Under the pieces are notes generated by a model, which saw nothing but the letters and a program-made list of their open reading frames with translations, was not told the DNA's origin and ran no database searches. A stretch of DNA of 64,000 bases from a virus: IMG/VR virus record IMGVR_UViG_3300034683_000041, positions 32,001 through 96,000 of that record; one strand, given 5' to 3'. This document shows positions 1 to 64,000 of this stretch, one piece after another (position 1 is the first letter of the stretch; each line of letters begins with the position of its first letter). Made by a program: the position numbers and the translations under genes.

Positions 1-768
1 GACTGGAAACATGGAGTTCCTGCAAGAGTTGCATTCGTGGATTGTCGAAGAACATTTGAAGACAGTTCGTCTATAAGTGAAGAACTCGGGAAGAAACTTC
101 AGATCCAACCAGTAACTATTCGTCCACTTACTTTGCTAGCGGACGATATTGTTCACGAATACAAAAAAATAGGAGATCATGTAGAAATAACAGATCCCTT
201 AATCATATTCGAATCTGGAGAAAATATCGATCTAGCTTCATTCGGGGAAGATCCAGAAACTATCAAGTATCTTGCAGATCTTAATAAACGGACACCTAAA
301 GCTAAAGTAGCCGGAAAAATCGTGGATATTGAAGCGTATTATGGTTGTCCTATCTCCGACATGAATCCCAGTATGGCAAATCTCGTGAAGCATGCTATCA
401 AAGCTAAAAATGCTAAAGCTAAGTTTGCCCAGGGAACCGATACCACAATGCCTCAGTCTGAACCTCTCCCTGAAGATACTAAATTCAAAAATGTAAAGTT
501 CACCAAAAACACTGTAGTGATCCGGTACTTTATTCAAGAGAATTTAGACGCTTCACTTGGAGACAAGATCGTTATCGGACCTTCGTTAAAATCTATCATT
601 GGATCTAAACTAAGTCCGACTTTCGATGAAGACAATGTCGCGATAGATGTGGAAATGAGTGGATCTTCAGTTTCGAACCGTATCGTGAATAGCGTTATAA
701 TTATGGGTATAAGTGAAACTGTTCTCGAGAAAACGGAAAAAGACATACTCGAAATGTATTTCGATTAG
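1..768 (+). CDS. Virion RNA polymerase beta subunit, C-terminal part of the large fragment (phiKZ gp178-like); 5' truncated by the window
   Basis: Frame is open from base 1 (DWKHGVPARVAFVDCRRTFEDSSSIS, matching beta GYNFEDS). Also LGDKIVIG (beta GDK) and IDVEMSGSSVSNRI (beta DIxxNxxxxPSRM). Confidence 0.8.
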   Translation, partial: DWKHGVPARVAFVDCRRTFEDSSSISEELGKKLQIQPVTIRPLTLLADDIVHEYKKIGDHVEITDPLIIFESGENIDLASFGEDPETIKYLADLNKRTPKAKVAGKIVDIEAYYGCPISDMNPSMANLVKHAIKAKNAKAKFAQGTDTTMPQSEPLPEDTKFKNVKFTKNTVVIRYFIQENLDASLGDKIVIGPSLKSIIGSKLSPTFDEDNVAIDVEMSGSSVSNRIVNSVIIMGISETVLEKTEKDILEMYFD

Positions 769-780
769 TGTCACAAATAT

Positions 781-808
781 GGAGTATCTCCTGAAAAGGA
801 GATACTCC
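781..808 (+). terminator. Stem-loop terminator
   Basis: ggagtatctcct-gaaa-aggagatactcc: perfect 12-bp stem with a GAAA tetraloop just after the stop codon. Confidence 0.75.
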
Positions 809-832
809 TTATATTCATCACAATTTGACAAT

Positions 833-840
833 TATATTAC
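833..840 (+). promoter_or_regulatory. phiKZ-type early promoter core TATATTAC
   Basis: Exact motif, intergenic, between a terminator and the RBS of 899..1162. Confidence 0.65.
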
Positions 841-898
841 CAATATGAACTTATCATCACAAAACAAATGTTACGAATAAATGTGAGGGAATTACATT

Positions 899-1162
899 AT
901 GGCAAATCTATCCAGAATAAAAACCCATCCTGGAGATATTTTGTATTACGAATATCTCGATGCAAATCCCGATAAAGTTACAGCCTTTGAAGAAAAACTG
1001 GTATTGCAGTATCCCCTTATCGAATTGATAAACGGAGTACAACACATCACTTATGATGTTGCAGTACAGTTGTCCAAACAACTTGGAACTACTGTAGAGT
1101 TTTGGACTAATCTCCAATACGAATACGACCGTTCCTTGTATGATGCAATAACAGACACGTAA
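899..1162 (+). CDS. higA: HigA-family antitoxin-like protein (orphan)
   Basis: N-terminal HPGDIL and C-terminal ITxDxAxxLSKxLGTTxEFWxNLQxxYD, both typical of HigA/VapI. GAGG RBS. No toxin gene adjacent. Confidence 0.8.
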   Translation: MANLSRIKTHPGDILYYEYLDANPDKVTAFEEKLVLQYPLIELINGVQHITYDVAVQLSKQLGTTVEFWTNLQYEYDRSLYDAITDT

Positions 1163-1213
1163 AAAAATAATCCAGTATAAATACTATACGGACAACTCTT
1201 TAAGATAAATTTT

Positions 1214-1300
1214 GCCCGAATGGTGGAATAGGTAGACACAAGAGACTTAAAATCTCTCGGCTTACGAGCTGTGCCGGTTCAAGTCCGGCTTCGGGTACCA
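1214..1300 (+). tRNA. tRNA-Leu (anticodon UAA)
   Basis: Acceptor stem gcccgaa/ttcgggt, D-arm tggtggaataggtagacac, anticodon arm agaga-cTTAAaa-tctct, long variable arm, T-loop ggttcaagtcc, encoded CCA. Confidence 0.95.
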
Positions 1301-1330
1301 TAGTTCCCTTTGGAGTAATTGGCTGAGGCT

Positions 1331-1390
1331 GGGAGATGGTAAGTGAAGAACTAGCGATGGCGTTGGCTTATTCTTTACTTACTGTCTCCC
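1331..1390 (+). ncRNA. Putative structured RNA: 20-bp stem downstream of the tRNA
   Basis: gggagatggtaagtgaagaa pairs with ttctttacttactgtctccc. All three non-Watson-Crick positions are G-U on the + strand. Confidence 0.4.
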
Positions 1391-1423
1391 CACAACAAAT
1401 AAGATCCAAGAAAGCTTAAAAGT

Positions 1424-1431
1424 TATATTAC
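1424..1431 (+). promoter_or_regulatory. Early promoter core TATATTAC
   Basis: Exact motif, intergenic. Confidence 0.5.
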
Positions 1432-1576
1432 TTATTTGGTACGCGTTATAAAAATCTTCAAAAACAATACCATCAGTTTAACTTTTTTCTAACAAGTCAT
1501 AAATAATACAACAAGAGATGTCCTTCCGGGGACATCTCTTAGTAAGTTGACGTCCGACACTTAAGGAGATATCATT

Positions 1577-1903
1577 GTGTCACTTATACTTAAAGTTCCT
1601 GATGATGTTTCAATAGAAAATACTAAACCATTTCCACACATTCGTCCGATCGTGGATCTGAAAGATGCTCAAATTTTGATTGATCTGAGGAACTTACCTA
1701 CAACTTCTTTGCCTCCTAAGATATATGTTCGTCCAGATATCTCATCTCCAAAAGGCTTCAAAATTTATGGTCTGAAGGAGCCATCACAAACCAAAGAAAC
1801 ATACATATTAGATATACCTCATTCTCAGGTTTTCTCGATAAAAGATTGGATAGATAAACTCTACGCTATAGAACACAAAGATTTGAAAGAAATCGAATTC
1901 TAA
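1577..1903 (+). CDS. Hypothetical protein
   Basis: TAAGGAG RBS before GTG; hairpins at 1513-1540 and 1950-1981 flank it. Confidence 0.7.
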   Translation: MSLILKVPDDVSIENTKPFPHIRPIVDLKDAQILIDLRNLPTTSLPPKIYVRPDISSPKGFKIYGLKEPSQTKETYILDIPHSQVFSIKDWIDKLYAIEHKDLKEIEF

Positions 1904-2080
1904 ACTACATGATGTTTTGAACATGTTTTACTTTTAGTATGGATATCTGTAGACTACTGCCCTATTTGGGGCAGTAGTCTATACCTCTTAATTATGTCAT
2001 TCATCTTTTTTTACGGTCATATTACTTCTTTGAATCAGGATCTACGATCCTACAACAAAACTTATTCAAGGAGAATAATC

Positions 2081-2227
2081 ATGACTATTCGTAATTTTAT
2101 CCAGATCGTTGCCATCGTTGTCGTTACTGGAGCAATGGTTATCGGAAGCTATGTCTACGGACAGAGTGCTTCTTCGGACAACAACTTGTCGATCCGTGGC
2201 ACAATTATCTCCCAGCAGCATCGCTAA
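2081..2227 (+). CDS. Small single-pass membrane or secreted protein (48 aa)
   Basis: AAGGAG RBS before ATG 2081; hydrophobic FIQIVAIVVVTGAMVIGSYVYG; CATATTAC promoter variant at 2018-2025. Confidence 0.6.
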   Translation: MTIRNFIQIVAIVVVTGAMVIGSYVYGQSASSDNNLSIRGTIISQQHR

Positions 2228-2264
2228 ATGAGATACATATGAATTCAACACGACATTTCAAAAG

Positions 2265-2299
2265 AGAGTAGAGATCCAACACAAATGGATCTCTACTCT
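2265..2299. terminator. Bidirectional terminator between convergent genes
   Basis: agagtagagatcca/tggatctctactct stem with an A-run before and a T-run after. Confidence 0.7.
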
Positions 2300-2310
2300 T
2301 TATTTTTTTA

Positions 2311-3024
2311 TCACATAAGTACAGCACGTTCGCCTTTAACGTAGACATCGTCATGCCTGGCCATTTCCAATGCAGAAACATACATGTCGATAGACGATTG
2401 ATTTTTATTCAAGTACACAGAGGTAACTATAGAAAAATAACCATACGTCCTATATCCGTCGGAATATCCCGAAACATATCCGGGACAAGTGTTATGTCCT
2501 CCAGCACCACCAAACTCACAATCAAATAATGTCTGGCCGTTTAGAGTTCCACGATATCCTGCAATGTAATTTCTTTTTGATCCAAATATATAGAACAACC
2601 TTACTTGGTATATTCCAGATTCAGGAACTCCTTGTGGTAAACACATTCTGGTAAGTTGTGGAGGACACCATCGTCCTACCTGACCATCTCTCCAAAGACC
2701 CCAAGTCGACCATCCTGTAGGAGTACAACACGTCTGAAGGTTACACTCTTGTGTAGTTGCTGGTTTAGCAACTTCACTACAAAATCGATCTGATTTGTAT
2801 ATACCATCAGATCTAAGACACTGTACTGTTCGTTCTTGGATACCTCCTCCACATGGTGCAGAACATTCTCCCCAAGTACCAACTTCCCAAGAGTATTTCC
2901 ATACAGGTTTCCATCCTTGTTCTGTCTTAATATGGATATTCTTAACTTCTGTCCAAGTATCATCCTGATTCTTGACAAAAATATTAAGTCTTGACCAATG
3001 TTCAGTTTGTTTTATACTTAACAT
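2311..3024 (-). CDS. Thrombospondin type-1 (TSP1, ADAMTS-like) domain protein; probable virion fibre tip or adhesin
   Basis: WEVGTWGECSAPCGGGIQERTVQC...FC...KPATTQECNLQTC carries the WxxxxWxxCSxxCGGG-R-C pattern with six Cys. N-terminal K-x(3-5)-W repeats resemble phage fibre adaptors. GGAG RBS. Confidence 0.8.
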   Translation of the reverse strand: MLSIKQTEHWSRLNIFVKNQDDTWTEVKNIHIKTEQGWKPVWKYSWEVGTWGECSAPCGGGIQERTVQCLRSDGIYKSDRFCSEVAKPATTQECNLQTCCTPTGWSTWGLWRDGQVGRWCPPQLTRMCLPQGVPESGIYQVRLFYIFGSKRNYIAGYRGTLNGQTLFDCEFGGAGGHNTCPGYVSGYSDGYRTYGYFSIVTSVYLNKNQSSIDMYVSALEMARHDDVYVKGERAVLM

Positions 3025-3044
3025 AGGTTTTCTCCAGGAATGAT

Positions 3045-3082
3045 GGGATATAGTACTAGTCTTACGACTAGTACTATATCCC
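3045..3082. terminator. Long perfect stem-loop
   Basis: gggatatagtactagt-cttacg-actagtactatatccc immediately after the stop of 3089..4951. Confidence 0.7.
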
Positions 3083-3088
3083 CCTTAT

Positions 3089-4951
3089 TTACTGAATAGA
3101 ACGTAAGACATTGTACAGTTTGACACTGTCGTACAAAAGCGCATCACCTAACACATCCATACGAATAGCACTGAGTAAAGAATATCTGGTACGTCTGATC
3201 TTTGCAGACTCAAACCCATTACAATTATCCTCAATATGTCCTTGACAAATAGTTTGTACTATCTTGTTAGGAGCTATGTCATTTCCGTTACGGATGGTAC
3301 TTTCGAATGAATTTTTCTCAGTCAGATTTAAGATAAGTTTTACAAATCGCTCAAAATCATTAAACGAATATCCTAAATCTTTCATGGATTGTTCTTTTTC
3401 GAGTCCTACATCATCGATAGTAAAAACCTGGGAGATAGTAGGTTTGTTACAATACTCATGGCTTCGCATAGAAAATCCGGACGATTCCATCGAGGACAAT
3501 AGCGATGTAAGTTCCCCAAGAGGATCGTTTTTATCTACTGGAACAAGTAGATTGGCCAGAGAATACTGATGTATTTTTGTTGCGTTTTGGTATACGTGGA
3601 ATCTACCATTCATAATTCTAAAATTGGGGAATTTGATCTTGACTTCTGCAGCATTTTTTACGTGCTGGTTAGTTCGGAAGATCCGATCTAACTCCCGTTC
3701 CAGAAGAACATTTATTGTTTTTTGTGTATGATAGATATTTTGCATCCTATTGTACATAGGTTCTTGTACTTGCATGTACTTACGAATGCATTGTCTATTC
3801 TTCAAATAGATCTCTCCAGAAATAGCATGCAAGATAGACGCTTCGTATGGATCACCTTTAGCTATAGAGGCTTGTCTCATCAAAAGCTGTTCTTGTCCAT
3901 CTTCCACCAATGCTTCCAAATCATCCACCAGATCATCAGAAGTTTCAATAAAGTTATCGTCCGTGATGTTGATCTTTTCAGAATCTCGGGGGATGATTGT
4001 ATCGTCAACAATGATCCGTTCCGGATCGTCTACAGAAAAGAGGTTGAACGATGCAGGAACAAAGCTTTCTCCAGAAGGAGAGATAGCTGCTTGTTTCATA
4101 GCTTGAAGAAGAGTTATGATCGCTCTACAATCTCGCATACGTAGACTGAAATTCAAAGCTATACCGAGATACATGATAGTGTAGAGTCGGCTATATCTAG
4201 CATTCATTGCAATGGTACGAGATACTTCATCTTGAGTATTTGGAAATAAGGTTTTAACTACAACCGCATACATTGCAGGTGTAAATTTGAGATTATTAAG
4301 ATACACTCTCCAGATACTCGGTCCATTTAGTTGTACATATTTTTCAGCTAACATCAAACTTTTCATTTGATTGTAGCCTAATTTTTTTACACTTTCTGTT
4401 TGTGACTCTTGTATACTAGACGGAGAAAAATTACACGCACGTCCAGCATTTTCGATATCCCGGATATCACGTACTTGATCCCACCCTGCAGAAATGAAAG
4501 ACTGTACAAGGTCATTTAACTTAGGATCGAGCATGTTTGATTTTTGTACTGGGGCTTTAATGGAATTCCAATACGGAGATCCTGAAAAGAACTTATCTAC
4601 TTTTGTGTATACAGGAACCATATTGATCAGTCCATTAGCATGAGGAACGTTATACACCTCAATTTCGGAATACGCTTTATTATCAATTTTAAGAGAACTT
4701 ACTTCTTCTAAAATGCGCTGCAGTTTATTATTTTTAACTTTCAGTGCTTCGATAGAAGTTTCAGTACCACTGAATCGGTTTAACGTATTTTTGATCTTAG
4801 TAAGTATCCCTTTAGGGATATCTTCCTCAGAATTGATATTCTCCAAACCTATCAGATCTTCTTTCATGAGCTCTAGTTGCTCTAAACAATAGTCAAGATC
4901 TTCGTGTGCTCTACGGACTAAATACGAATCTTCTCTGTTGAGATTAAACAT
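3089..4951 (-). CDS. Putative internal head (ejection) protein with two tandem paralogous units
   Basis: Acidic leader with GLE/SIE sites, internal SGE followed by a second acidic leader, and two S-x-K-x-LGY motifs shared with the 15-19 kb paralogues. Confidence 0.5.
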   Translation of the reverse strand: MFNLNREDSYLVRRAHEDLDYCLEQLELMKEDLIGLENINSEEDIPKGILTKIKNTLNRFSGTETSIEALKVKNNKLQRILEEVSSLKIDNKAYSEIEVYNVPHANGLINMVPVYTKVDKFFSGSPYWNSIKAPVQKSNMLDPKLNDLVQSFISAGWDQVRDIRDIENAGRACNFSPSSIQESQTESVKKLGYNQMKSLMLAEKYVQLNGPSIWRVYLNNLKFTPAMYAVVVKTLFPNTQDEVSRTIAMNARYSRLYTIMYLGIALNFSLRMRDCRAIITLLQAMKQAAISPSGESFVPASFNLFSVDDPERIIVDDTIIPRDSEKINITDDNFIETSDDLVDDLEALVEDGQEQLLMRQASIAKGDPYEASILHAISGEIYLKNRQCIRKYMQVQEPMYNRMQNIYHTQKTINVLLERELDRIFRTNQHVKNAAEVKIKFPNFRIMNGRFHVYQNATKIHQYSLANLLVPVDKNDPLGELTSLLSSMESSGFSMRSHEYCNKPTISQVFTIDDVGLEKEQSMKDLGYSFNDFERFVKLILNLTEKNSFESTIRNGNDIAPNKIVQTICQGHIEDNCNGFESAKIRRTRYSLLSAIRMDVLGDALLYDSVKLYNVLRSIQ

Positions 4952-4960
4952 GGGTACTCC

Positions 4961-5845
4961 TTAATCGTTTACAATTTGCGCTTCTGCAGCTTTACAAAGT
5001 TTCAATACATCTACCATGATATCATACGCTATCTGGTGTGCAGCTTTGATGAAATGAGTAGCCCACCAAAACCTTGCAAGACGTATTTCAAGGATCTCTC
5101 TATTCACAGAACTAGATTCTCCTTGCTCTTGAAGTTGAGCGTCGTATCTGGATAAAGATTCACCATAGGCAACAAACGATTTTTCGATCTTTGTCGTAGT
5201 TCTGCTATCTGCATATTGTGCAAGAGTTTTAATTTTTTCTACGACTTGGACTAGTTTGTCAAGAGAATATCCGTGATGTGATACAGATACTGTCGATCTA
5301 TCTTGATCGTACAATGCGGATACAGATTTAGTCAAGCTAAACTTAGACAGATCGAACCCAATCTTGTACAATACACTGTATGCTCGTTTAAACTCAGGAG
5401 TTCTCCAATCCGAGGAAGTTACTGGAGAATCACAAATTTGAGATATGTTAGACAATAACACATGCAATTGTTTAACTGCATCTATCCTCAATAACAATTT
5501 TTCATAACTTACGATCTTGAGCTTCTTTTCATAGAACTTTTCTTGATCGATACGATTTAAGTTATTCTTCAGGCGTTTCTCCCAGCGCTGTTGTATACTC
5601 TGACTACGGGAAAACGTTTTCTCAGCACCATTACGAAGGATACGTAACATCCGCATCACTAATGCACTGATTTTTCTAGCCATTTTAGCTAGACTTGAAC
5701 CAACTGATTTAGCTAAATCAGTATAATTTTCATCCGATCTAAAGTTGGGGTTCAACAGCATTTGGAGTTCTTCTTGAAGTTCAAGATAAGAAGTTTCGAA
5801 TACTTCTTCGTCAGTAGCAAAAGACACTGCTTTTAACTTCAACAT
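4961..5845 (-). CDS. Putative internal head protein paralogue
   Basis: Acidic N-terminus, SDE site, basic amphipathic helix, TVSVSHHGY motif; GGAG RBS. Confidence 0.5.
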   Translation of the reverse strand: MLKLKAVSFATDEEVFETSYLELQEELQMLLNPNFRSDENYTDLAKSVGSSLAKMARKISALVMRMLRILRNGAEKTFSRSQSIQQRWEKRLKNNLNRIDQEKFYEKKLKIVSYEKLLLRIDAVKQLHVLLSNISQICDSPVTSSDWRTPEFKRAYSVLYKIGFDLSKFSLTKSVSALYDQDRSTVSVSHHGYSLDKLVQVVEKIKTLAQYADSRTTTKIEKSFVAYGESLSRYDAQLQEQGESSSVNREILEIRLARFWWATHFIKAAHQIAYDIMVDVLKLCKAAEAQIVND

Positions 5846-5969
5846 GAATCTGCTCCTATTCTAAAATTACAGTGGTATACATAGGATGGCATGAAATAAA
5901 ATTTTCACTATAATCTTATGCTTCTTTCTTCCAAGGAGATATTACAAATTTATATTCGGAGATGTAACA

Positions 5970-6149
5970 ATGAGTAGCTCAAAAACACAGGAACGCATCC
6001 AGAAAATCGTGGACACTTCAATATTTCATATGTGTGTTAAAGAGTCTGTTCAGGCTTTAGCACGCAATCGGAAATCTGATAACCAAGATGTCGCCATTGT
6101 TAATGTAGTGGAAAGACAAATTGCAAAATATCATCAGGAGAATAACTAA
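5970..6149 (+). CDS. Small hypothetical protein (59 aa), not in the ORF track
   Basis: GGAG RBS, ATG at 5970, MSSSKTQERIQ...HQENN. Its stop overlaps the next start (TAATG). GATATTAC at 5938-5945. Confidence 0.65.
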   Translation: MSSSKTQERIQKIVDTSIFHMCVKESVQALARNRKSDNQDVAIVNVVERQIAKYHQENN

Positions 6150-7687
6150 TGCATATTCTGCGTGACTCCATAAGTGAATACATTACTCTTACAAGAAACA
6201 ATTCTCTTGGACACATGTCCAAAACTCTTGCTGAGTACATAGAGGCAAGGACTCCTGAAGGATTATCCGATGCAGAACTTCAGGCACATGTTGTTGATAT
6301 GATTGACGAGTATTTTAAAAACGATGAGCATAACTCACAATACAACGTAGTACGAACTATAGGGCAACTGACTGCAGACGTATACAACAAATCCAATCTG
6401 AAGTTAACCGCCGAAGTTACTCCTGTAGTGGAGCAACTGTGTTCCAAAATTGTGGATCGAGCTTCTGAGAATTATGCTCGTCGAGTTGGTATATACCAAC
6501 TTAACGACAAGAAACGCCTTGCTCCTAAAAACTACACGATCTTCTCTGTTGATGAGGATGTCCTCAGGAATATCCAAGGACGACTTTCCGGATTACTTAA
6601 CAAATATTCTATCAACATAGGGTCAGAATTTCATCTCACTAACCTTTGGAGTACTGCAACAAAAGTACTCCAAAAGGAATATGCTCATCATGGTCCCATG
6701 ACCATGAAATACCTTGTCGATCAGGTTGAAGAGTTGTTCTCTGAAGAAGAACGCAACGACCCTATGCTTAACCGAATTTTAAACTTCCTTTCCACCAACA
6801 CAACTTGTGCGTACAACTTTAAGGATCTGTTCCTTGAAGGTTCTTCCGGTGTCGGAATGAGCATGAAATTTATCCAGGACGTAACAGCGTTCAAGTCTGC
6901 TCTGACTAAAGTCTACGAAAAGTTTGTACCTTCTAGTATGGACATCTTAGAAGAGACGCAGGAACTTCTTGATGCTAAGTTCAGTGTACTGGAAGATCTT
7001 CATGTATTAGCTGACACTGGGCTGGTACTTGCTAAAGACCAATATTCTAAAACTTTAGTTATTGGTCTGGACATGCTCAATGGCGATATGCTTGAAGAGT
7101 ATCAAAAGAATGGTGGTAAGTTGACTGACATCAGTGCACACTTACGATTGTACTACAATAAAGATGAAGAAGACGTTCTGTATCCTTACGCTACTCATCA
7201 GGAGTTTCCCAAGACGGGATTGAGTTACACTTTCATGTTGAAGTCTTTACCTCAGACAAGAAGTGCTATCGAATCTCTGATGGATAAAGTTAATCTTGAA
7301 GATACCGAACTGAAAACTAAGTCTTTAGTACATGCTCTTGAATTTGAACTCAGAACTTATCTTGAGAATAATCTGACTCAAGGTAATATTCCTGAGGATG
7401 TTCCTGAAATGCACGCTAAAGACATTTGTTACAATAAGTTAACCACACACGTAAACAAGTTCAAGTATAACCCGGAAATGTGCATAGAAGATGTGGTATA
7501 CTCCTATGTGTTAGATACTTGGTACAATACTTCTCTTGTTTCGACTATCCACAAAACTTTAGGTAGTCAGTTGGTAACTTCTCTTTCAGGAAAAGAGAAT
7601 CTTGAATCCTCAGATATTGCAACTCTGCATTGTAAAACTCAAGCGGAAATAGTTTCATCGTTTTTACTCGATACTATCGTCGAATAA
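6149..7687 (+). CDS. Hypothetical helical protein (512 aa), possibly virion-associated
   Basis: Long ORF with AGGAG RBS and a terminator at 7705-7742; no recognisable motif. Confidence 0.6.
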   Translation: MHILRDSISEYITLTRNNSLGHMSKTLAEYIEARTPEGLSDAELQAHVVDMIDEYFKNDEHNSQYNVVRTIGQLTADVYNKSNLKLTAEVTPVVEQLCSKIVDRASENYARRVGIYQLNDKKRLAPKNYTIFSVDEDVLRNIQGRLSGLLNKYSINIGSEFHLTNLWSTATKVLQKEYAHHGPMTMKYLVDQVEELFSEEERNDPMLNRILNFLSTNTTCAYNFKDLFLEGSSGVGMSMKFIQDVTAFKSALTKVYEKFVPSSMDILEETQELLDAKFSVLEDLHVLADTGLVLAKDQYSKTLVIGLDMLNGDMLEEYQKNGGKLTDISAHLRLYYNKDEEDVLYPYATHQEFPKTGLSYTFMLKSLPQTRSAIESLMDKVNLEDTELKTKSLVHALEFELRTYLENNLTQGNIPEDVPEMHAKDICYNKLTTHVNKFKYNPEMCIEDVVYSYVLDTWYNTSLVSTIHKTLGSQLVTSLSGKENLESSDIATLHCKTQAEIVSSFLLDTIVE

Positions 7688-7704
7688 CTCTACCTCCTTG
7701 GAAA

Positions 7705-7742
7705 GTAAGTATCTCTCCCTTTTATCGGGGAGAGATACTTAC
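7705..7742 (+). terminator. Stem-loop terminator
   Basis: gtaagtatctctccc ... gggagagatacttac inverted repeat. Confidence 0.7.
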
Positions 7743-7968
7743 GCATCTAGATTGGGAACTATATTGCTTTTAAAATAAGAGGTATCGACAAACATTAGAA
7801 GTTGTTTGTGCCAAATATACAAAATAATCAGCACGTGGTGGATCCTACTGCCACACAATATTTGTCAGAAATACGAACCTATGCGGGATATGTTCGCAAG
7901 CTCTTCATACTTGTACTCTAAAATCACGGTATCGCAATTTCAATATATACATTATCTCCACAAGAAAG

Positions 7969-7999
7969 AAGAAGGACTCCCGTAACAGGAGTCCTTCTT
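7969..7999 (-). terminator. Stem-loop terminator after the baseplate gene
   Basis: aagaaggactcc ... ggagtccttctt inverted repeat adjacent to the stop at 8008. Confidence 0.65.
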
Positions 8000-8007
8000 T
8001 TTTTTCA

Positions 8008-10896
8008 TTATGCAACTGCAACAAACTCTATATCGATGGATTTTTTAACCCCGATCGTGTTGCTGGTAGTAAGATAAAGTTCTTGACGAATAGAAGGCTG
8101 TACTCCTTTATCAAGAACTCTTATTGTCTGAAGTGTTGTCATGCCATTGATACCAAGAACATCAACTGCTTCAATATAGTCTAAACTTTCTCGAATAGTG
8201 GATGTAAGTTCAGTCAATGAAATAGTTTTCTGAGAAATATTCTTTTCTAAGATAGAAATGATAGATTCTCTTAATGTATCTTTGGTAGTTTCGTCGTTGA
8301 CTACTGCAGGAGGAACATGACATTTGAATTTTATACTCATATTCAAAGGCATCGTAAGTTCAAGATTATCTCCGATACTGAACTTTGCTTGACCTAAAGT
8401 TCGAGTAGGACGGAAATACATTTTATCAGATTCGTTAAGTTTATCTAAAGCTGAACGAATAGTTGTAAAATACGATTCAAGAATAGCAGGTAACTCTTTC
8501 TTGAACTTTTGCTGGGTAGGTTGTTCACTAAGGTATATCGCAGCATCTATCATGAGAGCATTGACGTAGTATATCTGCACTCGGTCTTTAGCCAGTATGG
8601 GTTTGTTGTAATCATCGTAAACTATATCTCCTTCACGATGAACCCACACAGGTTCTCCTTCTTCTGTAAAAATAGGATCTCCCATCTTGTGGAGTTTTAC
8701 AAGTTCAGGAAGCTCTGTTTCTGGATTGACCACTACTACAGGAACTCCATTGTCGTCTGTCTGGTATATATCTTGAGAGTATGTAGCTTGAAGATCGTAC
8801 TCGTGTCGGATGTATTGTTTTTCGCTCCAAGATAAATTAACGTTGTTATAGACAACGTCATCCAGGGCATATCCTAATTGGATATTGCAAGACTGAGTTA
8901 AAAGTACATGGTGCGTACTTTTTAAACTTTCAGCGACTCCTGAATACAAATGTGACGCAGTGATAGCCGTAGGAAAATGTTCTTTTTTCACCATGAACAC
9001 AATGGTGTACTTTCCTTCAAAAGGAACGATATGATTCCATTCGTTGACGGTATCTTTTAATGTCGTCATCTCCAAATGGTGTTCTCTGGTGATGTTATAA
9101 TTGGTATCAAGATGCGCTCTGTAAACATGTGAGCCTTCGAACATCTGAAGGAAATTTAACTTTGTTCCGACTTGTACTCCTTCGATAGAAGAAGTGAAGA
9201 TGTATACTTCAATATCAGATTCGGGTATATTTACCAGATCTTTTGATTTTTCGACTACGAAATCTACAATGTATCCTCCACTTCCGTCTGCAAGATGAGA
9301 TATCACTCCCATGTTCGAAACCATTTGAGCTGTGATCTGATCATTTTCTTTTTCGAACTTTAACGAATCTAACTTCGGTTGCATCAGGTTGTAGCTGTTA
9401 GCCCGTGAGTATCTTCCATCAGGAACTAATCGTATATGATACGGAGACTTAGTGTACTGATATTTATTAAAATGCTCAACTTTTTCTTGTCTGGTCATTT
9501 CTTCTAATTCAGATAACGATGTATCCGATACAGGAACACAAGTTCCACTAGAAGACTTATATTCGTAAAGACATGTGGGTAATATGGTCAAAAGTCCGTC
9601 TGGTGTTTTTCGAATGTGTGAAACATTATCGACAGTATCGTTTTCGATATGTATATACGCACTCATGGTAGGTACTATCCCACCAACATTATCCCGAAGG
9701 ATCTTGTGTGCATGGTACATCAAATTAGTTAAGTTATCTTCATACCTCGAAATAGAGAACCCTGTATCTGCAAAATACGCTTCCATATCCATAGGAGTTA
9801 TAAGTGCAGATGCATGAAATGCATTATTTATCACTCGGTTTCGTTTTTCTTCAAATGACAGTTCATTAGATCCGCCATTGATCTGAGTTGCCCCAATGGA
9901 TACGACGTTGACAGGTACAGTATTGAGGATTTGAGAGTACAGATTGTTTTTGATACTTACGTTATAATTTACCCCCAAACTACTTGGGGATATACTACTT
10001 ATATCTATTTGAAGCTGTCCTCGTGTCGTATATAACTCAACCTCTAATCTATTGCCCATTTGTCCGTTGGTGAAATAGATTTGAGGAACTTTAAGTATGA
10101 ACGAATTATTTTCCGGAGTTACTAACACGTTGACTGTGGGAGTATATGGATCGTATATGTCCACAGATAAAGACTGGTGCATCAAATGACGAACACCGTC
10201 TTTAACATTGAATACTCTAAGAGCGTAGAACTTGTGAGGGTATTTATAGGTTTTATACCAACCTTGGCCAGGGATAAGGTCTTCTTGTATCCTGGTCAAT
10301 GTGAATTGGTATACAGGTATCTTCAAGTTAATAAGTTCCATATTTACCCATTTCTGGACGGTATGTGGAACTATGTTCTGTGTGATGTCATGAAGTTGAT
10401 GTTCTTCACTAGTATCAAACATGGCAATAGTGTTGCCTGTTTGTTTATTGATCCGTATCTCTATCGGATAATAAATTCCAAACTTGTATTCCCCAACTGT
10501 AAATACAGTTTCTGCAGGAATAATAACCTTTGAATAAACTTCATTGAAAGATCTTGCATTATTGACAAGATAGTTTTTATCTAAGGTTAAAATGACTTCG
10601 GTTGTTGAAGGTGTGGAATACATACCGACATAATCGAAATCCGATATATGTTTTGTGAGATCTTTAGAGTCTATGGCTCTTAAAGGATATGTAGCATCCA
10701 CTTCTTTTTGGACTATCCGTGAATGTAATGCTGTAATAGTTGAACAAGCTTCAAGCAAGAATGCTGCGACATTGTTAGGATCAACTACAACGTGTTCTCC
10801 ACCAAGTCTGAGTTGAAGATCTTCTAAAAATGATCGTTGAGATTCTAACGGATTCTTAAGTACATTTAAAGTCCAGTTCGGATCATCTAACCGCAT
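8008..10896 (-). CDS. Virion structural protein, baseplate wedge-like (phiKZ gp87-like)
   Basis: 962 aa. VVDPNNVAAFLLE, YPxRAxxxxDLxKHISD and GGSNELSFEE...ITP resemble baseplate-J/wedge features. Position matches the phiKZ gp87-gp90 block. Confidence 0.65.
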   Translation of the reverse strand: MRLDDPNWTLNVLKNPLESQRSFLEDLQLRLGGEHVVVDPNNVAAFLLEACSTITALHSRIVQKEVDATYPLRAIDSKDLTKHISDFDYVGMYSTPSTTEVILTLDKNYLVNNARSFNEVYSKVIIPAETVFTVGEYKFGIYYPIEIRINKQTGNTIAMFDTSEEHQLHDITQNIVPHTVQKWVNMELINLKIPVYQFTLTRIQEDLIPGQGWYKTYKYPHKFYALRVFNVKDGVRHLMHQSLSVDIYDPYTPTVNVLVTPENNSFILKVPQIYFTNGQMGNRLEVELYTTRGQLQIDISSISPSSLGVNYNVSIKNNLYSQILNTVPVNVVSIGATQINGGSNELSFEEKRNRVINNAFHASALITPMDMEAYFADTGFSISRYEDNLTNLMYHAHKILRDNVGGIVPTMSAYIHIENDTVDNVSHIRKTPDGLLTILPTCLYEYKSSSGTCVPVSDTSLSELEEMTRQEKVEHFNKYQYTKSPYHIRLVPDGRYSRANSYNLMQPKLDSLKFEKENDQITAQMVSNMGVISHLADGSGGYIVDFVVEKSKDLVNIPESDIEVYIFTSSIEGVQVGTKLNFLQMFEGSHVYRAHLDTNYNITREHHLEMTTLKDTVNEWNHIVPFEGKYTIVFMVKKEHFPTAITASHLYSGVAESLKSTHHVLLTQSCNIQLGYALDDVVYNNVNLSWSEKQYIRHEYDLQATYSQDIYQTDDNGVPVVVVNPETELPELVKLHKMGDPIFTEEGEPVWVHREGDIVYDDYNKPILAKDRVQIYYVNALMIDAAIYLSEQPTQQKFKKELPAILESYFTTIRSALDKLNESDKMYFRPTRTLGQAKFSIGDNLELTMPLNMSIKFKCHVPPAVVNDETTKDTLRESIISILEKNISQKTISLTELTSTIRESLDYIEAVDVLGINGMTTLQTIRVLDKGVQPSIRQELYLTTSNTIGVKKSIDIEFVAVA

Positions 10897-10905
10897 GATT
10901 TCCTC

Positions 10906-12090
10906 CTAGACGTAAACTATATCCCCGGAAGGAGAAGACGTCTGTCTTGTTTCATTGATAAGTTTTTCATAGAACTTTCTTTTTGCTCGGATACGAATGT
11001 CTGTATCTACACTATCTTGCAAGTAGGTATCTTTCTGTTCATGCGGTTTAGCATAAAACTCTAACTTTGGACCATTTGCTGTTGTGACAATATAGGGAAG
11101 TCCTAAGAAGTTATCTCCGGGAGCATTGCCCAATTTAACTCTATTTTGACTGAGAATATCTGGACAAAACTTTGCCATCTTCATATTGAATTCTTTAAGT
11201 ATCACAGGATCGTTTTCTTCTCCCATGATATTACATTTAAAAGTCACGTTGAATTTTCTTGCTGCTTCGACATAAGTATCGGACTGACTGTAGTCAAAAA
11301 CACTTCCCGAAGATCTCAACGTCGGAAAACATCCTGTTGCAGCACACCATCTGGTGATATATTGTTTTGATGTGTCCAGCATAAATCTGTATATAGTACA
11401 AGTGAATCCCATGACATTCTGATCTATATCTTGAGAATGTTGAACCATTTCTCCTCGTACAACTCTGTCTATATACATAGCCCAATACTGAAGAATGGCA
11501 GCACATATCCCCCCTGGAAGATCAGAAAATGTCATACTAAGATCAAACGACTTAGTATTCCTATCTGAGCCTATCGGAATAGTCATATCTTCGGAAAAAA
11601 GTCCTGCTTCAGAAGTCCAGGTCTCAAGAGTACCGTTGGGGAATCCACTGATACTTTCCACTGCGTTAGTTATGGGAGTAAGAAAAGGAGAATCATTGTC
11701 CATATATGGACAGTTACTTATTAATTCTTGATATCGAACATTTCTAGCAGTTTTAGAATCAAGAAGAAATCGTATCATAAATTGTATAGTGTTAGGATCT
11801 AACGTATCCAGCATAGAAAACAATCTAGTCATTCGTAAATTGATAGAATTCAGATTGAGTTCTGGTCTTGTGATAAACGTTAACCCTGGGTATTCTGTAT
11901 TTTGTATGATCGATCTGATATTGTATCGATCGATCCTGGCTAGATGGTTGTGAAATTGGGAAAAATAACTTCCAGCACCAGCATGCTTCATGGTGTGGTC
12001 AAGAACTGATTCATTAAATCTCATCAGTTCATTTTCTATTTCAGTTTTTAACTTGTCGTTAAGATACATTTCTCTTTGATAATCAGCCAT
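10906..12090 (-). CDS. Virion structural protein, baseplate/tube-initiator-like (phiKZ gp88-like)
   Basis: GLTFITRPELNL, FTCTIYRFMLD and CAATGCFP; GGAG RBS favours ATG 12090; divergent from the next gene. Confidence 0.6.
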   Translation of the reverse strand: MADYQREMYLNDKLKTEIENELMRFNESVLDHTMKHAGAGSYFSQFHNHLARIDRYNIRSIIQNTEYPGLTFITRPELNLNSINLRMTRLFSMLDTLDPNTIQFMIRFLLDSKTARNVRYQELISNCPYMDNDSPFLTPITNAVESISGFPNGTLETWTSEAGLFSEDMTIPIGSDRNTKSFDLSMTFSDLPGGICAAILQYWAMYIDRVVRGEMVQHSQDIDQNVMGFTCTIYRFMLDTSKQYITRWCAATGCFPTLRSSGSVFDYSQSDTYVEAARKFNVTFKCNIMGEENDPVILKEFNMKMAKFCPDILSQNRVKLGNAPGDNFLGLPYIVTTANGPKLEFYAKPHEQKDTYLQDSVDTDIRIRAKRKFYEKLINETRQTSSPSGDIVYV

Positions 12091-12120
12091 AATGTGCTCC
12101 TTATAAAAGGACTGGAAAAT

Positions 12121-12129
12121 CATACTATG
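12121..12129. promoter_or_regulatory. Back-to-back late promoter cores (CATA-c-TATG)
   Basis: TATG on both strands in the 72-bp gap between two divergent structural genes. TATG is the phiKZ late promoter core. Confidence 0.45.
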
Positions 12130-12162
12130 GTCTTGAACCAATTTAATCACTAGGAGAAGACA

Positions 12163-13269
12163 ATGTCATTATTGGACTTTAATGTTAACATGCGGGACAA
12201 CAATGGGGAATTAACCTTCGCCAATCTGGTAGATCGTTTACGAAATATCGAACAACGTGTAAGTTCCAGCTTGTCGAGAGCCGTAGAGAAATCTAGAGTT
12301 TCTCACAGAGCATTTATTCAACAAGAAGCTGCCAGTGAAGAAATTTTAAATGACTTACTTTTAACTACTCAGAACATGGTTATAGGTTGGATCTTGACTG
12401 CTATCCAACTCAACAACAAAGTAGATAGTGCCAGAACTGTAAGAGACGTTTTGGATACAGTATCTACTGAAGCTGCGCATTATGCCAATTTCATTTCTGA
12501 AGTAGAACTTGTGGGTAGCTTCGAAAACTATTCCCCGAAAATGGGTGTACTTACTCCGAATAAGAACCTTGGTGGAACTGGACCTGCAAAAGTACACAAT
12601 CTTCCAGACAAATTAAGTCTGGCTTCAGGACGTATTATTGAAGTTCAGTTCACGCCAAATCCTGACGAACCTAATCAGAAGATGACTGTTCAGTTGTTCT
12701 TACAGTTCAATCCGTTTATAGTTAGTGCCGATGTATGTCGAGCATTTTTTGAAAATAACTTTAAACTGGATCTTAAGAAACGATGGTTCCAATTTACTTC
12801 CGGGGAAATCAATTTCTTCAGAGATTTTCTTTTTGAATTTGATCGATTAAATAAACGTACAAAAGCCATGAAGGCAGACACCTCTGGTCAACTTAAAGAG
12901 TTGGAGGACGCAAAACGAAATAGCTTGATCAGTTACGTTGCCAAATTATTCGGATGGAGATCTAATCGAGAAAATATAGCAAGTTCGATCAATATCTTTT
13001 TAAAACAGGATTTTGATCAGTGGTGTCGTGAACTGCATTGTAATTTTGAGAAAGACTACTCCGTAAGACAAAAATTCTTCAACGCAACATTTTCACTGAT
13101 GGTGATCATAGTCGATCCTTCATATCGTACAGTGACGTACTACTATAACGGAGTGAGAGATTCTGGAAAATATACTTACGATCAGATCATTCGTCAAGCC
13201 AAACCCGAATCTTTGAACCTTAAATCTATGATGCAGTCGTACTATCAGTCTACTGCTCCCAAATTCTAG
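12163..13269 (+). CDS. Internal head / inner-body protein (phiKZ gp89-like)
   Basis: Size and synteny; STE processing site; SGRIIEV and WFQFTSGEINFFRDFLFEFD; AGGAG RBS. Confidence 0.6.
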   Translation: MSLLDFNVNMRDNNGELTFANLVDRLRNIEQRVSSSLSRAVEKSRVSHRAFIQQEAASEEILNDLLLTTQNMVIGWILTAIQLNNKVDSARTVRDVLDTVSTEAAHYANFISEVELVGSFENYSPKMGVLTPNKNLGGTGPAKVHNLPDKLSLASGRIIEVQFTPNPDEPNQKMTVQLFLQFNPFIVSADVCRAFFENNFKLDLKKRWFQFTSGEINFFRDFLFEFDRLNKRTKAMKADTSGQLKELEDAKRNSLISYVAKLFGWRSNRENIASSINIFLKQDFDQWCRELHCNFEKDYSVRQKFFNATFSLMVIIVDPSYRTVTYYYNGVRDSGKYTYDQIIRQAKPESLNLKSMMQSYYQSTAPKF

Positions 13270-13279
13270 GAGAACAACT

Positions 13280-14263
13280 ATGTTAGTTCTGAAAACATTG
13301 GGCGATGCGGTTTTATCATACATCAAAACTACGACTAAACAAAAGTCGTTATCCGTTGAGCAGTTACGTCAAGTGTGCGATGTACTGTATAAACGTATGT
13401 CTACGTTGTATACTGTTCTGGAATCTTTCGATGATCTTGCTATGAACAACATCCGCACAAAATACTACGAAGTTCCAGATACTGGTAAGTTTTCTGCAAA
13501 ACCGATATTTACTAGATATATCAATAAACTTCAAGGTAGCGCAAAGACTCTTGAAACTCAAGTAGCGTTCGGTGCAATGAAAGCTGCGATCCGTGGATAC
13601 TTAAGTATCCTTACAGAGATCTCTAAACATGCTCAGGATGTCATCCAAGAATCTTCTATAAACATCAAAGATGTACGACTTTCCACTATCGTACTCTTCG
13701 GAGTACTTAAAGAAGCGGAAATTGTTTCAAAGTTCGGTGAATCGTTATACAGGCATTTCATGGATACTGCACTTAGAAAAAATCCAGAAATCATCAAATA
13801 CCGGTATGATGAAATGAACGAATCTGCAGAAAAAGTAGCTGAGCTTGTAACTCATATGGTTGCTAAATCTGGAAGATATTCATTTATGGCAGATATCAAT
13901 AAAATGCGTCAGAAGAATGTAGATCTTGTACTGCATGCAAAAGATTCCTCTTTTCTGGATTATATTAACCCCAGAAATATTCCGGTCGGAGTTATGAACA
14001 ACATAACTACCGGTATCATCGGATTCACTTTCATTACTTGGATAGTGGAACGATTCTCTGATTGGAAACATCTTCAGTACCAACGTAATCTTGAATTCAA
14101 ACATTGGGCTGAACAGCAAGCTGCTTACTACCGTATGAAATTGACTGAAGAAAGTTCTCCGGAACAAATTGCACGTATAGAGAAGATTCTTGATGCCTAC
14201 ACGCAAAAGATCATCAAAATCGATTCTGAGATTGCAGATTACGAAAGATCTGTGAGGGATTAG
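13280..14263 (+). CDS. Internal head protein (phiKZ gp90-like)
   Basis: Follows the gp89-like gene; helical, with a short hydrophobic segment and a C-terminal coiled coil. Confidence 0.5.
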   Translation: MLVLKTLGDAVLSYIKTTTKQKSLSVEQLRQVCDVLYKRMSTLYTVLESFDDLAMNNIRTKYYEVPDTGKFSAKPIFTRYINKLQGSAKTLETQVAFGAMKAAIRGYLSILTEISKHAQDVIQESSINIKDVRLSTIVLFGVLKEAEIVSKFGESLYRHFMDTALRKNPEIIKYRYDEMNESAEKVAELVTHMVAKSGRYSFMADINKMRQKNVDLVLHAKDSSFLDYINPRNIPVGVMNNITTGIIGFTFITWIVERFSDWKHLQYQRNLEFKHWAEQQAAYYRMKLTEESSPEQIARIEKILDAYTQKIIKIDSEIADYERSVRD

Positions 14264-14266
14264 ACT

Positions 14267-15142
14267 ATGCGATGGATACCTAAAGAAAACCCTCCTAGTT
14301 CGGATTGGAGACAACGGTACTATACCGAGGCATTGTGCTCTGGAAATATCGGGGATCGAGAAAACAACTACAAGATCTTTGTAGATTCCACTCTTGAACT
14401 TCTAGCAGATATAGATGTTCGTATGGTTACCGCAGCACATGCGTATTACTATGCCAGAAAATTCGATAACGTTCCGATAACTAATAACGTGGCAGATAGA
14501 GAAAAGTATATCTCTATGTACCGCGATCAAGTATCAGAAAAAATAGCTTTGTCTGTATGGGAAACCGTTCAAGCGATGGCAGTTGCAGTGTTGGAACTTG
14601 CACAAAAGAAACCTGCACTTCGTACTTGTGATCTTACTGACTCTCTGTATCAAAGAATACGTGAACTGCCCAATAGGTTTGTGCGTACGCAAAATGTGTA
14701 CTTAGATGGGATCAGTTTAGAACTCAAAATGCTTCATATAGGAACACAGCCTGAGACTGTACGTGGAAACGTAATGACTATATCCGAAGTGAAAGAAAAG
14801 TTCAGGGAGTTCTTAACTTACTGCTCTGAAACTCCAAAAGATCTACATGATCTTATGGATAGAACATCTACGACTGCATTGAAAAGTTATAAAACATATC
14901 TGTCTATCATATACCAGTTATTCTCCAATAGTGAATATACTACAGACGAAAGCTGGTTGCAGTTCACTAACAAAGCAGATAAACGACAACTGGAAGTTGT
15001 TTCTACTTTCCCAGTTAGAACACCTGAAGCGGTTTTTGGATATAACTTTCAGAATGAATATCTTCAGAAGTCGTTAGAGTTGCCTATAGAGTTGGATAGT
15101 TACACTGATAGGTATCTGATTATTGTCAGCTACCTTAAGTAA
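14267..15142 (+). CDS. Putative virion protein
   Basis: Co-oriented in the head operon; GAGG RBS. Confidence 0.5.
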   Translation: MRWIPKENPPSSDWRQRYYTEALCSGNIGDRENNYKIFVDSTLELLADIDVRMVTAAHAYYYARKFDNVPITNNVADREKYISMYRDQVSEKIALSVWETVQAMAVAVLELAQKKPALRTCDLTDSLYQRIRELPNRFVRTQNVYLDGISLELKMLHIGTQPETVRGNVMTISEVKEKFREFLTYCSETPKDLHDLMDRTSTTALKSYKTYLSIIYQLFSNSEYTTDESWLQFTNKADKRQLEVVSTFPVRTPEAVFGYNFQNEYLQKSLELPIELDSYTDRYLIIVSYLK

Positions 15143-15205
15143 TATTATGCGAAAATGTGTCTGTCAGACAATAACCATTAACATCCTTTGCAAAGGAGAA
15201 ACATT

Positions 15206-16258
15206 ATGTTTCGCAGCTTAGAAAACCTGTCCCGTATGAATGAAGAAACTGTCGAAGAAACCACGGTTGACGTCGAAGTTCGTGTTGCCGAAGAAGTGGA
15301 AACACAGACTGAGATCCTGGAAGAAGCCACCACTATCGTGGAAGAAGCTGAAACCAGTGATGATGCCGGTGAAGAAATCGCTGAGATGCATGCTCTTATG
15401 GAGATCATCCAGAACGAAGGTATCAACCCCGGCATGATGGCCGTGATCAACCGGAACAATCAGCTGTCCAACTTCTCGGGCATCGCTCTTCCGGCTAAAG
15501 AATCCCTTGATACCGTTGGTGGTAACCCTGAAGCAGCATCTCTTGCGATCGAATCCCTTAAGGAATCCATCAAGAAAGCTATGGAAGCCGTCAAACGGTT
15601 CTTCATCAACATCTGGGAAAAGGTCAAGGGACTTGCACGGCGCATTCTCGATCTCGTAAGTTCGAAAGAAAAGGCCCTGGCTCGTGCTAAGGAAATGATC
15701 AAGGGAATCACTCTTGACCCCGAAAAAGTCAAGAACAAAGAAGGTAAGTTCATCACTCATCAGTTCATGACTGCACGTTGTGCTGCTCTGACACAGGTTG
15801 CCTCTTCGCTGAGTGTTGTATCCCCTGCTACCCTGGTGGGCGATGTGTTCGGCAAGAGCGGTGCCTACTTGAAGGCTCTTGGTCTTCGTATGGAAGATGG
15901 TAAGATTGTTGAATTCGATAAACCCGTTGAGATCAAGAAACAGACCCTCACTGCTGCCGGATGGGATGTAGCTAAAGCTGAATCCGTGCATGCCGACGTC
16001 GCCAAAGCTCTTGGTGCTATTCGTAGCATGAAGACTGCCAGTGACGCTCTGGGCAAAATCTGCACTGCAGGCATCAAGGAAGCTGACTCCGTTGCCAGAT
16101 CGTCCGATGAAAAAGTGGACAAGGATAAGGTTGAAGAACTGCGCAAGCTGGCTTCTACCGTTTCCAAGGGTATCTCCCGTGTGTCTTCTGAAGGTATGAA
16201 GACCATCAACAATTATCTGACCGTGTGCAGTGCGCTCAAAGCCTGCGAAAAACGGTAA
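15206..16258 (+). CDS. Major internal head protein (phiKZ gp93-like family)
   Basis: AAGGAG RBS before ATG 15206. Very acidic propeptide with SLE/AKE/AIE sites, then ESLKESIKKAMEAVKRFFINIWEKVK. Strong C-ending codon bias. Confidence 0.7.
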   Translation: MFRSLENLSRMNEETVEETTVDVEVRVAEEVETQTEILEEATTIVEEAETSDDAGEEIAEMHALMEIIQNEGINPGMMAVINRNNQLSNFSGIALPAKESLDTVGGNPEAASLAIESLKESIKKAMEAVKRFFINIWEKVKGLARRILDLVSSKEKALARAKEMIKGITLDPEKVKNKEGKFITHQFMTARCAALTQVASSLSVVSPATLVGDVFGKSGAYLKALGLRMEDGKIVEFDKPVEIKKQTLTAAGWDVAKAESVHADVAKALGAIRSMKTASDALGKICTAGIKEADSVARSSDEKVDKDKVEELRKLASTVSKGISRVSSEGMKTINNYLTVCSALKACEKR

Positions 16259-16357
16259 GATTTGATCTATCTGTTAGATTAATCCAGACCTCACGGTCTC
16301 ACCGAGGAGGGACTCCTTCGGGGGTCTCTCCTCATCTAATTCTTTGGGGGAGTTATC

Positions 16358-17389
16358 ATGCCCGATTGTTTTGAAGATGTTATATTTCAAACAAACCAGA
16401 TATCACAACTGTGTCGTGAAGGAGATCAGCTTTGTATCACAACTGAGTTCGTATATAACGTATACGAACAGCATCAGACCTGCGCTATACAAAGTGGATA
16501 CGAAACACTTCTTAGAAATCTTGATTTCTTTAGCTATTTACCAAATGGCAGATATGTTCCTGGAAGTCCGGAAAACTACAACATCGCATTTGAAAGTATA
16601 CTGTCTACCGTATTCAAAGCAACAGTAAATTTCTTCTCGAGACTTTTGACTGGGATCAAAACTTTTATAAATAAAATTTTTACTGTTCAAAAGAACATCT
16701 CTGAACACAATAAAGCAGAAGTAGCTAAAGCTAAAAAATTACTGAATAAATACAGTTCGGATCTAGGAAAAGTACATCTTTCTGAATCCGTTCCTCCGTA
16801 TAAAGAGTTGTTGAAAGTACTTTCAACGATGAAAGAGCTCATGTCTGATCTTTGTAAATTTCCTATACATGAGCTTAACGCTTCCGTAGCTAACGTTCTG
16901 GACGGAAACTCAAATACGGTCACATTTGAAATCAACTATTCTAAACTACTTGGATCTAACTACATTGAGAAACTTTCTTCTATTGGTATAGAGTTTGATG
17001 AAGATGACTCTCCTATATTCTCCACCACATTAGATACTTCTTATGGATCAGAGAGATCTATCTCAGAGCTTGGATATCATGCTCACGAGTTAGAAGAACT
17101 TGTTGATCTAACTACTATTCAGATCTCTTCTATGCATGATCAACTTTTTAAGATCCAAAAGATACTTGAAAGTATAGTGTTCAAGATCACAAAACTTCAG
17201 AACACCAATACGGATCTAACCAAAGAAGAAAACTATAAAGAAGTGTTTGCAACATTACCGAAAGAAGTTAGCAAGCTTGTTGGAATATACCACAAAATAA
17301 CCTCTGCTAAATTGGCATATACGTACGTTGTTACGTCAGTCATCTCTTCTATCATCGAAGCATTAGAGCATCACGACAAATCAAACTAG
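16358..17389 (+). CDS. Internal head protein paralogue
   Basis: AFE site followed by the amphipathic helix FFSRLLTGIKTFINKIF; SISELGY motif. Confidence 0.6.
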   Translation: MPDCFEDVIFQTNQISQLCREGDQLCITTEFVYNVYEQHQTCAIQSGYETLLRNLDFFSYLPNGRYVPGSPENYNIAFESILSTVFKATVNFFSRLLTGIKTFINKIFTVQKNISEHNKAEVAKAKKLLNKYSSDLGKVHLSESVPPYKELLKVLSTMKELMSDLCKFPIHELNASVANVLDGNSNTVTFEINYSKLLGSNYIEKLSSIGIEFDEDDSPIFSTTLDTSYGSERSISELGYHAHELEELVDLTTIQISSMHDQLFKIQKILESIVFKITKLQNTNTDLTKEENYKEVFATLPKEVSKLVGIYHKITSAKLAYTYVVTSVISSIIEALEHHDKSN

Positions 17390-17395
17390 AGTTCA

Positions 17396-17425
17396 TGTAG
17401 TAGAGACCACTTGGTCTCTACTACA
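17396..17425 (+). terminator. Stem-loop
   Basis: tgtagtagagacca/tggtctctactaca inverted repeat. Confidence 0.6.
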
Positions 17426-17476
17426 GAATATAACTTTGCTTAATTTTATGACTTACATCCAATTAGGAGTTTAATC

Positions 17477-18556
17477 ATGTCGTATTCTCTTAAAGTTCGA
17501 GATAATGATAACTTGGATTATAAAGACGTCGAAGGGTCGATATTTATTGCAGTCAATCTTCATCAATTGCAAACTGCATTTGCTTCTGGTGTTGAAAACA
17601 TACTTTTGACCTACAACTCTACAAATATACATAAGTCTACCATCGATTATGGTATACCTTCTAATGAGAACTTTCAGTTTGTTCTGCAAGTGATAAAAGG
17701 ACTACTGCGCAAGTTCATAGAATTTCTGACCGAACTTATACACAAACTTGTACGATTTGTAAACTATGTGATTAATCGTACCAAAAATAATGCAGAACAA
17801 ATCGAAGGTAATCTGAACACAATCAGAACTGCTCAGGCATCTAGAGCCGACATTCTAAATACAGTAATATCTCCTGCTGCAACATATGCTCAATATCGTA
17901 CATTTGTAGATAACGTAACGAAATTAGCAGCGGAGGCTGAAAAATTCATCAGACACTATAATGTTGATGATGAAATCAAACTTCTTCTTGAAGAAACAGC
18001 GGAGGATGATCTTCCAAAAACTACATCGACTTCAAGAAGACTGACACTAGTTTTTAAGAATGAACTTATAGCACTCGGAGAATCTGTAGGGTTAACTTTT
18101 CCTAACCTTTTTACAGCATCAGAAGAAGACGCTATACAAAGTGTTAATCATAGTAGTTATAATAGTAAATTCAGAGAACTACTTACAGCATCAGAACCTA
18201 GTACATTAAAAGAGCTTGGATATACGTTTGATATAGTACAATCATTGTATCAGGACGATATCCGTCCACTTATATCCGCACAGTCTAGACTCCAAAACCA
18301 GGGACAAGTGTTAGAAACAATCAAGACTCGTTGTGAATTACGTTTACGAGATTTTGAAAAAAATAAGCAGTTGTTGGCAAAAATAGAAAAGTTGCCCAAT
18401 AGACAATTAAACAAAATACACATGTTGTCTACAACTATAGCAAAGTTGGGAGCATTATTGGTACTTAACGCCAAGATCATAGCGATCATCGATGAAGTTG
18501 TTACGTATCACAAAATCCTCAGTCGAGCAATAGCTCGAGGAGTTACTAATGAATGA
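17477..18556 (+). CDS. Internal head protein paralogue
   Basis: SNE site followed by an amphipathic helix; TLKELGY motif. Confidence 0.6.
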   Translation: MSYSLKVRDNDNLDYKDVEGSIFIAVNLHQLQTAFASGVENILLTYNSTNIHKSTIDYGIPSNENFQFVLQVIKGLLRKFIEFLTELIHKLVRFVNYVINRTKNNAEQIEGNLNTIRTAQASRADILNTVISPAATYAQYRTFVDNVTKLAAEAEKFIRHYNVDDEIKLLLEETAEDDLPKTTSTSRRLTLVFKNELIALGESVGLTFPNLFTASEEDAIQSVNHSSYNSKFRELLTASEPSTLKELGYTFDIVQSLYQDDIRPLISAQSRLQNQGQVLETIKTRCELRLRDFEKNKQLLAKIEKLPNRQLNKIHMLSTTIAKLGALLVLNAKIIAIIDEVVTYHKILSRAIARGVTNE

Positions 18557-19616
18557 ATCGACATATAACTTATTCTTAGATCCTCTTTGCGATCAAGGTG
18601 GAGATTTTGAATTTCGTTTGGATGTGTTTTTGACTGATGCTGAACACACTACGAAACTGAACGAAAGGTTAACTATCGAAGAAGATAAAAGCAATCATCT
18701 GAAAGTGCTCATGGCGCTTGTTTCTTCAGGTGAGATAGATCCTACTGACACTACCGTTTTTGATGCTCATGGGAAGTTCAATCGCACGGTATTTGGGATG
18801 GAAAACTTAGAAGTTGTAGAGATGATCACAAACTTTATTAAAAAGATCTTCTCTACTATCTATAAGTTTTTATCTAATATACTAAAGACCATCGAACGTC
18901 TCATCAAGTCTATAATCAACGTTGATCGTCACATGAAAGTAGTTGCAGACAAAGCACAAACAGAACTGAAAGAACTACTTAAATCATCTTCACAAACAGA
19001 AGTTGCAACCGCTCAAGAAAAATTCAAGAAAACACTTATCTTACAGATGTGTCCTAAAGCTGAGTTCCTTGGAATGATAAGTGATTTTTCAAATATTTGT
19101 CAGATCTTAAATGATGGAGCCCACAGTACGATAGGTACGTCCATCCAAGAACTTTCGAAGAAACGAAGTGTGTACGATATTCCTTGGAAAACTAATCGGT
19201 TGATAGCACAAGCAGATCGTCTTGGTATCACTATCACGGATACGACAACCAAGTACGCTTCTCCATTTCAAAAATATCCTGAAGCAAGTATGGAATCCTT
19301 ACAGTACAGAAGTTTCAGAGATGTACTTGAGATAGATCAGAAGTATGTTAAAGACCTTTGGGTTGGGTATACTACGTTGCAGAAGATAGTGGGGAAAATA
19401 GATAACCACAAGTCGAGACTGCAGAGAAAAGAAAAGGAACTTATCAAGTATCAGGATATTGACAAAAGTGTTCTGACAGATAACATCAAATTTGTACAAT
19501 CTCAGATCGCGTTATGTATTTCTTTGTTTGGATCTATTAAACAATCCCAAACTACTTTAAGTTATCGTCGTCGTAGACTTCTTGAAACCGCAGTTAAATC
19601 ATTTGCAAAGGTGTAG
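18549..19616 (+). CDS. Internal head protein paralogue
   Basis: GME site followed by FIKKIFSTIYKFLSNILK; SMESLQY motif. Confidence 0.6.
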   Translation: MNESTYNLFLDPLCDQGGDFEFRLDVFLTDAEHTTKLNERLTIEEDKSNHLKVLMALVSSGEIDPTDTTVFDAHGKFNRTVFGMENLEVVEMITNFIKKIFSTIYKFLSNILKTIERLIKSIINVDRHMKVVADKAQTELKELLKSSSQTEVATAQEKFKKTLILQMCPKAEFLGMISDFSNICQILNDGAHSTIGTSIQELSKKRSVYDIPWKTNRLIAQADRLGITITDTTTKYASPFQKYPEASMESLQYRSFRDVLEIDQKYVKDLWVGYTTLQKIVGKIDNHKSRLQRKEKELIKYQDIDKSVLTDNIKFVQSQIALCISLFGSIKQSQTTLSYRRRRLLETAVKSFAKV

Positions 19617-19618
19617 TC

Positions 19619-21187
19619 ATGTTCAAAGCTATAGAAGCCATCAATTTCCAAGTTGGATCTAATTTTCATAGAGAACTTACTAAAGTATTTCAGAAAGCTT
19701 TAGATTACCGAGATTCTATAGATCTTAGTAATCGGGAAGAATCTCAGATATCTAAGATACGAAAACAGAAAATGGATAAATATTGTTTGTCCGTACTTAA
19801 AGAAGATATTACCAAAGCATTTTACTCTACTGTGGGGTTAAAAGTTAAAACCGTTCACTGTATTGGAACTAGAAATGAAAAACACGTAACAGGGATGTTC
19901 GCTGTTGATTTGTCCATGAAAAATACCTGGAACATAATGGACATTATGAATGCTCAATCTGGCAATGCACGAGGAAATGAATATCCTTCTGCAGCACTCA
20001 GAGAGCTTAGAGATATGTACAAAAATCTGGATCTCAACACCAGTAAACTGTCATCTACTAAAGTTCCGGGAAGTAAAGACATCGAGATCTTTGTGGATCT
20101 CTTCATCGATGTCAATGCTGCATTCTTGTTACACGATTATCTTCCAGTACACGTTGCAAAACCATTTACTGCAGAAGAACTTTCAGCTATCTATATCCAT
20201 GAATGTGGACACATGTTGTCTCTGATAGAAAGAAGTCAGCACATGCATTATACTGCACTTCAAGTCAGAAAACATTTGCACATGAATCCTGAGTTACTTA
20301 AAGACAAACAAGAACTTAAAGATTGTCTGGCTGTAAGTTCTGAAATAGTTACTATTGCACACGACCACGGTACGATAGATAAGAACATGAAAGACAAGTT
20401 AATCAAAGCTCACGATAGTTTAACTTATCTTTTAGATCAGGAGAAGGGCGGAGTCTTTGGTGCTACTTTGGAATTGCTTTTACGTACCATAGCAACTGGA
20501 ATAATCTTTGTACTTTGGATAGTGTATTGTCTTCCTTCTATGACTGTGTTCTTTGCAGTCTTTGGAGGAGTGACCAATGAGTTTGGTCCTACAGACTCAA
20601 ACAAAACTTCCGATCTTCCTATAGACTCTCGAAGAATATTCCAGATCGAACGTGCTGCAGATGAGTTTGCTTCCAGACATGGAGCAGGAGGAGCATTAGC
20701 TACTGCTCTTAGTAAACTGGACAACATAATAAGCGCTTCTTACATGGGTTCTGTAAATTCGGTAAAACTCAGACGTTCTAAGCTATACGCCAAATGGGTT
20801 ATCATATTAGGGAAGTATTTCTCTTTCGATGTATGGAATGGTATCTATACCTTCGGATATGAAAATCATTTAGCTCGTTTAATCCGACTTGGACAAAATC
20901 AAAGAGCCATCTTTAAAGAAAATCTGGCTTCTCCTGTACTTGTAGAGTATCTTAATGATTACGATCTTATTCTTAGTCAGATAAACCAAGCCACATCTAC
21001 TGGCGTTGCAAAGTACGGTCATATCCTTAACAACTTCCTTATGGAATACGCCAATCCGATCACTCTCCTCTCTGCTATAACTACTGGACGAGTAGTCAAA
21101 GATCAGACTAAGTTGAATAATGCTATCGATGAGCTCATAAATAACAAACTGTATGTGACCAGTGCAAGATTTAAATCTCTGGGATAG
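19619..21187 (+). CDS. Zinc metallopeptidase (M48/HtpX-like) with membrane segment, virion-associated
   Basis: EELSAIYIHECGH (HExxH), long hydrophobic stretch, ERAADEFA third-ligand motif, LATALSKL, N-terminal AIE. Confidence 0.75.
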   Translation: MFKAIEAINFQVGSNFHRELTKVFQKALDYRDSIDLSNREESQISKIRKQKMDKYCLSVLKEDITKAFYSTVGLKVKTVHCIGTRNEKHVTGMFAVDLSMKNTWNIMDIMNAQSGNARGNEYPSAALRELRDMYKNLDLNTSKLSSTKVPGSKDIEIFVDLFIDVNAAFLLHDYLPVHVAKPFTAEELSAIYIHECGHMLSLIERSQHMHYTALQVRKHLHMNPELLKDKQELKDCLAVSSEIVTIAHDHGTIDKNMKDKLIKAHDSLTYLLDQEKGGVFGATLELLLRTIATGIIFVLWIVYCLPSMTVFFAVFGGVTNEFGPTDSNKTSDLPIDSRRIFQIERAADEFASRHGAGGALATALSKLDNIISASYMGSVNSVKLRRSKLYAKWVIILGKYFSFDVWNGIYTFGYENHLARLIRLGQNQRAIFKENLASPVLVEYLNDYDLILSQINQATSTGVAKYGHILNNFLMEYANPITLLSAITTGRVVKDQTKLNNAIDELINNKLYVTSARFKSLG

Positions 21188-21249
21188 TGTAACATTAAGG
21201 ATGGTAGATGAAAAACTCTACCATCCTTCTGTGAATTGGGAGAATCACA

Positions 21250-21993
21250 ATGTTTTCATCTATAGAAAAATTACAAAGGAACTTTCAAGGTGAGGTAGAA
21301 ACAAAAGGAGGAGCGACTAAGTTTTTCTATCATCTATCTCCCGTACCAGGGATCAAAAAACTGAGACCTTCTACTTCGAAATATTCGGAAAAAGAAGGAA
21401 ATAAAAGTACAAATAGAATATGTTTTGCAGATACCATGCACGGTTGTGTCCAAGCTTTATTTCTTCCAGGATGGACTAGAAATTTTGTATGGGATAAAAC
21501 CGATCACATGCTGCATCTTACAAAAGCTATGGTTGGTAAGAAAGAATATGAATTTTCGGTATATCGTGTAAATGCGCTAGACTTTGATTTAGAGTATATT
21601 TCTAATCATGAATCAGATAAAGACTCAAGTGTAAATGTATTCGATATGCATCTTACTGGAGAACTAGGATACCGGAAAACTATAGCCTGTGAAGACATGG
21701 GAACTATAAGGATCAAGATGCTCTCAAAAACAGAACATCTTGCAAAACCATATCCGTGGATATTTTACTGGCTACATATCGGACAACTTAATCAATATCC
21801 GACTCCATTAGAAGATTTTAAATTATCCACAAAACCTAACTCCAGTAGGATCCTTCAGAAGGATATAGAATTAGACCTAGCACGATTTAGAAAACGCGTC
21901 TCTGCCGCTATTCCGTACTACGAAAAAGAAACTGTTCGTGTTATGAACGAAATTGTCACTTACTACAAAACTGGACAATATAATCCAAAATAA
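21250..21993 (+). CDS. Putative ADP-ribosyltransferase-fold protein
   Basis: FFYHLS...LRPS...RICFADT...GCVQA...later TGE resembles the Arr/ART-like H-x-S strand, aromatic strand and acidic strand. N-terminal SIE. Confidence 0.4.
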   Translation: MFSSIEKLQRNFQGEVETKGGATKFFYHLSPVPGIKKLRPSTSKYSEKEGNKSTNRICFADTMHGCVQALFLPGWTRNFVWDKTDHMLHLTKAMVGKKEYEFSVYRVNALDFDLEYISNHESDKDSSVNVFDMHLTGELGYRKTIACEDMGTIRIKMLSKTEHLAKPYPWIFYWLHIGQLNQYPTPLEDFKLSTKPNSSRILQKDIELDLARFRKRVSAAIPYYEKETVRVMNEIVTYYKTGQYNPK

Positions 21994-22042
21994 CATAAGA
22001 GACCTTGTAAGGTCTCTTATGTCGTTCAAATTAAATGGTAAC

Positions 22043-22050
22043 TATATTAC
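22043..22050 (+). promoter_or_regulatory. Early promoter core TATATTAC
   Basis: Exact motif just after the hairpin at 21993-22022. Confidence 0.65.
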
Positions 22051-22233
22051 TAACACAGACACATCTAAAGTAATCTTAATTCTACATTAAAGGAGAACCC
22101 CTATGCGAAATCCCTGGATCATCATTTTCTGGTAGTTCTTAAAAAAGAATAGATCACTAGTACAGCGAGTACTCTAGTACAACGGATACACTAAGCGTAC
22201 ACGAAGTTATGAACCTTTCATGGAGGACAGATC

Positions 22234-22608
22234 ATGTATCTATCTGAATTCGTATATCCGTGCATCACCTACGTATTGCGGCGGAAAAATATAGTACAAC
22301 CCCCCGAGAACCTTATGACCGGGGAAGGTTGGCATATACTGAAGTTTGATCTGGAGCATGTGGAAGTTGGAGATATTGTTTGCTGGAACAGTACTCCACG
22401 CACGTTTGATGCGACTTTGGAGATCGTTAACGGGATACCTATATCTCGAAGAACCACTTATGACCGGCACTTTGGAGTATACGAAGGAGACAAACTGATC
22501 AGCGATCTAACCACAAATAACAACGAAATTGTTCCAAGAATCCGGATACGCTCACTAGACAGTGCTCGACATCCCGATTACATATATCGCCAAGTACTGT
22601 CAGACTAA
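22234..22608 (+). CDS. NlpC/P60 (papain-like) family protein
   Basis: PCITYV ... GDIVCW ... HFGVYEG gives the Cys/His dyad pattern; GGAGG RBS. Confidence 0.55.
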   Translation: MYLSEFVYPCITYVLRRKNIVQPPENLMTGEGWHILKFDLEHVEVGDIVCWNSTPRTFDATLEIVNGIPISRRTTYDRHFGVYEGDKLISDLTTNNNEIVPRIRIRSLDSARHPDYIYRQVLSD

Positions 22609-22637
22609 ATCCATCCGCAAATCAAAGGAGAATCGAC

Positions 22638-22958
22638 ATGCAGATAGTCACTATTGATACAGTCAAAACAGACACGCCTCAACATATGAAAACCGTACAA
22701 AGCAACACAACGTACGACTGCTTCTTTCTAAGAGGCAAAACCGGCAATATATATGCGACGATTGATTTCGTCAATTTCATGATCGTCTTCGATCATAAAA
22801 AAGATTACACTAAATTGGACAGATTTCAGCAACTGTGCGTCCAGTGCCTCATGCATGATACCCCACTCCCCAGCGATATAGGAGATCCCTATGCTTCGAC
22901 AATTTCAGATTTATCTTATCGGGATTCTCATCCTAGGATCTCCGATATCCGCGCATAG
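22638..22958 (+). CDS. Hypothetical early protein
   Basis: AAGGAG RBS. Confidence 0.6.
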   Translation: MQIVTIDTVKTDTPQHMKTVQSNTTYDCFFLRGKTGNIYATIDFVNFMIVFDHKKDYTKLDRFQQLCVQCLMHDTPLPSDIGDPYASTISDLSYRDSHPRISDIRA

Positions 22959-23274
22959 CACATACGAAGCTAACAATCTGCCAGAATTTAGTTTAGCTTT
23001 GTTAGTTTACGAGGATGGCTCAGGTGCACTCCATGTCCAATTCGACAAAGCTGTCAAAGAACGCAACATGGAGATCTTCCTACAAACATACAGATCCGGG
23101 TATACGTTTGACGTAAGCTATTGGATCGCAGCAAATGAAGCCCTATGTGACCTTGATGCAGAAATAACCCAATTGCTTATGAACGACATCGAATCCTACC
23201 GAAGTTCAATTGTTGTTAGACTTCGGAAAAAAGGGACTGGGGTCACGGTCTGGGCAAAAGAAACCAGTATCTAA
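22891..23274 (+). CDS. Hypothetical exported protein
   Basis: AGGAG RBS; signal-peptide-like MLRQFQIYLIGILILGSPISA. Confidence 0.6.
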   Translation: MLRQFQIYLIGILILGSPISAHSTYEANNLPEFSLALLVYEDGSGALHVQFDKAVKERNMEIFLQTYRSGYTFDVSYWIAANEALCDLDAEITQLLMNDIESYRSSIVVRLRKKGTGVTVWAKETSI

Positions 23275-23276
23275 TC

Positions 23277-23312
23277 ATAAGAGTGGTCCCCGTAAGGGTG
23301 ACCACTCTTATA
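23277..23312. terminator. Bidirectional terminator
   Basis: ataagagtggtc/gaccactcttat stem between convergent genes, followed by a T-run. Confidence 0.7.
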
Positions 23313-23317
23313 TTTTT

Positions 23318-23722
23318 TTATTTCTTTATTTCAGATACACGATATCCCTGAGATTTTAAAAAACTCAAGATATCAGATACTGCACTTTTGTCTGTACCAT
23401 GGAATCGGATATCGATATAGTCGATGTAAGGTACAAGTTCTACACTGGAAGGAATTATCCAGTCTTTGGCAAATACCTTGGTACTACTGAGTGATCCTTG
23501 TTTGACAACTACTACTAAGAACTGAAGCTCTCGAATGGATGGTAACGAACCAGTACTTTTCTCAACTTCTTTGTGGTAAGGAACCAGATCTCTCGAGTAT
23601 ACCAGTGCACCATCGTAAGTGACAATGCCTGACACTTCCCCAGTATATACATTACTATCTAACCCGTTGTGGGTTTGAAACTTGATACGCTGACCTACTT
23701 GAATATCGTTGATAGCTATCAT
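23318..23722 (-). CDS. Small beta-barrel (SH3-like) jumbo-phage protein
   Basis: DIQVGQRIKF...YTGEVSGIV, beta-rich; AAGG RBS. Confidence 0.45.
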   Translation of the reverse strand: MIAINDIQVGQRIKFQTHNGLDSNVYTGEVSGIVTYDGALVYSRDLVPYHKEVEKSTGSLPSIRELQFLVVVVKQGSLSSTKVFAKDWIIPSSVELVPYIDYIDIRFHGTDKSAVSDILSFLKSQGYRVSEIKK

Positions 23723-23736
23723 AGCAGTTCCTTATT

Positions 23737-25659
23737 CTAGATGTTAGCAGCATTTGGTATGATGCACATCCTCAAAGTTCCAATAGGAACACACACCTCA
23801 CGCAATCTTCTACAAAGCTCCGTTGTCATGTGTGCAGTCTGTGATGGAGGTCCAGATATCCGATCAGGAGTTATGTGCCGGATACATTCTTCAAGTTGTG
23901 TTTTGTCTTGAGGATTGTTGATCTTCCTAAGATCCAGTACGTCAAAATACATAGTTTTATCGTATACTTGTTCGTATGTGAGATGTGAGTCTAATGCAAG
24001 CATCCATTTGTCAGGAAGTTCCGAACTAGACAGATCTCCTCGAAGTACCGACAAAAACGTTTCCTTAAAAGACTTTGATAAAATATCAAGTATAGTTTTT
24101 TGAAGGTCATGTTCTCCATAGAACGTCTCTTCAGCATCGCAAGTATACGTGTCTACAAGATTCTTGGTAATCCAATACATCTTGTACATCGCATTTACAA
24201 CAATACCTGCATCGATCGCTTGTATAGCGGAACCTATGCAGTCTTCAGCAAGAGCTTTGCCAGCTATCACGTCATGTGAAGTTCCACCAATATCAAGATA
24301 CATTTTATTCACATACAGAAGATCACTAAGTCCGGTTTCTAATTCGGTGATCTCGGCAATGTTGGCGGTATGCTCGTTACGACACAACTCTAAGATCTCA
24401 TCTATCTTTTGATATGAAGCTTTGAACTGTGGATATTTATCCATGTTCTTTAATGCAGGATGAGAGTTATCCCCTTCAACAACGTCTGGGATGATGTTAG
24501 AGATACGGATGTCTGTTCTATCCACATGCACGGATGCACCTTCAATTATGCATTCTCTGATATCGGGAAGCATGTCGTCATATCCGAACGACTTAACGTT
24601 GGCTTTTCCGTTGATACTGAGAGCTTTCCAAGGAAGACCGTATCGAGTAGACTCTGTAGGATATACCCCAACGATCACAACGGCTTTAGTCAGTTCCATC
24701 CATTTCCGGAAAAATTCGCGTACTGTAACTCCTATACCTTGACTTGTTGCAGGAACCATCACCACATGAGGTTTGATAGTATCTTCCGTTCCTATCTCGG
24801 TAAAGTATTCGATGATCTTGGTAGTTTCGTCAGAAACGTCCATGATGTTTTTCGGAAGAACAAGAAGATTAACATCATCAGCTTCATATACTCTACCGCC
24901 TTCTCGATTCAGATGATGAATACTACAAGAATCTATAGCAATATTCCTGAACCGATATTCGCAATTTTCAACTCCAACAGAAAACGTTTTTTCTGTTTCG
25001 ACATTTCTGGTGCGATAGTCGATACTGGAAGAAGATCCAGCTAAAGGCATGTTCAAGAATATTTCTTCTATAGCTTTAGCAAGTTCAATATTTCCACCAG
25101 AGGCAGTCAGAGACTGGATATATGCCATCTTACCTATTGCTTGCTGTCGACTGATGTCAAAACGTTTTTCAAGATCTTCGACTTTGAGTACGATATCCTT
25201 TGAAGAATTTAAGACTTGGTCAAACATCTTCGCAAAAGCCAAGTTCATTTCGTATATGGAATAATTTTCAAATTTATCAGACGCTTCCAGCATGTTCCGT
25301 ATGAAATTACAAGCCATGAGCATGGAAGTGGTCGTACCATCTTTACAAGACTGATCAACTCGACGTCCAATATAAGCTATCGCACTTTTGAGGTGTTCCT
25401 GTGCAGGGTTAATGCACTCTATAGCTCCAAGGACTTTAGATCCATCTCGGATAAATGCCCGTATCTGCAAAGTAGGATCGGCACTATTACCAGACATACT
25501 TGCAGAATAGATCAGAGTATTTCTAGCAAACGGACCACATATGGTGGTAAGGTGCTGAGTAAAACTCTCAAGGGTCTGGGTAAGAATGTGTTTAAGGTCT
25601 TCACCCTGTATGGTGTTCGTAACGTTTTGAAAAGATTTTAACTTCAAAGGTTCAGCCAT
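23737..25659 (-). CDS. Phage GroEL-like chaperonin
   Basis: TICGPFARNTLI (GP motif), IRDGSKVL, KDGTTTSMLMA (P-loop) and AEDCIGSAIQAIDAGIV (D398 region). Confidence 0.85.
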   Translation of the reverse strand: MAEPLKLKSFQNVTNTIQGEDLKHILTQTLESFTQHLTTICGPFARNTLIYSASMSGNSADPTLQIRAFIRDGSKVLGAIECINPAQEHLKSAIAYIGRRVDQSCKDGTTTSMLMACNFIRNMLEASDKFENYSIYEMNLAFAKMFDQVLNSSKDIVLKVEDLEKRFDISRQQAIGKMAYIQSLTASGGNIELAKAIEEIFLNMPLAGSSSSIDYRTRNVETEKTFSVGVENCEYRFRNIAIDSCSIHHLNREGGRVYEADDVNLLVLPKNIMDVSDETTKIIEYFTEIGTEDTIKPHVVMVPATSQGIGVTVREFFRKWMELTKAVVIVGVYPTESTRYGLPWKALSINGKANVKSFGYDDMLPDIRECIIEGASVHVDRTDIRISNIIPDVVEGDNSHPALKNMDKYPQFKASYQKIDEILELCRNEHTANIAEITELETGLSDLLYVNKMYLDIGGTSHDVIAGKALAEDCIGSAIQAIDAGIVVNAMYKMYWITKNLVDTYTCDAEETFYGEHDLQKTILDILSKSFKETFLSVLRGDLSSSELPDKWMLALDSHLTYEQVYDKTMYFDVLDLRKINNPQDKTQLEECIRHITPDRISGPPSQTAHMTTELCRRLREVCVPIGTLRMCIIPNAANI

Positions 25660-25675
25660 GTGTATCTCCTATATT

Positions 25676-25975
25676 TTAATCCGACAAGTCATGGATAAGG
25701 TCATTTTCAATCTTAGAATTTGCAGCACTACGCTTTTCCATGGTCTGTATGATTTTATTATAAGTCACAGTATCCAAATTTAAGAGATCTGTCAAACGCA
25801 GTCCCAGTGTACGATAGATCGGATATCTATCCATATCTACAAGAACATTTTCAAGCATCACTGAAGAAGGGGGATCTGACAATTCAGTAACCATGAATCC
25901 AGTGATCCCCCCTTTACGTCTAACAGATTTTCCTATCCGTCCCGCAAGATAAGCTTCGTTAAAGCTAGTGGTCAT
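25676..25975 (-). CDS. Small protein, tail/baseplate assembly-associated
   Basis: Directly follows the T4 gp26-like gene; LGLRLTDLLNLD pattern. Confidence 0.4.
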   Translation of the reverse strand: MTTSFNEAYLAGRIGKSVRRKGGITGFMVTELSDPPSSVMLENVLVDMDRYPIYRTLGLRLTDLLNLDTVTYNKIIQTMEKRSAANSKIENDLIHDLSD

Positions 25976-26064
25976 GATCGCCCAGCTTATCCCGTCTTCA
26001 GGAGCAGCCTCAACGATCTTTGACCACTTCGATATATACTCATCTACATGTTCGTCCGTGGTGG

Positions 26065-28158
26065 TTAACGGGACAAATCGTCCACCACTATCATAAAAAA
26101 CACGTAGAGCATATCGAGCGGAAGAAGTCCATTAACAACTTGTTCAGGTTCTCGTCCACATTTGGGACACGCAGAATACAGTGCTGCGAAATGCGAACAC
26201 CGGTTATCGTTGTAGATCTCAAAGAAGTCTTTGGAAAAATCTTCAACTTCAGGACGAGACTGTAACTGATCCAATATCTGTACAAGTGCAGAAGGATCGT
26301 CTACACTAACCTGATTGCCCGTTTTAGGATGTACCATTTTGACACGGCGAATCCAAGGAGCAATTTGCTGGTATTTTCTATAGCTCAGCGCTTCAGAAAC
26401 CGCAGAGATGTCTCGAAGAGAAACAACTTCTGCAAGTCGGGCAACAAAAGCTAACCCAGACTCTATCCACTGTGCAACTGTGGGAGTCTCCATCTCAACA
26501 TATACGGAAGAACCTACATGTACTGTACGTTTTCCTTTCAAAAACTCATTACGGTATTTCTCTAATTCTTCGGCAGTACGAGGAGTATTGCTCAGAATGA
26601 AATTCAGAGCCTCACCGTTAAGTTTTTGGAAATCGATATGTCTAAGTTTTTTAACATCCACTTTTGCAGTATCGACATACCCGCATTCCGGATGATTGTC
26701 AACAAAATCGATTTCTGTACCTTCAGGGTACATAAGACAAGCTACTGCCCAGACACAAGAATCGAAGTCGTGAAATGATACGTTCTTCCAGAAAACTTCT
26801 TCAAGAGAAGTTCCGGCTTCTGCTTTCAGTGTAGTTTTACAAATCAGTTTAAGGAACAGATCTGCAAAATTCTTTTTCAAGGACACAGAAGCAGGAGCGG
26901 AAGCAAGTTCTCCGAAAAGATATCCGTATTCTCGTTCTGCAGCTCGTGCATCAGAGATAAATGCATGAAGTTCTGCTTTAGTCGGAGGACGTAAAGTTAC
27001 AGTCAATCCACTGTTATAGAGTTTCAGACTAAACAAAGGACTGATGTAGGGAAGGAACTGTTGTGCTGCATTAGGACCACTGATAACGTGGTCTTTTTTC
27101 AGATTGATATTTTCCGGACTCAAGATAACATCTGAGAGGATTTTACCATTTTTCAGTTTTGTTCTAGGACGCAGATATTTTGTATCGCACTTTTCCAACG
27201 ATTCTTTTTCTGCTTGTGTTTCTCTACCAGAAGATTGGTAACTACGATAAAGTGTAGACGGAAATGTTTTAGGATCGTTCAATGCCGAGATCTTAAGTAG
27301 CTGTCTTTCTTTAGGCTCATCAGATTCCGGGGTAACACTACCCATCTGACGATTGATATACGTAGGGTGAGTTACAATAGTAGTAGCTTTCGGATTTTCT
27401 GTTATAGCCTCTGTCCAAAACGGTATCAGAAGTTCTTCTTCAGCTGCAATAAGTCGTTGAGCTTCTTCTTCTGTCAAATATTCGTCCTCATCAGAAGACA
27501 TCTCATTAACCGAAGAATTCTCCAGTACTTCATCGGAAACCATGATAGGCTCCAACATATCTTCCAAAGACCTAGAACTATCCAAATCCATTTCTTCATT
27601 TACAGATTCCTGAGGTTCTACTACTTCCTCTTCAGGAGTCAACAGATCTTCAGCTATCTGTTCCACAGGAAACTCATCCAAGTCATCGTACATATCTTCA
27701 ACGAGGGAAGAGTGTTCTTCCGCCGCAACTTCTTTTGGTTCTTCTTCAGTATCTTCTAAAGGAGTACCATCCAATCCAGGGGAATATCCTTGGATCTCTT
27801 CAGAAGTGGTTGCTGTATCTGCCGCAACTGAAGATACTCCTTCAGTATCTACATTAAGTCGAGTATCTTGCGTTTGAGAAACACTCTTGATCTCGTCACT
27901 GAATTTCATGGTAATATTCTCCGTATCTGACTTTACCGTTGGACGGTAGGGTTTATTATTTTCATGATCAGACATATCAATAGGCATAGTCTTCTCCTGA
28001 CGAATGGGTTTTGGTTTTCTTTTTTGTATATCTGAAAGACTCATGGGAGTAGAGCCTTTATGATTTACCGTAATGGGTTTAGGTTGAAATTTTGAAGCAG
28101 GCTTTTGTACTGGAAGTGTTGCTCCAGTTATATCTGTCGTTGGTCGTCTAGTAGGCAT
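26065..28158 (-). CDS. Baseplate hub/tail assembly chaperone-like protein with a long disordered acidic N-terminus
   Basis: AGGAG RBS favours ATG 28158. LYNSGLTVTLRPP, HPECG and CPKCG Zn ligands, and C-terminal LLPLDMLYVFF resemble T4 gp26-like proteins. Confidence 0.55.
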   Translation of the reverse strand: MPTRRPTTDITGATLPVQKPASKFQPKPITVNHKGSTPMSLSDIQKRKPKPIRQEKTMPIDMSDHENNKPYRPTVKSDTENITMKFSDEIKSVSQTQDTRLNVDTEGVSSVAADTATTSEEIQGYSPGLDGTPLEDTEEEPKEVAAEEHSSLVEDMYDDLDEFPVEQIAEDLLTPEEEVVEPQESVNEEMDLDSSRSLEDMLEPIMVSDEVLENSSVNEMSSDEDEYLTEEEAQRLIAAEEELLIPFWTEAITENPKATTIVTHPTYINRQMGSVTPESDEPKERQLLKISALNDPKTFPSTLYRSYQSSGRETQAEKESLEKCDTKYLRPRTKLKNGKILSDVILSPENINLKKDHVISGPNAAQQFLPYISPLFSLKLYNSGLTVTLRPPTKAELHAFISDARAAEREYGYLFGELASAPASVSLKKNFADLFLKLICKTTLKAEAGTSLEEVFWKNVSFHDFDSCVWAVACLMYPEGTEIDFVDNHPECGYVDTAKVDVKKLRHIDFQKLNGEALNFILSNTPRTAEELEKYRNEFLKGKRTVHVGSSVYVEMETPTVAQWIESGLAFVARLAEVVSLRDISAVSEALSYRKYQQIAPWIRRVKMVHPKTGNQVSVDDPSALVQILDQLQSRPEVEDFSKDFFEIYNDNRCSHFAALYSACPKCGREPEQVVNGLLPLDMLYVFFMIVVDDLSR

Positions 28159-29164
28159 CGGGAAGCTCCTCAACGTCTGAGTTTGAGGCGGTTTTTGGTT
28201 TACGCGAAATCGGAACAATGTCCCAATAAGGTCGCATAGATACGATCTTAACGTCTTCCGTTTCGTAGAGTGCCTGATGTTTGATTGTTCCTCCACGATC
28301 CACCCACGCTATAACTTTAACTTTAGAATCAACTTTTTTGACAAACTCTTTCATAGAAGGAGTATCGTATCCGTCAACAAGCGCACATCTAAAAGGAAGA
28401 AATTGTTCAGTATCAAAATGTGGGGCATTCAATTCTTCTGACCAAAATTCAGACAAATCTAGCTGTGTGTGATAGTAATTTGAGTTGAAATAAGCACAAG
28501 AGTTCCAATCTAATGTTTTAACTACATGAGGTTTGGACAAATATGCTGTTTCCCAATCTTTCATTATGCAGACAATTTCTTCTAACTCACAAAGCGCACG
28601 AACGTTATCTATACGTTTTCCGAATATAGTAGCATCAGAGAACGTTGGAGTAAACCAAATAGAATCTTTTTCAAATAGAAATCCGAATGGATTGTCCTCA
28701 GATTTGAGCACCTCAGTCAAATCTTCAGGATCTTCTCCATACGATTCTATTTCTTCTTTCTGAGCGATTATCTCGGACAGATTTGCCAATTTTCTATTGT
28801 GCGAATTGTCCACAACTACCGTAAGATCATCTTGGTTGTTCGAATTGAATGCAGAGCACAACATGTTGACTCTAACTACGTATGGCTCGTAATCATGAAA
28901 TTTCAAAAACTCTTTTAATTGTAATAAAAATTCTGGATTTTTAAATCTGACGATATGGACTGATAGAGTTGTGGGGACAAACGAAGTCAAAAGTTCGTAG
29001 TCCCCATTGGTTAACACAAACCCATCTTCCAGTCCGGACAATCCAAAATAAAGATAGTTAGCTCCTCGCGCACTAAGAGAAGAAAAGTACAACTTAAATT
29101 GCGAGATAAACTTTTTTAACTTTGGATCTTTTGTTTTCAAACTTGGGGATTTGGGTTTTGTCAT
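28148..29164 (-). CDS. Hypothetical protein
   Basis: 338-aa ORF within the operon. Confidence 0.65.
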   Translation of the reverse strand: MTKPKSPSLKTKDPKLKKFISQFKLYFSSLSARGANYLYFGLSGLEDGFVLTNGDYELLTSFVPTTLSVHIVRFKNPEFLLQLKEFLKFHDYEPYVVRVNMLCSAFNSNNQDDLTVVVDNSHNRKLANLSEIIAQKEEIESYGEDPEDLTEVLKSEDNPFGFLFEKDSIWFTPTFSDATIFGKRIDNVRALCELEEIVCIMKDWETAYLSKPHVVKTLDWNSCAYFNSNYYHTQLDLSEFWSEELNAPHFDTEQFLPFRCALVDGYDTPSMKEFVKKVDSKVKVIAWVDRGGTIKHQALYETEDVKIVSMRPYWDIVPISRKPKTASNSDVEELPDAY

Positions 29165-29175
29165 ACTACTTAAAG

Positions 29176-29934
29176 TTACTCCGAAAGTTGAGCTGTGTCT
29201 ATGATGGGTATAACATCATTTTCATTATGTGTATACTCAGGGATATCTGAAGGGGCATCTTCATTATCTGTGTCTTTTGCACTGAGTATTTCCATATATG
29301 TATTCATGATTTCCAGGAGAGTTGTAAAATTCTCATGTCGATTTTTGATTCGTTCCAAGAAAGGAAGAACTAAAGTTATACTTTCTGCCACATTCTGACG
29401 AATATTGGCCATTTTTTCTTGAGTCGATATAAGGAACTTGACTACCTCTTCAGTCACAAATTCCATAATGACTTGATAATCCTTGCTTTTCCATATTTTA
29501 TTTTTCTTTACCAAAAGCTCTTTGTAGTTTTTGACGATTGCTACATGATCATCGAATACTTCTTTTACCAGAGAAGATGTTTTGTCAAAAGTATCTTTGT
29601 CCATAGCAACAATATCTTTGTCATTAGTCATATCCAAGATAATTGCTCCAGGGACGTACTTCCCATCTACAAAATTCCCTTCGTGTCGGTACACATTAGT
29701 GCGTGCTGTGATGGCAAACGACCCAACATATTTCGCTATATGAGCTATTTGTTCTATACCTTCAAGTAAAGCTACCGCATCATGAAAACTTTTTTCAAGA
29801 TCAATTTTGACTTGTTTGACTGCAGAAGACATCTCTCTAGCAAAATCAATTTGCTTGACTCGACAAATTTTCTTCTTTTGTTCCCGAGACTTTCTTTTTT
29901 TCAGGGCATTGCGTTCTTTTTTCGTATTGGTCAT
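29176..29934 (-). CDS. Hypothetical helical protein with basic N-terminus
   Basis: AAGGAG RBS; K/R-rich start and acidic tail. Confidence 0.65.
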   Translation of the reverse strand: MTNTKKERNALKKRKSREQKKKICRVKQIDFAREMSSAVKQVKIDLEKSFHDAVALLEGIEQIAHIAKYVGSFAITARTNVYRHEGNFVDGKYVPGAIILDMTNDKDIVAMDKDTFDKTSSLVKEVFDDHVAIVKNYKELLVKKNKIWKSKDYQVIMEFVTEEVVKFLISTQEKMANIRQNVAESITLVLPFLERIKNRHENFTTLLEIMNTYMEILSAKDTDNEDAPSDIPEYTHNENDVIPIIDTAQLSE

Positions 29935-30043
29935 GTGTATTCTCCTTGATATGTAAGTAAAATAGTGTTACGCATGTAATGAGTTATACAATTAGAAAAC
30001 TAACAGAGTACTCGCACCATGCGCGAGTACTCTTAAACTAGGT

Positions 30044-30523
30044 TTATTCAACAGGAAGATTCAATTCTACAAAATACAGCCAGAATAAAGCCCGAGCAAC
30101 TTTTGTCTCGTGGGCGTTACGAGAGGTATCCTGAGATTCAGTCTCAGGTTTATCTTTTGCTAAAGTACTCAGTCCGATAGGAAGTTCATCATATTCCTGG
30201 AGCTGAGACATGAAATAACAAAATCTCTGTTCTTCTTTAGTCATGGAGGAACATCTGACAATGTACGCATCACATATTGCGAGAAGTTGAGGTGCTTTCG
30301 CTGCAGCGATTCTGTCTTTGTCTACTTGTTCTTCAACGATACTCGTACAATGTTGCAAAAGATCTTTTCTTGTTTGATTAGTGATGTTGCGATGAATGTA
30401 CTCTTTAAGATAGGATAAGATAACGCTACACCTCATCTGGTATTCTGTTTTCAAAGAGAAATTGTTGCGTATAGTGAGCGCTTCTTTTGTGGCATCCTCT
30501 GTGGAAAAATTCATATCTGACAT
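30044..30523 (-). CDS. Hypothetical protein
   Basis: AGGAG RBS; STE near the N-terminus; hairpin 30005-30033 downstream. Confidence 0.6.
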   Translation of the reverse strand: MSDMNFSTEDATKEALTIRNNFSLKTEYQMRCSVILSYLKEYIHRNITNQTRKDLLQHCTSIVEEQVDKDRIAAAKAPQLLAICDAYIVRCSSMTKEEQRFCYFMSQLQEYDELPIGLSTLAKDKPETESQDTSRNAHETKVARALFWLYFVELNLPVE

Positions 30524-30593
30524 AACAAATACTCCTGTGTTTTTAAACAGTGTTTAGTAGTAGTATGACCATCATACCATAGGAGAACTTATC

Positions 30594-32729
30594 ATGGAAC
30601 CGACTGTCGAAAAAGGTGTCTATCGCCCAAAATTGTTAACTAAATATATCGACAACCAAGTAAAATATCTTAAGACACTACATCCTAACGCTCCGTATGA
30701 AAAAGTACGGGAATTAGTAGTGACTGAAGTTAAACAAAAATTGAAAAGACCTAAAGCTACTATCATACATCATCCTTCTCCAGGCAACTCAGAACTCAAA
30801 AAAGTGGATCTACTCACACACATACAAGAACATTCTCACAGGATCATCACTCCAAGTGGAACCATATTCTACTCTACAGATGAGAAACATGCCTTCGACA
30901 AACAATTCATCGATAACTTACGAGAAGGTAGAAATAAAGCTAAAAAGGCCATGCTCAAATATAAGAGTGAAGGAGATCTTATTCGCGCAGGTAGTAAGAA
31001 CAACGAACAAGCAACTAAGAAGATACGAGTCAACTCTATCATAGGAAGTAACGGTAACGACCAAAACGCTATGTATGACCAAGAAGCGTTTTGTGGAGTT
31101 ACATCTTTAGCTCGACACGGCATCATCTCAGCATATGCATTCACAGAGAGATTTCTTACTTCTAATTTTTACTTCCCAGATTTTGAATCTGTTATAAACT
31201 GCATCGTCACAAGTGCATCTCATTGTCCTTCGGAAAAAACAATCATGTCACTCGTTAAAAAATACAATCTCTCTATTCCGTTACCTTGTGATGTAGCAGA
31301 GATATTCGTCAATTGTTTGCACATGTATGTTCCGTATTCTCCGAAACACGAAAGACACATATCTACGATGATAGAAAATCTTTCGCTGCATGAGAGAATT
31401 TTTATATTTTATTCAAGAAATCTCTACAACTTATTTACTAATAATGATTCATTTTGGAAATCGTGGATGAAAGATTTCTTCAATACAGGAAGTACCATTT
31501 CAGAAGAAGACCTATCTTCGTGTACAGCAGATGACCTTTGGACTATTGACAAAGATCTTTTGCAAGTTATAGCTACTCTGGAAAAAGATAAACTTGCGGG
31601 TATGCAGATAACAGATACTCCAAGTAAATCTCCGGAAATAGCAAAATATCTTGCAGCGATAGGAAAACGATTACAATCCAAATTGGACGATATATCTGAT
31701 CTTATTGATGTATTCTTGCACAGTGAAACATTTATGTCCAATATTCATTACCAGCGATCTATTGTGCGAAAATGCGTAGCTATTTCAGATACAGACTCGG
31801 TTATATTCACCACGTATCATCTTCTTAAATGGTACCTTAATGGAACATTTAAATTTGTTACGGAAACCTATCACGCAAACGCACTTATCGTGTATCTTAT
31901 CACAAAATCGATCGGTTCTTTCATCAGGAAGATGAGTATCTCTAGAGGAGCTACTGGAGATAACATAGATGTGATTGAAATGAAGAACGAGTACATGTAT
32001 CCTGTACTTATTAAAACTGCACTAGGCAAACACTATGCAGGTACGTACACCATACAGGAAGGGAACTTCCTTCCTAAGCCAACACTCGATATCAAAGGTG
32101 TATCGTTCATGTCATCTAAAACACCTAGTGTAACTCATGAATTTACTAAAAAACTCATAGAAGACATACAAGAAGATGTACTTAACCATACTGAAGTATA
32201 TCTTAGTGATTACATATACAGAGTGTACGAATATGAACAAACCATCTTCCAATCTCTCAAATCCGGAGAATTTACATATTTCAACAACGAAACTATACGA
32301 CACGCAAGTGAATACAAAAAGCCAGAAGCATCTATATATGCCAACTATCTATTCTGGAAAGAAGTATTTGCAGATAAATACGGGGATATTAATATTCCTA
32401 CGAAAGCATACATGATACCTGTATACGGAAAGTTATTCCGAAATGCGGACTATCTGAAATATGTTAAATCTGTAGATGCAAATGTCCATGATAGACTGGT
32501 TAGATATATAGAAAAACTTCCTAAAAATAAAACTATCAATAGGATACCCTTGCCAACCACAATATCTGGACTTCCGAAGGAAATAGAACCTATACTGTAC
32601 CTCAGAGATATCGTGTATAAAAACACAGCAGCAGCACAACTGACTCTGAAGTCTATCGGTGCAGATCTCGGGTTCGCTAAACGAAGACCACTGTTCTCGG
32701 ACATGTATAGTTTCTCAGTAGTACGTTAA
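30594..32729 (+). CDS. DNA polymerase, family B, catalytic subunit of the phiKZ-type split enzyme
   Basis: KKIRVNSIIG (motif B, KxxxNSxxG), ISDTDSVIF (motif C), KHYAG and DIKGV. No exonuclease motifs seen. Confidence 0.85.
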   Translation: MEPTVEKGVYRPKLLTKYIDNQVKYLKTLHPNAPYEKVRELVVTEVKQKLKRPKATIIHHPSPGNSELKKVDLLTHIQEHSHRIITPSGTIFYSTDEKHAFDKQFIDNLREGRNKAKKAMLKYKSEGDLIRAGSKNNEQATKKIRVNSIIGSNGNDQNAMYDQEAFCGVTSLARHGIISAYAFTERFLTSNFYFPDFESVINCIVTSASHCPSEKTIMSLVKKYNLSIPLPCDVAEIFVNCLHMYVPYSPKHERHISTMIENLSLHERIFIFYSRNLYNLFTNNDSFWKSWMKDFFNTGSTISEEDLSSCTADDLWTIDKDLLQVIATLEKDKLAGMQITDTPSKSPEIAKYLAAIGKRLQSKLDDISDLIDVFLHSETFMSNIHYQRSIVRKCVAISDTDSVIFTTYHLLKWYLNGTFKFVTETYHANALIVYLITKSIGSFIRKMSISRGATGDNIDVIEMKNEYMYPVLIKTALGKHYAGTYTIQEGNFLPKPTLDIKGVSFMSSKTPSVTHEFTKKLIEDIQEDVLNHTEVYLSDYIYRVYEYEQTIFQSLKSGEFTYFNNETIRHASEYKKPEASIYANYLFWKEVFADKYGDINIPTKAYMIPVYGKLFRNADYLKYVKSVDANVHDRLVRYIEKLPKNKTINRIPLPTTISGLPKEIEPILYLRDIVYKNTAAAQLTLKSIGADLGFAKRRPLFSDMYSFSVVR

Positions 32730-32736
32730 TTGACAA

Positions 32737-32770
32737 CATCTAAGGTACCCTATCAAGGGTACCTTAGATG
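32737..32770. terminator. Bidirectional terminator
   Basis: catctaaggtaccct-atca-agggtaccttagatg between convergent genes. Confidence 0.7.
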
Positions 32771-32771
32771 A

Positions 32772-33458
32772 TTAGACGTTAGTTTGAAGTTTAAGTTTTT
32801 CGATGATATATTCCATCTCAATTCTTCTTACATCGGATTCTCGTTTAGTCCATTCAAAATGATAATCTACTTTGTTTTTCTTAAACTTAGATTCAAAGTA
32901 ATCGATCGTCTCGGAAGGAAACTTATTATACGTTCCTGCAAAAGACGCTGCTCTCCAGAATCCGATAACTCCTTCAGCATCAATAACGTCTGCATCGAAT
33001 AAAAGATCGGTCGAAGTTGAAGTATATTCTCGGGACAAAATGTGACAAGGGAAATATTCTGGACATCCATAACCCGAAGATTCATGGTAGTCGTATGATC
33101 CCATGATGATAGTAGAATACACGTCTAAAGCAAGGTTCGGATAGATCTCTCTGACTATAGAAAATTCAGGCAAATCAGAGATAGAATCTGCGGCTATGCT
33201 TGCAGATTTTACAACATCTTCTCCTCTCGCTTTGGTTTTGTTTTGTACTACATCATGAAAAATAGCACCAAGTTTTGCCACATAACTATCGTACAAAGTA
33301 ACGATAGTTTTTTCAGTATCTGTAAGATTTGTCAGGATTGTCTCTATATTAGCAAGTACACGAGCTACGTGTACTTGCCCATGTGAACTATCTGTTATGT
33401 ACGTATCTGCTATTCTTTTAGCGTGATGTAATGTTGTAACGATTTCTTTCTGTAACAT
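32772..33458 (-). CDS. HD-domain phosphohydrolase
   Basis: SHGQVHVARV, AIFHDV and LFDADVIDAEG. Confidence 0.85.
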   Translation of the reverse strand: MLQKEIVTTLHHAKRIADTYITDSSHGQVHVARVLANIETILTNLTDTEKTIVTLYDSYVAKLGAIFHDVVQNKTKARGEDVVKSASIAADSISDLPEFSIVREIYPNLALDVYSTIIMGSYDYHESSGYGCPEYFPCHILSREYTSTSTDLLFDADVIDAEGVIGFWRAASFAGTYNKFPSETIDYFESKFKKNKVDYHFEWTKRESDVRRIEMEYIIEKLKLQTNV

Positions 33459-33464
33459 CTAGAG

Positions 33465-33914
33465 CTAGTCCTTTTTGTTTTTAAGCGGAAGTTCGGCTCC
33501 ATGCTTTGCGAGATTGTCCGCCGCTTCATTACCAGGATCACCGTTGTGTCCTCTTACCCATTTGAATTTTACTTTAGTATGTCTGCGGATGGCTCTTTGT
33601 AGTTCTTTCCATTCTTCTTGATTTTTGACAGGCGTATTATTACTTGTCTTCCATCCTTTCTTTTCCCAATTGTCTATCCATTTCTTTTCAAACGCATTAA
33701 CTACATATTGACTATCGGAACGGACCTCTACATGTCTTGGTTCTTCGATTGAGTCAAGTCCACGCGTTACGGCAAGTATTTCCATACGGTTATTAGTAGT
33801 TGCAAGTTCTCCACCAACGACAACGTGTCCTTCATCAGATATCGCAGCATATCCGCCATTATCGTTGGCGCTAAAATAGCTTCCATCAGTATACAACTTA
33901 AGGGGTTTTTTCAT
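33465..33914 (-). CDS. rnhA: Ribonuclease HI
   Basis: YTDGS, TTNNRME, SDSQYV, PVKN and WVRGHNGDPGNEAADNLA. Confidence 0.97.
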   Translation of the reverse strand: MKKPLKLYTDGSYFSANDNGGYAAISDEGHVVVGGELATTNNRMEILAVTRGLDSIEEPRHVEVRSDSQYVVNAFEKKWIDNWEKKGWKTSNNTPVKNQEEWKELQRAIRRHTKVKFKWVRGHNGDPGNEAADNLAKHGAELPLKNKKD

Positions 33915-34035
33915 AGTTTTTCTCCCTGTATTATCTTTAAGATATCTAAGTTTTTACATACTAGGATCTACCACATGTGGTAGATCCTAGATGGTTTACT
34001 GTGTAACGGTATAGGGAGGAGTGTGTCATCATTGA

Positions 34036-34614
34036 TTACTTTAAGTAAGCCAGAATTCCAAGTCCTGCACCAAGTACAGACAAAACAAAAGCTACTACTT
34101 TCCAAGATCTGACGATGAATTCTAATATCACGTCAACTTTAGTTTTTTGTTTAGTCAGTGCATTTACAGAGACCTGAAGTTTATCTAGCTCTTTATGTAT
34201 GGATTCAAGTTCGGTGTGAACCAATTCGCCATTCTGTCCCAATTGACTCAATTTGTTCCGAAGTATTACTGCATTCTGAATAATTTTCTGAAATCGGATA
34301 TCGCAATCAGGACGTTTCTCATTGAGAATAGTCACACTTAAGTTAATAGTTTCGAGTTTTTCACAGACCTTTACTAGATCTGTTCTGAGCAAATCGATAT
34401 TCTTTTGCTGGTCTCTCAGGGTTTGTTTGTGGTTAGATACTGCCTGTTGTAACTTCGAGATAGTATTTCGCATATGCGAAACGTTAACAGATAGTTCTTT
34501 AACGTCTTCTATGAGTTGCATTTGTCGTACTTGAGAAGTTCGGCTTTGCAGTACCACATCTTGTAACACCTGACCCAGCCTTAACGATCGATCCTGATCT
34601 TCAGGCATAACCAC
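34036..34614 (-). CDS. Coiled-coil protein with a C-terminal transmembrane helix (lysis-cassette accessory)
   Basis: Heptad repeats followed by VVAFVLSVLGAGLGILAYL; downstream of the holin-like gene. Confidence 0.6.
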   Translation of the reverse strand: MVMPEDQDRSLRLGQVLQDVVLQSRTSQVRQMQLIEDVKELSVNVSHMRNTISKLQQAVSNHKQTLRDQQKNIDLLRTDLVKVCEKLETINLSVTILNEKRPDCDIRFQKIIQNAVILRNKLSQLGQNGELVHTELESIHKELDKLQVSVNALTKQKTKVDVILEFIVRSWKVVAFVLSVLGAGLGILAYLK

Positions 34615-34630
34615 TCCCTATATTTTCGTA

Positions 34631-34870
34631 TTATCTCCGCCAAAGATTACAGTACTCCCCAGGTTTGCTCTCTACGTAATTAGCGGAAGCTAACTCATGT
34701 TTTATTTGCGCTAACCCAAGAACAATCTCTGACCCAATTGCCCGACACTGTTTTATTTGATGATTTATCTCAGCAACCAGTTCTATTGCTTCGTCTGTCT
34801 CTGAGTTCATTGCTCTTAGATATTCTACACACAATTCCAACGAACACACGATATCTTCGGATGTGTTCAT
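34631..34870 (-). CDS. Small hypothetical protein
   Basis: GGAGG RBS before ATG 34870. Confidence 0.5.
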   Translation of the reverse strand: MNTSEDIVCSLELCVEYLRAMNSETDEAIELVAEINHQIKQCRAIGSEIVLGLAQIKHELASANYVESKPGEYCNLWRR

Positions 34871-34906
34871 TATGCCCTCCATCCCCCAAAGCTCAATGAA
34901 CCGACC

Positions 34907-35548
34907 TTATTTTTTAACTAAATCAGTAAATCTTTTCTTCCAATCCTTAGGAGTTTTAGAAGATGTATTTACCTCCGACGAATCTTTCGAACTACCAGAA
35001 AAGCTGGTACCAAAGAAAAATCCGACAATGATCATCAAAATGTTGTCAGTAGAAGGGATCATTTGGGCTGCAAGATTGGTATTGATATATGCTTCAGGAA
35101 CAAGCATAACTACGAATTTGATAAGATAGTTCAGCAAAATCAACAGTATCCCTAAATGGTAGACTCTCTTACTATTAGCAAGAAGTCCTTCTACTGCTGT
35201 TTGATTTCCAGTTCTAGCAGCATCGACTACTGCTCTAGTAACTGAGTTTTGCATGTCTCTGGCATCAGCTCTATCTTCGTTGGCTAATCGCTGAGATTCT
35301 AGAGCCAGTTCTTTTAATTTGATCTGATTTTCGTTTATACATTTGGTTAATGTCTCCATTTCTTCTGAAGAAAACTCTCGCACATCTCCAGAAGAATCTA
35401 CCATAGGGATACCAGTTTTCTCTTCTATAAAAGTTTGAACTTTTTCAACACCTTTTTCAGTAGCTCCCTTCATAAAGTCAGAAGCAACATCACAACCTGC
35501 ATTGATAAGAGTTCCTAGTACTGTTCCAAGAATGGATGTTAAAATCAT
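34907..35548 (-). CDS. Holin-like membrane protein (3TM holin-type)
   Basis: DRADARDMQ, two C-terminal hydrophobic segments ending IVGFFFGTS, and adjacent to the endolysin. Confidence 0.65.
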   Translation of the reverse strand: MILTSILGTVLGTLINAGCDVASDFMKGATEKGVEKVQTFIEEKTGIPMVDSSGDVREFSSEEMETLTKCINENQIKLKELALESQRLANEDRADARDMQNSVTRAVVDAARTGNQTAVEGLLANSKRVYHLGILLILLNYLIKFVVMLVPEAYINTNLAAQMIPSTDNILMIIVGFFFGTSFSGSSKDSSEVNTSSKTPKDWKKRFTDLVKK

Positions 35549-35651
35549 AAGTCATTCCCCGTTCGATGTATCATGATTAATAATCATATTATCCGGTAAT
35601 AAAAAAGTAGAACTTCCCCCAATAAAGGGAAGTTCTACTATCGAAGATTTA

Positions 35652-36134
35652 TCAGATTTCTAAAAAGATGATCGATCCTTCAGGATCATACATGTTTCCT
35701 ATATCGAAATGGAACCAGGAAATAGCTTTTCCTTTTAACCTGTGTTCTACACGATGGATGTGTTCAAAATGGGCTAACTTGGTATTGCTACGATATCCTT
35801 TTTTATTAGCTCCATCTTTCAACATTTCTTGCCGTATTTCTTCTGCAGTAGCATTTTTAAAATTGGCATCTATGGCATTGCCAGATTTGTGCAAAGAGAA
35901 CGCTGCTCCTTGCGTGCAATCAAAAGGTCTCCAAGCACGATACTGTAGTCCTCCACCATATTGCCAGTTATTGATTGTTATAGGACCATATCGTTTTCGC
36001 AAAAGATCACATGTGAGTAGAACTACTGGGTTAAACAAAAAGTAGATCTTAGATAGGTTACCTAATTTTTTAGCGTGTTCGTAGATGTGTTTAGGAACAA
36101 GTTCATGCGGTCTGATATACTTAGGAGTATACAT
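35652..36134 (-). CDS. Endolysin, peptidase M15 (Hedgehog/DD-peptidase fold)
   Basis: LRKRYGPITINNW, SLHKSGNAID (SxHxxGxAxD) and WFHFD zinc ligands. Confidence 0.8.
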   Translation of the reverse strand: MYTPKYIRPHELVPKHIYEHAKKLGNLSKIYFLFNPVVLLTCDLLRKRYGPITINNWQYGGGLQYRAWRPFDCTQGAAFSLHKSGNAIDANFKNATAEEIRQEMLKDGANKKGYRSNTKLAHFEHIHRVEHRLKGKAISWFHFDIGNMYDPEGSIIFLEI

Positions 36135-36146
36135 GAAAATTTCTCC

Positions 36147-36776
36147 TTAAATATCCGATGCGTTAACGGATGATAATCTTATCTGATTCAAGTACGGATC
36201 AGTCATACACGGGATCCATTTTGTAGCGACATCCCCTTCTTCTAACTTCAAGCGTTTGATGATCGCTTCTTCTTCTTCTGATGCTGCCAGATGTTCTATG
36301 CAGAAAGCTGCACCAGATATACCTTCCGGTATATGAAGTTGACGAATAACTCGCATATCCAATGTACTAGGAGCATCATAGATAATTTCACGGGAATGTG
36401 CTTCCAGGGTATTTAAATGTTCGTCTTTCTGATATAAAACCGTGATTCGTATATTGGATACGGAATCAAAATACCCACTAAAAGTGTAGATACCTCCACT
36501 TTGTACCGGGATAGAAATACAGGTCATTCCAGTACCTTCATCATTCCCTTTAGTTACAAAATACGAGAAATCATCTATCATGAAATTATCTCGAAAATTG
36601 ATCGTACGTGGAGTGTGTTCCCACCCATGGGTATTCATCATTCCTGTAGAATTGTATATCAGATTTGGATTTATCTCTTTTAAAACAGAATCATCATGTT
36701 TATCACTTCCATGAATCGGAACATCCCCAGGTTCAGTAGAACCCCCAGAAGGTAATAACCAACCAAATTGCCACAT
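36147..36776 (-). CDS. Tail-associated protein with a galactose-binding-like jelly roll
   Basis: NLIYNS ... YTFSGY ... LKLEEGDVATKWIP, typical of phage tail carbohydrate-binding modules. Confidence 0.55.
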   Translation of the reverse strand: MWQFGWLLPSGGSTEPGDVPIHGSDKHDDSVLKEINPNLIYNSTGMMNTHGWEHTPRTINFRDNFMIDDFSYFVTKGNDEGTGMTCISIPVQSGGIYTFSGYFDSVSNIRITVLYQKDEHLNTLEAHSREIIYDAPSTLDMRVIRQLHIPEGISGAAFCIEHLAASEEEEAIIKRLKLEEGDVATKWIPCMTDPYLNQIRLSSVNASDI

Positions 36777-36785
36777 AGTTCACTC

Positions 36786-37247
36786 CTAGATGACCAAAGG
36801 ATGAAACGCTATGGTATTCAAGTTTTCTGTATCCATGTTCTGCAGAGTATACGTAATAAATCTACAAGGAGGAAACTGTATCTGTTCGTGCACTATATCC
36901 TGTGCGGCAAGCTCGATGGTCTTATCAAGTTCAAAATACAGACTTGTAGTGTTTTGATTTGAGATAGGCCCGATTCTCTGGAACAACGGTTTAGGAAGAT
37001 ATCCAAAAATGTCAGAAGGTAAAGCTACAGGATAATTAGAATATGCAAAACTGATCTTTGTAGCATGTGTTGAAGTCGCTTGTATTGTGATAAGTCCAAA
37101 ACTTGCATTAAACTGCATAAGGTCGATCGTGTGGGATACATTTCCTGAGGGTTTAAGGATCAAGTATGCACCATCTTCAGAAACATATTTGATCGAAGGA
37201 TTGTTTCGTATTTTAGAACTGTCTATGTGTGGGATAAGAAAAGCCAT
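36786..37247 (-). CDS. Hypothetical beta-rich protein
   Basis: GGAGG RBS; in the tail/lysis block. Confidence 0.6.
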   Translation of the reverse strand: MAFLIPHIDSSKIRNNPSIKYVSEDGAYLILKPSGNVSHTIDLMQFNASFGLITIQATSTHATKISFAYSNYPVALPSDIFGYLPKPLFQRIGPISNQNTTSLYFELDKTIELAAQDIVHEQIQFPPCRFITYTLQNMDTENLNTIAFHPLVI

Positions 37248-37312
37248 TATAAACCTCCACTGGAGTTATTGAGAACTTGTTATTGCATAAGATAACTCCA
37301 TAGCTATAGAAG

Positions 37313-37348
37313 TATGAGATATCTCTCCCGAAGGAGAGATATCTCATA
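37313..37348 (-). terminator. Stem-loop terminator with a UUCG loop on the - strand
   Basis: tatgagatatctctcc-cgaa-ggagagatatctcata, perfect 16-bp stem. Confidence 0.75.
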
Positions 37349-37365
37349 TTAATAGAGTTTAGTTT

Positions 37366-38073
37366 TTACACTGCGCTAAGTGCAGCGGTCTGAGCGGCAT
37401 TGTATCCCTGGAAATGGATAGCATCGGTGATACGGATCGCATCAGTTGCAAGAGTTGCAACAGTGTCACGTTCTTCGATCGTCATCTTAACGAAGCTAGT
37501 ACCATCTGCAATGACATCCAGGGTGTCCTCTGTTTTCGAGAACTTGTCAGCAAGCTGAGCATCCAGGTCAAGGGATTCCTTCTCACCGATCTTTTCCCAT
37601 TCGCCAGCGCCTTCTGCACCTGCAGCGTTCCACACGTACTGAGCACTGCTAGCAGTAACGGTGGGATCAGCAGAAGCATCCAGAACAAAGATCAGACCGT
37701 CACGCTGTTCATCGACCAGCGCATCACGGGCTGTGATGTCAGCAACGAACTTAACAGCACCGCTAACAACACCTGCAGGAAGAAGATCCAGGGGGATCTT
37801 ACCTCCGCCATCCAGCTGAAGAAGGCCGTTGGCGGCGTTGGCATTGTCCAGCATAGCACGCTGAGCTGTCGTCAGCGTAGCTTCGATCAGATTGCCCAGA
37901 TCGTTATACCGAGTAACTCCGTCACCAATTTTGATAAAACCGGTATCGGAATCCATAGCCATGAACCCTTCCATAAGAATCGGGTTATGACTTGCCCACG
38001 CTGCACCAGTATCTACACCGATGGATACTGCTGCCGGGAAACTCTTAACATCAGGAGCGTAATTAAAAGCCAT
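37366..38073 (-). CDS. Fibre or decoration protein with an Mtd-N / hyaluronidase-N-like domain
   Basis: WASHNPILMEG...DSDTGFIKIGDGVTRYNDL, LQLDGGGKIP and VADITARDAL...VLDASAD; GAGAGG RBS before ATG 38073. Confidence 0.7.
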   Translation of the reverse strand: MAFNYAPDVKSFPAAVSIGVDTGAAWASHNPILMEGFMAMDSDTGFIKIGDGVTRYNDLGNLIEATLTTAQRAMLDNANAANGLLQLDGGGKIPLDLLPAGVVSGAVKFVADITARDALVDEQRDGLIFVLDASADPTVTASSAQYVWNAAGAEGAGEWEKIGEKESLDLDAQLADKFSKTEDTLDVIADGTSFVKMTIEERDTVATLATDAIRITDAIHFQGYNAAQTAALSAV

Positions 38074-38240
38074 GATAAACCTCTCAAAATAGATTGTTTT
38101 TCTTGACACCATGTCAAGCAATGTTACACGCGTGTAGTCCCCACAATTATCTTCACAATCTAGAGAAGAAAATAGTTGAGATTCCACATAGAATATTACA
38201 TATATTAAGTGTACCTAAATGTGGTACACTTAATATATCT

Positions 38241-38711
38241 TCAAACAACAAATGTATTGAGTTCTGTGTCCGGAGTATTTTTGAGATCGTCTTCTCTAGA
38301 TCGTTGCCAACCAAATGCCAGTTGCAGATGTTCGTTGAGTGCCAGAAATACTTTATCAAACAAAGGTTTATCCATTGTAACCCATACACCATCGCTGGCT
38401 TTCCAGTCTTGGATCACCGTTTCAGGATTGTCAGCGAATACCTTCGTTAGTAATGTGTAGGATGCACGAGCACTCTGATCACTGTCCCACAACTTACCGG
38501 CATACAGGAATCCACTATCCCGAAGTTCATTCTTCTGAATAGCTATCTCATTTAAGATAGACTCTCTGGTTCTTAACCAGGTACCTTCCGTCGTGAGTAT
38601 ATAGTTTTCTCCAGGACAATCTTCTTGTACATGAATGTATCCTTCTGGAGCAAACTTCTGTTTAGCACAGTACACCACGTTAGAAGTTCCCACTTGCGCA
38701 AAGATAAGCAT
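38241..38711 (-). CDS. DUF4376-like tail fibre accessory protein
   Basis: GFLYAGKLWDSDQSA...WKASDGVWVTM pattern, directly after the fibre gene. Confidence 0.7.
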   Translation of the reverse strand: MLIFAQVGTSNVVYCAKQKFAPEGYIHVQEDCPGENYILTTEGTWLRTRESILNEIAIQKNELRDSGFLYAGKLWDSDQSARASYTLLTKVFADNPETVIQDWKASDGVWVTMDKPLFDKVFLALNEHLQLAFGWQRSREDDLKNTPDTELNTFVV

Positions 38712-40001
38712 CTAGCTCCTCCTAACGATGACTGGAGTTGTACCAACCGTCAGTCCTGAGATCGTTTCAAGATCCGATGTTTTAACAATGCCGTCTTGAG
38801 TAGCTTGGACATTCCATCCACCATACGGGTTATCGATAATTGTACCGTCTGCAGGAACAACAAATCTATCTGAAGTAGCGTAAGAATAAATGTCTACGAT
38901 GTTACCAGCATCATACTCAATAAATCCAATATAAACTCTTCGTATTTCATTATCTGCAGTATCCAACATCTTTTTAGATAATGGCATGTACAGATCTGTG
39001 AGAGGATTCTGACCTACTGGTCTTGTCTCTTCAACAACAAATCCATAGGTGTTAACACCAAATCCAGACACTGAGCCAGAGGCAGCAATATCAACATACA
39101 CATAGTTCTTGCCTTCGACCAGATCAGCGGTATTGATGTATCCAAGAGTATCCATAGCTGCAGATAACTTGGTAAGCGTATCTTCAACATAAGCTACTCT
39201 TAGTTTATCACTGATAGCAATCTGACCAGCTGAAGCTTCAGCAAATGAAATGTTGATGTGGCCTATAGCTACATAATGGTAGTCTGAAGTAACTCCATGT
39301 AATCTCAAACAACGGAAATCAAGTTTTCTTCCTCTAGAACCGTTGAGTTCGGTGATGATGATAGACGAGGTCTGACTTGCCGGGGCAACATCATTCATTT
39401 CGTATACAAGAACTCCGTCCAGTAACAGTTGTAACTTCTTAGGAAATAAACCTAACCAGATATGGATATCTCTCGGGAAAAGTTCGATATCGCCAAGAGT
39501 ACGATCTTGACCAAAGTCTATAGATAGTGTCTGATCTCCAACACCATTTATGAACGTATTTCTCTGACTACACCAACAATTCAGTCGGTTATCTGCTACT
39601 TCAGAGAAAGTTTTCCAGTTCTGAAGTCTAGGTACTTCATAGTCGGATGTAGAAGATGCCACCATTCCATAGGAGTTACTAGATGTGAAATCCGGAAGTT
39701 CTCTTCCCAGGATAGTGATAGGAGTCGCATCGAATATGGCTGGATCATACCCCACAGGAACATTTCCAAGTGCTGTATACGCAATGCTCTGTGGAAGTAA
39801 TCCCATGTCTCTGACAGTAGATGTGCATTCAGGTAAATTGCCCCAAGTATTTATACCATCGCCTATCTTTAAAGTTCGTTCTCCGTTGAGGTGTACAACT
39901 TGATGGATACGTCCAAGAGGTACCGGGTCATCTCCATAAGTTTCAGACCAAGCCGTATCAGTATCACTGCCTATGTGGATATGTCCATGTATACTTTTCA
40001 T
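38712..40001 (-). CDS. Tail fibre / receptor-binding protein with a discoidin (F5/8C)-like domain
   Basis: N-terminal LKIGDGINTWGNLP; central ASST...W...LSIDFG...IELFPR...FPKKLQL. Confidence 0.65.
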   Translation of the reverse strand: MKSIHGHIHIGSDTDTAWSETYGDDPVPLGRIHQVVHLNGERTLKIGDGINTWGNLPECTSTVRDMGLLPQSIAYTALGNVPVGYDPAIFDATPITILGRELPDFTSSNSYGMVASSTSDYEVPRLQNWKTFSEVADNRLNCWCSQRNTFINGVGDQTLSIDFGQDRTLGDIELFPRDIHIWLGLFPKKLQLLLDGVLVYEMNDVAPASQTSSIIITELNGSRGRKLDFRCLRLHGVTSDYHYVAIGHINISFAEASAGQIAISDKLRVAYVEDTLTKLSAAMDTLGYINTADLVEGKNYVYVDIAASGSVSGFGVNTYGFVVEETRPVGQNPLTDLYMPLSKKMLDTADNEIRRVYIGFIEYDAGNIVDIYSYATSDRFVVPADGTIIDNPYGGWNVQATQDGIVKTSDLETISGLTVGTTPVIVRRS

Positions 40002-40065
40002 GATAAAACAACTCCCAAGTTAAATCGGATACATAAAATACCCTTAAACTACACAATTTTACAAG

Positions 40066-40105
40066 AGTAACTATAGTGACCCCAAACAGGGTCACTATAG
40101 TTACT
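40066..40105 (-). terminator. Long perfect stem-loop
   Basis: agtaactatagtgaccc/gggtcactatagttact, 17 bp. Confidence 0.7.
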
Positions 40106-40143
40106 TTGGGTATATGGAGAACTCACCCATTCTCCACGAATAC

Positions 40144-40962
40144 CTATCGATCATTCCCATGATCTACTACTTCCCGATCAGAACGAATCGAGAAAGCTCC
40201 ACAAGTAAAAGTTTCACCTTCAGGACAATGTCCCAATTGGACACACTTAGGTCCAGCATTAGCGAAGATGACAGGATAATAGCGTTTTGCTATAGACAGC
40301 ATCTGACGAGCCACATCACGGATTTCCCATTGGGCACGAGTGCAACATCTTTCTGCAAAAAAGTGCATAAGAGCTCTCAAGTTCATCGTTGTAGTGATAC
40401 TTGAAGCAGCAGCTTGAGGGGTAATGTAACGGGAGTCTTCAGCTTTTACGTCATTGTTGATAAAAAACCTATAAGTTTCCTCAACATGTTCCATAAGCGA
40501 AACAAACCGTTCGTACACTTCAGGATTCTCATGATTCATTATACTGGAAGGAACGATTGTAGCGATATGATGGAACTTAACATATCGCTGACTTTGCTGC
40601 GAATATGAAGCTAACCTGTGTCTCACCAGTTGATGAGTCATGGCACGAGATACATTCTGTATACTGAATGTCATAGTGACATGCTCTATAGGAGACTGAT
40701 GACTACTAGATTGCATCTTCAAAAGAAACTTCTGTGCAGCTTCATACGCATCAGCAGTTCGTGCATCAAGTTCTAGCTTACTAAGACTTGCAGCATCAAG
40801 GTCATTAGTAAGTTTCAAGATGTCCCGGATAGAAGTATCTTCGGAGTAACATTGTCGATATCCTAAGAACACTTTAAGAAGGTTAAGCCGAGATTGGATA
40901 AGAGCATATTCGGGACAAATTGTTTCTTCAAAATACTCTACGTTTGCTTTAACTGGGTACAT
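40144..40962 (-). CDS. thyX: Flavin-dependent thymidylate synthase
   Basis: HQSPIEH, HQLVRHRLASYSQQSQRY (RHRx7SxR) and AQWEIR. Confidence 0.95.
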   Translation of the reverse strand: MYPVKANVEYFEETICPEYALIQSRLNLLKVFLGYRQCYSEDTSIRDILKLTNDLDAASLSKLELDARTADAYEAAQKFLLKMQSSSHQSPIEHVTMTFSIQNVSRAMTHQLVRHRLASYSQQSQRYVKFHHIATIVPSSIMNHENPEVYERFVSLMEHVEETYRFFINNDVKAEDSRYITPQAAASSITTTMNLRALMHFFAERCCTRAQWEIRDVARQMLSIAKRYYPVIFANAGPKCVQLGHCPEGETFTCGAFSIRSDREVVDHGNDR

Positions 40963-41174
40963 GTCACATTTACCTGTACAGATTGATCATCTAACATCTC
41001 CTTATACCAGGATGGTTATCAACCCCATGTTGACATGGGATGTTCCATATACGTTAAAAGTTACATCCTCCATTCGTTATTCAGATCTACTCATGAAGAG
41101 TAGTCTGATACATAACATATACATGGCACCAGATGGTACCGTAACGTTGATCGTTGTGTGAGGTTCTTGTTCCA

Positions 41175-41650
41175 TACGTTCTCTACTTACCTTACGAGTA
41201 GAGAACGTAAGTTCTACTACTAGTGGAAATTCAGTTCACTCTACGCAACTATCCCCATAGGGGAGGATAGTTGCGTCCATATCGTTCTCTACCCCCTATG
41301 GGGGAGGATACGGAGTCTAGCACATGTGTGTGTCAAGTGTAGGACACACACATGCTTCTCGTTCTTGTCTATCAAGACAAGATGCGTAGAGTCTCGTTCA
41401 CTCTTCTCTACTTACCTGTATGTATGTGTTGTACTCACATCTCACGTATAGATACACTTCTCTCTCAGTGTATCTATACTCTACTTATACTTATTTATAT
41501 ACATACATAACCCCAGCCCTGCCTCACGGGGGTGAGATCTAGTCATTTTATAATTACAGTGGTAATTTTTTACCACTTTTAGACTTATAAATTACCACTA
41601 TTTAAATATAATATTTATATATACCAATCTTTTGGTATATGTTGATTATT
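41175..41650. repeat. Non-coding cluster of inverted and direct repeats followed by an AT-rich tract (candidate origin, packaging site or ncRNA)
   Basis: At least six hairpins, a 14-bp direct repeat ttctctacttacct (41179, 41404), ggggaggata twice and gttcactct twice; lies between divergent gene blocks. Confidence 0.7.
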
Positions 41651-41693
41651 TCCTTCGAATTCAATACTATGCAATTGATCCCGGAGGTACTAA

Positions 41694-42722
41694 ATGGATT
41701 ACCAAAGTAAAATACAACAACTTAGATCCGTGTCTCCTACAGTAGACGAATATATCTCCAAAGGAGGATATTTAGTAGGAGTAGAAGATCCTGAAAGTGT
41801 CACAGATAGAGAAGTTCTTTTGTCGTGCTATCTTCTTCTTATAAATGAACTTCGTCAGATCGGAGTGAACTTCATTGGGGAGTTGGATGAGATATTGTCC
41901 GATTTCTGGACAGCTGAAGGTCTACTGCAGTTGAGACAAGTTCTTGACCACGAATATTTATCTTCTCAGTTCAGTAATGACCAAGACCTCAAGTTAAACT
42001 TGGACGCATACATCAATGACTCGTATGTCCCTGAAATAGAAAAACTGGAACGAGTCCTTGTTGAAGTTTTAAAAGAAAAGATCATTTCTCCCAAATATCA
42101 ACAATTGTTTCAGGTGTATGGGCACTTTACTACGAATACGATATTTGATGATTATATCAATTATCTCTTAGAGAGTGCTGAGATTAAATTCGATGTGACT
42201 GCTACTGTAGAAGAACAGGCTGAGCTTATTAAGATAGTTCAGCAAAGTAGAGAGTTCTTTAAAGCCGCTATGAGCTTTTTGATCAAAGTCCGTCCTGATC
42301 TTGATAAAGAAAAGATACTGCACAGCGTACTTGATTATGATCTTGATAAGCTTCAGGTAGACGTACTTGATCAGATGGTATTTGCTATGCTGCGAGCTAA
42401 AGACGCAACTGATGCGTTGTCTGTCAAGATACGAGATGAGATATTGTTAAATCACCATCAAACTGCACGACATCACATCGAGTATTATGAGTATAGAAAC
42501 ACTCCTCCTGATCAGTATGACTTGATACAACTACTTGGACATTTTGTAGAACCTGGATCTACAAAAGAAGAATTTACTAAAGAAGTCGAAGTTCTTCTAA
42601 ATCATCCCATAGTTCGTAAAGAAGATCATGGATATATACACAGATTGAGTGCTGCTCTGATAGAGATCTATGATGATGCGAACTTCCACATCCTTCAGAA
42701 CAAATCGGTCAATGGGAAATAA
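41694..42722 (+). CDS. Hypothetical protein coupled to the virion RNAP beta' fragment
   Basis: GGAGG RBS; TATG at 41668-41671; C-terminal HHxxxxHHxxYY cluster. Confidence 0.65.
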   Translation: MDYQSKIQQLRSVSPTVDEYISKGGYLVGVEDPESVTDREVLLSCYLLLINELRQIGVNFIGELDEILSDFWTAEGLLQLRQVLDHEYLSSQFSNDQDLKLNLDAYINDSYVPEIEKLERVLVEVLKEKIISPKYQQLFQVYGHFTTNTIFDDYINYLLESAEIKFDVTATVEEQAELIKIVQQSREFFKAAMSFLIKVRPDLDKEKILHSVLDYDLDKLQVDVLDQMVFAMLRAKDATDALSVKIRDEILLNHHQTARHHIEYYEYRNTPPDQYDLIQLLGHFVEPGSTKEEFTKEVEVLLNHPIVRKEDHGYIHRLSAALIEIYDDANFHILQNKSVNGK

Positions 42723-44100
42723 TCACATGCAGAACGAAAATATCATCCGCTGGTTGACTGACCCTATGCGTCGAGCTTCAATATGTACAAGAAGAGCACT
42801 TCTTTTGCTTGTGTCTTCTGTAGAAGTTGAACGTATACCTGATTTTGAAGAAGAACCAACTAGAGATCAAATACTTATCCGATCTGTGGACAGTGCAGTA
42901 GAACACAAACTTAAAACTTCTACTCAGTACGTACTGCAACGAGACACTAAGCATGTGTATGCGTTGAACTACCTACATGGACGCCAAGAGATGCAATACA
43001 TTTGTCTTGGTCCAGTAGGAGCAGCGCCTCTTCATATCTACGAAAAATTCATGTTAAAATCTGGCATGATAGAGAATTATGATGGTCCCCCTATAGAGAC
43101 CACGTATGGTAGATACATCTCCAATTATCTCTTATTGGCAAATCCGTTCGGTTCGATGTTTCCGTATATCAATGATGTTTTCAAATTCAGCAACATAGAG
43201 AATAATGCTGCTAAATTGGCTCTACAAGGAAAGCTTACTACTAATGAACTTTCCAGATATATGGATAATGCATTTTTCATGTCGATGTTAGCAGAGATCT
43301 GTGTACCGATATTTTCTCAAAGAGCATTGACTCCAAACCCAGAGATAGCTAAACGAAAAGCTGAGCTTCTTAAAAAGTACGAAGATGAGCTTAAAACTGG
43401 GGATACCGCCATCGCAGTCAAAATAGAAGACGAACTCATCGAGATGGATAAACAGTACCTTAAAGGAGATCCTTCAGATGGGTTTTATTCTTCTGCAGGT
43501 AAGAAATATAACGTACACAGAAAATCACAATATCTTGCATTAGGACTTGTTGAAAAATTCCAACAAGAACGAGGTCAGTATACGTTCCTTGAAACTGCAC
43601 TGATAGATGGATGGAAACCTGAAGAGTTCGCTGACATCTGTTCTAACGCTCGACAAGGGAGTTATCGTCGAGGTATAGAAACAGAACAAGGTGGAGTACA
43701 AACAAAATATCTGTTAAGAACTCTTCAGAATCTCGAATTGACTGAAGAAGACTGCGGATCTAAAACTACATATACCGTTCTATTGACTAAAGAAAACATC
43801 GAGGATCACATTGGATACTATGTAACCTCTGGCCCAAAGAGCAATGTCTATCTCGACGATACGAATAAATCTGAGTTCATTGGATCTACTGTCCAGCTCA
43901 GAACTCCTATGGGATGTAAAACTAAAAACGGATATTGCTATCGCTGCACTGGGCAGATATACAAAACTCTAGGAGTTAAAGAGGTTGGTCCTCGTGGACT
44001 GGAAATCGGTGCAGCATTCTTGACAGCTTCATTGAAAGCCATGCACGGTATAAAACTGTCCAGTATGGACATAAGCGACATCGACAATTATACTTTATAA
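42712..44100 (+). CDS. Virion RNA polymerase beta' fragment (phiKZ gp80-like)
   Basis: Bridge-helix-like ARQGSYRRGIETEQGGVQTKYL, EEDCGS, LRTPMGC...CYRCTG zinc site and trigger-loop-like LKAMHG. Start is 42712 or 42727. Confidence 0.85.
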   Translation: MGNNHMQNENIIRWLTDPMRRASICTRRALLLLVSSVEVERIPDFEEEPTRDQILIRSVDSAVEHKLKTSTQYVLQRDTKHVYALNYLHGRQEMQYICLGPVGAAPLHIYEKFMLKSGMIENYDGPPIETTYGRYISNYLLLANPFGSMFPYINDVFKFSNIENNAAKLALQGKLTTNELSRYMDNAFFMSMLAEICVPIFSQRALTPNPEIAKRKAELLKKYEDELKTGDTAIAVKIEDELIEMDKQYLKGDPSDGFYSSAGKKYNVHRKSQYLALGLVEKFQQERGQYTFLETALIDGWKPEEFADICSNARQGSYRRGIETEQGGVQTKYLLRTLQNLELTEEDCGSKTTYTVLLTKENIEDHIGYYVTSGPKSNVYLDDTNKSEFIGSTVQLRTPMGCKTKNGYCYRCTGQIYKTLGVKEVGPRGLEIGAAFLTASLKAMHGIKLSSMDISDIDNYTL

Positions 44101-44110
44101 GGAGAACTTT

Positions 44111-44731
44111 ATGTCGAATCCTAAAACTATCTCTCCGGAACAAGCTGCTACTGTAAAACCTGTCGTAGTAAAACCGGCTGCAGTAGAGGCTAAACCGGAT
44201 CCCAAATCGGAAGTAAAAACAGAAACCAAAGCGGAATCTAAACCTGCTCCGGAACAGGAACAAAAATCTGGTCAGGAAAACACCACCAAAATTACCCCTC
44301 AGGTTCAGAATCGAGTACAGGAAGCTAAGCCTGTAGTATCCCCTACTCCTGAACCGGAAAAGACTCTGACCACTAGTCAGAAGAAATTTAATGAAGAAAT
44401 AGCTAGCATAACCGAAGAACAGAAAAAAGTTCTTCCTGATGTTAAGATCATTCGTGCTCGCATGACGAGCATTTTACGAACTATCGTGGAAAATCCCGAT
44501 ACCGAATGGTTCGTTCGCAGGTGGATCGCTGAAGTTAAGAAATCCCCTAAACTTCTTCTTCGTCCCGATAGAATCATAGTCACGGAACAGAACCAGTATG
44601 TCTTTGAGAAAATATTTGTTTTGCACTCTTTGATTTACAATAAGGTAAGTTCAAATACCGAACTCAATTGGGACTATGCTGTTTCTATACTTGGAGAAAC
44701 TGCACTGTTGCGATTTTTAAAGAAAAGATAA
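44111..44731 (+). CDS. Hypothetical protein with a P/E/K/T-rich disordered N-terminus
   Basis: TAAGGAG RBS; hairpin 44742-44780 after the stop. Confidence 0.7.
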   Translation: MSNPKTISPEQAATVKPVVVKPAAVEAKPDPKSEVKTETKAESKPAPEQEQKSGQENTTKITPQVQNRVQEAKPVVSPTPEPEKTLTTSQKKFNEEIASITEEQKKVLPDVKIIRARMTSILRTIVENPDTEWFVRRWIAEVKKSPKLLLRPDRIIVTEQNQYVFEKIFVLHSLIYNKVSSNTELNWDYAVSILGETALLRFLKKR

Positions 44732-44789
44732 CGTGGTTAATACATGTAAGAGACCACCTGTGTCGGTGGTCTCTTACATGCTGGGGGAG

Positions 44790-45335
44790 ATGGTGGTTAA
44801 TAAATACACACTTAGCGACGTCGTATTGGGTGTATGCTACATCTTAGATAAATACAACATAAAAGTCACTGTTTCGAATATTGAACTTGCGATGTTTTAT
44901 CTTAAACGATCCGGCATAGATGTCGAATGCGAATTCACTTTCATGGGAATGTTTCCTAAATCTCGAACATTGATAAATACACTCATGACGTTGTCCCAAC
45001 AAAAAAGATTGGTGTGCAATTTAGAATCTAAATTTTGTTGCGTCAATCCTTGTGAATATACAGATCACATTGTGGAGCTAGCGACATCCGAGATACTCCC
45101 TACTGCACTTGATTTGTTTGTTTATTTGATGGAACATCAAGACAATCCAGATCTAATGCTGTCAAAGATAATGTATGTCATTCATTTACGAGATACGCTT
45201 AGAACGGAAAATAAAAGTGATAACATTGCAAGTGTCTGGATAAACCTGTGGAATTCCGGATATGTCACGCATCAGTATAAAGAGTTTAAAGAAATATACG
45301 ATTGGATAGATACCACGGATCTTTATAAAAACTAA
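44790..45335 (+). CDS. Hypothetical protein
   Basis: GGGGGAG RBS after the hairpin; possible winged-helix. Terminator at 45345-45376. Confidence 0.55.
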   Translation: MVVNKYTLSDVVLGVCYILDKYNIKVTVSNIELAMFYLKRSGIDVECEFTFMGMFPKSRTLINTLMTLSQQKRLVCNLESKFCCVNPCEYTDHIVELATSEILPTALDLFVYLMEHQDNPDLMLSKIMYVIHLRDTLRTENKSDNIASVWINLWNSGYVTHQYKEFKEIYDWIDTTDLYKN

Positions 45336-45503
45336 ACGTACACGGAAGAGAACTGGTCTTACGACCAGTTCTCTTCGTGTTGGAACACATCACTACAATA
45401 AGGAGATACTCGGAGAAGATATGTTCGTGATTTGTACCTTACACGAACCTTCGGGGACCAATCGAAAATCTTCTACCGCATACAATGCTGCAGTAGAATA
45501 AAA

Positions 45504-46031
45504 TTACTTAGGTTCAGATATTCCGTTTTCACTAAAGTCAAACGGATCAGACCGCAATTCGGTATCTGGTATCTCAAGATCAAGTTCTGCACAAGCTTTG
45601 GAGATCTCTCGTTCAGCTTCTTCCAATTGTGTTTTGTCAGTTGTACCATGTCGTCGTAAAGAAATTTCTCTAAGTACAGCGACTGCTGCTTTGCCAGTTT
45701 CTTTAGCATCTTCGTTAGTTTTATATTTCAAACGATAATTGATTCTCTGACCCATACTTTTCTCTCTAGAATCAATAGCATGCAATAATTTATCAACAAG
45801 GGCAAGTCTAGAACTCGCAAGCTCAGGATCGACATTATTAATCTTAAGATCGATAGTTTCTACAGCTTCAGCAAGTCTACCGATTATTTCGTTACGTATG
45901 ACTGCAGTTTCATTAGCAGTTTCATCATACTTGTCCAATAATTTTGGTATGTCGGGAGATCCGTATTCCAAATCAATATAATCGGAAGCTGCTTCGGCTT
46001 TGGCTTTGGCAATGGCATCTTTTATGTTCAT
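45504..46031 (-). CDS. Hypothetical helical protein
   Basis: GAAGGTG RBS before ATG 46031. Confidence 0.6.
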   Translation of the reverse strand: MNIKDAIAKAKAEAASDYIDLEYGSPDIPKLLDKYDETANETAVIRNEIIGRLAEAVETIDLKINNVDPELASSRLALVDKLLHAIDSREKSMGQRINYRLKYKTNEDAKETGKAAVAVLREISLRRHGTTDKTQLEEAEREISKACAELDLEIPDTELRSDPFDFSENGISEPK

Positions 46032-46125
46032 GGGTATCACCTTCACAAGTAAAAATTAATACTGTAGCATAGCATGTATAATTTTAATTTCACTTATATA
46101 GATGCTTATCAAAAATTTTTAGGAC

Positions 46126-46133
46126 TATATTAC
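46126..46133 (+). promoter_or_regulatory. Early promoter core TATATTAC
   Basis: Exact motif, intergenic. Confidence 0.65.
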
Positions 46134-46200
46134 AAATTTAGATGTAGAATCTGGGCCTTCTATATTGACAATTCATCACGTAACATTAAAGGAGACATCA

Positions 46201-46503
46201 ATGTCTGGGAGAATTTACTCTAGAAAACCGAAAACCCCTTGGAAGATATCCCTCGAGTTCGATGCCAATTCTAAAGTCTATTCATTTGCTGAAATTAACG
46301 ACACAGCTCAGGAAAGAATGTTGAAGTTAATGAACTTACTTGACATTCGCATCGGTATGCAAGAGCCTCTTCTGAAAGTAAAAATCAAGTACCTTTCTGA
46401 CAAAGGTGAGCATCCCGGAGAGTACTTCCCACTGGATCGCTTACCGGATGCTGGTTCTCAGGTTACAATTCCCGGATATTGTGAGATCGTAAGGAAAGTA
46501 TAA
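46201..46503 (+). CDS. Small early hypothetical protein
   Basis: AAGGAG RBS; monocistronic between the promoter and hairpin 46510-46543. Confidence 0.65.
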   Translation: MSGRIYSRKPKTPWKISLEFDANSKVYSFAEINDTAQERMLKLMNLLDIRIGMQEPLLKVKIKYLSDKGEHPGEYFPLDRLPDAGSQVTIPGYCEIVRKV

Positions 46504-46586
46504 CGTTCTGTAAGGAGTAGACCAATATTGGTCTACTCCTTACTTTAGGAAATATTTTTTTTTAAATTTGAAGATTAAAATACGCA

Positions 46587-46594
46587 TATATTAC
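46587..46594 (+). promoter_or_regulatory. Early promoter core TATATTAC upstream of the gyrB-like gene
   Basis: Exact motif, intergenic. Confidence 0.65.
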
Positions 46595-46723
46595 TAAATT
46601 GATCTGAGGAAGTAGTAATAAGTCACCGTTGTTGAACTCTATATGTAGACACGAGATGCCCTTCCTTGCTAGTGGATTTTGTTGTCTACTCAAAAGTGTA
46701 ACCAACATGTAGCTAAAGGACAG

Positions 46724-49237
46724 ATGATGAGTTTAAACCAAAAGTTAACAAGTTACGACGAAGGAGCAATCGAAACTAAAAACGATATGGAGTGGCTCAG
46801 ACTTCGTCCAGAGAACCATATCCGTACAGTAGATGCTCAAGGTCAGTTACATGTCATCAAAGAAATATTAGACAACGCCCTAGACGAAACCGAGATACGT
46901 CCAAATGGCAAAGTCGATATTCTTCTATTTCTGGATAGAAGAAAACACAAATGGCAAATCGCAATAGCTGACAATGGTCGAGGATTTCCATTCTCCGCAT
47001 TTGTTCCTGCATTCACAGTACTTAAAACGTCCGGTAAATTTAACCGAGACTCATATGTAACTTCTAGTGGACTGAATGGTTTCGGTAGTAAAGTGGCAAA
47101 TGCTCTGAGTGAGAATTTACGTGCTATCACTTGGAGAGATGGAAAAATAGCAACTCTACATACCCACCATTCTGACGTTGTAGATCACCATATAGAAAAT
47201 TATTCTAACAATTACGGACACACTGGAACTGTCGTCATCTACGAACCATTGGACGAATATTTCGATGGGGTAGATGAGTTTGTCAATGACGCACATTCTC
47301 AACTTTTTGACACTGCTCGATTACTTGGCATGTTCGCATCCAACAGCACCATAACTATCAAAGTAGTATCGAAAAGTTTAGATTCCAACGTGTGGACTAT
47401 TGGAGCAGAAGAAACACTCTCTCTTCTCTTCGATAAATACTGGAATGATCCTGCAACAGTCACTGTAGTGGATGGGACTGATCACAACGCTTCTCTTGAT
47501 TTTCTCAGAACACTGTGGAAAGTAGACAGTAGTTTCATCTGGAGTGAACACTTCACATCGAAAGATATCCCTGAACTTGAGAATACCGTAATGAAAGTTC
47601 AGATGGAAGGCAAACGTTCTGTAGAGAAGCCAGTTCTTTTGATGTTTGATCTTACGATGTATTTGCCAAAGATCATGCGAGGAACGTGTGTTACTGCAGT
47701 TGTAAACAATATCCCATTAAAAGACAACAGTTCTAGTACGCACGTTGCAGCAGTTGCTGCTATGAAAACGATTCTCGCACCATTTGTAGACAATGAAGAT
47801 TATCAAAAATTCTTCATCTCGGAGTATCGTCTACCTTTGTGTTTTGCTATGGGCATCAAGTTCGCAGAAGCAAGATTTGATTCTCTTGCCAAAGATGCTA
47901 TCTTTAACTTACCCTTTGAACGACGACTTCAGAACATGTTCGAAACTTGTTTTCGGATGTTCTCAGATGATTACTGGAAAGAACTTTATGAAAAGATAGC
48001 TGACCATCTTGTTGTACAGTATCATGCGTATTATAACAAACCCATAACAAGCGCTAAAAGTTCTAAGAAACTTAGCTTGACCTTAGTAGATCAGAAGTTT
48101 CTTGATTGCAGTATCCGTGATCCTGAAAAATCAGAATTGTTCATAGTCGAAGGGGTATCTGCACAACACATAAGTGAAGGTCGAGATTCACGGTACCAAG
48201 CTGCGATGATGATTCGAGGAAAACCCTTGAACGTTATGAAAACAGGTGGTAAAGGATCTACTCCTGTATCCAATCTGAACAATTACACTCCTTATCAGGA
48301 TCTTCAAAAAATCCTGAACGTACATCCAAGCCAAACCGATCTTAGTACTCTCCAATACAACAAGATCATTCTGCTCCAAGATGCTGACGTAGATGGAGGA
48401 CATATTTCTACGTTACACATAGGTGCTCTTGCGAACATACACAAAGATCTTCTTCCTGCTGGCAAAGTGTATCTTGCTAACCCTCCACTCTACGAAGTCA
48501 TAGTAGGGGATAAGAAAAAATATATACGAACCAAAGAAGATCTCATATATTTTCGAATCATTCAGTTGTACATGCCGGTACTTGATATCCATATACAAGA
48601 TAAAAATAAAACGATCTTTGTAGAACCCAAACAACTTCTTGATGATGAGTATATTGAGTTCTGCACACTGGTGAATCTTGTCGGAGACATCTACGACGAT
48701 CTTTCAAAAGAACTTGTCATCCCCAGATTGGTTCTCGAGTATATTGCAATGAATACTCACAGGCTACAAGGAAACTTGACTGATCGTGACATACGTAGTG
48801 TTTTTGGACATAGTTCGTCATATGACGTGCGTAGTGACATCATAACCATAGAGTTCGAAAGAAAAGACATTCGTTTCTCATTGACTGATGTTTGTGACGC
48901 ACTTTATGAAGAGCTTCTCCCTCTGCTTCGCAAAATCTCGTACTTTGATATGCAGATCTTTGCCACTACGAACTACACTTCTCACTGGCAACAAACGAAA
49001 GTCAGTTTAGTAACTCTGTACGAAACTTTCTTGCAACTGAATAGTAAATTAACCATCAAACGCCATAAAGGTGTAGGTGGTATGGACCCAAGTGATCTAG
49101 AAAAGACTTGTGTTGATCCTAGCACGAGATTTTTACATCAGATAACTTCGGTAGGAGATATGGAACGAATTTGTCGCATTTTGGGCGACGATAGTTCCGT
49201 ACGTAAGCAGATGCTCATCGATAGAGGACTACTGTAG
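46724..49237 (+). CDS. gyrB: Type IIA topoisomerase B subunit (GyrB/ParE-like)
   Basis: KEILDNALDE, DNGRG and SSGLNGFG (GHKL ATPase); IVEGVSA, RGKPLNV and DADVDGGHI (TOPRIM); RHKGVGGM. Confidence 0.9.
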   Translation: MMSLNQKLTSYDEGAIETKNDMEWLRLRPENHIRTVDAQGQLHVIKEILDNALDETEIRPNGKVDILLFLDRRKHKWQIAIADNGRGFPFSAFVPAFTVLKTSGKFNRDSYVTSSGLNGFGSKVANALSENLRAITWRDGKIATLHTHHSDVVDHHIENYSNNYGHTGTVVIYEPLDEYFDGVDEFVNDAHSQLFDTARLLGMFASNSTITIKVVSKSLDSNVWTIGAEETLSLLFDKYWNDPATVTVVDGTDHNASLDFLRTLWKVDSSFIWSEHFTSKDIPELENTVMKVQMEGKRSVEKPVLLMFDLTMYLPKIMRGTCVTAVVNNIPLKDNSSSTHVAAVAAMKTILAPFVDNEDYQKFFISEYRLPLCFAMGIKFAEARFDSLAKDAIFNLPFERRLQNMFETCFRMFSDDYWKELYEKIADHLVVQYHAYYNKPITSAKSSKKLSLTLVDQKFLDCSIRDPEKSELFIVEGVSAQHISEGRDSRYQAAMMIRGKPLNVMKTGGKGSTPVSNLNNYTPYQDLQKILNVHPSQTDLSTLQYNKIILLQDADVDGGHISTLHIGALANIHKDLLPAGKVYLANPPLYEVIVGDKKKYIRTKEDLIYFRIIQLYMPVLDIHIQDKNKTIFVEPKQLLDDEYIEFCTLVNLVGDIYDDLSKELVIPRLVLEYIAMNTHRLQGNLTDRDIRSVFGHSSSYDVRSDIITIEFERKDIRFSLTDVCDALYEELLPLLRKISYFDMQIFATTNYTSHWQQTKVSLVTLYETFLQLNSKLTIKRHKGVGGMDPSDLEKTCVDPSTRFLHQITSVGDMERICRILGDDSSVRKQMLIDRGLL

Positions 49238-49382
49238 ACTACAAAGAAGGGGGTCGAATTTTCGACCCCCTTATCATATACTAGAGTGGAGGATATTTTC
49301 GTTTATTTGCATTCTAAAACATCTAAATATAGTTTGGATAATGACCTATTCCAAATTAGTAGTGATCCGATGTGAGGAACAT

Positions 49383-49844
49383 ATGAAAATTAAAACCTTT
49401 GCAGAAAGTCTGCAAGCGGCAGTGGTCAAAGTTACTAAAAACAGAAGTACCTTAAAAACAGGTACACTTTTGTTTGATAAAGATAGCTTCAAAAACAACG
49501 CGCTATACCCCATAGCCAAACTTATACGATACGTATTCTACAAATTACAGATAACCGATGAGGAATATAAAGAAAAATTCCAACAATATTCGGAAGCATT
49601 GTTAGAGGAACCTTCTAAAATACATACTAACAGAAGAAACCTGTTGGATGCATTGAAGGCTAAAACATTAACCATTAAACAATTCGAAAAAGCACTGACT
49701 GTGATGCAGTTCAGTATCACAGATATACAGTACACAATCAGGTCAAATGAAACAGGTGAAACTTACACCTTTGCTCTTTCAGATATCAATAAAGAAATCG
49801 AAAATGACAAAGTAGAACGAAATGGTTCTATTTCTGAGGAATAG
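49383..49844 (+). CDS. Hypothetical protein, possibly DNA-binding
   Basis: GAGG RBS before ATG 49383; basic and helical. Confidence 0.6.
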   Translation: MKIKTFAESLQAAVVKVTKNRSTLKTGTLLFDKDSFKNNALYPIAKLIRYVFYKLQITDEEYKEKFQQYSEALLEEPSKIHTNRRNLLDALKAKTLTIKQFEKALTVMQFSITDIQYTIRSNETGETYTFALSDINKEIENDKVERNGSISEE

Positions 49845-49852
49845 GTGCAAGT

Positions 49853-50527
49853 ATGTCCGCACACATGTATTTAAAAGCACTGGAAAGTGAATGGGCTCTT
49901 CCTCTTAAAATCACTAGCAACCTTATAAAGCAGATGGTTGCTAGTTGTGGGTCTGAACCTACAAAAATCAAAGTCATAGAGAAAATAATCTTTCCTAAGA
50001 ATTACATAAGCCCATTCGTATTCGCGGGAACGATGGACCCTAAGACCAAGTATTTTCCAAGATCTGTACAATTTCAAGGAATTGATCACATCGAACGAGT
50101 GAAACCTAAAGATGTTACCAGATGGTTTGAAACCCATAGTTCAGTTTATCGTCAAGATAACTACGGAACTCAAGTTCTACTCAATTCTCAGACTTTGTCT
50201 CCAGAACCAGATAAATTCATACGTAAATTCGATGCAGCAATACCTGGGGTATGTGCTTGTAGACTGTCGGCTATCATAGAGTCTGCAAGTTCTGGAGCTA
50301 CTAGAATCAGTTATTACTACACGATAAGAGTCGATGCTCCGGAAAGTCAGATCACTTTGATGAACTACCAAGATGGAAGTTTAAGTCAGACTACGACACT
50401 TGGAGATTTTATTCGACATTTTTCGCAATACATGGCTACACTGATAAAGACCAGATTTAATCCTACACACATGTCTCCTGATGAAAAAGCTAGTTTTGAA
50501 AAGTTTTCCCTTCTAATACACATTTAA
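49853..50527 (+). CDS. Hypothetical protein
   Basis: 224-aa ORF; N-terminal ALE; hairpin 50533-50560 after the stop. Confidence 0.6.
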   Translation: MSAHMYLKALESEWALPLKITSNLIKQMVASCGSEPTKIKVIEKIIFPKNYISPFVFAGTMDPKTKYFPRSVQFQGIDHIERVKPKDVTRWFETHSSVYRQDNYGTQVLLNSQTLSPEPDKFIRKFDAAIPGVCACRLSAIIESASSGATRISYYYTIRVDAPESQITLMNYQDGSLSQTTTLGDFIRHFSQYMATLIKTRFNPTHMSPDEKASFEKFSLLIHI

Positions 50528-50669
50528 CAAAAGTCCTATCTGGTACACTCCAGATAGGACCTACTCATCAACAGTATATTTCGGATATCAGAAAATATGT
50601 TCCGAGAACTGATGGGAAATTATAACTGGTCTGCACTATGATATAGAAAATCTAATCTGGAGGAACTTT

Positions 50670-52892
50670 GTGTCATATAAGTACGATTTTCATTCCCAAG
50701 AACTAGTAGCTGAAGATGTCGTTCACGATAAGATGGCAAGCTTCGCAGAAGCTGTTGCATTAGATAAAGTCATACATGCAGTAGATGGTCTTAAAAGTGG
50801 TTATCGTCGTATATTGTGGGCTATCAGACACCACAAAGAATTCACGAACTTATATTCGTTTGTAGGTAAAGTTATGGAACATCACCCAGTGGGTGACAGA
50901 TCCATCAATGATGCGTGTATGCGTTGTATGCAACCTCATTCTGTAGGCATTCCTCTTCTTGAGGGAAAAGGAAATACCGGCAGATACTACGACGAAGATT
51001 GTGGAGCTAACAGGTACTTAAGCGTACGTATCTCAGAATTCACTCGAGAAGTATTTTTCCAAGGAATAGATCTTAGTACAATTCCTACCGTAGAAAAACC
51101 TACGTTCGATGGGGAAGAACCTAAATTCTTAATCCCTAAACTCCCTATGGCGCTACTTATGTATACGTTGACATTGGGGACAGGGTTTAAATCCGAAGTC
51201 TTTCCTATGAATCTTACGAACTTGTGTAATCTTCTGCTTCGTTATCTGGATCATAGAGCAAAAGACAAGTATGCTCCGTTCTATGTGAATAAATATCCGG
51301 AATTGTTGATTCCTGATTTTCCTATCAGAAATATCATAACGAATTCGGATCAAATCATTCGCTCTCACGAAAGAGAAGATTATTCTCCTACACTAAAAGT
51401 AGAAGGGATCTTTGACGTTTCTGGACAGAAGATCACGCTAAGAACCACAGTATTCGGAGCTTCGTTTGGCAAAGTCGAACAAAATCTGAAAACTCTTCTT
51501 AGAGATAAAAATTCGTGGATACAAGATCTATTTACAGAATACCACAACCTTGCTACTATTCGGACAGAAGGTGCACTTGAGATCACAGTTAAGAAAACTG
51601 TAGATCCTATCATGGTAGCAAAACGACTTGCTAAAGAGTTGCGGTTGTATAAAGGGATAAAAGCTATACCTATCTACGGATTACCAAACAATACGTTACG
51701 GACGATGACTCCTGCGGAAATAATCGCTTTGTGGTTTAATTACCGGAAAGGTTCTATCATTTCCGGATTAAAACATGATCAGATAGAATTAGTCAGACAG
51801 GCTAATCTATTAAAAGTCAAAATCATGCTTGCAGATCACTGGGATGATGTTATCTCGATTGTCAGAACCCCCAATAGACAACCTGATGATATCCGAGAAG
51901 AATTGCAAGCAAGGTATGCTTTGACCTATGAACAAGCAGAAAATATCCTTCAAGGATCAAGTATCTTGTCGGTTAACGATAAAGTCAAAGATAAGAACAT
52001 CGAAGCTCTGAATAAACTTCAAGATAAAATTTCAGAGTTGGCTCAAGCCAGACACAGTCCAGACGACCAAATCGAACAAGATATCGAGTTCTTCAAAAAG
52101 AAATACGGAACTCCTAGGAAAACCAAAATATCACAATATCTAGGACAAGTATTCATTAAGAATGGGAAAAATACACATTCTGTACAGTTTGACGATTACG
52201 AAGAAGCTCTCCAGTATCTTAAAGATTACCCGACTGCAACTGTTCATGAATACGATCCGGATTGGAAAGTTACTCACTATGTGAATGCAGAAGGGTTAAG
52301 TGTGCCTATGAAAACTACACTACCCAAACGATTCGACGATTATTTACATCTGAGTACACCAAAAAAGCCTTACACTATCACGTTGAATGACTCAACTGAA
52401 GCTATATTCAAAGGGGTTGTCTTCCCATCCAACCCTAACGTACAATCGTACATCGTCGGAAATAAGTTTTACGGAATCAAACGATCTGGAGAAATAACTC
52501 TACTCAAACCTTCAGATATGACTAGTAGAAAAACTAAAGATGCTAAAGGTAGACAGACTGAGTACGTACATTTTGTTCCTGCTCACAAGCTTCCAGGTGT
52601 CTTAGTGTATTTCAACGACAAGACTCCAGATGAACTTTATTTCATGGCTATCTCGGAAGAAACCACCAAGTTGAACTTAGGAATCTTTGGAACTCCTATC
52701 TTTCTTGATTGTATTTCTCGAAAGAGGAAACTTCCGTATATTCTGAACTTACCTGCAACTACGGATTCAACTGTAAGTCACATTTACATCGAATCTATAG
52801 AAAAAGTTATGCGAGGTGGAGACTTTATTAAAGTTGCACTGAAACGAAAGTTGAAACGACATCCAGTATCCAAGAATATTGGAATTCTGTAG
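50670..52892 (+). CDS. gyrA: Type IIA topoisomerase A subunit (GyrA/ParC-like)
   Basis: DGLKSGYRRILW, HHPVGD, GKGNTG, ANRY (catalytic Tyr), EPKFLIP and PDFP. Confidence 0.9.
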   Translation: MSYKYDFHSQELVAEDVVHDKMASFAEAVALDKVIHAVDGLKSGYRRILWAIRHHKEFTNLYSFVGKVMEHHPVGDRSINDACMRCMQPHSVGIPLLEGKGNTGRYYDEDCGANRYLSVRISEFTREVFFQGIDLSTIPTVEKPTFDGEEPKFLIPKLPMALLMYTLTLGTGFKSEVFPMNLTNLCNLLLRYLDHRAKDKYAPFYVNKYPELLIPDFPIRNIITNSDQIIRSHEREDYSPTLKVEGIFDVSGQKITLRTTVFGASFGKVEQNLKTLLRDKNSWIQDLFTEYHNLATIRTEGALEITVKKTVDPIMVAKRLAKELRLYKGIKAIPIYGLPNNTLRTMTPAEIIALWFNYRKGSIISGLKHDQIELVRQANLLKVKIMLADHWDDVISIVRTPNRQPDDIREELQARYALTYEQAENILQGSSILSVNDKVKDKNIEALNKLQDKISELAQARHSPDDQIEQDIEFFKKKYGTPRKTKISQYLGQVFIKNGKNTHSVQFDDYEEALQYLKDYPTATVHEYDPDWKVTHYVNAEGLSVPMKTTLPKRFDDYLHLSTPKKPYTITLNDSTEAIFKGVVFPSNPNVQSYIVGNKFYGIKRSGEITLLKPSDMTSRKTKDAKGRQTEYVHFVPAHKLPGVLVYFNDKTPDELYFMAISEETTKLNLGIFGTPIFLDCISRKRKLPYILNLPATTDSTVSHIYIESIEKVMRGGDFIKVALKRKLKRHPVSKNIGIL

Positions 52893-52946
52893 ATAGATGA
52901 GTGGGGAATACCCCACTCATCTATAGATATGAAAATATTTGACGGA

Positions 52947-52954
52947 TATATTAC
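52947..52954 (+). promoter_or_regulatory. Early promoter core TATATTAC
   Basis: acggaTATATTAC after the hairpin at about 52894-52923. Confidence 0.65.
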
Positions 52955-52995
52955 TTTTGTGAGTCTACAATCCTAAAGTAAAAAGGAGTACGATT

Positions 52996-53304
52996 ATGGG
53001 AATCTATATCAATCCTCAGGACAGGACTTCAAAAGAAGAATTTCTTAATGCTCATGCCATAGCATTGACAGAAGAAGAATTTCGGCAACACGTAAACAGT
53101 TCTGACTACGAACAGTACTTTGCATTGGTGTGGATCAACAACGGATACTTCACTGCAGTAGCAGTAGCGTATTGTCCGAGAGAAGCGGCGGATTTGACTC
53201 TGCCCAACGATCTTCGAGAAAAACGGTATTACCTGATTGAAACCGATGTACTGTTAACTTCAAATGTGTTGCGCAAAGACGAGCTCAAATACTTGCAGAA
53301 TTGA
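52996..53304 (+). CDS. Small early hypothetical protein
   Basis: AAGGAG RBS. Confidence 0.7.
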   Translation: MGIYINPQDRTSKEEFLNAHAIALTEEEFRQHVNSSDYEQYFALVWINNGYFTAVAVAYCPREAADLTLPNDLREKRYYLIETDVLLTSNVLRKDELKYLQN

Positions 53305-53417
53305 AATGGGGGGGGGTATATCCCTCCCATTCCCGTTATATACGAACAATTATTTTTTTTGAGTCTTGATTTCTCAGATACTATGATCGATCTGTCCAAT
53401 CAAATCAGGAGAAAGTT

Positions 53418-54092
53418 ATGAATGCCAAACGTAAAAAAGTTCAAGAATATATTCTTCAAACGATAGCTAAGATGGATCCTACTGGACCTAACGTAGAACG
53501 ATACAAGAACATGTTTGCAGAAATGTCAGATCAAGAATTTGACAAATATATGAAGATGTTAAAAGAAGGGACAGTCAAACTTACAGTGTATGCTCCCAAT
53601 ATGAAAAACTATCTTAAGGTAGAAAACTTATTCAAAGCTGCAGAGTTTGTAAATGCCAAATTGTTCCATCGTATTCTGAGAACAGATCATACTACTGGAT
53701 TGCAGTATTGGAGTAATGAGAAGTATCTGGTAGTTACTCTTCCTATAAGAAGAGCTAGACAATTTTTGATGCACAAGATCTCTGTTGCGGAAAGTGATCA
53801 AAAGATCGATGCATTGACAGGACAGGTAACTAAACCAGACAAAGCTTCCGCAATATCCTTCGTGGAAGCACAGTTACTTGGAGCACAAGGATTAGAGAAA
53901 ACTTTAGAAGAGTTTTTAAAAGTTCGTGGTGGAGATGTTCGAGCATTTGGGACATATAAACAACAATTGGAAGAAACCGGAGCTTCTCAGATGGCAGGAC
54001 TTGATCCTACTACAGTACCTAGAAGTGCCGTAGTGTTTTCCAATATATTGCGATGCATGTACTACGACAACAATCTAGTTGAGGGGATGTAA
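53418..54092 (+). CDS. Virion RNA polymerase beta, extreme C-terminal fragment (phiKZ gp149-like)
   Basis: LTGQVT...ISFVEAQLL...LEEFLKVRGGD parallels bacterial TQQP...GEMEVWAL...LQEMLTVKSDD; TATG at 53382. Confidence 0.8.
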   Translation: MNAKRKKVQEYILQTIAKMDPTGPNVERYKNMFAEMSDQEFDKYMKMLKEGTVKLTVYAPNMKNYLKVENLFKAAEFVNAKLFHRILRTDHTTGLQYWSNEKYLVVTLPIRRARQFLMHKISVAESDQKIDALTGQVTKPDKASAISFVEAQLLGAQGLEKTLEEFLKVRGGDVRAFGTYKQQLEETGASQMAGLDPTTVPRSAVVFSNILRCMYYDNNLVEGM

Positions 54093-54097
54093 GTACC

Positions 54098-55459
54098 ATG
54101 TTTTCTAAAGACAGATGGAAAGATGCGCAATCCGAAGTAAGTACCGAACAACTAGCTAATCGATCGGCTTTAGATATCGTGGCAAATCTTAAAGATACTT
54201 TATCTCAGTTCGATACCTCATCCGATACAGATGTTAGTTTAAGTGGAACTTCTAAAGAATCAGTTATAAAAGAAGCACATGCCGAAGTGACTTATACTGA
54301 AGCTTTGGGTAGTGTAGTCGGAATAGATCCTGGAACTAATGAATCCATCACCACATTTGTGTCTTCCACGGATCAGGACAAAATAGATAATCCGTACTTA
54401 CAAAATGTCGCTAGTTCTGCAACTGAGATACACTACAGTTCAAAAGACATGCTAAAAGTGTCTCAACTTACGGGACAAGATATATCAGATCCAAAAGTCG
54501 CGGATCGAGAGTTGAAATCTTGGTATAGTGAAAAGTTAAAAGTTCTGGCTGCAAATACTTCTGCATTGCAAGAGTACTTGTCTGATGTACCTTTGAGTTC
54601 GTATGTTGAACACGAAACTCAAGTCCTGAAAGATATTACAGATCCTTCGGATGTTAAAGAGTTCGTAGACACTCGTATGGATGTTCTTCCACCGAATCTT
54701 AAAAATGCACTCAATACCACTGCAGACAATACTCTTGGAAGTATGTCCAATAGGATTGGAGCTATAGGTAACGGCGTAACTTCTTTGACTAATTTTGGAG
54801 AAGATGCTTGGGATGTGCTACAGAATGGAAACTATCCTGCTATAGCTGACGAATTCGGTAACCCCATAGAAGGTATGGGAGGACTTCGTGTAGGATTTAA
54901 CAAGATCCAAGATCTTTACAAAGATGCTAACTCTTTATGTGATGAAATAGTCAATGCCTTCAAAGAGTTTTCTGGAGCTAAAGACATTTTTGATATGCTT
55001 TTAAATGAAGCTATCAACAGTGGACTTGGTAATCTCATAGCTGCGCTTTTAAATTGTGGACAGGATACTTCACGTACCAGATACCACGATAGTCGAACTT
55101 CTTATCTTGCATATCTTGGACTTGAAAAATCCAGTTACAATGGAGATCCTTATAGTTTCAAGCAACTTCAAGATTTTCTTGGGGATTCAGCTATTTACGA
55201 TGTGAAAGACAGTATGTTCAAATTGGGTAGCAATACAAAGTTTACTGAAGCAGATAAAGTCACATACACAGAACTTCTGAACATGAACAGTATAACTGCT
55301 AACGAACTTTTTGAAGATACTGATGATTTTGGTATCACTGCGATCGATACAGATAAACTGACAGTAGCTACAAAAAATTCTGATTATTTGCCTAACCAGG
55401 CATACGACGAAGATACTCAACTACTTGCACTTAATCTGTCTTCTCAATATTTCAAATAA
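54098..55459 (+). CDS. Putative virion structural protein (acidic, D/S/T-rich)
   Basis: Co-transcribed with the virion RNAP fragment; STE near the N-terminus. Confidence 0.5.
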   Translation: MFSKDRWKDAQSEVSTEQLANRSALDIVANLKDTLSQFDTSSDTDVSLSGTSKESVIKEAHAEVTYTEALGSVVGIDPGTNESITTFVSSTDQDKIDNPYLQNVASSATEIHYSSKDMLKVSQLTGQDISDPKVADRELKSWYSEKLKVLAANTSALQEYLSDVPLSSYVEHETQVLKDITDPSDVKEFVDTRMDVLPPNLKNALNTTADNTLGSMSNRIGAIGNGVTSLTNFGEDAWDVLQNGNYPAIADEFGNPIEGMGGLRVGFNKIQDLYKDANSLCDEIVNAFKEFSGAKDIFDMLLNEAINSGLGNLIAALLNCGQDTSRTRYHDSRTSYLAYLGLEKSSYNGDPYSFKQLQDFLGDSAIYDVKDSMFKLGSNTKFTEADKVTYTELLNMNSITANELFEDTDDFGITAIDTDKLTVATKNSDYLPNQAYDEDTQLLALNLSSQYFK

Positions 55460-55530
55460 CTAAATGTATACTGGGACCAATCAGGTCCCAGTATACTTAT
55501 TAATACGTATGACCATCCAAACTACACGGA

Positions 55531-55538
55531 TATATTAC
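55531..55538 (+). promoter_or_regulatory. Early promoter core TATATTAC upstream of the non-virion RNAP operon
   Basis: acggaTATATTAC after the hairpin at 55466-55496. Confidence 0.7.
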
Positions 55539-55602
55539 TAGTTTGATGATGTCTCTTAATGTAGGTTAACTTCTTTTCACGCCTTAGAAAGGAGTAATTT
55601 TC

Positions 55603-56865
55603 GTGCCGTCCGAACAAAAAAGCATACCGATTGCTGAACACTCTGAAGTTGTAAGAAAGTCTCCTATTGGAACCGGAGAACTTCGTCCTGATATATACAC
55701 TGAATGGTGCGTATATAATTTCACTAAACTTCCCATATATATGGGGACATCTGCAGGAAAGATTATCGCTATTCCTGCCCAACCTGGGCATATAGAAACA
55801 CAAAGAAACCCTCGTGTGGAAATTAAATCTCGTACTGCTGAAGTTTATCAGAGAAAGGTTATTGGTATACGAGAAGAAGTCACACCTGATCAAAGTTGTC
55901 ATGAATGCAGTATTCCCTACAAACTTCTGAGGGATAATCCTGCGGTGTATTATCCTTCTCTTGCCCTCAGCATCTCTTACGATGCTGGTTCTGTATTGAA
56001 CCTCCATCCTTGTCTTTTTAAAGGAGACCGTGATCCTTTGGCGCATGTCAATAAAGACACGTCAACTCCAACAATGTCTCCTTTAGGTGTTCGTGCCAAC
56101 GATGCAAGTGGCACAATAAAACAGTTATACATATACACAGATGGAAAATTGTTAACCGCAAAGGTTAACAACGATCCCAATCTTGCCACGTATCTAGAAT
56201 TTGTTATGATCAATGAACATGGTCGAGAAATAACAAAAACTTATCCGTTACATCTGATCAGTAGTAAGGTACTGAAAGTTGAGTTTCCGGATTGGACTTT
56301 TTATGTTTCCGATGTAAAAACCCTGGCAGCTAAAGCCGATAGAGAAATTCGTATAATCGATCAAAAGATCTATACGGAACAAGAACACAACGATCTCGTA
56401 AGAGAGGCTACAACTGAACTTAAAGAAGAACTAGCACAGACCAAACTCAAGTTGGCTGAATCTGACGAAAAATTGAAGTTAGCAGAATCTCGTGTAGACT
56501 CATATCGGCAAGATATAAAACAGATGCGAGAAATGAACCAAGATAGTCTCAAACATACCACGTCGTTACAGCTGCAAGAAATAAATCGACGTACAAATGA
56601 ATTGAAACTACAAAAGGAACAAGTCAGCGCAAATTCGACAGAATTGACAGCTATAAGCAACGTTACTAAAGTGCTTCTCGTCGCAGTACCTACAATTGTT
56701 GCTGGAGCTGTGGCGTACTACTCGTCGACCACAAAAAGTGTAATCGGTGCATGTGTTTCGGGAGCACTCACTGCTTGCAAATCTCTGGTCAAAGGTGCAG
56801 TCAACAAAGTGTGTCAAAGTGTAGGCAGTTTTATCGGTAGTTGTTTTTCAGCTATATTTGGCTGA
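55603..56865 (+). CDS. Coiled-coil protein with a C-terminal membrane anchor
   Basis: AAGGAG RBS; beta-rich N-terminus, heptads, then VLLVAVPTIVAGAVAYY and a Cys/Gly-rich tail. Confidence 0.65.
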   Translation: MPSEQKSIPIAEHSEVVRKSPIGTGELRPDIYTEWCVYNFTKLPIYMGTSAGKIIAIPAQPGHIETQRNPRVEIKSRTAEVYQRKVIGIREEVTPDQSCHECSIPYKLLRDNPAVYYPSLALSISYDAGSVLNLHPCLFKGDRDPLAHVNKDTSTPTMSPLGVRANDASGTIKQLYIYTDGKLLTAKVNNDPNLATYLEFVMINEHGREITKTYPLHLISSKVLKVEFPDWTFYVSDVKTLAAKADREIRIIDQKIYTEQEHNDLVREATTELKEELAQTKLKLAESDEKLKLAESRVDSYRQDIKQMREMNQDSLKHTTSLQLQEINRRTNELKLQKEQVSANSTELTAISNVTKVLLVAVPTIVAGAVAYYSSTTKSVIGACVSGALTACKSLVKGAVNKVCQSVGSFIGSCFSAIFG

Positions 56866-56891
56866 TGAACTAGTCTAAGGAGGTATGTGAT

Positions 56892-58493
56892 TTGGCACTT
56901 GATGATCTTGTTGTAGCAGCATCAGATGCTCTACCCGATTTTAATAAAGATCTACTGATCGAGTACCGGAAAAGACAAATCCATAATTGTACCAAATTTA
57001 TGGAGAAAGCATTCATTGAAGCAACTAAACACGTCGAAGGTGCAAGGTTCATCGGATCTAAAGAATTGAGTCCGGAAGAGCGTTTAAGGCTACTCAGTCG
57101 CGGAAGACATGTACCTACCATTGATATCAATAGATCAGAACTTAAGGTAGTGGAATTTACATTGGGATATGAAAATCAAATATTTCCTATTCATTTGTAT
57201 CTTCCCTACCTTATAGACAATGCTATTGTTGTTAATGGAGCGAAGTATTTCGTACAATTTGCGCTCACCGACAAAGTGTTTTATCACATCCCAAAACCGG
57301 AAGGTCTTGGGATTAAACTACTAGTAACGCATCTGCGTTTTTGGAGAAATCTACAATATACGGTTAGTGGACTCTACGGTACATACACTAACCAGATCAT
57401 CACAACAAAAATCCATCAGCGACAATATAAACCTACAAAGGAGGACATTCTTACTGCTCTTATCTTGTATCCTATCTGCTGGTACGGATGGAGAAAAACG
57501 TTAGAGATATTCGACATCAATCCGGAAGATGTCGAGTTTGTTCAGCATCCCAACAGAGAAGACAACACCTACGAATACATCTGCATTCGAGAAAAAGATA
57601 ACGATAGTATTTGGATGAAAACTCGTCCAGAACTGTTATCTGAAAAAGATGCAGAATCTCGAACAAAAGCCAGAGTCATTGCGTCTATTTTGTACGTACT
57701 GACTTATTTCGACAAATACCCGCAAACGATGTTTTCAGACAACAAAGCGCTTATTTCGTATCTCACTGATGATCCAGACAATGTGGTCTGGAAAGTCATT
57801 TTAGGAAAATCGATTTATGGAATCGACGAGAACGAAAGAAAAGCTATAGGATACTCTGAACATCATCTAAGTAGCATGACCACTTATCTGGATGCGACTA
57901 CTAAAGTCAATCTGGAAGCTTCTGGAGTTTATGTCAATGATGTGATGGAACTTATAGTGTACATCTTCAAAAACATAGACTCGCATGTGGTTAAACGGAC
58001 ACCGTCGGATCTTAGCAATAAACGTATCAACATGATAGATCTGTTGCTTGGATCAGTTGTACAAAAGTTATTTCGCAGAGTATTTAACTACACTAACCAC
58101 AAAAGTGGTATAACTGGAGATGCATCAAAAATCTTCAGACTTCCCATCAAATCCTTCACTGCACTCAACAAATCCGGTGCAATTTTGGCAATCAATCCGT
58201 CTACGTACAATGACAACGCATTGATAAGTGTTCTTGCAGGAAAGAAACGGACTACTCATTCCTCAGGAACAATTTCACGTAAACAGGGAGTCAATATCCA
58301 ATCGACAGATCACAGGTACCATCCTACGTGGTCAGTTGTGGAATCGGCGACATCTATCAGCATCCAGCATCCGGATATCTCAGGAGATATCAATGCTCTT
58401 GCTTGCCAGATCGATGATGCTGGTAATATAGTTATCCCTGATTTTGCACAGGCATTCATATCCGATATGATGGATCTGATTGTCACTTCATAA
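56892..58493 (+). CDS. Non-virion RNA polymerase beta, N-terminal fragment (phiKZ gp123-like)
   Basis: LPYL...IVVNGAKYFV, DLSNKRI and YHPTWSVVES...PDISGDIN, matching beta regions A-D. Confidence 0.75.
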   Translation: MALDDLVVAASDALPDFNKDLLIEYRKRQIHNCTKFMEKAFIEATKHVEGARFIGSKELSPEERLRLLSRGRHVPTIDINRSELKVVEFTLGYENQIFPIHLYLPYLIDNAIVVNGAKYFVQFALTDKVFYHIPKPEGLGIKLLVTHLRFWRNLQYTVSGLYGTYTNQIITTKIHQRQYKPTKEDILTALILYPICWYGWRKTLEIFDINPEDVEFVQHPNREDNTYEYICIREKDNDSIWMKTRPELLSEKDAESRTKARVIASILYVLTYFDKYPQTMFSDNKALISYLTDDPDNVVWKVILGKSIYGIDENERKAIGYSEHHLSSMTTYLDATTKVNLEASGVYVNDVMELIVYIFKNIDSHVVKRTPSDLSNKRINMIDLLLGSVVQKLFRRVFNYTNHKSGITGDASKIFRLPIKSFTALNKSGAILAINPSTYNDNALISVLAGKKRTTHSSGTISRKQGVNIQSTDHRYHPTWSVVESATSISIQHPDISGDINALACQIDDAGNIVIPDFAQAFISDMMDLIVTS

Positions 58494-58520
58494 AGCACTC
58501 AACCTACAATAAGGATAGTT

Positions 58521-60068
58521 ATGTCAAGGTTTTTATCTGACCCTCAGGTCGAACGACTGTATACTGAAGTAGCTACCGACGCTCTGAGTCAAATCGATTC
58601 TGATTATACGTTGGATGACCGAGAATATCGGCACGTAAAAGATGTTGTCTTTCGGAATCCGGATTTCATAGATACTGTCATCAAGAAATCAGTGGATCAC
58701 AATCGACGAATTCAGAGCCAAGATCTGTTCGATGCTATCATAGACGAACTTGAGTACTCGGTTCTGGATGTCGATCCTAGACGGGATGATCGCCGGGCAG
58801 GATATTCTCGATCAAGACGAGATCCGTATGACGATCGTGGGTATTACAACCAAGATTATCGGAGCACTCGTGGACGTCGTGATGAAAGAGGCGGAAACAA
58901 TACACGTGGGATTTATAGTAGACATCAAAAATCTGCTCCTGAAAGACCTGAAAGAGAATCCAAAAAAGAACGTTCTCGCAATACCGCATCAAGAGCAACG
59001 TCCCCTAGTTTTGTATTCATGAAGGACAATCAGGGATTGACGACTGAAACTCAGTCGAAAAATCACCCCACAGAATCTTCGTCTGCCGCAGAGCTGTCGG
59101 TGTTCCAAACCGTAGCCACTACCAAAGGACAAGTGGATGTATCAAAAGTGGATATTGAATACCTTATTCATTCTAAAGATCAGGCATTCAATATCATCGA
59201 AAAACATCTTCCTCAGGTACTAGTGGCACCTAAAAGTTTGGTCATCAGCAGTTATCAGCAGTTAAACTGGATCCGTTTAGAATCTGCATGCGCTACATCT
59301 CTCAAGTCAAGAATGGCTTCGCTGATAACTAAGTTGGAAAGTTGTTCTACATTTTCGACATTCTTAAGAACCATTGTTCCCATCTTCTCGACACTGCCGT
59401 CTTCGCGATACACCGAGTGGATTCGAAACAGATTCAATGAGATGCTTGGAAAGTATTACATCAGTCCGGAAAATCCCAATTGTTTCCCGGTTATAGGAGA
59501 CTGGAAAAGTTTTACTATCTTGGAAGATAAAAACACTCCGGAATTGCGAACGATCAACGAAACCATTCGAGATTTCGATACATTCGTCCAAGAATTATAT
59601 CTTGGATTACTGGATACGTTTTTCTGGGATACAAATGATGACGGAACAAAAGTTTCGCGCATCATCGATATAGAACAGCATCTTCCTACGGTATGTGCTG
59701 CTCCTGGATTGGACGTAGTAAATGACAACGGGCCGATCGTCAATTCACTCACTAAGAGTGATGCGAAAGAGCAAATAACAAAAGCATTTCAAGACAAATA
59801 TCTGTTCTTTACTACCAAACAGACATCTATATTTGTTAAAGGTAAAGCTAAAGATATTCTTCCTGCAAATGCAGTATCCATCTTGCCGGGATGCGGTAGT
59901 GTACCGGAACATCTCGCATTCGAAACTATAAGTCAAGCAATGATTGATCAATGCTTAGCGACCCGTACTGGACTGCCGAACGTAGATCTGTATTTTACCG
60001 AAGATCTGCATACCAAGTATGCTTTCAGTTCTACAACTGAAGGCATCACTGTGGTGAAGAAAGTATAA
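58521..60068 (+). CDS. Hypothetical protein with an R/D/G/Y-rich low-complexity region
   Basis: TAAGGA RBS; last gene of the operon; hairpin 60076-60107. Confidence 0.65.
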   Translation: MSRFLSDPQVERLYTEVATDALSQIDSDYTLDDREYRHVKDVVFRNPDFIDTVIKKSVDHNRRIQSQDLFDAIIDELEYSVLDVDPRRDDRRAGYSRSRRDPYDDRGYYNQDYRSTRGRRDERGGNNTRGIYSRHQKSAPERPERESKKERSRNTASRATSPSFVFMKDNQGLTTETQSKNHPTESSSAAELSVFQTVATTKGQVDVSKVDIEYLIHSKDQAFNIIEKHLPQVLVAPKSLVISSYQQLNWIRLESACATSLKSRMASLITKLESCSTFSTFLRTIVPIFSTLPSSRYTEWIRNRFNEMLGKYYISPENPNCFPVIGDWKSFTILEDKNTPELRTINETIRDFDTFVQELYLGLLDTFFWDTNDDGTKVSRIIDIEQHLPTVCAAPGLDVVNDNGPIVNSLTKSDAKEQITKAFQDKYLFFTTKQTSIFVKGKAKDILPANAVSILPGCGSVPEHLAFETISQAMIDQCLATRTGLPNVDLYFTEDLHTKYAFSSTTEGITVVKKV

Positions 60069-60227
60069 TTACCATATAGACTGGGTACTTCATTGTACCC
60101 AGTCTATACTTAAAAAAACTTTGTTTTTCCAGGAGAACGTTATCGTAAATATTTGTTACGGATTAATTACTTGAACAAGGTACTTGTGACAGCTATTGAC
60201 GTATAGTTATCTTAAACTGGAGACCAT

Positions 60228-62327
60228 ATGGACCAAGACCCAAAATACACGTTGTGGAGAACCCTTTCATTAATCATTTCCACAGCAGACAACGCGTATT
60301 ACGTTCGTAATGATCCTATCATGGACGATGCGCAGTACGATAAACTACGAATACGATGTGCTAAGCTTGAAAAAGAACTAGGAATCACAGAAGAAAATTC
60401 CGTCCTAAGCTCTATTCCTGGAAGCAGAGGGTCTGGACCAACTCGAGTGCACCCGATGCTAAGTTTGGCAAATATATTCACAAAAGAAGAGCTAGAAAAA
60501 TATTTACAAAGTCTTGCTAAAACTGGAATAGATATCGACAAGATCTGGTTTTATCTTGATCAGAAACTCGATGGAGTTTCTCTTGAACTTACTTATTCAA
60601 GAGATGCTTTAGAATCAGAACACGTACTAACTAGTGCAACAACTAGAGGAGATGGACACGTAGGAAATGAAGTGCACGATAACGTGGCATTTACCACACA
60701 AGTTCCATTAAATATACCTTCCACATACCGCACAGTTCCTATTCTATCGAACATAGTAGTTCGTGGGGAAGTTGTAGTTGATTACGTAGATTTTAATCGA
60801 ATAAATGTGGCAAGAGAACGTCTTGGACAAAAACCTTTTGTTTCTCCAAGACATGCAGCAGGATCATTAGTGGTCAATTCTAAACAATTGTCCGACTATA
60901 AAGATATACGAAAATCGAACCCAAACTGGAAACCGTGTAAGTTCTATGCTTACGGGGTAGACGATCATTCCGCGAATAATCGTTACGGTATCAGGAATTA
61001 CGTAGAACTAGTAGAATTCCTTAAAATCCTCGGATTTTGTACCATCCCGGGAATACTTGTAAGGCGTGATGCTATCTGGAAAACACACGAAAACCAGATG
61101 CATCAAAGACATTCCCAGGCGTATGCTTTGGATGGTACGGTGGTAAAGGTAATTGACTTTGGAGTATATGAGCAACTCGGAGTCACTAGTCATCATCCTA
61201 ACTATGCTCGAGCTATCAAATTCCTCTCCGAGAAAGCAACGACAAAAGTACAGTCAGTTGTCTTTCAAATCGGTCGGACAGGCAGAATCACTCCGGTTGT
61301 AGAAGTATCTCCGATTACGTGTGGTGGAGTTGTTATCTCCAGAACCACACTACACAACGTGGAATATCTCAAAAAGTTAGACCTGCACTATGGAGACATC
61401 ATCACCCTCAAGAGAGCAGGAGACGTTATTCCACAGATTGTGTCAGTAGATATTTCTCTACGGAAAGAGGATGCCAAAAAGATCGACATACCGACCAAGT
61501 GCCCGGTATGCGGAGCAACTCTCGACAACAGAGGAAAACAAATGCTTTGTCCGAACAAAAAGTGTTCGGGTCAACATCTAGCCCTTTTAACTGCAGCTAC
61601 TTCTAGAAGCGGGTTGCATTTGGAAGGTTTTGGGGAACAATTGCTTTCCCGGTTATACGATCAAGGATTCCTTGATCATGTTCTCGATCTCTTTTCGCTA
61701 ACTGCAGATCAGCTTCAACGAGTTGGTGTAAGTGCAGAGTATGCGGATACCCTGATATCTAGGATCAAAACAAAACTCAACAAATTGCAGCTGTTTGAAC
61801 TTTTGTCTATCCTAGGCATCTCCAATCTAAGTCGACATACTGCACAAAAACTTTGCCAAAACTTCCCGACCTTGACAGAGTTATATAGTGCAACTTGCGA
61901 CGAATTGATGCAGATAAACGGCATCGGTAAACTTACGACGAAAGCTTTGTATACTTACTTACGACAAATAGATCTAAGAAACGAATTATCTTCAAGAGGT
62001 ATCGCTTTGTACAGATCAACCCCTCAGGATTGCGACTCACAACTTTCCCATTGGAAGGTTTGTATTACAGGGACTTTTAAAATTCCTCGCAGAGAACTAG
62101 AACAACGACTGATATCCCATGGTGCAACGATCGTAAATTCGGTATCTTCCCGAACAACGCATCTACTGAAAGGAGAAAACTATGGAGAAACTAAGGTGGA
62201 CCTAGCCATCGAGAAAAGTATACCTATATTAGATCAAAGCGATCTGGATAGGATTCTTTTCGATTTCTCTACTTCGACTTCCTGTGAGCAAACAGGGGAT
62301 TCCCTGGAACATATATCTTTGGAATAG
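60228..62327 (+). CDS. ligA: NAD-dependent DNA ligase
   Basis: KLDG, TRGDG, VRGEV, GRTG, RAGDVIP, CPVCG zinc finger, HhH repeats and a BRCT domain (CITGTF). Confidence 0.97.
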   Translation: MDQDPKYTLWRTLSLIISTADNAYYVRNDPIMDDAQYDKLRIRCAKLEKELGITEENSVLSSIPGSRGSGPTRVHPMLSLANIFTKEELEKYLQSLAKTGIDIDKIWFYLDQKLDGVSLELTYSRDALESEHVLTSATTRGDGHVGNEVHDNVAFTTQVPLNIPSTYRTVPILSNIVVRGEVVVDYVDFNRINVARERLGQKPFVSPRHAAGSLVVNSKQLSDYKDIRKSNPNWKPCKFYAYGVDDHSANNRYGIRNYVELVEFLKILGFCTIPGILVRRDAIWKTHENQMHQRHSQAYALDGTVVKVIDFGVYEQLGVTSHHPNYARAIKFLSEKATTKVQSVVFQIGRTGRITPVVEVSPITCGGVVISRTTLHNVEYLKKLDLHYGDIITLKRAGDVIPQIVSVDISLRKEDAKKIDIPTKCPVCGATLDNRGKQMLCPNKKCSGQHLALLTAATSRSGLHLEGFGEQLLSRLYDQGFLDHVLDLFSLTADQLQRVGVSAEYADTLISRIKTKLNKLQLFELLSILGISNLSRHTAQKLCQNFPTLTELYSATCDELMQINGIGKLTTKALYTYLRQIDLRNELSSRGIALYRSTPQDCDSQLSHWKVCITGTFKIPRRELEQRLISHGATIVNSVSSRTTHLLKGENYGETKVDLAIEKSIPILDQSDLDRILFDFSTSTSCEQTGDSLEHISLE

Positions 62328-62356
62328 GTATGAGGGCCTTCGGGCCCTCATACCTG
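62327..62356. terminator. UUCG stem-loop terminator between convergent genes
   Basis: ggtatgagggcc-ttcg-ggccctcatacc followed by a T-tract. Confidence 0.8.
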
Positions 62357-62371
62357 CATCTTTTTGTTTGT

Positions 62372-63214
62372 TTAAATGTTTTCAGCTTTAATCAATGTAC
62401 CTTCTCCGAGAAAATATTTCCTGTCAAGTACAGATTGTGCAGATGTTACTGCCATACCTGTATTACAAATCTTGTAATTGAGCTGAGCATAGATAGCTTC
62501 TTTTGCGTTGAATGTTATATTGTCTGCATCGTACATCTGAACGATTTCGTCATTACCAGAATAAAGTCCCCATTCGGAGATCTTTGCATATCGCATATCC
62601 CCATTGTACAGGACGTTTATAGCTTCCATAACTTCATATCCTCTAACAGGAAGAAGTATTTTAGTTCCGACTACAATCTTAGAATTGTGTCCGGATTGTT
62701 CTCCGGAAGTCGACGGTACTGGGGGAGTGGGAGTCAGGTCGGATGCTGAGAAGATGTAAGGTTCTTGTTCTTGAGTTTCAGGATTGATTCTCAAGATTTG
62801 GACCTGAGTATCGAGCATGGTTATTTTTTTCAAATAATAACAATAGTACGGTTCGTTGTTGATAGTTTTACGTACACGCAAGCGATATTGTGTTCTCTCA
62901 GCTTCTGTGAGGTCTTCTGAGACAGGTACTACACGGAAAGGAATTTGTTCATAAAGTCCATGTTCTCTATTCCGAGGGATATGAGGATTTGCTAATATGC
63001 CATCGTCAGCATTTTTGAACCCTCGGATACCTATTCCAAAATACTGGATAACAGGACGAGTACTAGGAACTTTTTCATGGAACACCTGATGTGCGAAGTT
63101 CAATGTTGTATTTTGGTGAAAAGCATATTCCATAGGTAATCTTGCGTAAATATCACCAATAGCACAAAGATCAGTTTTGACGATGTGCTCGGCAAATTGT
63201 AAAGCTTCAGACAT
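62372..63214 (-). CDS. Conserved phiKZ-like virion structural protein (gp127-like)
   Basis: NTTLN, YFGIG, LYEQIPF, YRLR, YYLK, EAINVLY and ISEWGLYSG pattern. Confidence 0.6.
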   Translation of the reverse strand: MSEALQFAEHIVKTDLCAIGDIYARLPMEYAFHQNTTLNFAHQVFHEKVPSTRPVIQYFGIGIRGFKNADDGILANPHIPRNREHGLYEQIPFRVVPVSEDLTEAERTQYRLRVRKTINNEPYYCYYLKKITMLDTQVQILRINPETQEQEPYIFSASDLTPTPPVPSTSGEQSGHNSKIVVGTKILLPVRGYEVMEAINVLYNGDMRYAKISEWGLYSGNDEIVQMYDADNITFNAKEAIYAQLNYKICNTGMAVTSAQSVLDRKYFLGEGTLIKAENI

Positions 63215-64000
63215 TTACATTTCCTCCGAAATATTTTGAAGATTAGATCCAACATGGATCGAAAGTAACGTTTCAATGTGTGATTCAAGTTTTTGTGGGG
63301 TTATTCCTACGTTAAGACTATCTAAAGTATCGGCAGAATCATTTACAAGATTAGGAGTTAACCTTACTGTAATGTCCGTCAAATCAGAACTCATTACATA
63401 TCCATCAGCGATATAAATACCGTCCAAATCGGATAAATGTGCAAGATCTGAAAACTGATCGTTACTTGCAGAAATACTGAGTTTAGGGATATCTAATCTG
63501 TTATCGGATGAGATATCGTCTGCTACTCTACCTATAGTCAAAGGATCACTAATCAAGAAACTCAGCGTATCTCTTTGTGTTTCTAAAAAGGTTAATCTAT
63601 AACTGCACAATCTAATGAATAGATTTTTTAATCCATCGTATATACGTAATCTACTCGGATCGTGTGCAGTGTATTTGAAGAATATCGGATGAGTTACAGG
63701 AACTGCATTTGTTAAAACTTTATGACAAAGTTCTTTGAACATTTCCTGATCATTTCCAAGATTCTCGTATGCTCGGATTATCGTTTCAATATCTGGTTTA
63801 GATGCTATCCATGAACTGTAGTTCGGTTTATCTGTCAGATTCAAATCTACCATTTCTCTAACTGTCAGATAATCAAAAAACTTATTCATAGCATCGTGAT
63901 AGATAAGATTACCACACTGACGTAATCGTTCTTGTTGTACAACTAAGATTTCAAACTGTGCAGCTACATGATCGACAAATTCTTCCTTAGTAAAACTTGT
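63215..64000 (-). CDS. Virion structural protein, C-terminal part (phiKZ gp128-like); truncated by the window end
   Basis: Frame stays open from 63889 to 64000; contains LCSYRLTF; abuts the next gene. Confidence 0.55.
   Translation of the reverse strand, partial: TSFTKEEFVDHVAAQFEILVVQQERLRQCGNLIYHDAMNKFFDYLTVREMVDLNLTDKPNYSSWIASKPDIETIIRAYENLGNDQEMFKELCHKVLTNAVPVTHPIFFKYTAHDPSRLRIYDGLKNLFIRLCSYRLTFLETQRDTLSFLISDPLTIGRVADDISSDNRLDIPKLSISASNDQFSDLAHLSDLDGIYIADGYVMSSDLTDITVRLTPNLVNDSADTLDSLNVGITPQKLESHIETLLSIHVGSNLQNISEEM

Follow-up and report, generated by a model that had tools for sequence, protein, structure and literature searches.

A minus-strand gene in what is, by its gene content, a fragment of an uncultured phiKZ-like jumbo phage encodes a 237-residue protein, here called P0001, in which a canonical thrombospondin type-1 repeat (TSR) stands between an N-terminal module of three predicted beta-hairpins and a C-terminal domain with no homologue but an identical fragment. 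We read P0001 as a probable modular surface-binding protein of the phage with the TSR as its constant stalk; TSRs themselves prove to be common in prokaryotes. If this reading is true, an adhesion module that textbooks assign to animals is found on bacteriophage particles, where it serves as the unchanging stalk of interchangeable tips. The conserved front half of the protein would then offer a search handle for host-recognition proteins of uncultured phiKZ-like phages, and the question would arise of how a six-cysteine extracellular fold matures on a particle that is assembled in the cytoplasm.

A fragment of a phiKZ-like jumbo phage genome

The window, the whole stretch of 64,000 nucleotides analysed here, comprises bases 32001-96000 of a 118,395-bp IMG/VR virus record with a CheckV completeness of 43%. 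Its assignment to the phiKZ-like jumbo phages is based on gene content: the window encodes split RNA polymerase beta-type subunits, phiKZ-type internal head proteins (phiKZ_IP), a divergent family B polymerase (PolB), a tail tube protein (Phage_TTP_15, PF23971) and a 962-aa homologue of phiKZ gp87 (25% identity). The region around the P0001 gene corresponds to the head and inner-body genes gp80-gp97 of phiKZ. The nearest relatives reached were two other IMG/VR records, G002 (241 kb, 90% complete) and G003 (302 kb, 100% complete), to which the gp87 homologue of the window is 41% identical; the polymerase is 44% identical to that of G003.

The window, G002 and G003 share a syntenic block made up of the RNAP-beta gene, two minus-strand genes, a 528-aa gene and the gp87 homologue. 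Where the window has genes of 620 and 294 aa, G002 and G003 have genes of 524 and 342 aa, and neither of them has a TSR gene at the corresponding place. The P0001 gene is thus an extra last gene of a minus-strand cluster (294 aa, 620 aa, TSR). An HTH antitoxin-like gene and a tRNA lie near it. Radical-SAM genes occur in all four of the phage records compared (the window's own record, G001, G002 and G003): in G002 and G003 two of them lie 8-10 kb from the gene with three TSRs, and the sole one in the window's record lies about 28 kb from the P0001 gene, outside the window.

The gene and its flanking elements

The features of the gene and its immediate surroundings are as follows, in window coordinates:

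2265..2299, between convergent genes: hairpin with a 14-bp stem after the P0001 stop codon (-25.2 kcal/mol, z -7.1)
2311..3024, minus strand: P0001 gene, open reading frame of 237 aa plus stop (GC 0.399)
2314..2640, minus strand: C-terminal domain, aa 129-237, unique, Gly/Tyr/Cys-rich and mostly beta; proposed binding tip (no homologue but the fragment P0025)
2641..2727, minus strand: Trp/Cys-rich linker, aa 100-128 (from the sequence; pLDDT 26-32)
2728..2895, minus strand: TSR of the ADAMTS type, aa 44-99 (Pfam, PDB sequence and fold matches)
2774..3012, minus strand: core, codons 5-84, near-identical in a gene of the P0002 type with other flanks (loose ends of contigs in runs X5, X6 and X7)
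2896..3024, minus strand: N-terminal module, aa 1-43, three K/W beta-hairpins; proposed docking piece (AlphaFold2, family conservation and hhalign)
3045..3082: hairpin with a 17-bp stem between the 620-aa gene and the P0001 gene (-30.2 kcal/mol, z -6.4)
3089..5845, minus strand: genes of 620 and 294 aa, upstream in the same cluster (match no known family)

A GGAG (3032-3035) lies 7 nt ahead of the P0001 ATG. The GC content of the gene (0.399) is close to the mean of the window's genes (0.390, sd 0.029), a native composition, and its GC3 is 0.261 against a mean of 0.344 (sd 0.051); on these values we rejected a recent foreign origin. The hairpin after the stop codon is a probable bidirectional terminator. 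Hairpins with a perfect stem of at least 11 bp number 30 in the 64-kb window, 27 of them intergenic; since such hairpins are the normal punctuation of this genome, the two that flank the P0001 gene are unremarkable, and we discarded the idea of a special role for them.

P0001 has the highest fraction of tryptophan (10/237) among the 60 open reading frames of the window and the second-highest of cysteine (11/237, or 4.6%, against a median of 1.0%), which fits an extracellular, disulfide-stabilised module. Judged by eye, the sequence has no signal peptide, as the preliminary description of this DNA had stated, and its first 40 residues are predicted to form three beta-hairpins.

A canonical thrombospondin type-1 repeat

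By every sequence and fold test that we ran, the middle domain of P0001 is a member of the TSR family. The Pfam profile TSP1_ADAMTS (PF19030) matches aa 46-99 over its full length (positions 1-55 of 55) with E = 7.3e-16 and 58.6 bits against a cut-off of 23.8, and TSP_1 (PF00090) matches with E = 4e-5 and 24.2 bits, above its cut-off of 21.6; the control for this search gave matches in none of 14 reference genomes. The six cysteines of the repeat are C54, C58, C69, C82, C94 and C99, the tryptophans of the ladder are W42, W46 and W51, and the R-x-V-x-C motif is R65-T-V-Q-C69. In an alignment of nine family proteins, all six cysteines are invariant, as are W46, W51, R65 and R71. The closest solved structure by sequence is the TSR didomain of THSD7A (PDB 8oxr, E = 2.3e-5).

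An AlphaFold2 model of aa 1-100, built on a seven-row alignment, has a mean pLDDT of 88.8 and a pTM of 0.68, with pLDDT values of 89-96 over aa 41-90, and gives aa 44-99 as the elongated three-strand fold of a TSR. When this model was scanned with VIA against 48,161 PDB representatives, 21 chains reached Z >= 2, and TSR structures made up 17 of the 19 matches listed, led by 8oxr_A (Z 6.2, rmsd 2.8 A, 58 residues). The Z values are modest because the domain has only 55 residues, and the list of matches is nonetheless specific. Foldseek likewise returned 8oxr as the best match (E = 3.3e-3).

The preliminary description had placed a complete six-cysteine TSR at about residues 44-99, with a tryptophan ladder and an R-x-V-x-C motif, and had proposed a Pfam search and a structure prediction to check it. 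Its coordinates (2728-2895) are exactly those of aa 44-99, the residues that it named are present, the six cysteines, W46, W51 and R65 among them being invariant in nine proteins, both Pfam profiles score above their curated cut-offs, one over its full length, and the predicted fold is like that of solved TSRs.

A phage module at the N-terminus

Three K...W repeats precede the TSR (K5..W10, K18..W24 and K33..W38), and K5, K18, W24, K33 and W38 are invariant in four homologues. In the AlphaFold2 model they form hairpins with strands at residues 3-6/9-12, 17-20/23-26 and 31-34/37-40 (pLDDT 83-90). Profile comparisons identify this as a phage module. With hhalign, its profile aligns over 43 columns with the N-terminus of gp63 of a cultured phage, the Burkholderia jumbo phage FLC8 (96.5% probability, E = 9.8e-10), and also with gp073 of another, Vibrio phage JSF10 (74%, E = 2.7e-5). 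Both JSF10 gp073 and its neighbour gp074 open with K/W hairpins, and they are the last two genes of an annotated tail-fibre cluster. K/W repeats are found as well in two glycine-rich phage-type proteins that have no TSR (L032 and L034). Matches of the module in PHROGs are weak, the best being to a minor tail protein family (E = 5.5e-5); three unannotated PHROG families are also weakly matched, at their N-termini. No PDB fold match for the module was found among the VIA rows listed, and the BFVD matches are weak (all E >= 0.037), led by a phage glycine-rich protein.

That the three repeats exist and resemble the adaptors of phage fibres had been suggested beforehand, and both points hold: all three are present and predicted to be beta-hairpins, and the same module stands on FLC8 gp63 and on proteins of the JSF10 tail-fibre cluster.

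Linker and C-terminal tip

A second tryptophan motif, GWSTWGLW, follows the TSR at aa 104-111. The preliminary description had pointed to it as a second WxxWxxW; the motif is there, and by Pfam it is not part of a second TSR (0 families at E <= 1 in aa 100-237). The WSTWGLW region aligns with the start of the second TSR in relatives with several repeats, and the linker may be a remnant of the first strand of such a repeat.

For the C-terminal domain, the sole homologue is P0025, an identical fragment of 111 aa. No matches were found for it in Pfam, PHROGs, NCBIfam or PDB sequences, where the best row was beta-lactamase inhibitory protein at E = 0.28. Its model is of low confidence (pLDDT 24-58), and the fold matches, all at Z <= 3.9 and including a phage tailspike (8oq1, Z 3.1) and T5 pb4 (Z 3.0), were set aside on that account.

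A family with a constant front and exchanged ends

A word-indexed search found a single relative of P0001, the 217-aa protein P0002. HMMER against 1.84 billion representative sequences gave 3162 matches at E <= 1e-3; nearly all of the best 150 are long proteins with many TSRs that cover only aa ~43-107 of P0001, and among these 150 the N-terminus was matched too in P0002, P0084 and P0115. A profile of the N-terminal 47 residues recovered five proteins among 39 candidates, all five with PF19030, as well as family genes in three viral contigs (149, 241 and 302 kb) and two metagenome contigs (L030 and L031). Whole-protein alignment added two family contigs in metagenome-assembled genomes labelled Bilophila and Mailhella (L037 and L049). 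Searches of viral contigs with the P0001 sequence for related loci, of metagenome contigs with P0002 for its locus, and of viral contigs with the 620-aa neighbour gave nothing.

In the phage records, G001 has seven TSR matches, G002 five and G003 six, falling in about five, three and four genes, respectively; the window's record has one. The proteins follow one plan: three N-terminal K/W hairpins (shortened in some of the G001 genes), then one to three TSRs, then divergent C-termini. When the parts that follow the first TSR were compared in 17 proteins, they fell into 11 groups by BLASTP at E <= 0.01, a threshold at which some groups may be remote relatives of each other; eight of these groups are singletons, and the tips of P0001 and P0002 are both among them. 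By these comparisons, the family in large phages keeps its front half and exchanges its end. A combination of adaptor and TSR with swapped C-termini, which the preliminary description had proposed to look for, is thus found in P0002, in L003 versus L004 and in others. As in receptor-binding proteins, a conserved N-terminal part is joined to an exchangeable C-terminal part.

Gene neighbourhoods

A PHROG match to a tail fibre or tail protein lies within about 3 kb in seven of the 12 family loci scanned, which are not fully independent, L003 and L004 being close relatives of each other and L002 and L031 likewise. In L003, L004, L037 and L049 the match directly adjoins the family gene. The fibre-repeat protein upstream in L003 also matches phrog_3018, annotated as a head decoration protein (E = 5.5e-19). 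In the other five loci, the window included, no fibre gene was found nearby; no neighbour of P0001 in the window matches a tail fibre, and the gene is neither in nor beside a fibre cluster. An unannotated neighbour of the phrog_1604/2618 type occurs in five of the 12 loci; phrog_1604 was not found in the 118-kb source record (43% complete) by a search whose control was also without matches. In a Falsochrobactrum prophage (L036), the TSR protein has a signal-peptide-like N-terminus, which indicates that phage-borne TSR proteins can also be exported proteins of the host surface.

A DNA core shared with a second gene

P0001 and P0002 agree at one of the four residues 1-4, at all 51 of residues 5-55, at 23 of the 29 residues 56-84 and at eight of the 15 residues 85-99; from residue 100 onward they are unrelated. 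The region 1900-5900 of the window was found in subsurface metagenome runs from a single study (two of these runs may be the source) and also in wastewater runs of three other studies, with word shares of 0.56, 0.54 and 0.30 (0.25 in a further run). There were no RNA runs among the listed runs that hold this region.

Among the contigs of four runs, some cover the tip of the P0001 type. In X5, X6 and X7, contigs match only 2774-3012 and then continue into other sequence, and the consensus of the loose ends is the same in each run. Read by hand, one loose end encodes on the minus strand residues 84-94 of P0002 (EISKPASVQEC), and the other gives the start of P0002 (MIQL) with upstream sequence unlike that of the window; the flanks of P0002 are known only from these loose ends of 30 letters. 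The agreement of the loose ends with P0002 means that two genes, unlike in their 5' flanks and in their tips, have in common an almost identical core of some 239 bp (codons 5-84); the two genes both occur in three independent wastewater studies.

We offer, as a tentative proposal that we ourselves think may well be wrong, that phiKZ-like jumbo phages exchange tips by a system whose recombination handle is the core of K/W hairpins and TSR. There would be several paralogues in each genome, and their near-identical cores of about 240 bp would let unrelated receptor-binding tips move between loci and between co-infecting phages, so that the particle would display a changeable set of disulfide-stapled TSR stalks. 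If true, these phages would diversify their host recognition in a manner not described for phages, by means of a supposedly animal module.

TSRs in bacteria, archaea and phages

The preliminary description had called the repeat eukaryote-type. That term goes too far, since canonical TSRs are present in many assemblies of bacteria and archaea. When one genome was scanned for each prokaryotic species, 123 TSR stretches were confirmed and 78 loci retained; they are mostly from Bdellovibrionota, Myxococcota, Patescibacteria and DPANN archaea and show 40-59% identity to the TSR of P0001. Among the proteins are examples with a MYXO-CTERM sorting tag, with a prepilin leader and with a Bdellovibrio MIDAS adhesin domain. 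With so many canonical TSRs in bacteria and archaea, the case for viral TSRs as a sign of eukaryotic hosts, or of gene capture from animals, is weaker.

Among 50,697 GenBank phage records, tblastn found no TSR with P0001 (E <= 1e-3) or with a family member that has three TSRs (E <= 1e-2), a result that is suggestive and no proof because tblastn with a 55-residue domain works near its detection limit; a third family member matched 10 of these records, through the hairpin module only. A full-text literature search found no published account of TSRs in phages, and a literature search found none of TSRs in bacterial genomes. In two of the papers (PMC7824862 and PMC9376991) the term stands in the reference lists only, and passages of a third treat TSP1 as a transfer from animals to apicomplexans (PMC3417536).

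Proposed function and alternatives

Our reading of P0001, to which we give somewhat better than an even chance, is a modular adhesin displayed on the virion, composed of a dock, a disulfide-stapled TSR spacer and a variable tip. It would be made in the cytoplasm without a signal peptide, and its hairpin module would build it into the virion, at a fibre or the baseplate or possibly, given its neighbours in the window, on the head. We infer that the disulfides of the TSR would form after lysis, with the particle outside the cell, and that the TSR would act as a short, rigid spacer. Held out by it, the variable end domain would bind a structure on the host surface. Paralogues with different tips would widen or shift the range of attachment, and tips would pass from gene to gene or from phage to phage by recombination in the conserved core.

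Several observations count against this adhesin. The cluster mates of 620 and 294 aa match nothing, the gene lies in a head and inner-body region with no recognisable fibre gene adjoining, and the same lack of a nearby fibre gene holds for five of the 12 family loci. A six-cysteine extracellular fold must be made in a reducing cytoplasm; the tip has a model of low confidence and no known binding fold; the N-terminal module matches PHROGs only weakly; and the prophage TSR protein of L036 looks exported. What the preliminary description saw in the sequence is confirmed, and its interpretation, a virion-displayed adhesin, is supported in part.

The location of the gene among counterparts of phiKZ head and inner-body genes, and the match of the L003 fibre-repeat protein to a head decoration family, would also suit a decoration of the capsid in the manner of Hoc, much as the preliminary description had it: the hairpin module would attach to the head, and the TSR and tip would project from it and let the particle adhere weakly to surfaces, biofilm matrix or mucus-like polymers. 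Animal TSRs bind glycosaminoglycans. In this family, however, the TSR is the constant part and specificity should lie in the tip, which varies; the DNA comes from subsurface and wastewater runs and not from animal samples; the most informative neighbourhoods are tail-fibre clusters; and P0001 has no Hoc or Ig-like similarity in Pfam (E <= 10) or PHROGs (E <= 1). We think such a decoration unlikely. The binding of sulfated glycans or mucus that the preliminary description had suggested is not supported, on the same two grounds of a constant TSR and of DNA from subsurface and wastewater runs.

P0001 might also not belong to the particle at all. It would then be a protein released at lysis or an add-on, acting as a free protein that binds the host surface or debris, for example by masking receptors against the loss of progeny on dead cells or by excluding competitors. 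A cysteine-rich fold fits an extracellular role, the L036 protein looks exported rather than structural, and the gene, with no TSR counterpart at this place in G002 and G003, could be taken for an add-on at the cluster end, set off by hairpins. Those hairpins, however, are ordinary ones, 27 of which are intergenic in 64 kb. Further, P0001 has no signal peptide by eye, its N-terminal module is common to small proteins that end tail-fibre clusters, and in several relatives fibre genes directly adjoin. We think a free protein unlikely too. Finally, action inside the infected cell (in host takeover, anti-defence or the biology of the phage nucleus), with the TSR fold reused as a cytoplasmic interaction module, would agree with the missing signal peptide, with the HTH antitoxin-like gene and tRNA nearby and with the early takeover role that many small variable genes have in jumbo phages. 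Six invariant disulfide cysteines, however, would be hard to explain in a reducing compartment. All bacterial TSR proteins that we inspected are exported or on the surface, and the genes of the family tend to lie in clusters of structural genes. We give this reading very little credence.

Comparison with known systems

The TSR of P0001 is like the ADAMTS/THSD7A-type repeat of 8oxr in its full-length profile match, its six cysteines, its ladder of tryptophan and arginine and its predicted elongated three-strand fold, and the two are 31-33% identical over 58-60 residues. Unlike animal TSRs, it is phage-encoded, occurs as a single repeat without a signal peptide, and has a phage hairpin module on one side and an orphan domain on the other. 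C-mannosylation and O-fucosylation, which modify TSRs in eukaryotes, cannot be assumed for it. The TSR surface proteins of bacteria and archaea (MIDAS-type adhesins of Bdellovibrionota, MYXO-CTERM proteins of Myxococcota and type IV pilin fusions) have the same canonical repeat and use it in stalk modules. They differ from P0001 in being exported, by a signal peptide, prepilin leader or sorting tag, in having usually 3-10 tandem TSRs and in lacking the K/W module.

What T4 Hoc and other Ig-like decoration proteins share with P0001 is the notion of a virion that displays a small adhesion module of a kind known from eukaryotes; for P0001 this display is our proposal, and Hoc has a different fold and no homology to it. 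Closer are JSF10 gp073 and gp074 and FLC8 gp63, which are small, have a homologous triple hairpin and end in diverse C-termini; they lack a TSR, and all are annotated as hypothetical. Beside these K/W proteins, we take the closest functional analogue to be gp38 of the T2/S16 type, which T-even phages have as a separate adhesin at the tail-fibre tip. There is no sequence relation between gp38 and P0001 by Pfam or PHROG, we know of no TSR spacer in gp38, and the gene in the window is not beside a fibre gene. Nonetheless, gp38-type adhesins and the P0001 family are alike in being small, with a conserved N-terminal attachment part and a variable end, which recognises the receptor in gp38, and relatives of P0001 resemble gp38 further in being encoded directly after a fibre gene.

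Genes accompanying the K/W-TSR family in related phages

In five loci, the gene that joins K/W hairpins to a thrombospondin type-1 repeat (TSR) is adjoined by a gene whose product, 314–471 aa long, belongs to PHROG families 1604/2618, which carry no annotation:

L002, 9016–9963: phrog_1604/2618-type gene
L003, 10547–11488: phrog_1604/2618-type gene
L030, 489–1454: phrog_1604/2618-type gene
L049, 1507–2919: phrog_1604/2618-type gene
L010, 259–1485: phrog_1604/2618-type gene

This protein may be a conserved partner of the K/W-TSR gene, perhaps a chaperone; no such gene was found in the window's own 118-kb record, which is 43% complete. In L003, which lies in the 241-kb viral record G002, a 55-aa open frame carrying the K/W module alone (L003 11634–11774, equivalent to G002:C1:37699–37839) is flanked by the phrog_1604-type gene on one side and the terminase gene on the other, and may be the remnant of a lost family gene. 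In the 302-kb record G003, an additional K/W ORF (L004 10639–10821) runs past the end of the record, and a TSR start lies in the record's first bases (G003:C1:1–72). Circular permutation of this record is probable, and one extra family gene would then span the junction. A TSR start likewise lies in the first bases of a further viral record, G001.

Both G002 and G003 also contain a three-TSR gene, whose product closes at its C-terminus with a conserved Cys-rich motif (VCPW..CC), and 8–10 kb upstream of it are two radical-SAM genes:

G003:C1:117481–119859 and 126918–127900: radical-SAM genes
G002:C1:168590–170962 and 179039–180000: radical-SAM genes

The window's record has one radical-SAM gene (6210–6521 of the record), located outside the window.

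Other features of the window

Two further gene pairs were recognized in the window:

899–1300: 87-aa HTH protein and tRNA-Leu(TAA)
37366–38711: 273-aa and 156-aa proteins

The HTH protein matches the ‘plasmid antitoxin with HTH domain’ family phrog_1381 at E 8.8e-13. After its gene comes the tRNA (1214–1300), which over its first 46 nt shares 95.7% identity with a tRNA from EBPR podovirus 3. The 273-aa protein matches tail-fibre/tailspike N-terminal PHROG families and the 156-aa protein is a ‘tail protein’; their genes, the sole fibre-like ones recognized in the window, lie 34 kb from the TSR gene. A 640-aa protein (23737–25659) weakly matches a PHROG of phage GroEL-type chaperonins (E 1.1e-7), over its N-terminal 170 residues only.

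Perfect hairpins with 11–17 bp stems occur at 30 sites between 781 and 62355, 27 of them intergenic and three within ORFs, such that nearly all intergenic gaps contain one. Many are flanked by convergent or tandem gene pairs, and together they look like a genome-wide terminator code.

TSR proteins in bacterial assemblies

In a scan of one genome per prokaryotic species, where the other loci were mostly from MAG bins, the top-scoring match from a named cultured isolate was a TSR protein of 216 aa whose N-terminus resembles a signal peptide; it is encoded on a contig of the Brucellaceae isolate Falsochrobactrum ovis DSM 26720 (L036 2803–3450) directly 3′ of an 884-aa prophage tail-fibre gene. 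Proteins of 550–700 aa from gut Bacilli, Clostridium and ‘Phocaeicola’ bins (L088, L096, L106, L108) are pilin-TSR fusions, in which a prepilin-type N-terminus (a TIGR02532 match in L088) precedes two to four TSR-like repeats, with a Cys-rich stretch at the end.
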